In this document: in pieces, positions 1 to 64,000 of the stretch
Position numbering within the stretch: position 1 is the first letter of the stretch
Layout of the letters: each line of letters starts with the position of its first letter
Origin: Basidiobolus meristosporus CBS 931.73
Lineage: Eukaryota > Fungi > Basidiobolomycota
Direction: 5' to 3'
Assembly: GCA_002104905.1 (NCBI GenBank)
Contig: MCFE01000362.1
Span: forward strand, 1 to 64,000
Length of the DNA stretch: 64,000 bases
Program-made: the position numbers and the translations under genes
Notes under the pieces: generated by a model
What the model was told of the DNA's origin: nothing
Database searches by the model: none
Seen by the model: only the letters and a program-made list of their open reading frames with translations

Positions 1-738
1 CTGGTAGTAGTCACTCCAGGAACTCCAATTCAAAAGATCCCTATACTTCTGAAGCAGTATGTACTGCTGGTACTTGAATTTGGTCTCCACATTATGCCCC
101 TAACCTCCAGAGAACTTCACCACCCGGATAAATTTCTCCATCAGTGTATCAGATCCTTGGTACCTTATCTTGCAGTATCTCCCTATATCCATGCCACTAA
201 TGGAGCCTTTGGGTTCTACCCATACCATATCCAAATTGTCTATATCCATGCTTCCTTCCTAGTCAAGCTTCAGAAATCACATAACCCCTCCATCAAACAA
301 TGGCTTAAATCTAACTCCTCCCTGAGATTTCTTACTGGCACACCCTGGTTGGCTCTGCTGTAGTAACAGAGCTTGCTTCAAAACTTCAAAAAGCTGAGAA
401 ACCAAGACTACTGGCACAGGACCATCTAAGATCTATGTGGCAGAGCTACTTACAAGCCCACACACCTTTCCTACTACATCTAATCCCAGGCTTGGTTCCA
501 GTCTTGGATTGTATTGAACAGAAACATCTACCACTTGTACTTCCCCCAAAACTCTTGAATTATCTACTTACCCCTGGTGAGCTTTACTTTATTGAAACAA
601 ACATCAGAGATGAAACAAAACATAAATTAGATTACTTATTAGAGAGGTTCTAAACTTCTTAATTAGCTTCTTTATTTGTACTTAGAGTAGTTCTTGACTC
701 AAATAAAGATTTCACCAACTTGGTGACTTTCCCTCACC
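1..738 (+). mobile_element. 3' portion of a decayed non-LTR (LINE) retrotransposon, copy 1; runs off the window start
   Basis: Frame-1 translation from base 1 (LLKQYVLLVLEFGLHIMPLTSRELHHPDKF) aligns with the post-RT region of the downstream LINE (LLKQFVFPVLEFGLPLLSLTSRDCTKLDKF, about 2506-2600). WQSYLQAHTPF (435-) aligns with W*QYLKQHTPF (about 2905). It shares the 3' motif gcttctttattt...aaataaagatttcacc..ggtgact with copy 2. Confidence 0.75.
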
Positions 739-3189
739 TAAATATCCTGAGAACAAAACTACTTTGACTGCAAGAATGAAGCCAAGGTATACATTCCTAA
801 TGAACTTCCTGAGAGAAAGCCATCTGCTAGCACTAGCTGCTCAATCTGAGAAAAGATGTGTTCACTGGATCTGCCCTTCTGCTGCTGCTCTCTACTTTGT
901 GAATGAAGTCAAGCCATTCTCTGGAGCTGAATTAGGATCCTTTAGAGCCTCTGATCACCCAGACTGGTCCCTTTCTATGCAACCACTTGTGAAGAAGGAG
1001 CTGCCAAAACTTACTGTGCTCACCCACAAAGCTACCAAGAATCAGAAGAAGGACTTTGGGAACTACTTGAAGCTTGCCAGTTTGCTACTGTTGTCTGCCA
1101 GATGATCTCAACTATGTCTGGCTCTTTGTGAAGTATCTGATCCTGGTCTCTGCCTCCCTCTCACTGCCATATAAAACTACTTCTGGAACATCAAGAAAAT
1201 GGGAATCCATTGTTTCTGCCCTGCAACAAAGCTACCTGAGTTTCCTATCCCAAAAACAGAGAAACTCCTCCTGACAGCCATACATCACTCTAAGGCAATT
1301 CACCACACTCTGCATACTCAGCTCTGGGATCACATTATGAGCTCTTTGCCTCTGCAATCTTCCAACTCTATAACAGAACAGTGTCAAGACTCTACAGGGC
1401 AATGAGGCCCTCTTCCATGAAGTTGCCTTCAACAGACCAGCTGGCTAACATCTTCTTCTCTACAAAGCAGTACTCAACTCCTGGCTTTCATCCTGACTTC
1501 AAGACTCTGCCAATCCCACTTGCACTTGATCAAGAGAGAATCCATAATGTGCTTAAGAGGCTTCCCAACTCTACTGCTCCAGGTGTGGACATAACTTTCT
1601 ATGAGCTTCTGAAGACTAATACCAAGGCCATGTCTGCTCTTCTGCTTCCACTGTTTCAGCAATGCTCAGCCCAGCTTTCTACTCCTGAGGAATGGTCCTC
1701 TGCCAATGTTCTGCCACTGTACAAGGGTAAAGGAAAGCTCCTGGATCCTAGCTCCTACAGGCCAATATCTCTGCTGCCCACATGCATAAAGGTGTTTGAG
1801 CTTCTGATTGCTCAGGAGCTCTACTCTGACTCCCTCAGGTTTCACCCTGCAGAGTTTGGCTTTGTTCCTGGCCTCTCCTTGGAATATGCAGTCATACTTA
1901 GCCAAGATCACTCTCTCCAGTGCAAGTATCCCTCTACTCTGTTTGATATTACTAAGGCCTTTGATTCAGTTTGACAGAAATCTGCTTTGGTCCAAGTTGC
2001 AATGCTTCTCCAGTACCTCTCTCACCCTCCTAGTCAGGTCTCTGTTTCTGGATCCACAAGCAACAATTCTGCACCCAAGTGAGCAATCACCGGTGCTCTC
2101 AGTTCCTAATGGAGTGGTTCAAGTCCCTGTGCTTGGTCCTATACTGTTTGCCATCTTCCTGAATGACTTCCCAAGACTCTCAGCTGACTGCCTGGTTACT
2201 CTCTTTGCTGATGACATCAGAATATCCTCCTCCAATGTGCAACAAGATTCCCAGACTATCCACCAGTATCTGCAGAAGAATAATCTCCAGCTTTCCATTG
2301 CAAAGACAGTACCTTTGGGTTGTCCTATCAACTTAGAAACTGCACTCTACCTGCTCAAGTTTCTGCTACATATCTTGGCTTTCCTTTCCTTCCTACTGGA
2401 CTAGACTCTGGAGCACACCTGAAGAAGAGAATTATCCTGGCAAGACAAGCACTCCACAAGCTACTGGCTGTTACTCCTCCTACAACTTCAGCTCCCAGTT
2501 GCCTCCTTCTACTCAAGCAGTTTGTCTTCCCTGTCCTGGAAATTTGGCTTACCACTTCTCTCTCTTACTTCTAGAGACTGCACTAAGCTTGACAAGTTTG
2601 CAGTACTGGTGCATTACATCCCTTGGTGCCTCATCTGCCTGAATGCCCCTACAGACATGCTATTCTTGGTGCTTTTGAGTTTATGCCCTACAAGATCAGA
2701 CTACTCTACCTTTGAACCAGATTATATCTCAGACTTCACCACTGCAACAACCTACTAATCAGGGCCTGGAAGTGAACACACCACACTACACCTGGCTCCT
2801 GCTGGAGAACTATACTTGGAGATCCTGAAGTCAAGAAGTTTGCTCAATATATTCTGCAGTCAGAAAAGCCCAAGCTGGCCTACCTGAAGTACTTGACAGT
2901 CCTTTGGTAGCAATATCTAAAGCAACACACTCCCTTTATGATGAATATCAATCCTTATCATATTCCCCTCACTAATGTTGTTTGCAAATCATTCTTACCC
3001 CTCTTGCTACCCCTCTTCTCACTGAACAGTGTCTTGAGCACTGAAGAACTATCATCACTTCTTGTTCACCTACCTACAAATTCCCCTCAGCTACACACTC
3101 TTGTATCAAAGCTACAACAGTAGTGCTGGCTTCTTTATTTCAACTGAAATAAAGATTTCACCTGTTGGTGACTATCTCCCCCCTAACCT
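739..3189 (+). mobile_element. 5'-truncated, frameshifted LINE retrotransposon (end of APE endonuclease, then reverse transcriptase), copy 2
   Basis: An SDH motif in ORF 764-1105 resembles the APE endonuclease C-terminus. RT motifs: TAPGVDI, SYRPISLL, FGF, DITKAFDSV, QVPVLGPILFAIFLND, LFADD, YLG. A +1 frameshift lies near 1970 (gtt t gac) and further frameshifts and stops follow. AATAAA at about 3149. Confidence 0.9.
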
Positions 3190-3498
3190 TGACTAGTAAA
3201 CATTGCATATATATATACATTATAAGCAGTCCCAAAGCTCCCAAGCTTTGCAAGCATATTATATGGGCTTATTTTGACCAGACCTTTTAATAGTATAGTC
3301 ACTACTTTTATACTCAATCAATGGTTAATTGAGAACCAGATTATCTACTTACTCTCCAAATTACTTCCAATATCTGAAAGACTCTGCCAGCACAATAACC
3401 TATTGCACCCTGCAACTGTGCTGAATCACTTTGAGAATGTACAGATTTCTCAGTATGGCAAAGAGCGCTTTATTTGCTCATTGTAATAATCAACTAGA

Positions 3499-3975
3499 TT
3501 AAAAAACATAACCAAAATCGAGGGAAGGGGTGCTGGTTAGATCCTTGAGGTTAAATGAGTCAGAGCCTGTGAGCAGCCCACTGAAATCTTCAAGTCCGTC
3601 CAGTTTTTCAATTAAATCAAATAGCTCTATGTTGATCTTATAGATTGCACCAGCTACAACAGCTGTATCCAACAATTCAACAGGTTGATTTCCGTTTACT
3701 GTCCAAAGTCGGCCATTCCTCATATACACAACATTGTCATGTTTGAGCTGCTTCATTCTTTTGAATCCCAATGCTTCTTCAATAGCTTTCTCTAAGCCAA
3801 CATTTTCGATCCTCTTCTGCAAACGAAGCTGTGTTTGCTTGAACTGTTCAAAAATCTCCCGGTATCTTCTAGCAACAGACTCCCTGTATTCAGAGTTGAA
3901 ATTGGGATCGGTTTTGGCAAATCTCTGTCTAAGTATCTCGTTGTAAGACACAGGAATAGAACCGTAGGGCGGCAT
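3499..3975 (-). CDS. Intronless 158-aa hypothetical (orphan) protein
   Basis: ATG-initiated open frame with an in-frame stop just upstream, helical/charged composition and retained CpGs, unlike the flanking TE. No family recognised. Confidence 0.4.
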   Translation of the reverse strand: MPPYGSIPVSYNEILRQRFAKTDPNFNSEYRESVARRYREIFEQFKQTQLRLQKRIENVGLEKAIEEALGFKRMKQLKHDNVVYMRNGRLWTVNGNQPVELLDTAVVAGAIYKINIELFDLIEKLDGLEDFSGLLTGSDSFNLKDLTSTPSLDFGYVF

Positions 3976-4350
3976 TGTTTTCTTTGGCGTAGGGGAGGAA
4001 GTTACTCTTCAATGCTGTCATATGGCTGCTTTTATGCTTCCAGTTGCAAAACTGAGGTAGATTACGATTACGTCATGAGACACTGAAACAACGCAGGTAA
4101 AGGAACGACCGATCAAATTCCCACAGGAGTGGTACCACAACTACTACAATGGTGTTACCAGCCTCATTCAGCAAGGCTTTACTTATGGAAATGATGGAAG
4201 ATAGGGTGACGGCACTTGAGTGGGTTCGTACACGGCTACACAATTTTTATTACGATCACCATCATTTAATCAGTCACTCTCTTGTTTCACAAATAGCTAC
4301 ATTAAGCATATATGTTGCTGATCTGACCGATTGTTGAAATAGCAATATCT

Positions 4351-4410
4351 CAGCCTTACGAACCCAATGGACTAGTGTCACAGCCTTACGAACTCAATGG
4401 ACTAGTGTCA
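4351..4410. repeat. 30-bp tandem duplication (2 copies, 1 mismatch)
   Basis: cagccttacgaac(c/t)caatggactagtgtca twice. Confidence 0.95.
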
Positions 4411-4933
4411 CTCCTTTAATGTTTGCAATGATTATTTAAGAGCAGAACTGGAAATATATCATTCATCGTAGATTTCATTGAATAAACCAGAATGCTAACT
4501 TTCCTTGGATTTCATCCAACCAATACTGCAGTACGTGTTGTAGGATCGAGGATGCTAGCTCAAGGATGTTCTTTAGCTATATGTTTGCTACTTGACCCCT
4601 TGAGTTGGTAAATTAGCATAGACCGATCGACAAAACAATGGGTTGCTCCACCCTCGTGGGCAGTAATGTGGACATAGCGACCAGAGGTATAGATTCCCAA
4701 TCCCATCTGCTTGATCGCTATTCATTCTTCACAAGTTAGCACCATTTGGCAAACCATCAGAACGTAAAATGTCAGCACTACTTGGAATTGATGGTTACTA
4801 CTTGGCACGATGTTAACAAGAGCTAACAGCTTTAATAATGTAGATTACACACAGCATTGTGATTTAACATGTACCAGTATTGTATTATCACATTGCTGCC
4901 GTCATTCAAATCCAGCGATCCAGTCGCGATATC

Positions 4934-6143
4934 CTATAAAACGGTAGTAACCAAGACACGTGGAGCGGTTACTGTGGGCTGCACAGTCTCAAAGATGGTG
5001 AGATTCTGAGTCTCAACCCTCTCGTTAGTAACGGTCGAGGTAGAAGTGGTAGGTTGGCCTAGAACCGTTGTGTCGGTGAGTATTTCAGTTACTGTCGCGA
5101 ATTCATTCCGAGTATCTGTAGTCGGTGTGAATGTTGTCAGCTGAGTTCTTGTTCTGTGTATAGTTTCAGTCTGCAAAGTGGTGTCGAGCAATGTCTCCTT
5201 CAGAGTAATTGTCGGCTCGATTTGGACGGTGTGCCATTGCTTTTTCGTTGTAGTCGTAGTTACCGCAGAGTCGGTGAACCGCTTGTACCCAACGTACGTC
5301 TCCACAACAGTGACGGTATGCTTGCCATGTAAAGGAGGAGGGTTATTTGGGGGCGGGCTCATATTTGTGGTGTTGATGTGAAAGGTTGGATAGTAGAACC
5401 ATCCATTCTTGCTTCCGGGCTGTGTTCCATCTAGCTTGAGCATCATGCCATTTCCCTCTTTCAAAGGCACCGCATCGGTGTAGTATTCGGGGTGAGCTTT
5501 GTTTGCGTTTTTATTCGGGGAGATACTTGCGGCGGGATACCATCCTGAATCGCCTTCGTACCGGAAGTGTTGGTTGGAATATATTCCTATTCTCTCCTGG
5601 TCATAATTTGAGAGCCAATTCTCGAGAAATTGGTACAAGTATCCCATGCCATTGCGCCCATAGTTGGGAGCGGTAATCTGCGCTATTAGTTCCCAATGAT
5701 CTTCGGTAAAGAAATAGCTGTGAAAGATCTCATTCGTCCCGTTGAAATCTACCTCAACTTTGAAGTCGTACTTCACTCCGGTCTGCCAAGCATGCCCGGG
5801 AATGAGCACATGGGCCATGGCGCCTTCTGGGCACTTCTCCTCGCACTGTTCGATCCGGCCGTGAGGAATCGCAAGATCGATCCGCGGGGATTTCTGCTTG
5901 TCGTTCCATTCAGCCATGATTAATGCATGTGAGCCATCTGGAAGCACTTGGACACCAAAGTATCCAAGATACCAAGCAGCTACGCACCAGTATGTTGTTG
6001 GCGGATCGTATCCAGTAGGAACCTCTAAGCTGGTGTAGAAGCCGGTGATCTTCTTGTTCATCCCGGGATACACCCACATGTCTATGGCATCGGCGTTGAT
6101 GCCCACAGAAAGTGCGGCCAAAATAAAGACTATAGAGCACCAC
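4934..6143 (-). CDS. Secreted DUF3472-like protein with a Thr-rich C-terminal stalk; intronless. The ORF is open from 6181; the likely start is Met at 6143.
   Basis: Signal-like MWCSIVFILAALSVGINA. Motifs GFYTSLEVP, GYFGVQV, WQTGVKYDF, WELIAQI, YQFLENW and YSNQ match my recollection of the DUF3472 family. Thr-rich tail of about 130 aa. Confidence 0.7.
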
Positions 6144-6244
6144 ATGATAGTAGCCCCCACTATGTGCGGATCATGACACATTTATAAAAGGCCGGGATAC
6201 CAGGCCGGGAAAACCTAGGCCTTAGCTTCGAACTCTAGAAAGAA

Positions 6245-6325
6245 ATCAGACTGCTTCAGGCTCTGAAAAGAGGCATGGCTTATCAGACTGCTTCAGGATC
6301 TGAAAAGAGGCATGGCTTATCAGAC
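6245..6325. repeat. 37-bp tandem duplication (2.2 copies)
   Basis: atcagactgcttcagg(c/a)tctgaaaagaggcatggctt twice, then atcagac. Confidence 0.95.
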
Positions 6326-6366
6326 ACCAATTTTGAGACCCGTATGTCACAAGCGATAATTGGAGG

Positions 6367-6420
6367 CTGGTAGTCTGCTAATACCGATTCAAACTGGTAG
6401 TCTGCTAATACCGATTCAAA
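6367..6420. repeat. Perfect 27-bp tandem duplication
   Basis: ctggtagtctgctaataccgattcaaa twice. Confidence 0.95.
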
Positions 6421-6643
6421 CCCGAGATGATTGGGAGTAGTATGCTGATCAATCAAATGGTTAGTGCATTTCATAGATTAGCCTTCAAAAGCTACCAACT
6501 GCAGACCAGACTTGTGATTGGTCAGTGTATTGCAAGAATATGAGAGGTACCCCACTCTGTCAGCCTTAATTCTTCGGCAAACTAACGTGGAAGATAGAGC
6601 CCATTATGGTTTGGCCATCCATCACAGCACGGAGGCTAGGGGT

Positions 6644-6789
6644 ATGATGATGAAAAAGAGCGATACATGATGATAGAGCGATGCAAGATGATAGCGCGAT
6701 GCAAGATGATAGCGCGATGCAAGATAATAGAGCGATGCAAGATGATAGAGCGACGCAAGATGATAGCGCGATGCATGATGATGAAAAAG
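6644..6789. repeat. 18-bp minisatellite (6 units, 6669-6776) bracketed by gatgatgaaaaag
   Basis: Units gatgatag(a/c)gcgatgcaa; these generate the repetitive ORFs listed at 6566-6855. Confidence 0.95.
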
Positions 6790-7493
6790 CCAGATATTCC
6801 TCCAACAGCGCTTTTTAAGCACACAACAAACTTTCATCGGGTTGGACCTTCTTGAACATGCCTTGTGGATGCTACTACCACTTGAGTATCAACACGTTTC
6901 CGCCAACGTCGCTGATCATCTTGATGTTTCAGTCTGGTCTCGATGGTTCAAGCCTAATCGGGCAGTCCGACGGGTTACACGTACTCATTGACCAGGGTGC
7001 CCATCAATGTGCAAAAGAGTAGTCTCAACACTGGTTGGTCCGAATGTGGTCTTGGAGGATCTGAATCTGCTCAAGGGTCTAGTGGTCAAGGCGTCACGAT
7101 GCAGGTAAATATATGTTCGACAAGGTTCAACCGATGACGGCCCCGAGAAACCAGCTTTCGGACTTCAACAATAAGGGAATTATTGCTATTTTTTGCAGCT
7201 GGTTCATGATATTGCCTAGTCAATCGATTTGATGTTAGTACGAAGAAGAAATTTGCCTTTGTAAAAGTATACATATAGCAAATGTACAGATTGCTTACCT
7301 GATTAGGCAGCTTGGGCATGCTATTTACCCACAAGAGCTGAAAAAAAACTGCTTTGAAATCCGTTCACCTTTTTGTCATTTGGAGCATCAGAAACTGACG
7401 GCTATTAGGCTTGACATTTGAAGATTGCCATTTTGTACTTTGTTTCACGCTCCACTGAGAGACACCAAAACTTGCATATAATCCCGTAAAGTC

Positions 7494-7648
7494 TTTTGGA
7501 CAACTTATCGGGTTTTTACGTTCTGGGTACTTGACATTTTGGTGAAAATATTCAAAGTAAAGCCCGACAAAGAGAGTAAAGTTTGTAGGCTTTGATCTGA
7601 GTGACTAAATTGATGGAATATTTAGGTGTAAATACGAGATTTACAACA
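7494..7648 (-). mobile_element. Relic of the right half (in + coordinates) of a copia-family LTR related to those at 37-46 kb
   Basis: ttttggacaact...ttctgggtac...attttggtgaaaatattc.aagtaaa...gatct.agtgactaa...atatttaggtg.aaatac...ttacaaca is colinear with 37442-37610. Confidence 0.8.
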
Positions 7649-7817
7649 ATATTACTGTTTATTATCATTCCCCTCATATTTGGGAGAACCTCAAATACTT
7701 TAAGAAAAGATTCAGGACGTGGTGTACAAATACTGGACTCAGTTGGACAAGTTCGGAAGCTTTGGCATCTACCAGGGCTTCACCTTGCCAAGACATGAGT
7801 AGCAATCAGCTAATTAG

Positions 7818-7915
7818 TGTTGTAAGAGTTTTAGGGAAACTGGAAATGATTGGGAGAACCAGTAGATTATGTGGGATTGGGCGTGAGAGTTATATTTATA
7901 CAGTTACAAGGTCTT
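7818..7915 (-). mobile_element. Relic of the left half (in + coordinates) of the same copia LTR family
   Basis: tgttgtaagagt...ggaa.tgattgggagaac.agtagattatgtgg...tatttatac..ttac..ggtctt matches 37260-37375. Confidence 0.75.
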
Positions 7916-8484
7916 TACAGAAAAAGTACCTAAATATGCGACAAGACCACTTGCAACTACTGCAGTTATAGATACATATACATATATTTGTATGAACAGA
8001 GGAATATAGCAGTCAAGTGTTGCTAATGGATCAAATAAATGGGAATATTTTACGTTTTTATCTACTTGACTGTTGATGTGAAGAGCCATGTAACTTACTC
8101 ATTGAACTTCCCGAAAAGTATTTACTAACACTTGGTAAAAAAGCGAATGGTATATAACCTGGTAACCTGGTAACCTCGATCTGAAAAAGTGCAGGATAAG
8201 CCATATTGGTTTTTGTACGACCAAACACAAATACTGGTTTGCTCTCCAGGAGCACCAAGTATCAATCATCCAAATGATGCCACTCAGGGATGGTAATACT
8301 GACTCATAGCCAATAGTGTGGGGTGGCTGACTCGAGTTGGGGCAATCGGAGCCAATCAAACGGCATTCGAGTCAATTGAAAAAATATATTTGACTAAATG
8401 AACAGTTGAGAGGGGTTGGTAACAGTAAATAAATACTGAGAGAATTGGCCTTGTTGTCATTAGCTTCTTCAATCCCATTTTCTC

Positions 8485-9168
8485 ATGATTCCTACCGCTT
8501 CAACCGCCGCTTGCCCATCCGTCCAGGAGCTTCCACCTTATTCTCCGGGATGCCGTGGGCAGGCCAAGTGCGAAGAGGTTTCTCCTCCAGCTTATAGTGT
8601 AGTTGATTTGCCGATCATTTCTTTCAATCTCAGACTTTCGCATTCTAGCGAACGTTTGCGATCGGTGAACATGCCCGACCTAATAGATATTAGATCTACT
8701 GAAAATAATTTGCCATTGTATTTAGTTAATAAATGCTACTTTAACAATATTACTTCGACCTTTGCTTTAGCCGATTCTTTTACTAATTGTACAGTGGTCC
8801 AAGCCACCAAGGACATCAGGAGGTCCCAGCATTTCGAGATCGAAGGCCACGATACGAATGTGTCCCTGCGGTCGGCGTCATTCTTCCGCGCAGTTTACAA
8901 ATTCACCCTGGACAGCAATACTTTCCGTTGGAGCTTCGACGGGGACAATCTAAGCTGTGAGCTTCTGTCAACTGACCCACAGGGAAGACGTGTGAAGCGC
9001 TCTGTAGGCGGAGTCACATTCTTTGATGAACGGCCATCATCACTATTTGGCCAAGTTTGGATGTTCCAGAGAGCTGGCAACGATGTACTGATCACCACTA
9101 AGTTTGAACAGATTTTCTTGATGACGGCGGTTCTAGTGATGTTCCAAGCAGACAGACTTCAGATATAG
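8485..9168 (+). CDS. Intronless 227-aa protein with N-terminal PY motifs (LPPY, PPAY) and a beta-rich, possibly tubby/LURP-like domain
   Basis: Long ATG-initiated ORF with two PY motifs, alternating beta-strand pattern and a hydrophobic C-terminal helix (IFLMTAVLVM). Confidence 0.65.
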   Translation: MIPTASTAACPSVQELPPYSPGCRGQAKCEEVSPPAYSVVDLPIISFNLRLSHSSERLRSVNMPDLIDIRSTENNLPLYLVNKCYFNNITSTFALADSFTNCTVVQATKDIRRSQHFEIEGHDTNVSLRSASFFRAVYKFTLDSNTFRWSFDGDNLSCELLSTDPQGRRVKRSVGGVTFFDERPSSLFGQVWMFQRAGNDVLITTKFEQIFLMTAVLVMFQADRLQI

Positions 9169-9533
9169 GTACGTTTCCCGGCATCACATTCGTCATTGTT
9201 TATATGCTAATCATTTTCCACCAGTCAAGAACACTTGTCTGCACATCCACTACACATCCACTACACAACCACCTTTACATTCCTAATCACCCAACATTAA
9301 TAAACATGTCTACAAATGATTAAAACGTGATTTACTCCGGAATTCCAAAAAGACCGATCTTTTTTTCGGCCATCGCGGGGCAGATTTAGTAGAGTTCGCA
9401 GGATGTAACCAACGCTGGAGCGTAAAAAAAAATTCACCAGCTTCCCTTTTTTTTTACCTCCCGATTTTTTTCCAGTCGATGCGGTTTTAACGCTACCCGG
9501 TGCACTTTGTCTCCCTTTCACTGCACACCCAAT

Positions 9534-10568
9534 ATGTCCACCGAAGAGATTGTCAAGCAGCCCGAAGTCTCTGGCTTTCAAGATTCCGACGAGGACGAGG
9601 TCATCCTTAATCCCGAGAGCCTCCCCGAGATAAATGTGGCCGAGGTGACGATGGACACGGACGATACCGATAAGCCATCCTTCAGAGCCTTGACTGCGGA
9701 AGAGATGAATGTCAGTACACCACTTCTTCAAACAACCAGCGTAGACGTGGTCACTAACCCTCCACTTTAGTCGGGCAAATCTTCCATGAGAAAGGTCCCC
9801 ATTCCCCCTCACAGAATGGCTCCCCTCAAGGGCAACTGGATCAAACTCTACACCCCACTTGTTGAACACTTGAAGCTCCAAGTTCGTATGAACGTCAAGT
9901 CCAAGTCGGTGGAATTGAAGGTTTGTTCTCGACCCTCTCGCACACAGTCATGTTATTCGGTGGGTGTTCTGATGTTTCTTCCCATCTCGTGTTCAGACCT
10001 CTCCCCACACCGTTGATACCGGTGCTTTGCAAAAGGGAACCGACTTTGTGCGTGCCTTCGCCCTAGGCTTCGACATCGATGTAAGTGATTGCCCTGTGTA
10101 CGGCAGGTTGGGCCGAGTGTACTCACCCCTTTGTTCAGGATGCCTTGGCTTTGCTTAGATTGGACGAGCTCTACATCGATTCGTTCGAAATCAAAGATGG
10201 TAGGTGATCATTGGCCAACTGCATCCCGATCCGAGACTCATCTCCCTCTAGTAAAAACCCTTCACGGCGATCATCTTTCCCGTGCCATTGGTCGTATCGC
10301 CGGTAAGGATGGCAAGACCAAGTTCACCATCGAGAACGCCACCAAGACCAGAATCGTCTTGGCCGACACGTAAGTTCCCACTGACGATGCTTTCCCGGCC
10401 GCCCGACGCTAAACCATCATCCCCAACAGTCGCATTCATATCTTGGGCTCCTTCCAGAACATCAAGATCGCTCGAGATGCGGTGGTCAGCTTGATTTTGG
10501 GTTCCCCTCCAGGCAAGGTCTACTCCACCCTCCGCACCATCTCCGCCAGAATGAAGGAGAGATTCTAA
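9534..10568 (+). CDS. PNO1: Pre-rRNA processing KH-domain protein Pno1/Dim2 (6 exons)
   Basis: Spliced translation includes [73 protein letters not shown] and ARMKERF*. Five GT-AG introns, the first at 9711-9770. Confidence 0.97.
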
Positions 10569-10879
10569 GCGCGCCAAATCCACCAACTTAATTTCGTTCT
10601 GGGCGGGCCGAGGTGCCAATCCCCGGGTCTCCCCACTTCATTTCCGTGCAATCCCTCATTTCTACCGCTTTCTTACAAGGCTTTCTATTATTATGTAATA
10701 TTTGTTTCATCCTAGACTCGTAATAAAGTAACTTGCTTTTGCTTCATGACCGGTGCCCTGATCTTTATATGTATGGATATGCCTGAGCTCACTAGTTGGG
10801 GGATGGTCGGTTGGCTAATTTTCCAAGGAAACAAACAAAACATCCTGCATACCTCTTGGCGCCACAAATCCTGAAGGAT

Positions 10880-11353
10880 GCTGGGTTGGCGTGGGGTCCG
10901 CACTCAACTCTACCACACAGTCTTGTCGTCACTGCCGCTGATGATCACCTCGTTCGTGTGATCCCAGAGCACCGCCCCGTGCCCTTGAAGTCGGTTGAGA
11001 TCGGAGATCTGGTGATTTTTCTCCTGCCCGCTGGTGACGATCGAATCTCCCTCTGTTTCCGCGCAGCGACCGATATGGCCGTAGGGGAACGAATGGAGGG
11101 TCTCTCGGTTGCGAACGTCCCAAACTTTCCTAGAATGGTCCGTGAGTTACAACCGGTGACCGGGAAGATTTTGTGGTGGGCCTATGTACACCCGCCGGGA
11201 TACATATTTCCGTCGAACGTACGCCGTGAAATCCACCCAACCGGTGGCTGCTTTCGTGGCGTCTTTGCTCAGACGAGCCGCCCGTACCGCTCCCTTGTGG
11301 GTCCGTATCAGTACACGTACGAAGCAGGGTGGGGCAGAGGTGGTTCGTGGCAT
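10880..11353 (-). pseudogene. Degenerate STRAP/UNRIP-like WD40 gene fragment retaining an intron
   Basis: HKGAVRAARLSKDATKAATGWVDFTA | intron 11130-11222 (gtacgt..ttctag) | KVWDVRNRETLHSFPYGHI...TSGQEK...ISDLNR...IISGSDDKTV. This resembles STRAP (HKGAVW..LNKDATKAAT..ADFTAKVWD..GQDK..DDKTVRLWD). The N-terminus is missing, it has internal deletions and the frame breaks after DDKTV. Confidence 0.7.
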
Positions 11354-11663
11354 GATGCATTCATAACCCCTCCCCCCAGAGATTTTTTCTGCATCCTTCG
11401 CAATATGTTCCCAACTCCTCAACAATGCTGGGGCGGATATACTGGATCTAACGAACCCACTGCCTTCACGGGATCCCACCCACCCACGTGCGACCTCAAG
11501 CGAACGAACCCGTGTTGTGGCTGGTAAGAGTGGAAATGGCGAGGAACACTAGTCACTTTATGATATATATAAAAGAAAACCATAGAACTGAGAAAGCTGA
11601 ACAAATAAGATTTAGCTCGCAAATGGATGGTGGGGAGGGGAGGAGGTGGGGTAGAGTAGAGTA

Positions 11664-11686
11664 GGGTAGGGTAGGGTAGGGTAGGG
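11664..11686 (+). repeat. (GGGTA)n microsatellite with five G3 tracts, downstream of the CK2 beta stop
   Basis: gggtagggtagggtagggtaggg. Confidence 0.9.
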
Positions 11687-11749
11687 TGGTTGCATTCACT
11701 GACATCTCTCTGAACGATGGGATCGAATCGGGCTATGGCCACGTATCTA

Positions 11750-12688
11750 TCACGAGACGTCCATGTCTCGGCCGTTAAGGCGCTTCTGCTGCTCTTCTCG
11801 AATGCAGTCTTGGAACCTGTGCTGCTTGCTGATCTCGTGCACCTTGAAGCCGAAGATACGGGGGACGTAGCGTTCGGTGGACTTTGGCGGCACCAAGTGG
11901 GCGTACACCTGGAAGAGCATGTGTGGGAAGGAGGAACCGAAGTATGCCCCGTCGATACGTATCGATCCAAAGGGAAAGTGAGGTTAAGGATGATATGGCT
12001 CGGTTGGATGTCTGCATTCAAGTGGTGGATCAATGTTAGGAAGCAAAAGGATATTTGCATGTCTAGAGGATTTTGGGTTGTATATGTCTTCGCATCGACA
12101 GCAATAGAGCTTGACAGATCTTGTGAACGGGACATCGGAGAGACCGACCGGGAGCAGTGGGTGGTTGTAGCAGAGCACACGCGGGCATCTGCCGAACTCG
12201 GCCTTTTTGTACTTCTCCACCTATCGATTGATACCCACACGTTAGTCTCGATACCATGCCATTCATGGACTAAACAGGTGCAGTCGCGAAGCTGGTTTTC
12301 CTTTCTAAAATCATAAGAAACTGTCTACCGACCATCTTGGCGAGACCACGGTTGGTGAGCACGTATCTTGCATGAATGAGGCCGTAGAGATGGCGGGCGG
12401 ACTTCTCGACCGCCTGTCTCAGATCGTCGTCCAGTTCTTCATCTGTGCCCGAGGAATCTGTCAGTGTCAAGTAGGGTTTGGGTGCAGGAAGGTTATGGTA
12501 CCTAAGGAGTCGGTGATGAGATCAAGCGCCTGAACGTAGTGCTGGACCTCGGCATTCAAGCCGGTCAGGTTGAATCTATCCAAAATGTATTCCTCATCCA
12601 CTTCGCAGAAGTACTCGTTTCCTTTGGTGCTCAAGAACCAGTCGACCCAGTATTTCATGTAGTCGCTGTCCGAGTTACTGCTGCTCAT
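11750..12688 (-). CDS. CKB: Casein kinase II regulatory subunit beta (4 exons; third intron is U12-type AT-AC)
   Basis: [78 protein letters not shown]|[26 protein letters not shown]. Confidence 0.97.
11959..12054 (-). other. U12-type (minor spliceosome) AT-AC intron, 96 nt, phase 1
   Basis: 5' site ATATCCTTTT (12054-12045), branch TCCTTAAC (11990-11983), 3' end GATAC (ends at 11959). Removal joins cat gca a + gt atc gac ggg = HASIDG. Confidence 0.93.
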
Positions 12689-13436
12689 ATCATCCACTAG
12701 TGGGAGGGAAGTCGGGTTAGAGAGTTGGCAGTTGATCTGGCCCAAGAGCCGTTCAGGGCAGTGGCCCAGGAGCCTGTTTGGTGGGAAGACAAGAATGGTC
12801 CGCCAGGCCCCATAACGCTCTACTTACTGTTGCTTGTTTCTCAACCACTCGGAACCAGGACTAAGGAAGTATTGAGTATGGAGGTGGGTGGTTGCTTTTG
12901 AGGGGTGGGCGGAGCTAAATTTAGCACTATGATAATATTCTCTTGGTTGTCTCCTGGGTAAAGAAATTCTTCCACCATTGATAAGATATTGGGAAATTGC
13001 CGTAGACAGGGAATTCCCATATTAAACCGAGAAAAATCGACCCATTAGTGAGGGAATCCCGATGATTTAGCCAATACAGTGCATCTGGTGGATGGCCATC
13101 GAGCCAATGATGGCTCGTGAAAGCTTTCGACCAAACTTCAGTTGTCAACATGGAAAAAGCCGATGCTCTAATGAGGCTCGAGGTGCAAGGCTTGCAGGGC
13201 AGCCTGTAAACAAGACAATCATGATGGTTGGTGTTTATGGAGGGTTGTTGGTGCGTGCTACAAAATCGTATTGTACAACAAATCGATGGGATTATGTGCA
13301 ATTTATCAGCGCTGGAGAAGTGTAGTCACACGAACAAGGAAGGGATGGCGGCGGGTGAGTTTAAAAAAGATCGATCATTTATATCACATGCAAAAGTTCA
13401 AGAAATATAGACAATTACAGATGTCATGTCTGACGC

Positions 13437-16400
13437 TTAATTCGTCGTTTCGACGGGTGGTTGGGGGGTAGGCTTCTCTTCCTGGCTGTCGCTTGGGGGA
13501 GGGTTTGCCACTGCAGCATGGTCGCCTGGAACTGGCGCCTGCTTCTCTTCAACCCGCTCCTGGTCCGCGGCGGTCTTTTCGTCCGGCTTGGCCTGCTTGT
13601 TGGTGGTTCTATTGAGTATTTGGGTGGGCAGTGTTAAATGGTTCAATGTTTCTTGGGAGGATTTCTTGTTGACTCCCGACTTGGCCCGGAACGACATCAG
13701 TGATTCGCGAATCCCGGCTACGGAATCCTTTTCTTTGCTCGTTGGAGTGCTGGCCTTGCTTAGAGTTCCGTTGGGTGAGGTGCCGGAATCCTGGCTCTTC
13801 CACCTTCTCCAGCCCTCGAAGTCGATCAGCGCCTGCATGCATCCCCACTCCATGATCTTCTTCTCCAGCCATACAAGCGACACCGGCTTGGTCAAGAAGT
13901 CATTACAGCCCGCAGCCAAGGCGGCGTGACGATCCGATTGCAGGGACGAGGCAGTCAGCGCCAGGATAATCACCGGGGAGCAGAATGGCGAGGTCGGTGA
14001 TGTGGGGTTGGAGCTGTTGTGGGAATTGAAGGATCCGCCACCCAGCACGCCTATCTTCTGCATCTTTTCGATGCTTCGGATTTTCTTCGTCGCCTCGATG
14101 CCGTCCATGACCGGCAATTGGATATCCATCTAAAGTGAGACGGTCCGGTGAGACCAGGTGCTTCGCGCGCAATGTCTAGAGCAACTTACCAGAACCAAAT
14201 GGAATCCGCCCTCCTTCCATTTCTCCACTGCCTCGAGTCCGTTGTTCGCCACGGAGTACTTGATCTTCCGCTTTCTCATAAACGTGGAAAGAATGGTTTG
14301 ATTGATAGGGTTATCTACATTGGTCGGTGAGATATGGGTGAGTGGCGAGGGGGGATTCAGGACGACGCTATTTCACGCTTACCTTCGACGATTAGCACGT
14401 TGATGGGTGGGCTAACTACACTGGACAGGGCAGAGGTTGACTTGGAGGTGTTGCTGGACGGTCTGGATGCTTTCTTTTTCTGGCCGCCCTTCGATTTGGT
14501 CTTGGGTGGTGTGGGGGTTGGTAGAGGCTGGGTTGGGGGAAGCGGGGCCGAGAGCGGAGTGGGCAGAGGGGCGATGCGTGGGATTGGCGAAGCAATCGCT
14601 GGTGCGGGCACGGGGGAGCCTTTGGATCGAGTGATCACCGTAGGAGGCAGAGCGATCGGTTTCCCATTGATCATTGGTGAGCCCAATGGGGGGCGGCCAT
14701 TCGTTCCCGGGGTTGGGACTGGAGTAGTCTTCGACGGGCTTTGGTCCGAGGTTCTACGATTGAGGAAGGGTGTGACACGAGAGAGGGCCGAGACAATCGG
14801 CTTCTGCCCGTTGGAAGCATATTGCTTGGGATCAAAAACGATGGTTCCAGCAATGGGTGTAGCAGTGCCATTATTGGGAGTTGGTACAACCAAGGAGTCC
14901 ATTGACGAGTCGGTCGGGGGGCGGTACGTGTCAAAGTTGATCATGTCCATCGGGTTCTTCTCCTCCTCCTTGGTGTGGTGGTACCGGAGCCCGGGGCTCA
15001 TAGGGGAGGTGGCAATGGGGACATACGAAGGATCGACCTTGGGCTTCATCACTGCAGTGTAGAGGGCGGTCAACAATCTCTTGGGTCCAACTGGTTTGGG
15101 AATCACCAGGACCTGCGGGGGAAGCAGGTGATGAGGCATCATCAGCAGAGAATACACCTCATCCTTGATGAGTTGGTAGTTCGAGAGCGAGGTGAAATGA
15201 ATGATCGATGTTATCAGATGGTTACTCAGGAACTCCATGCGCTTGTGTCTACGGTGCTGGTGGTTCGAGAAGTTGAACGCCGGGTTGTTGCGAAGCGAGA
15301 TGAATTGATCACGCAGAGTCTTCACGTCGTCGTCGATGATGATGAACGAGGGTGGAACATGGAACTTCGAGGCATCCTCGGCAGCCTGACTGCCTTCCAC
15401 CGGAGTTCCGTTGACCGTTTTGGCCCCGTCGCTCGCAGCCGTGGTGGCTGGTGGCTCTGAGGGGGTGTCGATCGAGATGTGGGTGATGTCGGTGCCCCAG
15501 ATGGTGAGACACGAGGTTAGGTGCTTGGCGAAGGTCGAATGGTTCTTGGCGTGGAGGGCAACCTTCAGGCCACGAAGGGTGTTTGAAAAGGAGGTTAACT
15601 CCTTCACGGTGGGTTCATCGGAGATTTTGGGGCGAGATTTTGACTCGTTTGAATCGCGCCCAGCTTTCGGGCGCTCCTCTGATTTCGGGCGTGTCGTGGG
15701 CACCTTGAAAAGCAGGCTGATCGTCTGGCTGGTTTCCTTGCTTTCGATCTGGATCTCGCCGCCCTGCTCCTCGATCAGCTTTTTCGTGAACAGGTCGTTT
15801 GAGTACGGCTCGAGCCTCGATTCTTGGGGTGATGCTTTCGGCGTGTGCACCACTTCGATCGTGCATTGCTGAATGGTCGTCTGTTGCGAATCACGGCCAT
15901 TCTCCAGGTCCGAAGCAAATTGCAGCCCCAGCTCAATGGCTGTGAGCACCTTCGTAGAGGCGATCACCCTCTTGACTGTCTAGAAACAATAGATGAGCAG
16001 CTGAACAGTGAGGTCGCATTGAAAAGATGGGTTCTTACTGTGATCAGTATGTGGCGAAACACTTCCTCGTTCCCAAGCACCCTCGTATGATGCAGGCCGC
16101 TATCACCATGGCATAGGACCAACTCGATGTTTGCCTCGGCTGCGGTGCCAGCGAGTATATCTCCGATGCTTTGAATGAGATCTCCAATTTCGAACTCTGT
16201 CTTCTTGGAGAGAATCGCGCGGAATCGGTGGTTCGTTAGCTTGTCGTTCAGAAACAACTGGCTAATCACGTCCAAATGAGTGGACAAATTGGTGATGTGA
16301 CTGAGAGAGGAGTGTATTGCCGTCACCGAGGCTGTGGGTATTGGAATAGAGCAGGCGGACACATGCTCCTGAGGTTTGAGCAGAAGTTCACGGGGCGAAA

Positions 16401-17184
16401 GTTGTTGTACAGTTTGAACGACCATCGACGTAGCGTCGCCAAACTCCGTGGCCATGATTTTGACGAGCTTGTTGCTGGCGAGGGAGTTCTCGGCAAGGAT
16501 CTTGCTAACTCTGTCGCTGGCTTTCTTCAGCTCTTCCGCGATGAGGGTGGAAAGATCTTTCTGGTTGTTTTCGAGTGCGGTGAGGAAGCAGAGGGATAAA
16601 GCAAAGAAGGGTGAGGCTAAAAGCAAAACACTATCGAAAAGCGAGGTCTCCACAGCCAGATATGCTCCAGGTAGCCACGAGGAGAACGCAGCATACTCAA
16701 TCGAGGTGGTAAAGGCTAGCAACATCGTGGTGAGAAAGGCCACAAGGTAGAGTGAGAATAAGAAGAGTGAGACGATTAGAGAAAGAGACAGGCTGTTGTG
16801 CAGGGTGGTAAGCTTCCGATCCAAGGTAAAGAAAGAGTAACCCCAGAAGCAAAGCTGGCCAACATACGAAAAGTAAAAAGGCGAAAATAGCAGGGAAGTC
16901 GGGGTGAAATCGGCTCTGGTAAACGCCTTCATCGAGAGCCCCCCAACGGAGCACAAAATGCAAAGACAATAGCCAAGCTTTGTCGAGTTGTTGAGCAAAG
17001 TAAGTATGCTTGCCGAGTTGCGTAACAATAGTGCGTTCGTTCCATCGATCGAAAATGCCGGCTCTGAAGGTGGCGAGCTTACGTTGGGCTCGGTGAAAGT
17101 GGCCTCCATCGGAGCTGTCGTGTCTGCTTGGATGGGATCCTTGTTTTCGTCTCCGTGGGGCCGTTCAATCGCTTTGTTGCCCAT
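13437..17184 (-). CDS. SSK1: Ssk1-type two-component response regulator with an N-terminal hydrophobic region, degenerate kinase-like region and C-terminal receiver (4 exons)
   Basis: Receiver PPINVLIVE|DNPINQTILSTFMRKRKI..GGFHLVL|MDIQLPVMDGIEATKKIR, plus IILALTASSLQSDRHAALAAGCNDFLTKPVSLVWLEKKIMEWGCMQALIDF. Also VIPKPVGPKRLLTALYTA and EFEIGDLIQSIGD. Start Met at 17184 is inferred. Confidence 0.9.
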
Positions 17185-17855
17185 TTTGAGAGGGGTTGGA
17201 GCCAAGAATTCACAGTAACTGGCTATCACAAGTCCAATCCGTGTATACAAGGGAAAAGGCAATTTTTTGGTCGCCGTCCGTTGGGATGCTGATACTCAGA
17301 AAATACTAGGCAGGGGAATGGAGGGAGGGAGAATACGGAATACGGTCTAGTACGGGGCAAGCCAGAAGAACAAGAGCAGATTCGGAATATTGGGCAACAA
17401 ATCCTTATTCCTAGAGGATTTTATCAGAAACTACGATCTTAAACACTCGATTCAGATGGCGATATTCGCGAGAAACTGGAAATCAAAATGGGCCATGATA
17501 GGAACCCCAAAACAGGATCGGTTCGAGGAATTCAATGGAGAAAAGATCAAAGCTCTACGTCAAGCTCTATGTCGTACAGTTCTGGAGATCGTCCGACTGT
17601 TGAGGTAATGGCTACTCCAGGAAGGGCGAGCAGGTGATATAAGAATGAGTGATGGCATGAGCTAGGGAGGCCCACTTACTGACAACTTGTCACCGGCGGG
17701 TTTCGGATAACTCGAGCCGATTCAAAAAAACAAGTGAAACGTCACACCATTTTAATCAATAGCTTTAATGAGGAGGATGCGATGAGTGAGATTTGTATGG
17801 AGATCACGAATAATTAGAGAACAAGTGCAGCGCAATGGGCCAAGAATAGTTGGAT

Positions 17856-20800
17856 TCACTGAAGAGCAAAGGCCAGCCTCTTCATTGTAACGAAGCCTTG
17901 GGCGGTGAATCCAAGACCAATCTTGACAAATCCAAGAACAAGGTCTGGCTCCTCTTTGGAGAGCTTGTCGTATGTGGCCTTGTCCAGCTTCCAGAGTACG
18001 CTATCAACCTCCGCCACCAGAGTGTCCCGATGCAATTGGTCGGTAAACATGGTCATTTCTCCGACCATCACTCCGGGGATCACGGTCTCTATCACTTTGC
18101 TATGCTGATTCATCTCCACCGAGAAATGCAGAAGCCCTTGCTCGACCAGGTACAGTGCACTCGGCTCATCATCCTGGTCCCAGAGAATGCTGTCAGCCTC
18201 AACCTCGACTCGCTGGAAATGCACACTAATCCTACGGAGGATATCCTCGTAGTTGTCGAATGCTGTCTGTTCAAAGATTTGGAGGAGCAGCGCTAGTGGC
18301 TGGTTGATCTGGGCAAGGGATTTGCGGGTATGAAGCTCGTCATTGAGCGCGGTGCGGGCGGCATTCTTCAGCAGTCGATGGCGGGGGGAGGCAGCGACGG
18401 CAGAGATCTCTGAGCGGGTATCGTATCTATCAGGAATGTCTATGCTGCTCGGGCTGGCAAGTAGTGCGGCACGAATAAGATAATCCGCCTGAAGCAAGAT
18501 GTTTTCGCACCATTCCAATGCCGCATTCAGATCCTGGAAGTTTTGGACATGTGGGTCGTCAAAGCCACCCCATATATGGAAAGCACGCAGCGCCACGCCA
18601 ATATCCGAGTCAGCACTGACCCCGGAGACCACCATGTATACATCGTTGTTCTTCAAAAGTCTTTTGACACGAACGAACGCCTCAGCTGCACTGAAATCAA
18701 GCCCCTGGACCAACTGGAAGTCCAGTACCAGGAAACGGATGGGGTTCATGGCCCATTGTCTTGCATCGAGAACCTCCCGAATCGTATTTTCAACCCCATT
18801 GATGGACCCAAAGAACATGAAGCCTTGGAGTCGCAGCACTTGGATCATGGAGCCGACCTCGTTCAAAAAGCGTTGCTGTAAGCGTGGTCTACGTACCGTA
18901 CTCTTGGCAGTAAGTCCAGTCAACGAGGCCCGGATGGCTCTACGAGTGCTACACAAATAAACGAAGAAGAAGCAAGCCAACACAACTCCAATAAACATTC
19001 CCTCGATGAAGCCGAAAATGGCCATTGAAATGACAATCGTCAATATCGTGGTGTACTCCAACAAATCCACCTGGCCGATGGGGTCCCAGATTCCCTCTTT
19101 CATCAGCTCCATGCCAATATGGAAGATCAAGCCACCAACCACCATGGTTGGAATATAGCCAACCATGGTGGGGCCAAGTAGGAATATGATGGTGGTGCCT
19201 AAGGCCAACATCATGCCTGCTACTCTAGAATCGCCTCCGCATTTGATGAAGAGGGTGCTGGTAGAATACATCAAATAGTCTAACGAGGCTGGTCAGGGAC
19301 GTGCCATATGAACGAGTGTGGAGAGAGTGCTTACTTTGGAAAGAACCAAGGAAACCGGAGCCTAGGTTGGAATAGCCGTGGGCAACCAATTCCTTGTTAA
19401 CGTCCACATTGTCTTGGTTGTTGGATACCGCCAAGGCAGGAACGTTGATGGGCACGTGCAAAATTCCTGATGGGAGGAAGGATAAAGTTTGAGTTTCCCA
19501 CGCTTGATGCAGGTCAGTATAAATGTAGCTAACCAAAGAAAGTTAATGCGGAGATCACCGGCATCAAGGAGGGTAGTGTTTTCCAACTTGTTTGCGAGAA
19601 ATCTAAAAGCAAACCAGGTTAATTCGACGAAGATCGACAAGTCGCCCGAGGGTATCTACCAAAATGGGTCCAATAATCGTAGAATGGCTTGGACTCGGGT
19701 AATGGGAATACCCACCCGGCGGTGCGAAGCTCTTCGAGGCTCCAGCCTCCAATGAATACAACGGAGTAGAAGAAGACAGGGATGGCGAGGAAGAAGCAAG
19801 GAACAAACATTGGGTGCTGGATTTTCCTTTGCAGGATTCTCATGAGCAAGGCGGCACCAAGACTGCTAGCCCAAAGAGCCAACACAGCGGGCTCGAAATA
19901 GGCTTTGAGGATTTCGGGGGAGAATGAGAAGGAGGGGACTCTGGAGGAGACCTCGATGGCAGTCTGGAACAAAAACCAACCAACACCGCCTAGGAAATCG
20001 GAGCTGTGAGTGAAAGTAATTGGTTAGGTGTGAATGAGCAGTCTTACCAATGCATCCGACCAGAATGTGTCTAGGGAAGAATCCTACAAGGGAGCCAAGC
20101 TTGAACACTCCCAGGAGCATGAAGGTCAATCCCGTAAATATGGTGGCAACGGCATAACCAACCATCACTGTAGCAATCACAGCTTTGGGGTTATTCTCAC
20201 CTACATCGCGAATCACAATGTCGCAGCTAAAGAAATGCTTAGGGAGGCTACCTCACGTGATTAATGTGCAATGGACCTACATTGTATACAAGAACGGAAT
20301 CACTGGATTGGAGGACTCGACGTTAGACGCCATGATTCCACAGGATCTACGAGTGGTGTACGCTTACCTTCAAGCATCATGCCTGCATTGGCACCTTTGA
20401 ATGCACTGCCGCCAGCCGAAAACACGATCTGACCTATAATGCAGCTCACCAGATACATGGAAATCCCATCAGGGCCAAAGCTTGCGAAGATAGGGTGGGC
20501 GGTCGGAAAGCAAATAAACCCATATGACACAGCATTCAACAAGTTCAGAATAACCCCCAATGCCACTGCGGGTAGAAACTGCGCCGAGTATTTCAAAAAC
20601 TCGATGGGGTTCGTGGGGATAACTTCCTTGGGCTCAGCTGGTGTCTCCCTTGTGTAATGGGTTGAGTAGATAGATCTGGCAATGCTTTTACGCCTACTCC
20701 ACATTGCTGACACGCTGTCATCCTCCGGATCCTCATCCACTGGCACATAGGAATTGGGAACTGCCCCGTATCCCTTCACCAGTAGAGACAGCCTTTCCGG

Positions 20801-21402
20801 ATCGATATTCGGCGTATGGGAGTACGCTTCATCCACAGGCTCATCTTCGGCGTGGTCGTCATCGATCATCCCGACAGTTGCTCTGACCACGGCATCCATC
20901 AGAGTCATGTGTCTATCAGTGCGGTGAAATGTCGAGTATGAGGAGGCAGCATCGATATTATCCGGATCATTTGGGTGGCCGTAGAGTGAACCATAATTGA
21001 TCCCACTCGAACGGTAGCTACCTATGTCTACAGTGGGCGTTTGACGAAGAGAGGCCCCGTGGGCTAATGGAGAGGCGATGGAGTAACTTGGGGCCGCGGT
21101 ATTGTTGCTGACGCTCTGACTATTGTTCAAAGTGTGACCGACACCACTTGATTCATTCAAGACCCAATTGCTGAGCGCCAGAGTTTGTGAACGAAGTGTT
21201 TCCGGCGAAACTGAATACTCGTGGCCTAATGCAGAAAGCAATTGTCATTTAGGTCAAGTCTTTTCTGGCTGTAGTGGAGAGGAATTTCGCAGTATTTACC
21301 TCCATCTAGGTCCCCTTGGGAACGGCCAAAAATTGATCTGACACTCTTTCGCTTTCTAAGACTGTGAGCCGGGTTCTCGATATTAACGTTGACACTATCC
21401 AT
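17856..21402 (-). CDS. VSB1: SulP-family transporter with STAS and cNMP-binding domains (VSB1/YGR125W-like vacuolar transporter), multi-exon
   Basis: [89 protein letters not shown] and a cNMP domain (LYLVEQG..GVMVGEM). First exon 21402-21292 inferred. Confidence 0.92.
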
Positions 21403-22437
21403 ACTTAGTTATTGACAAAGTAATGGCGTGTTATATGGATATGAGAGAGAGAGAGAGATAGAAAGGGGTAGTTTTTTCTTTATGCGGGTATGGTACAGAG
21501 TAGTCACTCCAACTAAAAAAGCATTTGCTATACAAAGAATCGCTCTTGTAGAAGTGGCCTGGAATGGTAGCCAACCTATTTATATGCTGCCAAAAGAAAG
21601 GATTTTAATTGGTTGGATTGACGGAAATTCTCCATAGATGTTTACCATACCACTGACCGAGAAGCTGGTACCACCCCCAGCAAGTGTGATCAATGGTGCA
21701 CAATATGTATGAAATCAGCATCACGATAAACCGCCCAATCCATTCACATCAAATGAGCCGCGCAAAAGACGACATTGACCGATGCTTTACGTCAACTTTA
21801 CCGACCAAAGCTCACTCGAGGAAACGCAGCGAAGAGCAGATCCGTAAATGGCAATCCCAATAATCGGGGGGTTCAGGTGGCCGATCGAATTTGAGGTGAA
21901 CCTCGAGGAATAGTTACACGGTGATGAAGAAAGCACCACTTGGAGACTGATGGTTACCGTTAGTGGCTCCACCCAAATTTAGCATAATTAATTTGAAGTG
22001 CGTTTGGTCAGGAATTATTGGATGTTACCATTGCAAGTAATATTTGTAGAAAAGCTTATTCTTTTGTAGAGAAGCTATACTGCTGTCAGTATGTATCTGT
22101 TAATGATTCCAACGTTACACGCTTGGATAAGCAGGCCAAGCGCATACAACCACATAACCATCGCGCAATAACGTAACTAGACAATGGGCATTATCCCCCA
22201 AAGAGTTGGAATTCTAGACGTGCATTGAATACATGTCGCTCAAAAGATGCCTGGGATTCTCAGTCCAAAATAAGGCGGTTTTACTGCTAGATGGTGAACG
22301 GGCCTATTTATCTTGAGTTAATCATCATTATTGGGCCACATAGCTACCAACTAATAAATATAGCGTAGATGTAGCAATCCCAGTGCTACTGATGTTTATT
22401 GAAGGTTCAAGTTACAATGATGACTCTGATATTCTAT

Positions 22438-23365
22438 CTAAACTACAGTGACCAGTGACCAAATAATACCAAGAGCTGCTAGCGAGATGGAAGGAATCTT
22501 CACGCTGCCAATGTTTGCAGCAACTGTCACCGTTGAGTTAGGTTCATTGGCCGAGGGATGTGAAGCAACATTGTTTGGAACACCATCCTTGTACATGGGC
22601 CATTTGTTATTCAGACAGTCGGCGATGGTTTCGAATCTATACCCACTTGATCGAATGAAATCGATGATTGTGGAGGTTTTTTCAATGCTGAATCTGTGGA
22701 TGTCATGTTGGAGGGATATCCATGAATCGGACTGTGGATTCCCAGTCTTCAGTTGGCTTTTCACATTGAGGACAAGCTTCTCCTGATTTCCCGTTACATA
22801 CTGCCAGTCGTTGGAATCGACATTCCAGGTGATAATTCGCATATTCATTTCGTTCATGACTGCTTGACATGCAGGATTACAATCGCCATATGGTGGCCTC
22901 ATGTAAGCGGGCGCGGCGCCGATGATCCTTTTAACACTGGTCTCGGTGGCTATCATTTCTTCCTTGATCTGCTCTGGTGTGAGTGTATTCAGGGATCTGT
23001 GGGTGTTGGTGTGGGAAGCAATCTGATGCCCTTCCTCGTAGGCCTGCTTTAGAAACTTTCCCAAGGATACGTTGCTGGCTTGAATGCCGAGAACGAAAAA
23101 CGTCGCCTTGACGTCTTTCTCTCTAAGGATAGCGAGAAGACTCCCTGTATCTGGGCCTGGACCTACATCAACTACATATCAATAAGGAGCAGTGGAAATA
23201 CCATGAAAGATACGTACCATCATCAAAAGTAAGGCCAAACACCCCCGGCTTCTCGCATTTGGTAATAACTGCACTGCCGACATCCAGGGCAGTAGCATAG
23301 CCTGCAATGAATAAAGCAATAAAGATTTGCACGAGTAGGGCAACTGTTCTAGTCATGATGAACAT
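22438..23365 (-). CDS. Secreted, probably GPI-anchored CE4/NodB polysaccharide (chitin) deacetylase, 2 exons
   Basis: Signal peptide; TFDD|GP, ATFFVLG, ASHTNTH, RPPYG, DSNDW, LQHDIH; hydrophobic C-terminal tail. Confidence 0.93.
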
Positions 23366-23686
23366 TGTTTTCCAACAAACGGCGGTGTTTCGTCCTTTTA
23401 TCGACCGACAGCCACCGACTACTACATCTGCTTCCAGCTCCTAACAGACAGCAATGACTGATCGCTTCTTGATAGACGACAACTCCGATGTAGATCGGGG
23501 ATATATACGCACCCACCATGTTGATCCAACAAGTTCATTTATGGCATTCGAATTTCGCAGTTTACCGTAACCTGTGTTGGATTGACTGCTTTAATGAATT
23601 TCACTTGAAATCCGGATCAACAAGAAAAAAAATTTGCCAGATTATTTACTAAACAGAATCCGCGAGCGGATGGATCATCCGAAGCC

Positions 23687-24890
23687 ATGTCTGGAGCGAA
23701 GAGACCTTTCCAAACCAAGAGTACACAAAAGAAGAAGCGCGCCAAGAAGTACGCTTGCTCTAAAGTGAGGGGTCTTTGTATTAGTTGTTCGCTCCTGCGA
23801 CGTGCTAAAGGTGGTTTTGTTTTGAAGGAGAAGTATGCCAATCCTGGAAGCTTCCAAGTAGACCCCGGGGTATTCGGTTTCTTCGTAACTTGTCCACGCC
23901 ACAAAGAGAGGGCATGCGTGAGTGAGATGTACGCGGTGCTGAGTGAGGTACGACCTGGTTGGTGGTGTTTTCAAAAGAAGGAAGTGTTCATGTGTCGTAT
24001 ATTAGTACGCCGACAAGTTGTACCCCAGCGAGAGCCAAGAGATCGAAGAGAAGGAGGTGACTTCTGTTGAGGACGAAATTGCAAACGAACTTGCAGAAAT
24101 GAAAAAGACCGCTCATAAGGACAAGCGCTTTGCGAATCTGAATACCCAAGTTGACTGCGGTACTCCCTTGTTTCTCCTTTTAATAGCATATAGTTTAGGA
24201 CCGCCTACTGACGTCTATGCGTAGTTGTTTTCATCAAAACCAAGGAACCCATCGTTCCTACCGATCTTGCTGCCTACATTCTAAAGGACCTCAAAGAGAC
24301 TGGAGTCAAGAAAACTAGGTAGGAGGGGGGATGGAGCGAACTGTATAGGGCACTTAATTTAGCTCAACATTTCCCCAGGTTTGCACTGAGACTGATCCCA
24401 ATTTCGAACACCTGCTATGCAAACATGAGCGATATCGAGGCTGCCGCCAAGAAATTACTCGCACCACACTTTCATGGCGAGAATCAGGAGCCGGTCACTG
24501 TAAACCCGATTTTTTAACTGTTGACTTCGAGCTATAGCTCACCTTTTCCTCCCCAGTATGCAATTGTGCCCAAGATTCGCAACAACAGCAAGATTGATAG
24601 AGATGAGCTCATCAAATCAGTCGCCGGACTAGTTGGCGATAAACACAAAGTTAACCTCGAGAAACCCGACTTTGTGATTATCATCGAGATCTTCAAGGTA
24701 ATCGAGACTGCTGGGCCCCTCCAAACCACAGCATACTTACATCCTTCTATTTGTGTAGAGTATATGTGGAATAAGTGTTGTCAAGGACTACTATGAACTC
24801 AAGAAATTCAATCTTCAAGTTTTATTCGAGTCGCTCAAACAGCCCAAGGCCGTCGAGGACAAGGCTGTCGAGGCCTCTTCTGAGGCTTAA
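23687..24890 (+). CDS. TAN1: THUMP-domain tRNA acetylation adaptor Tan1/THUMPD1 (6 exons)
   Basis: PGVFGFFVTCPRHKERACVSEM, DEIANELAEMK, YAIVPKIRNNSKIDRDELIKSVA, HKVNLEKPDFVIIIEIFK, LKKFNLQ; GT-AG introns. Confidence 0.93.
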
Positions 24891-25223
24891 TCACCATGAA
24901 TAAAGATAGACAAGGCCGTGCTGGCCCCTTTCATACACTATTCGTCGCAGTCGCAGTCAGACACATACCCACGCCCCAAATTATGTGCAAATTCTATCCC
25001 CACAATGCCCCGGACTGATTTGGCTACACTCCCCAACCTCGTGTTTAAGCAGTGCTAGCAACTCAGGAATGGTTAACGTACCCAACACAACCCACCGTAA
25101 AATTTTTTCAACTAGTGGATTTCTTATTTGGGGGTCATATGACATGATCACTAAGTTGACTCGCCCTGCAAGTGCATCCCTTCGGTTCTCTTTCCTTGCA
25201 CGCAACATATCCAAATCATCAAC

Positions 25224-25628
25224 ATGAACTCTGCCTGTCGTATTGTTGCTCGTCGCGCCTACTCCACTCGCTCTTACATCCCTCCCAACCTTGCCAGCGC
25301 AGTCAGATCTGCTGGGCCCAAAGCTGAGACTGGTGATTTGTCTGGTTTAGTAGAATTTTATAAGAGAATTCCCAAGGGTGCCGCCGAGGCCGCAAAGCCC
25401 ACCAACTGGCTCGCCCGCTACCGTGCCAAATACTGGGAGGGTGACAACGCTTCCTTCACCCCCATCCTTCACGGCATGCTCTTGGTCGGCGGTCTCCACT
25501 ACGCTCTTGCTTACAAATTCCATCTTAGTAAGTCACCCCGGATATGTTTTGGACTCGCATGAATATGGAACTAAACGTGCCTATTTTCCCCCCTTACAGA
25601 GCATCACAAGAACGTTGAGCACCATTAG
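25224..25628 (+). CDS. ATP17: Mitochondrial ATP synthase subunit f (2 exons)
   Basis: YIPPNLAS, LVEFYKRIPKG, LARYRAKYWEGDNASFTPILH..GLHYALAYKFHL|KHHKNVEHH*. Confidence 0.93.
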
Positions 25629-26137
25629 CCCGAGGCTCCCCAACACAAACCGCCCCCGCCTGAATAAGTTTTCCTTTTAGAACTGGAACTGCCACGTTGT
25701 TTCCCTCTGAAGACTAGTTTGCTTATTTCTCCACGGTCGCTCATTACCCACCTTCTATCCCATATCATTTGACTTTTCCCCAGATGCATTGATTAAAATA
25801 CATACTTCCAAATGAACCTATGGTTGCTCTACATCGTGCCATACGGCCTCAACCCTCCTGGATCGCTCGCCTCGATCCAGAGTAACATTTCGATTCATCT
25901 GGATCGGTCAAATGGCTGGCAAGTTGAGATGTACCTTAGTTGGGGCTACAGTCATCATGAATCCACCTAGTCAAATGAAATAAGGGAGAGATTAGATTCT
26001 CGGTAGTATATTAACCCACCGATGTTTGTCCCAAGGCCCATACTATTCAGAAACCATCCCAACATCAAGTTTCTTTGCAGGTTAAACCTCACCAGGACCA
26101 TGGTTGCGTTGAACCACACGGCTGGTAATTCTTTCAG

Positions 26138-27535
26138 AGTGCTTCCACCCCACCGGCAATTCTTAACCCTTATCTTCTGGCTGAAGTCATTGCCGAAACC
26201 ACCGGCCATTCCCCCGACCTGAACGGGGCCTACCCGTTCAACCTGAAGGATAGTCAGCTCAGCCCGAACGATTTCCTGATCCAGTATCCACCAGGTTTGT
26301 GCCTGAAGGGGTGGGGGGTTGTGCGGTTTTTTCGGAGAGTTGACCATGTTACCAAATGCACCGATTTTAGGGGCGTACACTGCCTGTCGAACCTTGGGCC
26401 ACAACTCCATCGTGGAGTTTGACTCCCACATGACCCGTATCGCCAACTCCGTAAAGTACTATGATTTCAGCGAGGGCTCGGCATCCGAGCAGGCCCAAGA
26501 GCTCTCGGCCAAATTCCACCTTTTCAAGCATGTGGGTAGCGTTCGGAAGATCTTGGTTCCCATGATGAAGGGGGCTTTGCTCCGGTATTTCGAGCTCCTG
26601 GGCGAGAGCAAGGAGGAGGCGAAGATAACGCTCATCGTCTGTGCGAAGGTAAGGTGGTGGTTTGGGGAGAGGCCGAGGTTTCATTGAAGCGGGGATATAA
26701 ACACGTCTCTTTTCATCTTCCCGTAGGATGGTCACCCTTTCAGCGCGGTGCACGTCACCCGTTTGTCCGGGCCAAAATCCGGCAGATGCAAGGTAAACCC
26801 ATCTCCCAGCATTTCCCTGGAATTCGCTGAACTGATGCACTTCAGGTCGCGGTGCATGGCGAGCCCCGAAACTCGCCCAAGATCAAAGATTCCCAGTGGG
26901 TCAGGTTAGCCCTTCCATAGGAGATCCTCGGGTGGGATAATCTTTTATTGAACAAGGGGTAATTTAGAGATCGACAATCCATCGAAGACGAACTACCCAG
27001 CGATGTCAACGAGGCGCTTCTCTACGACTCCGCCACAGGACATGTGTACGAGGGGCTTAGCTCGAACTTCTTTGCGGTCGTCAAAGACCCTCAAAGCGGT
27101 GAACCAAAGGTGGTCACCGCTCCGGTGGAGCACGTCCTACTAGGCACCATCATGAAAATCGTGATCGCCACGTGCGAGAGAAACGGTATTCCGGTGGAGT
27201 TCACTTTCCCTAACCTAGGGGACCTACTGAGCTTCAGATGGGAAGGCGCTTTCATCACAAGTACGTATACGACCAACTCAACACTTGCACCATTGCCACC
27301 CACTGAAACCCCCGCCCCACCTTGCTTGCTAGGCACCTCCAGATTAGTCCTCCCTATTGAGACGGTGGAGTTTCCCGACGGAAGGTTAGTGCCCATCGTC
27401 TGCACACCAAGCTCGCAAACCTTGTGCTCACCCATTTCTAGCTCGTCAGTTCGTCTGGGCGACTGCCCCACGGTGGAGTTTCTTCGTCAGGAAGTGGAGA
27501 AGGAAATCTACACCAGATCCCATAGAATCATGTAA
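26138..27535 (+). CDS. Class IV aminotransferase-like (PLP-dependent) protein, multi-exon; 5' end not resolved
   Basis: PG|GAYTACRT..FDSHMTRIANS, IKDSQWV, NEALL, EGLSSNFFAV, VLLGTIMK, EGAFIT|STSRLVLPI; GT-AG introns. Confidence 0.8.
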
Positions 27536-27818
27536 ATCGATAGGAAACATCAAGTGTCAAATAAACCCTGAATTTGTTCATCTTAATCAAATCCCATCTA
27601 ACATCCCACACAACACAACACACCCTGAGGAGCATGATCCAAATGAATTCTATCCAATCGTCGATTGACAACCCGGGAACTTCCAACTCACCCTCGATCT
27701 CAGTGAAGCCATGTTGGGTCCGATCAACCATAACTACTTGTCACTGGTGTTGGAACAACCTTACCCTAGAAAAAGCTCCTTATTCCTCAGTGGTGAGCCT
27801 TTGAAAACAGCCTTCCTT

Positions 27819-27847
27819 CCACCACCACCACCACCACCACCACCACC
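27819..27847. repeat. (CCA)n microsatellite in the SEC66 5' region
   Basis: About 9.5 CCA units. Confidence 0.95.
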
Positions 27848-27877
27848 TAGCCAAACCACAGTACCAACAGAAACAGC

Positions 27878-28571
27878 ATGTCTTTCGTACTCGCCTCAGG
27901 ATACGTAGCCGGATGGGCGGTCATGTTCGGCACCTTCGTCGCCTGCTACCATCGCAGAAAGGCTTTGGGTAAATATACGTTGGCTTGCTCGTCTTCTCTG
28001 GGCCCGACCCAGGGTGCACCACAACCCCACTCACCAATTGCTTTATTCCCTAGCTAGAAACAAGTTGGACCCTTGGTTCCCAGAACACACCACCCGTAAC
28101 CACTACTACGCCCTCGTGGAGCTTAAGCCAGAGGCGGACGAGTTCCAGCTGAAGGCAGCCCTGCTGCGTCGTGCCATGACCGACGTGGAGAGGATCATGG
28201 AGCTTCAAAGCAGCAAAGGTCCCCTCCAACAGCTGGTCAAGACCGGTGCCATCGGGGAGGACGTGTGGAACCAGTTCGAGGCGGCCGAGAAGGACATGGA
28301 GGGCGAGCTCATGGAGGTAGTCAACGAGGCCAACACCTTTAAGGAGGGCTGGGGCCAACAGATCTTCCCCCAAGCTTCCGACATGGTGGCCCACGAGCGC
28401 CAGAAAGCGTTGCGCAAGGATCTTGACGAGCAGATGCAAGTGGAGCAAGAGGTGAGATTGCGCTTCGAGGCCAAGGACAAGATCCGCCGCGAGGAGGAGT
28501 CCAAAAAGGCGTACGAGGAGCTGCTGCGCGAGGAGTCCAAAGCTGCTGGTAAGATGAAGGCCAAGAACTGA
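27878..28571 (+). CDS. SEC66: Sec62/63 translocon subunit Sec66/Sec71 (2 exons)
   Basis: N-terminal transmembrane segment; PWFPEH, LKAALLRRAMTDVERI, GAIGEDVWNQF..AEKDMEGELMEVVNEANTFKEGWGQQIF. Confidence 0.92.
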
Positions 28572-29133
28572 TCTAACCTCACCTTCACCTTCACCCTCAC
28601 CCTACATCCCATCCCAATCTAATCTCGGCCCTCACACAGCCCCCTCTCCCCAACTGTAACCGCATCCGATATTCACTTAGCACCCAAATGCTTCGAAATC
28701 CCTTCAAAGTCTCTTATGCAATATATCTTGGACCCTTTGATTGTTGATGCTATCGCCACTTGGCCATCTCTTTTTTTACCTCCCCCCCCCAATAAACCAT
28801 GATCAATACGGACACGGATGATGCTGAGGGATTCACTTTACTTGGCGAGCAGGTGTGGTGTACATGACGAAGTGGGTGGCAATGGTGCAGGAGGAATACA
28901 TCTTTGTGGGATGGGGAGGCATTAGTGGGCTGATAATACGAGCGGGGGGATATATGAAAGTGATACAAAAATTACAATTACATAGATGTTGTGGAGAGTA
29001 ATGGCTTGTGTGCGTAGATGGATTAGTGAGAAGAGGGGGATTAATGATAGATAGTGGTGGGAGATTCGTGCGGTGAATTTTCGTATATAACATGGGAACT
29101 TTCGTTCGCAGTCTAGGTGAGGTGCTGTGACGA

Positions 29134-30608
29134 TCAGACCTTGACCGGTGGTTCGCCAAGCTCCTGCATGATTTGGACTAGGTTCAGACTGTTGACGCTT
29201 CCCTCATCGCGGGGGACAAGCTTGGGCTTGTTTGGGTTCTTGACCTAGGGACACAGGATCAGTTAATTGACTTTCTCACCGAGATGGCCGGACCTCCACG
29301 ATTACCTCTATAGTATTCAATCGGGTGGATGTCAAGCTGATCTTCAACGTCTCCGTAGAGTTGATTAACGCCTCGAAATTCTTGGCTTTTTCCGGATCAA
29401 CCTGGGATGCGTTTCGTCTTAACGACTGCGGTCGAGATACACCGTACGTAGAGAGAACTTACCGGTGACGGGCTAACCGATCTGGCCCTGTTGCATTCGG
29501 GGATCTGGAGACTCAGAGGGGAGGTGGCCGACTCGAGCGACTTTGAGATTTTCGTGGACTGCCGACCACTGAACAAAAAGTCCTCTATCGAGGAGCGAGG
29601 GGAGACGAAGCTGTTGGATATGGGGACTCCCTTCACACGGCTCCCCTTGAATCCCCCGAAAATCTTCGCAAATGCCCCACGATCCCGACCCCGGGCGGAC
29701 TCGTCCGAGCTTCTGGGGCTAATATCTTCCTCGCAATCGAAGTCAGACAAGCTATCGCTATCAACGGAAGAACCTGCGAAGATGGCCATCGATTAGCACT
29801 AGACGTCACATGTGAGTCCCTCGGCGCTAGCCAAACTTACTGCTTGATCTCTCGAACTTGGGCCCAAATCGTTCGGCCCTTCGGATCTATATGGAGGAGC
29901 TGGTGAGTACGGTGGATGCCTTCCAGGCCATTCGATCTGCCATTACCTCAAGACCGTCCACCAAACTTGACCGGGTGTAAATCCCACGAATCTCCTTGTT
30001 GGTCTTCACCGCCTCCTCAAACAGCTTGCTATCCACACACTCGACCTGGGAATTTCTGGCCAACAGCACCGCCTCCACAATCAGGAAGGTGGCGATATGC
30101 TCCATGATGCCGCACAGAAATGCTGCGGTCTTCGAGGTGATTAAAGCATGCCCTTTCGGGACGAATCCGCAACTTGTCCCCATGGTGTTGTAAATCGAGC
30201 ACTGGGCACGGGCTGTATCAACGATGGTGGACAAAGGGAGTTGCCCCTGGGGGAACTCGCGAGGGTCGCTCTTCAGGCTGGATTGGCTGAGGAAGCTCTC
30301 CCCGTTGGAAATCGCGTTCACCGCCAAAGAGCCTTGGGAACAGAGGCGACGAAGGGTGGCGGGGAGCGTTGTATAGGAAAGCTTGTTATCGGGGGAAGAT
30401 TTAACCAGCACGTAGAGCACCTCGTCTAGGAACACGTTGAGGAGTTGAATGGAGGTGCGGGACATTTTGAACGCGCCATATTTACTAGCTACCGCCCGGG
30501 CCGAACGAAACGAGACAAACACAAAGTCAGGAACTAAAATGGAACGGGTCAACACAGGAACGGATCAACCTCGCATCTCGAAATACCTTTCATCTGAGCT
30601 ACCGTCAT
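29134..30608 (-). CDS. Fungal protein with an N-terminal histone-fold-like region and a Ser-rich C-terminus (about 5 exons)
   Basis: LNVFLDEVLY, H2A/SOS-like AAFLCGIMEHIATFLIVEAV, FEALINSTETLKISLT, IMQELGEPP. Exons joined by GT-AG introns; inferred start MTVAQMK|VPDFVF. Confidence 0.75.
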
Positions 30609-31273
30609 GGTACCAAGGAATCACTTTACTGCTACTGAATCCAATTGTCCAATGTATTCAAGGCTAAACCCAGGAATATCGAAAGGCAGAATAATCCCCT
30701 GGCAAAATCAGCCGGCCACTCTTCTGGAGGTCCGTCTTTTAACAGGACCAAGCTGGGCATCACCTGATCGCATCTCAGGCTGAATATGGCGGCTGTCACA
30801 CGAGCATTTATGACCATGGCCTAATCGGGGACCCACGTTAATTGGTCCTACGATCCTCCCCATATGAAGGAAAGGTTGGGTGGGTTGATTGGAGACGGTG
30901 CTTGGGCTAAACATTTGTAAAACGAGAGCTGGATAACTGCGATGCACCACCCAAATTGCTTTCGTATGGGACACAAAGATTTGCTGGCGGTATCTCTGGT
31001 GTCGGATGCCAATACGGCTGGTGATTTGAAACCAAGCCATCTGTTCACAAAGGATGATCGTTTCAGTCGTGCTCGCCTTTTCTGGACATTCTAGGCACCA
31101 ACCAGTGTTGTTCAGGACGGAGCGATGGTGCTGCTCTGATATCTACAGCAGAAGAGGGGGCGTTCATTCGCTGATTGAAGTGGGTTCTTTATTACTCTTG
31201 GCCGAAATACAGCTGAATGTTGGGTGGTTTCAAAATAACCAGTTTTCAATAAATGTTGAATGCAATGCCATTG

Positions 31274-34206
31274 TCAAATTGGTTTGGTCTCAATTGCATC
31301 TTCCAGGATGCCGAACTCTTGCTTGATTTGCGAGATGTGTCGATCCCGTTTGGCCTGGACCACGGAGCGCTTGATCAATGGCTTCAGGGAAACAAATGCG
31401 GTCTACAAACGTACGCTTACTATGCATGTCCACAGATGAGGGGCGTACCAGGACTTACCTTTATCAGTTGATCTACTTGATATGTGCTGAAGGTCATTGA
31501 TTTGAGATAGCCGTACATGCTGGCGCTGGTTTGGCATTTGAGCAGTTTTTTCTCGTTGACCTTAAGTAGTGCGATTGCCACTCGGAAAAGGGTGATCATT
31601 CCCTGCAGGAAAAATATGTCCCATACTCGGAACAGCGTTTCCACCGGGAAACAATCCGTATAGATCGACAGAAACCAGCTGAATGTCACGGCACCAAGAT
31701 CTACCCCTAGCTTACGAAAGTGCTCGTGTAAGCGAGGGAGGATCTCTTTTACCAACTCCTTCAGAACGCGTTGATCCGCTTGGGATACCAATAGTTGTCC
31801 AGTGTAGTAGTCTGGCGGGAGAATATGCTCCAATATACACACAAGCGTCCAGAAAGCATCTTCTTCGTTGGATTGCGTTAGCAACAAGGTCGCGGCGATT
31901 AAGTTCATCCCTTGACAGTATCCAATGGAGGGATTGTGCCTACACGGGAAAGCTCGTTAGCCTAGGAAGAAGGCAGTCAGGGATTGGGAATCCTACCAGC
32001 TGTAGGCCACGAGTATCCTTCGCAGCTTTTCCACTCCATTTCCGTTTTCTCCGAAGAAAATGTTGTTGGGAAGCGTTCGATGTAGATCCTTATGATACGA
32101 AAGGGGGCAACGTTAGTGGGTCCGCTATCACCCAATTGCACAAAGGGATAAGAGGGTGGAGTGGGCAGTCCGATTGCGACATGACAAAAAACCAAATGCT
32201 TCGAGACATACCAGTTCGATTTGTCCCAAAAATACGGATTCTTGACCTTCGTGTCGAGCCAAGAGGGCAGAATAATATCCTGGCTCTTTACGTTCAAACG
32301 CACCAGAGCATTCTCCCCAGATTTTTGCTCTGTACACCGCTGGAATGCCACCACGAATCAACTTCTTGAATTCCTTGTATTCCACTTCCCCCATTCTAGC
32401 AAGGCACAGCCCTTCAACTATGACCGTTTCGCCATCATCGCTGATCTCCTTGGCCACTGCAGCTTTTCTTCGCTCGATGAAGATATCCCACTTGTCTTTT
32501 TGAGGAGCCTCGGGAATGTCTTGGGTGTCGATCAATTGAGAAAGTAGCACATGCGGGTTGTGCACAGAGTCTGAGCTTTGCGCAGCTCTGGCCGTTGGTA
32601 GAGTCGGTGAGGTCGAGGGAGAGTGAATGACAAGTCCCTTATTTCCGGTAGAGCTCGGTAGCGAAGAGTCGAAATAAAAGCCGTAACGGTCCGTGGGATA
32701 TGGTGCCTCCTGTCTAACGAGGGATAATTGGGAGTATCGGTTGATGGGTTTGAGTTCCAGAAGAGTGGCTTTGTCTTGGCCTTTTTGGGCGTTAACCACA
32801 GGTTTGATCACCGAGTCGCTCACTAATAGGCTTTGCTTCGCCTTAACATGATTCACCTCTGGTACGCTGGGTAACTCATCCATAGTGGTACGATCATCAA
32901 GCTCAAAATTATCAAGATAAACGGAGTTTCTAGATCTTACATTAAGTTCTCGACAAAACGCCGTTTCACTCCCCGGGAATGTGTTGAAGATGCTTGGTTT
33001 TCGCTTTTTTTCTCCATTGAGCAAGCCAATGGTCCAGCGAGCGATCAAATTGGATGTTCTTTTCGAGTAGAGCTTGTCAGATGAGCTGCCATCCACGCTT
33101 AGTAGTCTGGCTGCCAGCGTAATGGCCTTATAATGGAGGGGTTGTGGTACAGGTTCGAGGTTTGATGAGGTGAATATGTCTTCTAATGATAGTGCTTGGT
33201 TTGAGCAAGGGGCCTTGGCTTGCCAGTTGCCACTGCCTTCATCTACGGAAGAGGAATAGACATCAGGGAAAAGTGTTGATCTACTGCCGTTAGTACTAGG
33301 TTCTCGACACTCCTTGGGGTCTGGTAAACCATGTACTGCGCTATTGGTGTCCTCAGCTGCGTTTGGCGCTGTCTTTGATTTCCATTGAAGAAGGCCCACT
33401 GTCCATTTTTCTATGGACGCTCGAACTGGCATTTGAAATCGAGGAGAACGAAGTGGAGAGGGTAGACTGTTGGATTTTGAGGGGCTTTTGGTATATGTTA
33501 ATTGCGTAGAGGAGGCTGAAAGTGAGCTGGATCGACGAAAAGGCGTACCAGGGGCAGAGGAGGAAGGCTGCTTCTGAACAGTCTCGGCAGGGAGATTATG
33601 AGAATCCCCATCCGGAAACCAGTCAGAATCCGTATCTATCTCAGGATCTAGTGGCTTTTGAGTAGTAGGTACAAAAGGATGTTTGTGGAGATGCTTGTTA
33701 AGGTACGAGTCGCTGGTGGAATGCTTTAATCGGGACCACTCCTCTCGAATATTTTTAATCTCTGTTTCTTTTTCGGCGATCAGGTTATGTGCTCGACGGA
33801 GGTCTGAGCAGCAGGATTTAAGGATACGCCGAATCAGAGCCGGCGAGCTTGTGGCGACCAGTTTGTTGAGAGCTGCATCTGAGAGTAGATGGATGTTCGA
33901 GAAAGGCAGTTGAGAATCGATATCTGACTCTTCATCAAAACTGTGTAGATCTGAATCTTGAGTACTCACTGAGAAAGGTCGGCTGTATCTTTGCCCCTTG
34001 AAATCCACTGAGCCCGTATAACTGCAGCTATCGCTAATAGAATCGATGTCCAAGGGTCTATCGCTCTCGGTATCTGATTCGGATAATGGGTGTTTGTCGG
34101 TTGCCTTCGATAGCAGGCACGATAGAGGAGAGGTTAGCAAGTTGGTATTCCTCTCACAAGCCGTGACCACAGAATTCGTAGCAGTGCTCGTGCTCGAATT
34201 TGACAT
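31274..34206 (-). CDS. TBC-domain Rab GTPase-activating protein with a long low-complexity N-terminus (4 exons)
   Basis: DRYGF, FKKLIRGGIPAVYRAKIWGECSGA, QIEL|DLHRTLPNNIFF, AYSW|HNPSIGYCQGMNLIAA, EEDAFW, FRVWDIFFLQG. Confidence 0.93.
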
Positions 34207-35071
34207 TACTGTATTCTCGGATGGAGCGCTTTCACGGGATAACACAAGGCTGAATTTGAAGTGCGTTGGTTTGGAATTTCTTCAAAATATCCCCCTGAAG
34301 AAGTGGTGAAGCCAAGACACACCGGAAATGAAAGTGAGCAAGAATTTTTTGCGATATCAATGAGGTTGAAAGGAGATGGTGTGTATTTGTGCGTATCTAG
34401 TAGGAATACTAGAGAATGCGTATTAGAATGAAGACTTGTTAAGTATTAGAAATGAATAAGATGAGGCAAAACTGGAGTAGAAAAGTCAGAGAATCGACCG
34501 TCGATATTTGATACGGACGTAAACCAAAGTCGACTACAGATATTTAGCAGCAAGAAAGGCCAATGGAGGGCAAAGGGAGGTTAATTGTCCGATCTAAAAT
34601 GTATATAGTATATTCATGGCTCTCGGTCTTATCCCTAATGAATCGTTCCTGGGCGATTGAAGGACAATATGGCAATTTAGTAATGGGAGTAGGATTTTGG
34701 GTTCGACAAGCGTAAAGGTGTAAAAGAGGTATTCTAGGTGGGAAGTCCCTATTTTGTGAGCCCATCCAACGTGAGATAATTTGTTAATGCAGATTGCATT
34801 CATCCGCCTAATAACATCATTCCCAATCAAATAGATCACCCTGACCAGTTACCATTTGAAACGGAAAATACTCTGACTAGCTCACCCAATATCAACAATA
34901 AATCGATTGACTGTTCATTTAATTTACTGCGTATTCACCCATATTTATCAGTGGATGACAATACATATATATGCATTCAATCCCGCACTCAATCCCACGC
35001 TCAATTCAGATATAATTCTTGACCTTCGCTACTAGACAGCTGGTCGTTGCGAGTTCGCATTTATTTTGAAT

Positions 35072-36559
35072 CTATGGGAGTTTCTCAGAGTTCTAAAGCC
35101 TTGATTGCCATTCTAAGTGCGCCATCTTTCGATTTGTTGCCGCCGATGAAGCCGCTGTGGTGCACAAACACGCAATCCTACACACGTTCGTTAGTGGGAC
35201 AGGCCGTCCAAACGTCCAACAATCAACTGACCTCAATCTGTGCTCTTTCGGACAATTCACTGTCGCGATATCCGCGCCAAGCTTCAGGGAGTGGGCGGCG
35301 TGACTCGAACGAATTGGGGGAGACTGGCACAGCCTGGATTCTATAGGAGCTGTCGCGGCCGTCGGGGAATAATACGTAGATGGTCTTGTCCTCAATGCTT
35401 TTTTCCTTTTCGATTTCGAACAAGTGCTCCTAGAGAGACAGCGTTTACAACTTCGTCTTGTTATTGGGGATTCATGTGGTCACCAACCTTCCAGGGACAT
35501 GGGCTATCCAGGATCAATATTTGGCCGCTATTATGAATTTCGTAGCGGCTGTCGACTGCTTTGACAACGATGTCTCGAGCTGGAAGCCAAGCAAACCCAA
35601 GGAATCTCAGCCTGTCAAGAAATTCGGACCCCGCCAACTCCATAGCTTGCTCAAAACGTGCCTAGTATGGAATTCATAAGTTTGGAAGCCCAAGCGGGTG
35701 GATGAGTTGTAATTGTCACTTTACATCAAGGTCAACGTCAGTTTGGTTCCACCAGGGGTTCAAGCGGCCAACACGGGCAGCAAGTCCGGTTTTTTCTTCG
35801 TATTTTGGCTCGACCTCTTGTGGGTATTGCGATATGCCATTGTCAATTCCATCCAACGCTTCCACAAAATCCTGATGATAATTAATCATCGTCCTGTAAG
35901 CACTCTGTGTATACCACTACTCGACCAACCTTATACATTTTCTGATACAAGATCTCTACTTTCGGATCGTCTTTGGGAAGTTCAAGCTGCTTGGCAATGA
36001 TCTCCTTTCCAAAATGTCTGCAGTGTAGGGATAAGTTTCATGCTTTGTTGAGAGAGTTTGCGGGAACCTACTTGTATACCAAACCGGCGCTGCTTAATTT
36101 CGTCTTGTATTCATTGGAGAAAAACTCCAAAAATCCACGCTAAATGGACGAAGGAGGTAAACATAAACACGCCACTTTAACAAGCTGCGAAAAGAGCAGA
36201 CCTGGTGGTGATCAAAGCGAAGTTCTTCGGGTTTGTACACGCCACCAACATCGATGACGGCGTCGCACTCAGCGAGCAACTTCTCGTCACGTGTGCGAAG
36301 GATCTCTGCAAAGGGTAAGTCAAAGCTGGTGCGAAAACCTCTACGACGAAAACCTACTAGCATCCTGGAAGCCCTCGGTGAGCTTGATCAAATAAAGCGC
36401 CAACGCCTCATCACTAAAACAGTTAGGCTACGGCAAGCATCCCAAAAAAACAAAAGAAAAGTACCAGTGGAAAGTGCCGCTATGCGTTCCGATAGTCTGC
36501 AAAAACCTGGTTAACGCGAGAATTTTCGCAGTTTACTTGACACTACTTACCTTTGCCAT
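35072..36559 (-). CDS. MYG1: MYG1 3'-5' RNA exonuclease (DHH-like), about 10 exons
   Basis: IGTHSGTFH|[37 protein letters not shown]|[39 protein letters not shown]. Confidence 0.96.
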
Positions 36560-36744
36560 GGTTACTACGGAGAATGACTGGATGCAATGGGATCATGCAC
36601 TGCGATTTTGTAGGGAATTGAGATGATTTTTTTTGTTTTTTAGTGGCGCATTCTGATTTATGATACTCAAATTACTGCACTCCCTGACACAATGCCCATG
36701 ATCTTCTAATCATCCCTCTCCTTCTTGTCAATCAAAACCCCTCA

Positions 36745-37259
36745 AAATTTGTGAGATCCTGTAGCATCAAGTCTTGCATTATATCTTTCAACTGTACCAT
36801 CAGCCTTATATCTTGTCTTGAAGACCCATCTGCATCCAATTGACTTTTGGTTGATTGGTGATTTGACAAAGTCCCAAGTTTGATTTTCCATCAGGGCCTG
36901 ATACTCCTCACTCATTGCCAATCTCCAAATCTTTGTCTGGGGGCCATGCAGGGCCTCTTTTACAGCCTGGGGCTCATCAATATGGACTGAATAGGCATAG
37001 GCTAAGTTTGTACCCTTATTTATATAGTAATCAGCACTTTTTCTAAACAGGTTGGATCTCCTGGTTTGTGATACCAGAATGATCATTTCTTGGATATTCT
37101 TGGGCACTTATTCAGGCTGAACCATGATTGTAGAGTCCTATGGAGTGAAAAAATTCTTGTTGCTTTGCTCCATTTCAACCCTGACTGTTGATGGACTTGA
37201 GACTGGATCATCATCATCATCTAATGTCACTTTTTGTGAAATTTTGAGCTCCATCAAAC
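36745..37259 (-). mobile_element. Host Ty1/copia element X, left fragment (integrase-RT linker and start of RT), interrupted by a nested insertion
   Basis: EPQAVKEAL..W.LAMSEEY..LMENQTW..IGCRWVFK; abuts LTR1 with CAAAC at 37255-37259. Confidence 0.85.
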
Positions 37260-40200
37260 TGTTGTAAGAGTCTTGGAGATATTGGAAGTGATTAGGAGAA
37301 CAAGTAGATTATGTGGTTTTCACTTAATGATTTATTGAATGTAAAAGTAGTATTTATACTTTTACCTGGTCTTGGCATTACAAACACATGTAGAATAGGT
37401 TAAGGAAGGTCCCAAGAACATGTGTGCAAAGTTTGGGGCTGTTTGGACAACTTTGAGAATTTTCATGCTCTGGGTACCTGGTATTTTGGTGAAAATATTC
37501 TAAGTAAATCCCAACAAGGAATTTGGTCAGTATTCTCTAGGATATGAAGGTAATGATCTAAGTGACTAAGTTAGGTAAATATTTAGGTGGAAATACAAAT
37601 TTTTACAACACTCCCACTCAGCTAAATGTTCATACTGACTAGTCCTAATTTTGACCTAAAATATTCAAACTTGTCTCTAGCTCAATGGTTTGGTAAATAT
37701 GTCTGCAATCATTCCATCTGTAGGACAGTAAACTAAGCTAACTAATTTATTCTCTATAGCTTCACGTATGAAATGATGTCAAATATCTATGTGCTTGGTT
37801 CTAGCATGAAAAGTTGGATTTCTACCTAATTGTATACATCCTTGATTATCTTGAAATAAAGTAATAGGCATTTTATGACATAGGCCTAAATCTGTAAAAA
37901 GCTTTCTTAACCACATTGCTTCTTTTGTAGCTTCACAGGCTGCCTTATAATCTGCCTCTGTGGTAGAAAGTGCTACAGTTGGTTGCTTTCTTCAGTTCCA
38001 TGAAATTGCTCCTTTGCAGTAAAGAAAGGTGTATCTTGTGGTGGATCTTCTGTCTTCCAAATTTTGTCCCCAATCAGCATCAGAGTATCCCACAAGATCC
38101 TCTTCTGAATCCTTATAAGTGTATCTTAAGCAGATATCAGCAGTTCCTTTTAGGTATCTAAAAATCTGCTTAACTGCTGCAATATGATCAGATCCATAGT
38201 ACTGATTATGTTGGCTGACAACTCCCACTGAATATGAGATATCTGGACGTGTTTCAAGCATGGTATACATCAGACTGCCTACCATAGATTGCTAAGGAAA
38301 GTCAGGGCTTTCAGATGGCACCAGGCTCTCTCAATTTGGTTGAGTTTTGACCAAGTTAAGGTTTGTCTCCATTGGGGTAGCTGCCGGTTTACAGTCTTGC
38401 ATTTGGCACTTCTTTAGTATATCTTGAATATACTTGGATTGGCTTAGGGTGATAGTCTGGGTACTTCTGTCTATGGAGAACTTAATTGCCTAAGTAGTAT
38501 TAAGTTCTCCTAGATTGGACATCTTGAACTCCTTAGATAGGCTGGATTTTGTCTATTCCAATGTTTCTAGGTTATTGGTGGCTACAATAAGATCATCCAC
38601 ATATAGAGCTAATAGAACTGGATTTGCTCTATCTGGCTTATAGTATATACTATAGTCAGCATTACTCCTTTTGAAACTCAAAGATTCCAAATAAGAATCT
38701 ATCTTGCAATTCCAGGCTCTTGGTGATAGTTTGAGACCATATAGTGACTTTTTAAGCTTGCAGACCAAATGGGATTTTCTTGGTAAACAAACCCATCAGG
38801 CTGGTCCATATACATGTCCTCATCAAGTTCTCCATTCAAAAATGCAGCTTTTACATCCATTTGATGAATAAAAACTTATATTTGGCTGCAATAGCCAATA
38901 TTAATCTGATGGAATTAAACTTGGCTACCGGTGCAAAGGTCTCAGTATAGTCAAGTCCTTTTGTTTGAGAGTAATCCTTGGGCTACAAGTCTTGCTTTGT
39001 ATCTTTCGATTGTACCATTAGCCTTGTATTTTGTCTTGAAGACCCATCTGCATCCAATTGATTTTCCATCAGGGTCTGATATTCCTTAGTCATTGCAGGT
39101 CTCCAAAACTTTGTCTGAGGGCTATTTAGGGCCTCTTTTACAGTCTGGGGTTCATCAATATGGACTGAATAGGCATAGGCTAAGTTTGTACCCTCATTGA
39201 TATAGTAATTTGGGCTATTTCTTGTCCAATTGGATCTCTGGCATTTGATTCTGGAATGATCACTTCTGGGATATTCCTTGGCACTGATTCTGGCTGAACC
39301 ATGGTTGTAGAGTCCTCTGGAGTGAAAAAACTTCATTGTTTTGCTCTGATTCAATCCTGACAATTGGTGGATTTGAGATCAGATTTTTGTCATCTTCCAA
39401 TGTAATTTTTTGTGAGAATTTTAAATTTTCATCAAACAACACATCCATGGACTTGCTTAGCTTCTTTGCCTTGGGATTGTAGAGTCTGTATGCTTTACTC
39501 TCATTGTAGTAGTCCAAAAATATGATTTTACACTTTTTGGCTCAAATTTTGACTGATTTCCAGGCAGTTTCTTGACATATGCTCTACACCCAAATATTCT
39601 TAGATGTTCTGCACTTGGTCTATATCCATACCATGCTTCAAATGGAGTAGAATCACAAAGTATTCTGTTATAGCTCCTATTTTTAAGGTATACAGCAGTG
39701 GCAACTGATTCCACCCAAAAATCATAGGATATTTTTTGATTGTGGATCATCAATCTTGCCATATCAATTATTGATCTGTTATCATGTTCTGCTACTCCAT
39801 TTTGCTGTGGGGAGTATGGTACAGCAGTCTCTTGCTTTATCCCATGAATTTTGCAGAAGTGGATGAAGAGTTTTGAGGTATATTTTCCACCATTGTCAGA
39901 GTGTATTTTCTTGATTTTTTCACCAGTTTCTCTCTCCACCATGGCTTTAAACTCCCTGAACTTAGACAGAACTTCTTCCTTTCTCTCCATGAAGTAGACC
40001 CATGTGTATCTTGTATAATCATCAGTAAAAGTGATTAAATACTTCATCCCGCCTAAGGATATATTTTGCATAGGTTCACACAGATCTGAGTTGAATTAGA
40101 TCTAATTTTTGCTTAGTTTTGATTAGCCCAGAGCTCTTGAACGGTTGTCTGGCATGTTTCCCATATATTGCAGCCTGCACAGTGCTCCAAATTAGCTGGG

Positions 40201-41914
40201 GGATCAATTTTCACTCCAGAAATTAGCTGATCTTTGATCATTTTACGCAAATAATCAAAACTGATGTGTCCAAATCTCCTAAGCCAAAGCATTGGTGTTT
40301 CTTCATTTAAGCTTACTTATATTGGCTTCCAGATATGATGGAAGTATAAGTAAACTTGTATAGATTCTGATCTACTGATGCACAAAGCAATATGGGCACC
40401 ATTTTGCTCCAGTGATCCTGCATCCAGAATTGTCAAAACTGAAACTGAGTCCTTCTGCTGTGGCCTTGCTTACAGAGAGTAGGTTCATGGCTATTTCAGG
40501 TACATAGAGTACTTCTTTGAAAGGTCAGTGTATGGCTTCCTTCACTGCTTCTAAGGTTTACTTGATAATTCCTTTGCCCACTGCATCAAATGTTCTATTG
40601 TCACCCATGAAAACCTTCTTAATTGGAATTTCGTTGATATTGGGTAAAAAGTTCTTTTTGGTGTGTAAAGTGTTGAGAAGCTCCAGAGTCAGTATACAAC
40701 ATGTCTGAGAATCCTTGTTTGTGGTCATATTTAGTGCAGATATGAGTAGTCTATCTTGAGTTGTTGCAGCATTTCCATATTCAGGCTTCTTTTGCAGATT
40801 ATCTTTCTTTTTGAGACACCAGTCTGATGGGTGTCCTTTCCTTTTGCAGTAGTTACAAAACAGGTTGCTGTTGTCTTTGTAGGGTCTTGGGTACCTCCAT
40901 TGTTGGTTATCATTGCTGATCAAAGCATTTTCTTCTTCCTTCTTATCTGCACTTGATTTTCTTAATTCTTCATCCAGGAGCCTTCCATATACATAATTTA
41001 AGGTCAAATCTTCAGTTCTGGACTCTAGGGCTGATACAAGGCCCTGAAACCTGTCTGTCAGGCTATTCAGGATGGTAATTATCACAACCTCATCAGTAGT
41101 TGGTACACCCACAGATTCCATCTCATCTACCAGCATGGAGATTCTGCTAATTAGATTTTTCATTTCTTCTCCATGGCAGCATCTTTGTAGTAAAGAATCT
41201 TTGTCTCAGATACATTTTCTTGGCAGCTGAACATGACTGGTAGGTGTCTTCTGAATGCCTTCCAGGCATTTTTTGCCATTTTTGCTCTTGAGCATTGAAT
41301 TAGCAATTTGTCTTTAACATTAAGGCAAATGCAGTTAAAGGCATGTTGTTCATTCTTCTAGTACTTTAAGGCTTCCTCCCCCATATTTTTAGGAGGGCAT
41401 GCTTCTCCCATGACAATATCCAAAAGGCCTCTTTCTTGTAGCAGCATCTTTGTCTTCACCTTCCACACTTGGTAGTTAGATCCATCCAACTTTTCAGCAG
41501 AGAGAAAAATTCCAGTAATAGCAGTAGTACGCATAGCAGAGAGTGACAGCTTGGGGCTCATAACCTGTTGTAAGAGTCTTGGAGATATTGGAAGCAATTG
41601 GGAGAACAAGTAGATTATGTGGTGTTCACTCAATGATTAATTGAATGTAAAAGTAGTATCTATACTTTTACCTGGTCTTGGCATTACAAACACATAGAGT
41701 AGACTAAGGAAGGTCCCAAGAGCATGTGTGCAAAGTTTGGGGCTGTTTGGACAACTTTGAGAATTTTCATGTTCTGGGTACCTGGTATTTTGGTGAAAAT
41801 ATTCTAAGTAAATCCCAACAAGAAATTTAGTCAGTATTCTCTAGGATATGAAGGTAATGATCTAAGTGACTAAATTAGGTGAATATTTTGGTGGAAATAC
41901 AAATTTTTACAATA
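37260..41914 (-). mobile_element. Ty1/copia LTR retrotransposon copy A (decayed): LTR1 37260-37610, LTR2 41566-41914, PPT from 37611, PBS 41554-41565
   Basis: About 350-bp TG..CA/TA LTRs; PBS ggttatgagccc (minus strand); PPT agctgagtgggag. gag LDGSNY, CCHC knuckle CNYCKRKGHPSDWC, integrase [38 protein letters not shown], RNase H YSDADW. Confidence 0.96.
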
Positions 41915-42034
41915 CTATGGAGTGAAATTCTTGTTTTGTTGCTCTGTTTCAACCTTGACTATTGTTGGACTTGAGATTGGACCTTCATCATCATCTAATG
42001 TTGCTTTTTGTGATATTTTGAGCTTCCATTGAAC
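41915..42034 (-). repeat. 120-bp duplicate of host element X (copy of 37138-37259) between LTR2 and LTR3
   Basis: ctatggagtgaaa..ttcttg...catcatcatctaatg...ttttgagct.cca(t)tgaac followed by an LTR start, at the same junction as 37259/37260. Confidence 0.9.
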
Positions 42035-45000
42035 TGTTGTAAGAGTCTTGGAGATACTGGAAGTGATTGGGAGAACAAGTAGATTATGTGGTTTTCACTT
42101 GATGATTTATTGAATGTAAAATAGTATCTATACTTTTACCTGGTCTTGGCATTACAAACACATAGAGTAGACTAAGGAAGGTCCCAAGAACATGTGTGCA
42201 AAGTTTGGGGCTGTTTGGACAACTTTGAGAACTTTCATGTTCTGGGTACCTGGTATTTTGGTGAAAATATTCTAAAGTAAATCCCAACAAGGAATTTGGT
42301 CAGTAATCTCTAGAGTATGAGGGTAATGATCTAAGTGACTAAGTTAGGTGAATATTTAGGTGGAATTACAAATTTTTACAACACTCCCACTCAGCTAAAT
42401 GTTCATACTGACTAGTCCTAACTTTGACCTAAAATATTCAAACTTGTCTCTAGCTAAATGTTTGGTAAATATGTCTGCAATCATTCCATCTGTAGGACAG
42501 TAAACTAAGCTAACTAAGTTATTCTCTATAGCTTCACATATGAAATGATGTCCAATATCTATGTGCTTGGTTCTAGCATGAAAAGTTGGATTTCTACCTA
42601 ATTGTATACATCCTTGATTATCTTGAAATAAAGTAATAGGCATTTTTTGACATAGGCCTAAATCTGTAAAAAGCTTTCTTAACCACATTGCTTCTTTTGT
42701 AGCTTCACAGGCTGCCATATACTCTGCCTCTGTGGTAGAAAGTGCTACAGTTGGTTGCTTTCTTCAGTTCCATGAAATTGCTCCTTTGCAGTAAAGAAAG
42801 GTGTATCCTGTGGTGGGTCTTCTGTCTTGCAAATTTTGTCCCCAATCAGCATCAGAGTATCCCACAAGATCCTGTTCTGAATCCTTATAATTGTATCTTA
42901 AGCAGATATCAGCAGTTCCTTTTAGGTATCTAAAAATCTGCTTAACTGCTGTAATATGATCAGATCCATAGTTCTGATTATGTTGGCTGACAACTCCCAC
43001 TGAATATGAGATATCTGGACGTGTTTCAAGCATAGTATACATCAGACTGCCTATCATAGATTGCTAAGGAAAGTCAGGGCTTTCAGATGGCACCAAGCTC
43101 TCTTGATTTGGTTGAGCTTTGACCAAGCTAAGGTTTGTCTCCATTGGGGTAGCTGCTGGTTTACAGTCATCCATTTGGTGCTTCTTTAGTATATCTTGAA
43201 TATACTTGGATTGGCTTAGGGTAATAGTCTGGGTACTTCTGTCTATGGAGAACTTAATCCCTAAGTAGTAATTAAGTTCTCCTAGATTGGACATCTTGAA
43301 CTCCTTAGATAGGCTGGATTTTGTCTCTTCCAATGTTTCTAGGTTATTGGCAGCAATAATAAGATCATCCACATATAGAGCTAATAGAACTGGATTTGCT
43401 CTATCTGGCTTATAGTATATACTATAGTCAGCATTACTCCTTTTGAAACTCAAAGATTCCAAATAAGAATCTATCTTGCAATTCCAGGCTCTTGGTGATT
43501 GTTTGAGACCATATAGTGACTTTTTAAGCTTGCAGACCAAATGGGGGTTATCTTGGTCAGCAAACCCATCAAGCTGGTTCATATACACGTCCTCATCAAG
43601 TTCTCAATTCAAAAATGCAGTTTTTACATCCATTATGATGAATAAAAACTTATATTTGGCTGTAATGGCCAATATTAATCTGATGGATTTAAACTTGGCT
43701 ACTAGTGCAAAGGTCTTGGTATAGTCAAGTCCTTTAGTTTGAGAGTATCCTTGGGCTACAACTCTTGCTTTGTATCTTTCAATTGTACCATTAGCCTTGT
43801 ATTTTGTCTTGAAGACCCATCTGCATCCAATTGATTTACAGTTGATTGGTAATTTGACTAAGTCCCCAGTTTGATTTTCCATCAGGGTCTGATATTCCTC
43901 AGTCATTGCAGATCTCCAAAACTTTATCTGAGGGCTATTTAGGGCCTCTTTTACAGTCTGGGGTTCATCAACATGGACTGAATAGGCATAGGCTAAGTTT
44001 GTACCCTCATTGATATAGTAATTTGGGCTATTTCTTGTCCAATTGGATCTCTGGGCATTTGATTCTGGAATGATCACTTCTGGGATATTCCTTGGCACTG
44101 ATTCTGGCTGAACCATGGTTGTAGAGTCCTCTGGAGTGAAAAAACTTCATTATTTTGCTCTGATTCAATCCTGACAATTGGTGGGTTTGAGATCAGATTT
44201 TTGTCTTCTTCCAATGTCATTTTTTGCAGGAGTTTTGAATTTTCATCAAACAATGCATCCATGGACTTGATTAGCTTCTTTGCTTTGTTATTGTAGAGTC
44301 TGTATGCTTTACTCTCATTGCAGTGGCTCAAAAATATGTATTTTACACTTTTTGGCTCAGATTTGACTGATTTCCAGGCAGTTTCTTGACATATGCTGTA
44401 CACCCAAATATTCTTAGATGCTCTGCACTTGGTCTGTATCCATGCCATGCTTCAAATGGAGAAGAATCACAAAGTATTCTGCTATCACTCCTATTTTTAA
44501 GATATACAGCTGTGGCAACTGATTCCGCCCAAAAATCATAGGATAATTTTTGATTGTGGATCATAGATCTTGCCATATCAATTATTGATCTGTTGTCATG
44601 TTCTGCTACCCCATTTTGCTGTGGGCAGTATGGTACAGTAGTTTCTTGCTTTATCCCATGAATTTTACAGAAGTGGATGAAGAGTTCTGAGGTATATGTT
44701 CCACCATTGTCAGAGCGTATTTTCTTGATTTTTTCACCAGTTTCTCTCTCCAGCATGGCTTTAAGCTCCCTGAACTTAGACAGAGCTTCTTCCTTTCTCT
44801 CCATGAAGTAAACCCATGTGTGTCTTGTATAATCAGCAATAAAAGTGATGAAATACTTCATCACACCTAACAATAGACTTTGCATAGGTCCACACAGATC
44901 TGAGCGAATTAGATCTAATTTTTTCTTAGTTTTGATTAACCCAGAGCTCTTGAATGGTTGTCTGGCTTGTTTCCCATATATTCAGGCTTCACAGTGCTCC

Positions 45001-46661
45001 AAATTGGCAGGGGATCAATTTTTACTCCAGAAATTAGCTGATATTTGATCATTTTGCGCAAATAACCAAAATTGATGAGCCCAAATCTCCTGTGCCAAAG
45101 CATTAGTGTTTCTCAATTTAAGCTACTTATATTGGCTACCAAATATGATGAAATGTAGGTCAACTTGCATAGATTCTGATCTATGATACCCAAAGTAATA
45201 TGGGACCATTTTGATCAGTGATCTTGCATCCAGAATTGTCAAAGCTGAAACTGAGTTCTTCTGCAGTAGCCTTGCTTACAGATAGTAGGTTCTTGGCTAT
45301 ATCTGGTACATAGAGTACTTGTTTGAAAGTCAGTGTATGGCTTTGTTCACTGCTTCTGAGGTTTACTTGGATAGCTCCTTCTCCCACTGCATCAAGTGTT
45401 CTGTTATCACCCATGAAAACCTTGTTAATTGGAATTTCTTGATATTGGGTAAAAAGTTCTTTTTGGTATTTAAAGTGTTGAGATGCTCCAGAGTCAGTAT
45501 ACCACTTCTGAGAATCCTTGTTTGTGGTCATATTTAGTGCAGACATGAATAGTCTATCTTCAGTTGTTGCAGCATTTCCATATTCAGGCTTCTTTTGCTG
45601 ATTATCTTTCTTTTTGAGACACCTGGTCTGAAGTGTGTCCTTTCCTCCTTAGTTGACTATCATTGCTTATTAAAGCATTATCTTCTGCCTTCTTATTTGC
45701 ACTTGATTTTCTTAATTCTTCATCCAGGAGCCTTCCATATACATAATTTAAGGTCAAATCTTCAGTTCTGGACTCTAGGGCTGATACAAGGCCCTGAAAC
45801 CTGTCTTTCAGGCTATTCAGGATGGTAATTATCACAACCTCATCAGTAGTTGGTACACCCACAGATTCCATCTCATCAACCAGCAGGGAGATTCTGCTAA
45901 TTAGATTTTTCATTTCTTCTCCTGGCAGCATCTTTGTAGTAAAGAATCTTTGTCTCAGATATATTTTCTTAGCAGCTGAACATGACTGGTAGGTGTCTTC
46001 TAATGCTTTCCAGGCATTCTTTGCCATTTTGCTCTTGAGCATTGAATTAGCAATTTATCTTTAACATTAAGGCAAATGCAGTTAAAGGCATGTTGTCCAT
46101 TCTTCTGGTACTTTAAGGCTTCCTCCCCCACATTTTTAGGAGGGCATGCTTCTCCCATGACAATATCCCAAAGGCCTCTTTCTTGTAGCAGCATCTTCAT
46201 CTTCACCTTCCACACTAGGTAGTTAGATCCATCCAGCTTTTCAGCAGAGGGAAAAGTTCCAGTAGTAGCAGTAGTAGACATTGCAGAGAGTGACAGCTTG
46301 GGGCTCATAACCTGTTGTAAGAGTCTTGGTGATATTGGAAGTGATTGGGAGAACAAGTATATTATGTGGTGTTCACTTAATGATTAATTGAATGTAAAAG
46401 TAGTATCTATACTTTTACCTGGTCTTGGCATTACAAACACGTAAAATAGATTAAGGAAGGTCCCAAGAGCATATGTGCAAAGCTTGGGGCTGTTTGGACA
46501 ACTTGGAGAATTTTCATGTTCTGGTTACCTGGAATTTTGGTGAAAATATTTTAAGTAAATGCCAACAAGGAATTTGGTGAGTATTCTCTAGAGTTTGAGG
46601 GTAAAGATTTAGGTGACTAAGTTAGATGAATATTTAGGTGGAATTACAAATTTTTACAGCA
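42035..46661 (-). mobile_element. Ty1/copia LTR retrotransposon copy B (decayed): LTR3 42035-42383, LTR4 46313-46661, PBS 46301-46312
   Basis: Same family as copy A with the same gag-IN-RT-RH order and motifs ([36 protein letters not shown]). Part of the CCHC knuckle is deleted. Followed by CAAAC at 46662-46666. Confidence 0.96.
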
Positions 46662-47240
46662 CAAACAACATGTACATAGACTTGATCAACTGCTTTGCCT
46701 TGATATTGTAGAGTGTGTATATCTAACTTTTATTGCAGTAGCCTAAAAATATACATTTTATACTTTTTGGCTCAAAGTATGACTGATTTCCACACAGTTT
46801 CTTGCCATATGCTGTACACCCAAATATTCTTAGATATTCTGTACTTGTTCTGTATCCATTCCATGCCTCAAGTGGAGTAGAATCACAAAGTATTCTGCCA
46901 TAACTCTTATTTTTGAGATATAGAGCTGCAGCAACTGATTCTGCCTAGAAAATAATAGCATAATTTCTGATCAAGGATCACAGATCTTGCCTTATATGAT
47001 CTATTTGCATATTCTGCCACTCCATTTTTGCTGTGGGAAATATGGTACAGTAGCCTCTTGCTTTATCCCTTGAATTTTGCCAAAGTGATTGAAATGCTCC
47101 GGGGTATATTCTCCACCATTGTCAAAGCGTATTTCCTTGATTTTTCCCCAGTTTCTCTCTCCACCTTGGCTTTAAACTCCCTGAACTTAGACAGAGCTTC
47201 TTACTTTCTTCCCATGAAGTAGACCCAGGTGTATCTTGCA
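46662..47240 (-). mobile_element. Host Ty1/copia element X, right fragment (integrase core)
   Basis: Resumes X after the TSD (caaacaaca...). Colinear with the integrase region of A (39430-40020) and B. Confidence 0.85.
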
Positions 47241-47899
47241 AAGCCATTAATCAACGTGACTAAATAATCCCTATGAGAAAAAATTGTGATTATCCCAATG
47301 AAATGCTGTCAGAGTTAATATCCTGTGACTGAAGGGTATTTATGCCATTAAGACACCATGCAAAAGCTTTTAAAAAAAGCGCACCTCATATATCACAAAA
47401 AACTTGATCAAAATTCCTCACCGCAACAATAGCAATGTGGCTTTTGATTGGTTCTTAGCCAATTCTCTCACTTTCTGATCCTGGACACTCAGCCACCTCC
47501 AACAGTTGTGAACATTGATTGCCTAATGCCTCTATTTCACACCCTTACTTCCTGAGTTGGCCAATCCTCTTGCCTTACATGCATACAAATTGGTTTTTTT
47601 CTGTCAAATATCCAGTTGTTAATCAACTATAGATTTTACTAAACCCATAGAAGTCCCCATACCCAATACTAACATCAAGGTCAACCTCACACTTAACAAG
47701 TAACTCCATTAAGCTCTGCCATTCAATAAGTGCTTCCTCCATGATGTTCTTTGCCAATGACTTTGGTGGGTACCCTAGGAATCTGTGCCATTGTCCATTA
47801 GCCAGTTCCCACATATTCTGGTCTGCAGCCTTATGGTATGCCTGTTAATGTACAAAAGTTTTGCTGCAGGTATTATGATGGTTCTCTGATATTTGAACA

Positions 47900-50480
47900 T
47901 CAATGCTTTGCCTGTCAGTAGAATCTCCACACTGACTACAATGGTGGATGTAGAGGCTGCGGCAGAAATCTTGCCTTTCTCTGCAAACTCATCACCTCAC
48001 TGCAGTGTAGCGCAACCGGCTGTTTTACCAACACATCCTATAAGAAATAATATGGCCCCACAGGTAAATCCAATCCAGATCAGCCATCAAGATCCCATCA
48101 GGAGACCGCTATAATACCAGCAGCCTGGAATTCATGATCATCTACATAATTAGATGACAGGATCACAACAGCATTTGCTAATTTACAGCCAAATTAAGTT
48201 GAAAAACATTCTGGTGTTTGTATGCTGTTTTGCCATGGGTGGCATGGCATTGTTGCAGTCTTAGTGCACTATACAACTATTCAAGTAGATCTAACCAGCC
48301 AGTACATCCAATTGCCTTATATTGCAAAAAACTTGAAGGTATTTGACAGCCTCATTGCAAGCCTCTGATTGTATTATCATGGCAATATGGCAGCCTACAG
48401 CTAGTTCTATACAATGCTGCTGTACCAATCAACCAAACAGTATTTGCTTTCTCTACCTCCCCTTGTGCCATTCATATATTTCACTGTAGAATTGCCCCTC
48501 TCTATTTGCTCACCCACCACTACATTGGGTATTCCACATATAGTTCAAATCAGAAAAACTATGGCCTTCTGCTTACTAACCACTTCAAGTGTGCACACCT
48601 GCTGCAATTGCATACTTCTATCACCTCAACGTTATGGCTTCTTAGTGTGATACCTGCAAAGTTGCCATATACCTTGTATTGCTGGTAACATATACATCTT
48701 GAATTGTAGTCCCCTTATAGGTGCACTCTGGCTCTTGTTTGTGTGAACTCCATATTGAGTGGTGTAGAAATTGGCTTGTGACCATGAGAAATCTGGCATA
48801 CCTTGGTAGAGTCTTGCTAATCAAAATTAGTTGCTTGTTGCACCCAGCCCAGCTTTGCTTTACTTAACTGATTACCCATACATTGGGGCTGCTTAGCTTC
48901 TTAATGCCATAGGCATAGGTGTCTCCATTTGACATCTGTTCTCAGTAGTTTCCAACTCTTCCAAGCTGTCCTCATGTGCCAACTCATCACATCCATACCA
49001 GGCTTGAAGGTAGTATTCTTGATGAGAATGGGATATAGTAGTACCTGCAACTTAACTCATCTTTCTATCCCCCCACACATCTGCACCACAGGAAACTCCC
49101 AAAAGGTGAAGCATGGTCCAATATTCTCAGCACACTAAGCAAGATGGAGTAGAGAATGGATAGAGTAGCAGCATAGATCCATACATTCAGCTTTATGTTT
49201 GTAGTAAAGCTACTCAAATCCCTTCACAAACTTGTTGCACAATAGCTGTAGATGTGCCAAGCTGGCATTGGTGATCCACTTCTGGATAAATTTTCCAACA
49301 ATGTCTACATATGAATCCCAATGGCTCCAATGAACACTTAGTAGAAATTGCTTCAGATGGCTACTTGAATAAATACATATCCAGTTCATTCCATCCTTGC
49401 ACATGTAGTGTCCCATATGTATATGAGTGTTGATTGGAGCCCCTAGGAAGTACTTGGGGTAGCAGATCCTCTGTAATATCTTACCAATTCTTTGAAATCT
49501 CTCCGGTATCTTAAAGGCCTCATTTAGCTTGAAATGCCCCATGTACAACTTGGTCATTGGTATAGGGATACTGTTGAAAAGCAAATGCATTGCTCCCAGT
49601 GGAAAGCTTTTGCTCCAACATATACCCTTTATCTTAAGTATCTTGGTTCTCCAATTAATTCCATATTCTGGCCAATGGCTTTTAGCTTGCCAACTTTGCT
49701 GCAATTGCATGCTGACTTCTGTAGGTTCTGTCTGTGGAGAGATGATGCTCTTAGTCTTTGTGTTTGGGCAATAATGATGTGTGTGAGTTATGGAGTAAGT
49801 CCCCTGGATCTCACACATTTGATAGCAATATTGTCCATTATGCCCAGAAAAGCCAGCCATCTTGCTGATGGCTGGAGTATCTCCAATGCAGATAATAACA
49901 TGCGCATTGATGTGACAGCCATTTACTGTTATCCTGCATGGAAAGCATACAAAACTCATCCAGCAATGGATACAGGTAGCTATCCAGGTTGGGTGGTGAT
50001 TTAGGCCCAGATACCAGTGAGACCACCATCAGATTTTGGCTCTGATACCGTAAGATAAGGAGCCAATTCAGGTTGATGAGAATAGGTGGTCAGCAGGATT
50101 TGCTGGTAATGTACTTGTTTAACAAGAATCCATCATGCACCAAGGCAAAGGCATGGTCATACATACCTTCAAAGTAGCCCTGCTTCTTAGCTTCTTGTAT
50201 AATTGCCATCAAATATATCTGATATGTTTGCTCTTGATTGATACTGAGTGCGGTACCTTATAGCTTTGCAATATTTGTTGGACTGCATCAGCTTCTTCAG
50301 ATGGAGTGTTACCAGAATATATCTGGAGTGTGAACAATGTTTCCCCCCCCCCCAAATGGTGAGAATTCCTGCAAAGTTGGATACCTTGCAATAGTGGCAT
50401 TTTCTGATGTGAATGCCATGCAACTGTTAACACATGCTGGTATCAGGATGGTCTCTGGGTCATATGTTGCCAGCTGCACA
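47900..50480 (-). mobile_element. Decayed CACTA/EnSpm-like DNA transposon, copy 1 (approximate ends)
   Basis: VSGPKSPPNLDSYLYPLLDEF, CIGDTPAISKMAGFSGHNG.YC..C, FPLGAMHLLF; homologous to 57.3-63.3 kb. Confidence 0.8.
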
Positions 50481-50949
50481 CTATGGCACAGTATGAGAGT
50501 ATGAGGTTGGAATGCACAGTTGTGCCAACTTTGGAATATTTGTATCCTGTGTGCAACTTTATAATACTGAAATGGTAGGTATAATTAGCTCACTATGTGG
50601 GTCTTACTCTGTGCTAACATTTAATTACAGTGCAATATAGCATCATGCATTTTTGTGGTGTAATACAAACCTGTGCATTTGGATTCAAAGTGCTGCAGGT
50701 ATTGAGCACCAAATGCATGCATTTAGTCCCACTGTGTTCTTGCAAATCATGCCCAAAATTGAACTAGAAAAAGACCAAAAAATCAAATTTCTCCTGCACA
50801 GTTGGTGAAGCTTGAGTGCTACTTTGCATGAGGATGTAAAACTATGTGGCACACTCTGTGGCCTGTTGTAGCTCTGCTATGCTTCTCTGGCTCACTTTGC
50901 CATTGCTTGGCACTGGATGGCTTGATGCAGTACTGTCTAATAGAACAAG

Positions 50950-51460
50950 TCCATTGCTAGGCCAATACAAATCTAGTAAGATATTGGAGAAAGCTGCACA
51001 ATAGGTAAGATAGTCAAGATACTTATTTATGGAGAGTATATTCAGATAGCAAGTTAATTATTGAGAGAAATGTGTCTGGAGCAGTGTGAAAAACTAATAT
51101 AGCTAGTTAAGCTCTATTATGAACCATATAAGTAGGATTGAGCAAAGATGCCCATATTGCATCCTACCACTGGTAGTGTGGCAGAATCTACAGGGCCAGA
51201 TGATACTGTACAGTGCTGGAGCGGTTGTTTGCTCTAAAATGCCTGGCACTATGTGGTACTTCTTAGTGAGACAAGTCTATAATGCATCAAGCATTTTGGA
51301 GCATAGAGATGAAGATCATATAGCATCAGTATCAGATATCTTATCTGCTCATAGACTTGCAAGTAACTCCTCATTCAAATCATGTTATTGTTACTTGAGG
51401 AGCATATTTGCAACACAATGATGGGATGCCTGACAATTGATGGATACTTAATCATAATTT
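50950..51460 (+). mobile_element. 3' relic of the Harbinger/ISL2EU-like element family
   Basis: aagatacttat...agtatattca...gagagaaatgtgtctggagca is colinear with 54600-54680; ctggcactatgtgg motif at 51243. Confidence 0.55.
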
Positions 51461-52299
51461 AATGGATTTGTTCCATCGTACTATGCCATGGCACGCGGCA
51501 TGATCCGCAGTCTTTAAGAACAATTGGGCACAATATTGTAGCTACCAGTAGGCAGGATTGCTCTTGGACAATATTGCACCATGTGTGACAATCTTGCACA
51601 CTATGGCACAATCTGACACAATGAGGTTGGCACAAAAGATTGCGCCCACTTGTAATGTTTGCATCACGTGCGCAATTGAATACCACTATTATGGTAGGTA
51701 AAATCTGGTATTTGGATATGTTTCTTTAATGAAAATGGAAACAAGTGCGTATCACACTATAAACTACTCTGATACTTACCATTTTGGTTACCATCATTCC
51801 AATTAGATGGTATCTCAGTGGGTAATAGGTCCAAAAGTAACCTGAAGCTTTCAACCCCCAATTGGCTCTTTGACCAGTACACAAGCTACCTGATTTGCCA
51901 GCAAATATCCCATCTTGCCCATTAAGCAAGTAAATCCCTGATCCTAGTGATTAGACAAGGTGTCATAGGTAGCATGCAACTAATTGTAGGGGTGCAAATC
52001 AGATCAAATGGCTGCACTGGTGCCATAGATGATGTATACATATGCAGGGTGTTTACTTATTGAGGTCCTGTCTCAAATGTGAGACAACCTTAATATTGCT
52101 CATATCAAAAATTTAGTGATCACTGATTTGCAATGGCTTGATGCGGATTGCAAAAAAAATGTGTTGTTTGGATCATTACAGATAATAGCAATTCAATGCA
52201 ATTGCATCATCTTCTCCTAGGCTTTTTTCCCACATGGATTACTACTGAAGCATTTGGTAGTGATTCACTTTGCACACCTAAACTACTTTCTTGTTGACT

Positions 52300-53450
52300 A
52301 TCCTCTTGGCTACTTATGTATTTGTAGTCAGTAATATTCTCCTAGTTGATGAGTGCAATGCTGCAGCTTGGCTGCGCTGAATTGCTCCAGATGATGCAAC
52401 TGAGCTGGCCTGCAGTGCTACATGCAGACGTGTTCTTTTACTTGCCAAAGGTTCTGGTGGTAGAGGCACTTCATGTGGGTCATCATCTGTCAGTTCACCA
52501 GAAGAGACTTGCTGATGGTCAGGTGTAATGGCACGTGCAGATGTGACTTGATGCGCTGGCATGGCCCATGGCTGAGTTCAATGTGATGCCACTTGTTGAT
52601 GCAACTTGGCCCGCTCCTATGGACTTGTGTCATTTTGGGCAGTTTGGCAGGTTCTGGTGAATTTGCTCTGAAGCGCGTGTGTTGAGCCAATATGCATTGA
52701 GTCAATGCAGGGCACTCTTGTGAAGGGTGTTGGTGTAGTTTGAACTGACGTGTGCCAGCACGCTGAAGTTGCAAGGGATGGTAAGGAATCCAGCAAGGCG
52801 TGCTGGCGCAATCTAGACAATGTTGCTTGCAGTCTGTATTCCTCCTCTTGAAGCTGACCTTCCGATTCCTCAAGGTATTCACTTACCCTCTGTCTAATAC
52901 TTTGCAACTGTTGCCTGGATGAGTCCTGTATATATTGCTCTCAGAAGCCTCTTAGCTCTACTAATACATCACATAATACATTAGTCATTTGAGGCAAAAA
53001 CTCATTCAAAATCTCTTTGGTTCCGAAAGTCAAGGCACAAATGGACACCTCTGGCCTGTACTGTGCAAATTGCGCATGAAATTGCTCCAGCATGGCTTCC
53101 TCATCAAATCCCCTCACTCTCAGCTCATTTCTGATTTCAATACTTGTCTTGTTATATATCATCTTACATACATCCGCTGACATCTTGATGTAGAACTTAT
53201 GCCACAGCTTTCTACTTCAGGTTCTTCCATTTCTGTTAACTCTCCTAGGTATCTAGTTCTGCTAGATTAATGAGTAGTGCCCAAATATCTGCATGAAGGC
53301 TCATCAGACACTTGGGCCATACCAAAATCATTTGGCAAGAGCTCAAATGGATCCAACATTGCCATTTCCGGTCTGGACCATGCTTGCGAGCTGAGGGATG
53401 GGTTTTGTCTGGGTTGAACTAAAGATGAGTTGAGACTTGGTATAGGGACT
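52300..53450 (-). pseudogene. Decayed coding relic of unknown identity (acidic/coiled-coil segments)
   Basis: Protein-like fragments across broken frames (IRNELRVRGFDEEAMLEQFHAQF; VSEYLEESEGQLQEEEYRLQATLSRL); no family recognised. Confidence 0.35.
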
Positions 53451-53779
53451 GTAGTGATGGATTTGGATACTTATACAGTGGTGTATTTGCATCAACCTGG
53501 TCTTATAGAAAATATATATGAAAACTAATGTGATTGTTGAATTTTCCATATATTATGCATGATGCATGTTGGATTGCATTGACATGGATCAGATCACATA
53601 AATTGCAGATTTCATATTTGATTACAGACTTGTGAATAAGCATCAATAAAATACCCAGTCTTTGTTTGAGGATGATTTTTGCAACATAATGATGGGATAC
53701 ATGGCAATTGATGGATATTTAATCATAATGCATAGAAAATTTGATAAATAAAGCTGATCACGCCAATTCAAATTGTCTC

Positions 53780-54850
53780 AGCCCAATCCTTTCCAATATT
53801 AATATGACTTACTCATCTGAATGGTCTTTTCTCATCAATTCCATCACCACCACTGAATTTCCTTTTGACACACTAGAGGAGATCTATACCAAGAACTGTG
53901 GCTGATCTACCCCAGTCTACTCAAGGAGATCCCTAGTTAAGCGTCTTTGCTATTACAAGAACTATTGCCCTACAAGGTTTCATCCCACCATCCAGGTCAA
54001 CTAAAGTCCTAGAAGCTTTCATTCTCAGCTGACAGCAATGGAGAACCACCTTGCAGAGGGTATGTATCACTTAGAGCAAGCCTGGAGTACTAGGTTTAGA
54101 AGCTCCAATAGACTTCCATATCCCAGAGTGTTCAGCAACAGGTTCCATATAAGGAGTATTTTGGATACCTTTCCAGTCAGGATCACAGGCCTTCCAGAGG
54201 GCAGAGGCACTTTTATTCTGGCAAGTACAAGGCACACTGTGTGAAGTTTCAAGCACTGTCTGACATTGAGGGTAACATCATCTGGTTTGGTGGCCATTTG
54301 CTGGAAGTAAGCATGACAAAGCACTCTGGGTAGAGAATTATCCAGAACTCAGTAGAGGGGAGATATGTATGGCAGACTTAGCTAATATAGGAGAGGATTG
54401 TCAGAGATTAAAATGTATTACAGCTTATAGGAAGCCAAGGAATGGTGTACTTAGCAGGAAACAGAAGCTCTACAATGAGATATTAAATCATTTCAGAGTG
54501 AGGGTAGAGCATACATTTGGATATCTGAAGAAATTCAGCATATTGGCAGGTAAATAAAGTGGAAAGTCATATACAGGAGAAAACAGCAGAATAGGTAAAA
54601 TAGCTAAGATACTTATCAATGCACAGTATATTCATACAAGACAACATCCTCTGAGAGAAATGTGTCTGGAGCATTATGAAGAGTAAATAAAGCAAGGAAA
54701 GCACTCCTCTGATCAACATAAGTAAGATTGAGTAAAATTACCAGTAACTATAACCTACCACTGGCATGATGGTAGAAATTATAGTGCCAGATAGTGCCAG
54801 ATCAATCTGGCACTATACAACAGGACTGGCACTATGTGGCATCTGATTCA
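53780..54850 (+). mobile_element. Decayed PIF/Harbinger (ISL2EU/IS5-like, DDE_Tnp_4) transposase
   Basis: ILDTFPVRI, FYSGKYKAHCVKFQ..D..G.IIWF, YRKPRNGVLSRKQKLYNEILNHFRVRVEHTFGYLKKFSIL. Confidence 0.85.
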
Positions 54851-54899
54851 ACTAGATATCAAGTGCTAATGAGAATCTAGATCATCCTTAGTGATACAC

Positions 54900-55420
54900 T
54901 ATCAGTCTAAATCAATGACTAGGTCATCTGATGTCTCTCTAGCTTGAACACTTATACATGTCCTAATATAACATGTGCTCATCTGACAATATCAGATCCT
55001 TCTCTAGCTTTGATCCTATACAGGAGCTTTTGCCTTACAAGGTTTCATGCTACCACTCATATCAATAAAAATATTAGAAGCTTTCATTCCCAGCAGAGAG
55101 CAATGGAGAGCAACCTTGCAGAGGGTATGAATAACTTAGAGCAAGCTTGGAATACTAGGTATAGAAGCTCTAACTGACTTTCATATCCAAGAGTGTTCAG
55201 CTTCAGGTTCTATATCAGAAGTTTCTAGAATACCTCTTAGTGATTATTAGCAGACCTTCTAGAGCACAGCAGTACTGTTGCCCTGGAAAATACAAGGCAT
55301 ACTGAGTGCAGTCTCATGCCTGGTGTGAGATCAAGGGTAACATTATCTGGCTCAGTGGGACATTTGCTGGAAGTAGGCATGACAAAGCACTCCAGGTAGA
55401 TAATTTGTTACAAGTCTGAG
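54900..55420 (+). mobile_element. Second, more truncated copy of the same Harbinger-like transposase
   Basis: Colinear with 53930-54340 (QRAMESNLAEGM..LEQAWNTR; aagg.aacat.atctgg; gctggaagta.gcatgacaaagcact). Confidence 0.75.
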
Positions 55421-55699
55421 TATAATAGCTGATAAGGAATGGGGAGTTTAGATAGTATTACATTCACCAAGACCTGTACTGTTCTTTGTTGAGGTTACAG
55501 AAGCTTCTTATATACATGTTGCAAGACCAACTGCTGACTAATTGTATTTCCCACTATAGGTTGTGGGTAATGGCTCATATAGTTGCAACAGCATCACCTA
55601 TTTAGATCTACCTCAATATAACCATTCCTGTCTGAGAAGGATCTGCTAGATCATCTGCTGACTAATACTCTTGAATTGCTAGATAATACTAATATACTA

Positions 55700-56440
55700 C
55701 TAGACGAAACTTGGGACTATTTATTTTGACAAAAAACTGACCCATATTTAACATTTAAGTGGCATATAATAGCATTCTTTCCTCTCCTGAATCTCTTTTC
55801 TTGTAACGTAGGTATCTTTATGGCTCAGCACTGTTAGTAAGTGCTACAAGCTTGAGTCAGTCTCTATGAACTAAATCTGCTTGGAAATTCTCTTGTTTGT
55901 CTACCAATCATTAATTTGAAATGACCATTTTCTGATGATCTTCAGTGGTTCTGTTCCTTGTGGCTCAAGCTTCTTCCCAGTGTTGTTTCTTAGCAATGCA
56001 AAGGTTGCAGCTGTCAAAGACCTTGATGATGTAGTCTTATCAAGTCTCTGCTTTATCTTTTCTGTACTCTTAGAGATCTTGACCTATGCCTCCTAACCAT
56101 TTTGTTCCAATTGCTGGTGTCTGCTGGGCTGACTGAGCTCATCCTTCAAATTGTTGCAAAGTTTGGTTGTGTCAGACCTCCTGGAATACTTGGTTCATAT
56201 CCATACACTAAGTAAAGTGGTAATTGTTGGGTAGTGTTCTGCACCCTTAGTCTACTGGCAAATAGTGCTTGGTATATATACTCATCCCATCTACTTACAG
56301 CTCCATTTGCATACTTGGTCCGCATTTTTCTGAATAGTCCATTTGACCACTCAGTAGCTCCTTTAGTTCTAGTGTGATATGTCAAAGTTTTCAAATGTTT
56401 GATCTGCTGCACTTCTATGTAGTCTTCCAAAGGGTGCAAT
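55700..56440 (-). mobile_element. Ty3/gypsy integrase relic
   Basis: YHTRTKGATEWSNG..WDEYIYQALFASRLR..T...LYLVYGYEP matches the gypsy integrase core end. Confidence 0.75.
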
Positions 56441-57329
56441 GGCTAAACACCAATGGCTTCCTTGAGAGCTGTTACAAGCAGAGTCAAAAGCTCCAAACAA
56501 GTGTCAAAGAGGCACCAGGTGGCTGCAAGAGTGCCAATAAGAGAAAAGCAGGTAAACACAGATGCATCTGAACAGCATATACCTAGGAAAGAGTGTTGTT
56601 TTATTCAAGAAGCACTTGGTCAAAGTAGTAGTGAAGGACCTGGCAGTGATAAAAACCAGTGGCTACCACAGGACCTTGTCACAGCATGGGCTCAGAGCTC
56701 AAAACAAGCAGGAAAGATGATTCAGGTTGCCTGCAGAGTGCCAGCAAGGGACAAGCAGGCCAAAACAGATGCATTAGAGCAGCCTTTATCAAGGAGAAAA
56801 TGTAGTTCAATTCAAGAGGCACTGAGACAAAGTAGCAGTGAAAGACCTGGAAGTAATAAAGGAAAAGGTAAAGGGGAAAAGGTCTACCCAAGCCAGATGC
56901 AGGGATGCATAACAAAAAGCTGCAGTTTTTGCCAATTAATGCTCTAAGCCTGGAACAGACTGAATCCCATCATAGCCAAGAAGAGTTACCAATAAGAAAA
57001 CAGCTGTCTTCACACAAGTTGGAAGCACAGCCAGCTGAGCTACACTCCCGTGAGGTAGATGAGATTGCAGAGAAAGGCCATTTGTCTACCACAGCCTCTA
57101 CATCCTCCATTGTCAACAGAGTGGAGATCTCACTGACAGACAAAGCAACAATGTCATGAACTCAAAGGGCTATCATAATGCCCTAAGTAGAATTTTGGAA
57201 CATTAATAGGCACACAAAGAGGTTGCAGCACTTCTTCACAAGCAGTGCTCCAGAAAGCACATTTGAATATTGCAAGGATGTATTGCAAAGACTGGCAGAT
57301 GAGGTGCTAGACCTTGCAGTGCCAGCTGA

Positions 57330-60300
57330 AGACCAGGAAATGTGGGAACAAATATTACAAGGCTATAAAGTACCACACTCAGTATCAATCAGGCGCAAAC
57401 ATATCAAATATATTGAGTGGCAAACATTACAAGCTGCTAAGAAGCAAGGGCTGCCTTGTGTAATGAATAGACACAAGGCAGGAGGAAAAGCTAGGCATGG
57501 CAGGAAAGGACTTAGGTGTGGACCATCAAGGCAAGGCAGGATTAAAGGCAAGGCTTGTTATTCAAGACCTGTGTTTATCAGACTGAGGAATACTTAAGGG
57601 GGGATAGGACTATATATACTTTTTGGCTATACTGATGCAGAGAGATATTAGCTAACACTTATGGGGTTGTGGGGTGAGGTACAGCAGCAGTGCTGGGGAT
57701 AATAATATAGAAGGCAAGGCACTGAGACAGGATGGGGATATGGATTGGGTCACCTGATCATGTGACTAAGTCATGTGACCTGGTATTTCCATATATGGTA
57801 CTGGACTATGAGAAATACAATGGGATGCTTACATGGAATGTTCCATTGTGTAACAATGGTTTGGAAAGGTCAGGAACTTTCTGGAAGGTGGTGGAAGGTT
57901 CCAGAAGGAATCTCTTAGAAATTAAGCTAGGAAGCTGAAACTTGGCACAGGTGTTGATGGTTGTCATGTGATCATGACACCTTGAGGGTATGCATGACCA
58001 TGCCATTGCGTTGGCCCTTGATGGATTTTCAGTAAAAAAGTGCTCTACAAGCAAATTCTGCTGCCCACTGATTCTCACCAACCCAAATCTGCCACCTATC
58101 TCATGGTATCAGAGCCAAAATCTGATGGTAGTCTCACCGGTATCTGGGCCTAAATCACCATTCAACCTGCATAGCTACCTGTATCCATTGCTGAATGAGT
58201 TTTGTATGCTTTCCAGTGAGATAGCAGTAAATGGGCATCATGTAAAAGGGCAAATTTTATGTGTTGGAGATGCTCCAGCCATCAGCAAGATAGCCAACTT
58301 TTCTGGACAATGGACAGCATTGTGTCAAATGTGTGAGACCCAGGGGACTTACTCCATAACTCACACACATCATTATTGCCCAAACACAAACACTAAGAAC
58401 ATCATCTTTCCACAGATAGAACCTACAGAAATCAGCATGCAATTGCAGCAAAGTTGGCAATCTATAAGCCATTGGCCAGTATATGGAATTAATTGAAACT
58501 GGAGATGCTTAAGATAAAGGGTATCTGTTGGAGCAAAAGCTTTCCACTGGGAGCAATGCATTTGCTTTTTGACAATATCCCTTTACTGATGACCAAGCTA
58601 TACATGGGGCATTTCAAGCGGTAAGAACACTTTGAGATACTGGAGAAGTTTGAAAGAATTGGCCAGATATTACAGAGTAACTGCTACCCTAAGTACTTCT
58701 CACTATCCCCAATCAATTTTCACACACATATGCAACAATGCAAGTGCAAGGACTGGATGAACTGAATATGTATTTATTCAAGTGGCCTTCTGAAGCTATT
58801 TCTACCAAGAGTACATTGGAATCATTGGGAGTCATATGAGGATGCTGTATGAGTATTTATCCTGAAGTAGATCACCAATGCCAACTTGATGCATCTACAG
58901 CTTTTGTGCAAAGAGTTTGTGATGGGATTTGAGCAGCTATACTTCAAGCATAATACAGAATGTATAGATCTCTGCTGCTACAGTATCCATTTGATACTCC
59001 ATCTTGCTTAATGTGTTGAGAATACTGGACCTTGCTTCACCTTTTAGGAATTTCCTATAGAGTGCATGTGTGGGGAGATAGGAAGATGAGTCAACTTGCA
59101 GGCACTACCATATCTCAATCTCATCAAGTATATTACTTTTAAGTCTGTCATAGATGTGATGAGTTGGCACATGGAGGACAATCAGGAAGAGTAGGAAACT
59201 ACTGAGGACAGATGTGCACATGGAGACTCCAGCCATTAGCAAGATAGCCGGCTTTTCTGGGCTCAATGGATAGTATTGTAGTCATATGTGTGAGATCCAG
59301 GGGATTTATTTGGTAACTAACACACATTATAATTACCCAATTACCAACACTAAGAACATCATCTTTCTACAGAGAAAACATACCAAAGATGGCATGCAAT
59401 TGCAACAAAGTTGGCAAGCTATAAGCCATTGGCCAGAATATGGAATCAATTGGAAACCAGACATACTTAAGATAGAGGGTATCTGTTGGAGCAAAAGCTT
59501 TCCACTATTAGCAATGCATTTGCTATTTAACAACTTCCTTGTTCAGATGACCAAGTTGTAAATGGGGTGTTTCAAGCTAAATGAGCCCTTTGAGATACCA
59601 AGAAAATTTGAAGGAATTGGCAAGATATTACAGAATATCTGCAAAGTGCCTGTCACAGGCACCAATCAATACTCATATGCATATGCCACATTAGAAGTGC
59701 AATGACTGCATGAGGTGGATATGTATTCATTTGAGTGGTGTTCTGAAGCCATTCCTGTCAAGAGTACACTGGAAGTATTGGGAGCCATATGTGGACATTG
59801 TAGGAATATTTTTCTGGAAGTGGATCACCAATTCTAACTTGATGCATCTACAGCTTTTGTGCAAAGAGTCTGTGATGGGATTTGGGCAGCTATACTACAA
59901 ACATAAAGCTGAGCACATAGATCTCTGCCACTGCTGTATTCATTTGCTGCTCTATCTTGCTTGGTGTGTTGAGAATTTTGGACCTTGCTTCACCTTTTGG
60001 GAGTCTCCTATGGAGTGGATGTCTGGGAAGATTGGAAGATGAGTCAAGTTGCAGATATTACTATATCCCAATCTCATCAAGATTATTACCTTTACGTCTG
60101 TCATGGATGCAATGAGCTGGCACATGGAGGACAGCCAGGAAGAGTTGGAAACTACTAAAGGCAGATGTGCACATGGAAATAACTATGCCTGTGGCATTAA
60201 GAAGCAAACCAGCCCCATTGCATGAGTAATCAGTTAGGTAATGCAAAGCTGGGTTGGGTGCAACAAGCAATTAATATTTATTACAAAAACTCTACAAAGG

Positions 60301-61200
60301 TATGCCAGATTTCTCTTGGTCACAAGCCAATTTATACCCCATTATTCACAGAATTCATATAAACAAGAGCCAGAATGCACCTATAATGGGGACTAGAATT
60401 CAGCAGATAGAAGGAAAATATTGGCTAAATACCGCAAAGTTCTTTACAGATATTCAGGAGGTATTCACAGCAGCATTGATGGCAACCAAGCATATGTTTG
60501 CAAGATATATATGTTACCAGCAATACAACATATATGGCAACTTTGCAAGCATCACACTAAAAAGCCGTAAAGTCAAGGTGAAAGAAGTATGTCAAATGTG
60601 GCAGGTGTTCATGTTTGAAGAGGATAGTAAGCAAGAGGCCATAGTACTTTTTGATTCAAACTACATGTGGAATACCCAAGGTAGCAGTGGGTAAGCAAAT
60701 AAAGAGGGGTGACTCTACAGTGTAATATATGAATTGCGCAAGGGGAGGTAGAAAAAGGTGATATCATTTAGTAAATTGGTATGGTAGCATTATACAGAAC
60801 TAGCTGTAGGCCACCATACTGCTGTAATAATGCCATCAGAGGCTCACAAGGAGACTGTCAAAACACCACTAAGTTTTTTGGTGTATAAGGCAAATGGATG
60901 TACAGGCTGGTTAGATCCACTCAAATAGTTGTTAAGTGCACTAAGACTGTAACAAAGCCATGCCACCCTTGGCAAGCTCTGTACAAACACTTTTATATTT
61001 ATCAATTTTAGTGGGCTGTAAAATTAGCAAAATGCTGTTGTGATCCTGTCACAAGATTGTATAGATTGTTATTAATTCCAAGCTGATGGTATTGTAGTGG
61101 TCTCTTGATGTGATCTTGATGGCTGTTCTGGATTAGATCCACCTCCAGGACCAAATAAATTCTCATAGGGTTCCAGTACTCTTCCAAATATTGCAACAAT
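57330..61200 (+). mobile_element. Decayed CACTA/EnSpm-like transposon(s), interrupted by a solo LTR and carrying a ~956-bp internal repeat
   Basis: MHDHAIALALDGF, VSGPKSP, CVGDAPAISK, FPL.AMHLLF, HLLLYL..CVENFGPCFTFWESPMEWMSG; 3' region 60890-61140 is the reverse complement of 48070-48300. Confidence 0.8.
57459..57979. mobile_element. 521-bp solo LTR with a 5-bp target-site duplication
   Basis: TGTAAT...ATGACA termini; CCTTG at 57454-57458 and 57980-57984; removing it restores the CACTA sequence seen uninterrupted in copy 1. Confidence 0.88.
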
Positions 61201-61224
61201 ATACATCATTGTAGAGTTGCCCCA

Positions 61225-63300
61225 ATTTCTTTGCCTACCAACTACTACCATAGGTATAATACTTGCAGTTTGAGTCAAAAAACCTATGGCCTCCTGCTTA
61301 CTAACCTTCACAAGCATGCACACCCGCTGCAACTGACACACTTCCATATCCTTGACTTTACAGCTTTTCAATACAATACTTACAAAGTTTTTATATATCT
61401 TTTATTGCTGGAAACATATATATCTTGCAAACAAATGCATGGTTGCTACCACTTTTGCCATAAATACCTCTTGAATATCTGCAAAATACTTTTTTGTACC
61501 TGGCAAGTATATTTCTTTACCATGCTGGCTTCTAGTTCCCCTTATAAATATAAACTAGTTCTTCTTGTACAAGCTCCATATTGGATGGTGTAGAAGTTGG
61601 CTTGTACCTAACAAGAATTAGTTGCGTGTTGCATCCAACCCAAATTTGCATTACTCAACTGATTACCTATATGTTGTGATTTCATAGCTTTGTAATGCCA
61701 AAGGCACAGGTGTCTCTATGTGCATATCAGTGCTCAGTACTTTCCAACTCTTCTTGGCTGGCCTCCATGCGCCAACTCATCACATCAATGATGAAGTTGA
61801 AGGTCATACTCTGAATGAGATTGGGATATGATAGTACCTGCAAATTAACTCATCTTCCTATCTACCAACTCATCCACTCCATAGAAAACTCCCAAAGGTA
61901 AAGCAAGGTTCAGTATTCTCCACACACCAAGCAAGATGAACTACAGAATGAATGCAGTGGTGGCAGAGATTTACATGATCAGCCTTAAGCTTGTAGATTA
62001 GCAACTCAGATCCTATCAAAACTGCTAGCATAAAAGCTGTAGATGCATCAAGTAGGCATTGGCAATTTGCTTCTGGTTAAATACTCACTCAATGTCATTA
62101 TATGGCTCCCAATGCTTCTAAAGTACTCTGGGTAGGGATTACTTCAGAAGGCCACCTGTATAAATAGTGATCCAGTGCATCCAGTCCATTCATTTGTATA
62201 GTCATATATGAGTATAAATACCAATGGGAACCTGTGAGAAATACTTTGGGTTTTATATTCTGTAATATCATGCCCACTTTTTCAAGCTTCTCTAGTACCT
62301 CAGTGTGCTCATGCAGCTTGAAATGCCTCATGTGCAACTTAGTCATTAGTGTTGGGATATTGTTGAAGAGCAAATGCATGGCTTCTAGTGGAAAGCTTTT
62401 GCTCCAAAAGATTCCCTCTATCTGAAGTATCTCTGGTTTTTGATTATTTCCATATTCTGCATCTCCAGTTTCCAATTAATTCCATATTCTGGCCAATGGT
62501 TTATAACTCGCCAGCTTTGCTGCAATTGAATAGTGACTTCTGTATGTACTTACTGTGGGAATATGATGTTCTTAATGCTGGTGTTTGGATAATAATAATG
62601 TGTGAGTTATGGAGTAAATCCCCTAAATCTCACACATTTGACAGCAATAACATCCATTGTGCCACAAAAAGCTGGCTATCTTGCTGATGGCTGTGGTATC
62701 CCGAATGCAGAAAATAACATATACTTGAACATGATAATCACTTACCAGTATCCTGCTGGATTGCAAACAAAGTTTATCTAGCAATTGATACTGGTATCAA
62801 TCTGGGTTGGATAGTAAATTAGGCCAAGATATCAGTGTAAGTACCATCTTATTTTGGCTCTGGGTACTGTAAGATTGGTGGCAGATTTAAGTTGATAAAA
62901 ATCAGTGGCCAGCAAGACTAGCTAGCAGAGTACTTCTTCAGTGAGAATCTATCAAGTGGCAAGGCAAAGACATGGTGATAGCTACCTTTATGGTAGCCCT
63001 TACTTCTTAGTGGTTTATAATGTTTGCCATCAAATATATTGCAAATGCCTGTGCTTGATTGGTACTGAGTGCAGTACTTTATGGCTTCACAATATTTGTC
63101 ACTCTGCATGAGCTTCTTTAAGCAGGGTATTACTGGAATACATCTGAGGTGTGAATGATGTTTTCCTCCTGTGGTAGTGGATTCCTAACAAGTTGGACAC
63201 TTAGTTAAATTTCTGATGTGAGTGCCATGCTATTGCTAATACATGCTGGTATCTGGACAGTTGCAGGGTTATATATAGCCAGCTGCAGGATGGTTTCCAT
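61225..63300 (-). mobile_element. Decayed CACTA/EnSpm-like transposon, tail-to-tail with the preceding copy
   Basis: WSKSFPLEAMHLLFNNIP, QSDKYCEAIKYCTQYQ..FALPLDRF; colinear with copy 1. Confidence 0.8.
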
Positions 63301-63349
63301 TTGTACCAAGTACATTGTATGTTGCATCCTACAATAATTTAGGCAAGAA

Positions 63350-64000
63350 GTAACATTCAATCCTCAAAGCCCCCATTATGGATATTAGTGGAAATATGCC
63401 AATTCTCTAACCACAATATTGTACTATCCACCAGTAGATGGAGCACTGAGCTCACTTGGCTCTATTAAGTATCCCTGGCATTTTCCACAGGTGTTATCTC
63501 AATCCACACTAGAATTATGATGGACTCATGCATGGTACTGTTGTGAGGGGAGAGAGTCACTCAATCCATCAGTGGGCTGACTTCTTTAGAGCTGTCACTC
63601 TGCAGGCAATATCCAGAAAGCTGGGTTATCCTAAAGGCATAACAAACTCACCTGAGTCAGTTTGTGCAAGGTGACAAGCAGAGCTAGGTGCTGTAATGAA
63701 CAAATTAAGTGACTAGCTTGATCCTGTTGGAACTGTAGTGAATGATGAATGTTCAGATATGACTTGTGTGGCTAACCACAGTCTACAATCCTTATAATAC
63801 TTCCTGTGCCATCTGCATGCTCAAACATTGAGTGGCTTCTTACAATAACCACATGGTTTTTTTCCCTTCTCTTATAGTGATGAATCAAGGTAGTGCTGTC
63901 CATGGGCATACAGCTTGACACTGATCAAGTAGTGCTATTATATCACTTTTTGATCATCACCTATGTGATTTCAAGACAGTCTTGCATTTCAAAAATTGCA
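63350..64000 (-). mobile_element. Highly decayed retroelement integrase-like relic
   Basis: Broken translation FRITQLSGYCLQSDSSKE...STMHES resembles an integrase core (F..P..I.SDNG.EF..T.YHP); many stops. Confidence 0.35.

Follow-up and report, generated by a model that had tools for sequence, protein, structure and literature searches.

The window, the first 64,000 nucleotides of contig MCFE01000362.1 from Basidiobolus meristosporus CBS 931.73, encodes on its minus strand the regulatory subunit of casein kinase II (CK2 beta). The locus of 7,079 nt from MCFE01000362.1 is identical to window positions 8750-15828, and the numbering of the record is also that of the window. The public protein of this gene, ORX90732.1 (P0271 in our set), is identical to all four coding exons. 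When these exons were searched singly against the Pfam profile PF01214 (CK_II_beta), each scored above the curated cut-off of 27 bits; the exons were submitted one by one, and full-length comparisons were made with the public protein P0271. The features of the gene are collected in the table.

Features of the CK2 beta gene and of its predicted AT-AC intron (window positions unless a locus is named)
Feature	Position	Strand	Remarks
CK2 beta (casein kinase II regulatory subunit) gene	11750..12828	-	ORX90732.1 / K493DRAFT_317753, 226 aa; range in MCFE01000362.1
5' GT-AG intron of the public model	12697..12827	-	start codon split A|TG (A 12828; TG 12696-12695), giving MDDMSSS
Coding exon, TG of start codon to DSL + first base of Asp	12502..12696	-	PF01214 positions 2-48, E 5.7e-16
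U2-type GT-AG intron	12443..12501	-	59 nt, phase 1, position common to other fungi
Coding exon, EELDDDL...GLAKM	12333..12442	-	PF01214 positions 55-88
U2-type GT-AG intron	12221..12332	-	112 nt, phase 0, position common to other fungi
Coding exon 3, VEKYKK...KSSRHA + first base of Ser	12055..12220	-	PF01214 positions 89-142, E 1.6e-20
Predicted U12-type AT-AC intron	11959..12054	-	96 nt, phase 1; sole donor/acceptor pair reproducing the protein
Putative U12 5' splice site ATATCCTTTT	12045..12054	-	100% conserved in four Basidiobolus copies
Putative U12 branch-point box TCCTTAAC	11983..11990	-	100% conserved in four copies; holds TAA 11986-11984, which ends the retained-intron frame
Branch-box-to-3'-end spacer	window 11983-11959; L001 3901-3921; L003 2398-2428; L004 2455-2477		62-74% pyrimidine
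Terminal AC of intron	11959..11960	-	25 nt 3' of the branch box's second A
Last coding exon, GT of Ser codon, IDGAYFG...DMDVS, stop	11750..11958	-	PF01214 positions 145-182

Relatives of the protein were found by a HMMER search with exon 3, as word searches from single-exon references miss full-length proteins. The relatives obtained in this way carry SSRH, two residues and then IDGAYFG, and two of them read exactly SSRHASIDGAYFG. A word search started from the best HMMER hit revealed a cluster of 226-aa proteins composed of ORX90732.1 and ORX89222.1 from B. meristosporus CBS 931.73 and of two proteins from B. ranarum. The public models of the four Basidiobolus genes have a start codon split A|TG across a GT-AG intron (131 nt, 12697-12827, in the window), and the first block of exact agreement with the protein begins at residue 2 in each of the four loci (window, L001, L003 and L004). 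The next in-frame ATG, at 12688-12686, would give MSSS. That the split start is common to the models hints that transcripts guided those of B. meristosporus, and the B. meristosporus proteins may in turn have served as templates for the B. ranarum models. In the 3' untranslated region (11640-11700, minus strand), we also noted a short run of CCCTA/CTCTA pentamers (ccctaccctaccctaccctaccctactctactctacc).

A large response-regulator gene with a receiver domain lies upstream of CK2 beta, at 13437-14129 and further upstream on the minus strand of the window, and a gene of this kind is found at both B. ranarum loci. At the B. meristosporus paralogue locus (L001), the upstream neighbour is instead a sulfate transporter and the downstream one an eIF3I-like WD40 gene. 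This difference in neighbours between L001 and the loci L002, L003 and L004 suggests that a segment or the whole genome was duplicated and later rearranged.

Exon 3 ends with AAA TCC TCT AGA CAT GCA A, encoding KSSRHA and the first base of the next codon, and is followed by ATATCCTTTTGC. The donor is an exact match to the U12 consensus ATATCCTT, the branch box is an exact match to TCCTTAAC (TCCTTRAY), and the intron ends in ...GGATCGATAC at 11959, that is, in ...GATAC. Removal of 12054-11959 brings A (12055) next to GT (11958-11957), forming the serine codon AGT and the product ...SSRHA-S-IDGAYFG. On the PF01214 profile, exon 3 stops at position 142 and exon 4 resumes at 145; this gap is filled exactly by the final exon-3 residue plus the split codon, so that the junction creates neither an insertion nor a deletion. 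Exhaustive pairing of donors and acceptors against the annotated protein returned a single solution per locus, an AT-AC pair in phase 1, at all four Basidiobolus loci. If the AT-AC pair of the window is moved by a single base, Asn or Arg takes the place of the junction Ser, and no in-frame GT-AG alternative exists, with no suitable GT in the donor region and no AG ahead of the acceptor. Both other introns within the CK2 beta coding sequence are ordinary GT-AG introns. If 12054-11959 were retained, the frame would end at the TAA within the branch box, leaving a 78-aa ORF (11984..12220).

The original prediction, made on this DNA from its letters, had described a frame break after SSRHA, the two U12 motifs, intron ends at 11959 and 12054 and a restored HAS-IDGAYFG, and all of these statements are borne out. 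Its expectation that retention would truncate CK2 beta agrees with the stop in the branch box, and its reading of the remaining introns as U2 GT-AG is true of both others inside the CK2 beta coding sequence. It had also expected GT-AG-only predictors to mis-model the gene and called the intron hidden. The intron is not hidden: ORX90732.1 and three sister models read SSRHASIDGAYFG, which only the exact AT-AC junction yields; the public protein thus requires the 12054/11959 junction, and the public models already splice there.

Taken one at a time, the U12 motifs occur at chance frequency in the 64-kb window, with three matches to ATATCCTT and two to TCCTTAAC. The chance expectation for a donor followed by a branch box within 30-200 nt is 0.007 per window. 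Two further candidates were rejected. A GTATCCTT at 33827 (minus strand) is a chance match inside a continuous 705-aa ORF (32128-34245, minus strand), in frame with it, which shows that a U12 donor word by itself can turn up by chance within a coding region; this ORF, to go by its C-terminal part alone, is apparently a TBC/RabGAP-type gene. The other candidate, at 37390-37545 on the minus strand, has a U12-like geometry, with ATATCCTA at 37545, TCCTTAAC 139 nt after it and an AC (37390) 9 nt past the box; it is AT-rich, has no evident coding role and is probably also due to chance. Immediately upstream of this candidate, a copia-like retrotransposon pol frame (...ADIFTKPL...) comes to its end.

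An AT-AC intron is located at the same site in the B. meristosporus paralogue and in both CK2 beta copies of B. ranarum, and the four introns measure 96, 100, 84 and 92 nt. Alignment of the four copies revealed 100% identity for ATATCCTTTT, TCCTTAAC and the terminal AC, while in the same alignment identity is 36% from the donor to the branch box, 38% in the spacer beyond the box and 82-85% in the exon flanks. The comparison thus provides a clean phylogenetic footprint, in which conservation within the intron is confined to the donor box, branch box and terminal AC. This pattern is the one expected if selection acts only on the sites that would pair with U11/U6atac and U12 and on the acceptor. 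The comparison also shows that the shared intron was present before CK2 beta was duplicated and before B. meristosporus and B. ranarum diverged.

The distance between the branch box and the 3' end is unusual for this class. Counted from the second A of the box, the 3' end lies 25 nt away in the window and 22, 24 and 32 nt away in the other Basidiobolus copies, which is about twice the optimum of 11-13 nt reported for U12 introns from measurements in animals. This distance is an efficiency property of U12 introns and not a criterion of class. In three of the four copies, the AC used is the first AC or AG located more than 6 bases past the branch box; in the B. ranarum orthologue, an AG stands three bases ahead of the AC used. 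Once base composition is taken into account, AC and AG are not significantly avoided between the branch box and the 3' end (P of 0.14-0.56 in the individual copies). The long spacing may mark young introns or may reflect a relaxed distance rule in Basidiobolus, and it bears on how strict this rule is outside animals.

The spacing also favors, to some extent, two other readings of the junction. A different 3' site might be used in vivo, for example that of an AT-AT pair ending at 11965, 6 nt upstream, which keeps the frame (HA-T-I-R-IDG) and lies 19 nt from the branch adenosine, nearer the usual range than 25 nt; reviews moreover describe the choice of U12 3' sites as error-prone. However, the two residues that this junction would add are missing from all relatives and from the Pfam profile, and conservation across the four copies covers the terminal AC but not the upstream AT, so we judge the use of such a site very improbable. 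U2-type AT-AC introns also exist, although they are rare, and a branch-to-3' spacing of 22-32 nt with a spacer of 62-74% pyrimidine is more U2-like than U12-like. Yet U2-type AT-AC introns carry U2-like donors, whereas here the donor ATATCCTTTT and the box TCCTTAAC are those of the U12 consensus and are, together with the terminal AC, the sole conserved parts of the intron; in addition, both other introns of the coding sequence display the ordinary GT...AG signals. Removal of the AT-AC intron by the major spliceosome instead of the minor one is accordingly hard to credit, even more so than a displaced 3' site.

We therefore read 12054-11959 (minus strand), in one of the two B. meristosporus CK2 beta paralogues, as very probably a genuine U12-type AT-AC intron. 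The donor, the branch box, the AT...AC termini, the unique junction and the conservation in four copies all point to the class that the original prediction had assigned. The intron is in phase 1, the phase favored by minor introns, and its host gene is old and conserved, as are those of the U12 introns catalogued in B. meristosporus. These catalogued U12 AT-AC introns (PMC10639083, PMC11347168) come from the same organism and share with the CK2 beta intron the consensus donor ATATCCTT, the box TCCTTAAC and the AT-AC termini; the CK2 beta intron differs in having its box 22-32 nt from the 3' end and not at the 11-13 nt optimum.

Recognition by the minor spliceosome would proceed in several steps. 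In such introns, the U11/U12 di-snRNP recognizes the donor and the branch box jointly, and U6atac later replaces U11. In the CK2 beta transcript, U11 snRNA, and later U6atac, would pair with the donor ATATCCTTTT, while U12 snRNA would pair with TCCTTAAC and bulge a branch adenosine. This adenosine would attack the donor, and the first usable AC downstream of the branch box would serve as the acceptor. Excision would then join A(12055) to GT(11958-11957) and restore the conserved C-terminal portion of the regulatory subunit, ...SSRHA-S-IDGAYFG.... A search for RNA sequencing runs over 11500-12900 gave no entry. From the signals and their conservation, we infer that 12054-11959 is removed in vivo by the minor spliceosome.

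In each of the four Basidiobolus copies, a retained intron would stop the frame early. The intron might therefore act as a throttle on CK2 beta, if it were frequently retained and the outcome were a truncated protein or a degraded transcript; U12 introns of animals are described as often slowly spliced. Stops in retained introns are, however, expected by chance, and for Rhizophagus the published survey found minor splicing not to be linked to proliferation and argued for neutral explanations. We consider such a throttle improbable. The original prediction further proposed that CK2 holoenzyme levels could be limited by slow U12 splicing, which is speculation.

A working minor spliceosome in this genome, also deduced in the original prediction, agrees with the conserved signals and with the literature, and as a new conclusion it had been anticipated, since the richness of this fungus in minor introns is already published. 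Larue and Roy (2023; PMC10639083) counted 249 minor introns in B. meristosporus (0.554%), which is the record among fungi. Olthof et al. (2024; PMC11347168) counted 237 and reported U11, U12 and U6atac genes together with a putative divergent U4atac. In the 64-kb window itself, no minor snRNA gene was detected by Rfam matches at gathering thresholds, nor was any other Rfam family. From its place in the public annotation, the CK2 beta intron presumably belongs to the published survey sets, and our literature search found no paper joining CSNK2B with 'minor intron'. The intron is correctly annotated already, its host is a fungus whose wealth of minor introns has been published, and it is an ordinary and known case. 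Alone, the finding matters little: it confirms the public model and adds one example to a fungus known for its minor introns.

Some public CK2 beta entries from other eukaryotes, exon-level fragments or mis-spliced sequences, also contain breaks at or close to the SSRHA|S site. Compared with its relative L053, the entry P0099 has a clean 12-residue insertion at RHR[...]GIDG, and only a 36-nt GT...AG intron, in phase 1 and in the same codon, would explain this insertion canonically. In P0123, P0125, P0136, P0110 and P0135, RH-x-S is followed by junk, whose back-translation gives A|GT GAG... and similar donors. Several such entries fit a GT intron at the exact Basidiobolus position, as far as peptides, and not DNA, can indicate. 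Other breaks were observed nearby: a retained insertion directly after RH in P0041, a short retained insertion in the Asp codon in the basidiomycete-type protein P0025, and a break two codons beyond the SSRHA|S site in animal-type CK2 beta fragments. Altogether, the breaks in P0099, P0123, P0125, P0136, P0110, P0135, P0041, P0025 and P0053-P0056 fall within about 6 nt of the site, at four positions or phases. To judge from these entries, the CK2 beta region around SSRHA|S looks like an intron hot spot. Several metagenome loci (e.g. L033, L037 and L057) encode the animal-type motif ...SSRHHHTDGAYFG, and some of these animal-type loci may be of human origin.

In the orthologue comparison proposed with the original prediction, the same AT-AC intron is present in the four Basidiobolus copies and absent from nine other fungal CK2 beta genes. 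No intron was found at the SSRHA|S site in Rhizophagus irregularis, Gigaspora rosea, Bifiguratus adelaidae, Syncephalis, Coemansia, Phycomyces nitens, Paraphysoderma and Gonapodya, nor in the fungal metagenome contig L038. The CK2 beta proteins of other early-diverging fungi are 65-83% identical to that of Basidiobolus, and the GT-AG positions after DSL (phase 1) and after AKM (phase 0) are common to several of these fungi. All 76 metagenome loci with both anchors are contiguous at the site, a weak indication given that many are short transcript-like contigs and that the best unbroken matches were kept. No CK2 beta orthologue from Entomophthoromycotina was present among the best 120 matches in either word search.

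Given its absence from the nine genes, the intron was either gained or has outlasted repeated losses. That it was created within the Basidiobolus lineage, earlier than the gene duplication and the species split, and did not descend from the fungal ancestor, is a tentative reading that we hold to be possible and on balance doubtful. The survey of minor introns (PMC10639083) contrasts a low reconstructed ancestral density in Zoopagomycota with the record density in Basidiobolus, and this low ancestral value keeps a Basidiobolus gain plausible. The absence of the intron from the nine fungal genes bears on whether Basidiobolus gained minor introns. To our knowledge, a clear gain of minor introns has so far been described only for Physarum; a gain in Basidiobolus, if true, would be a concrete case of minor-intron gain in fungi.
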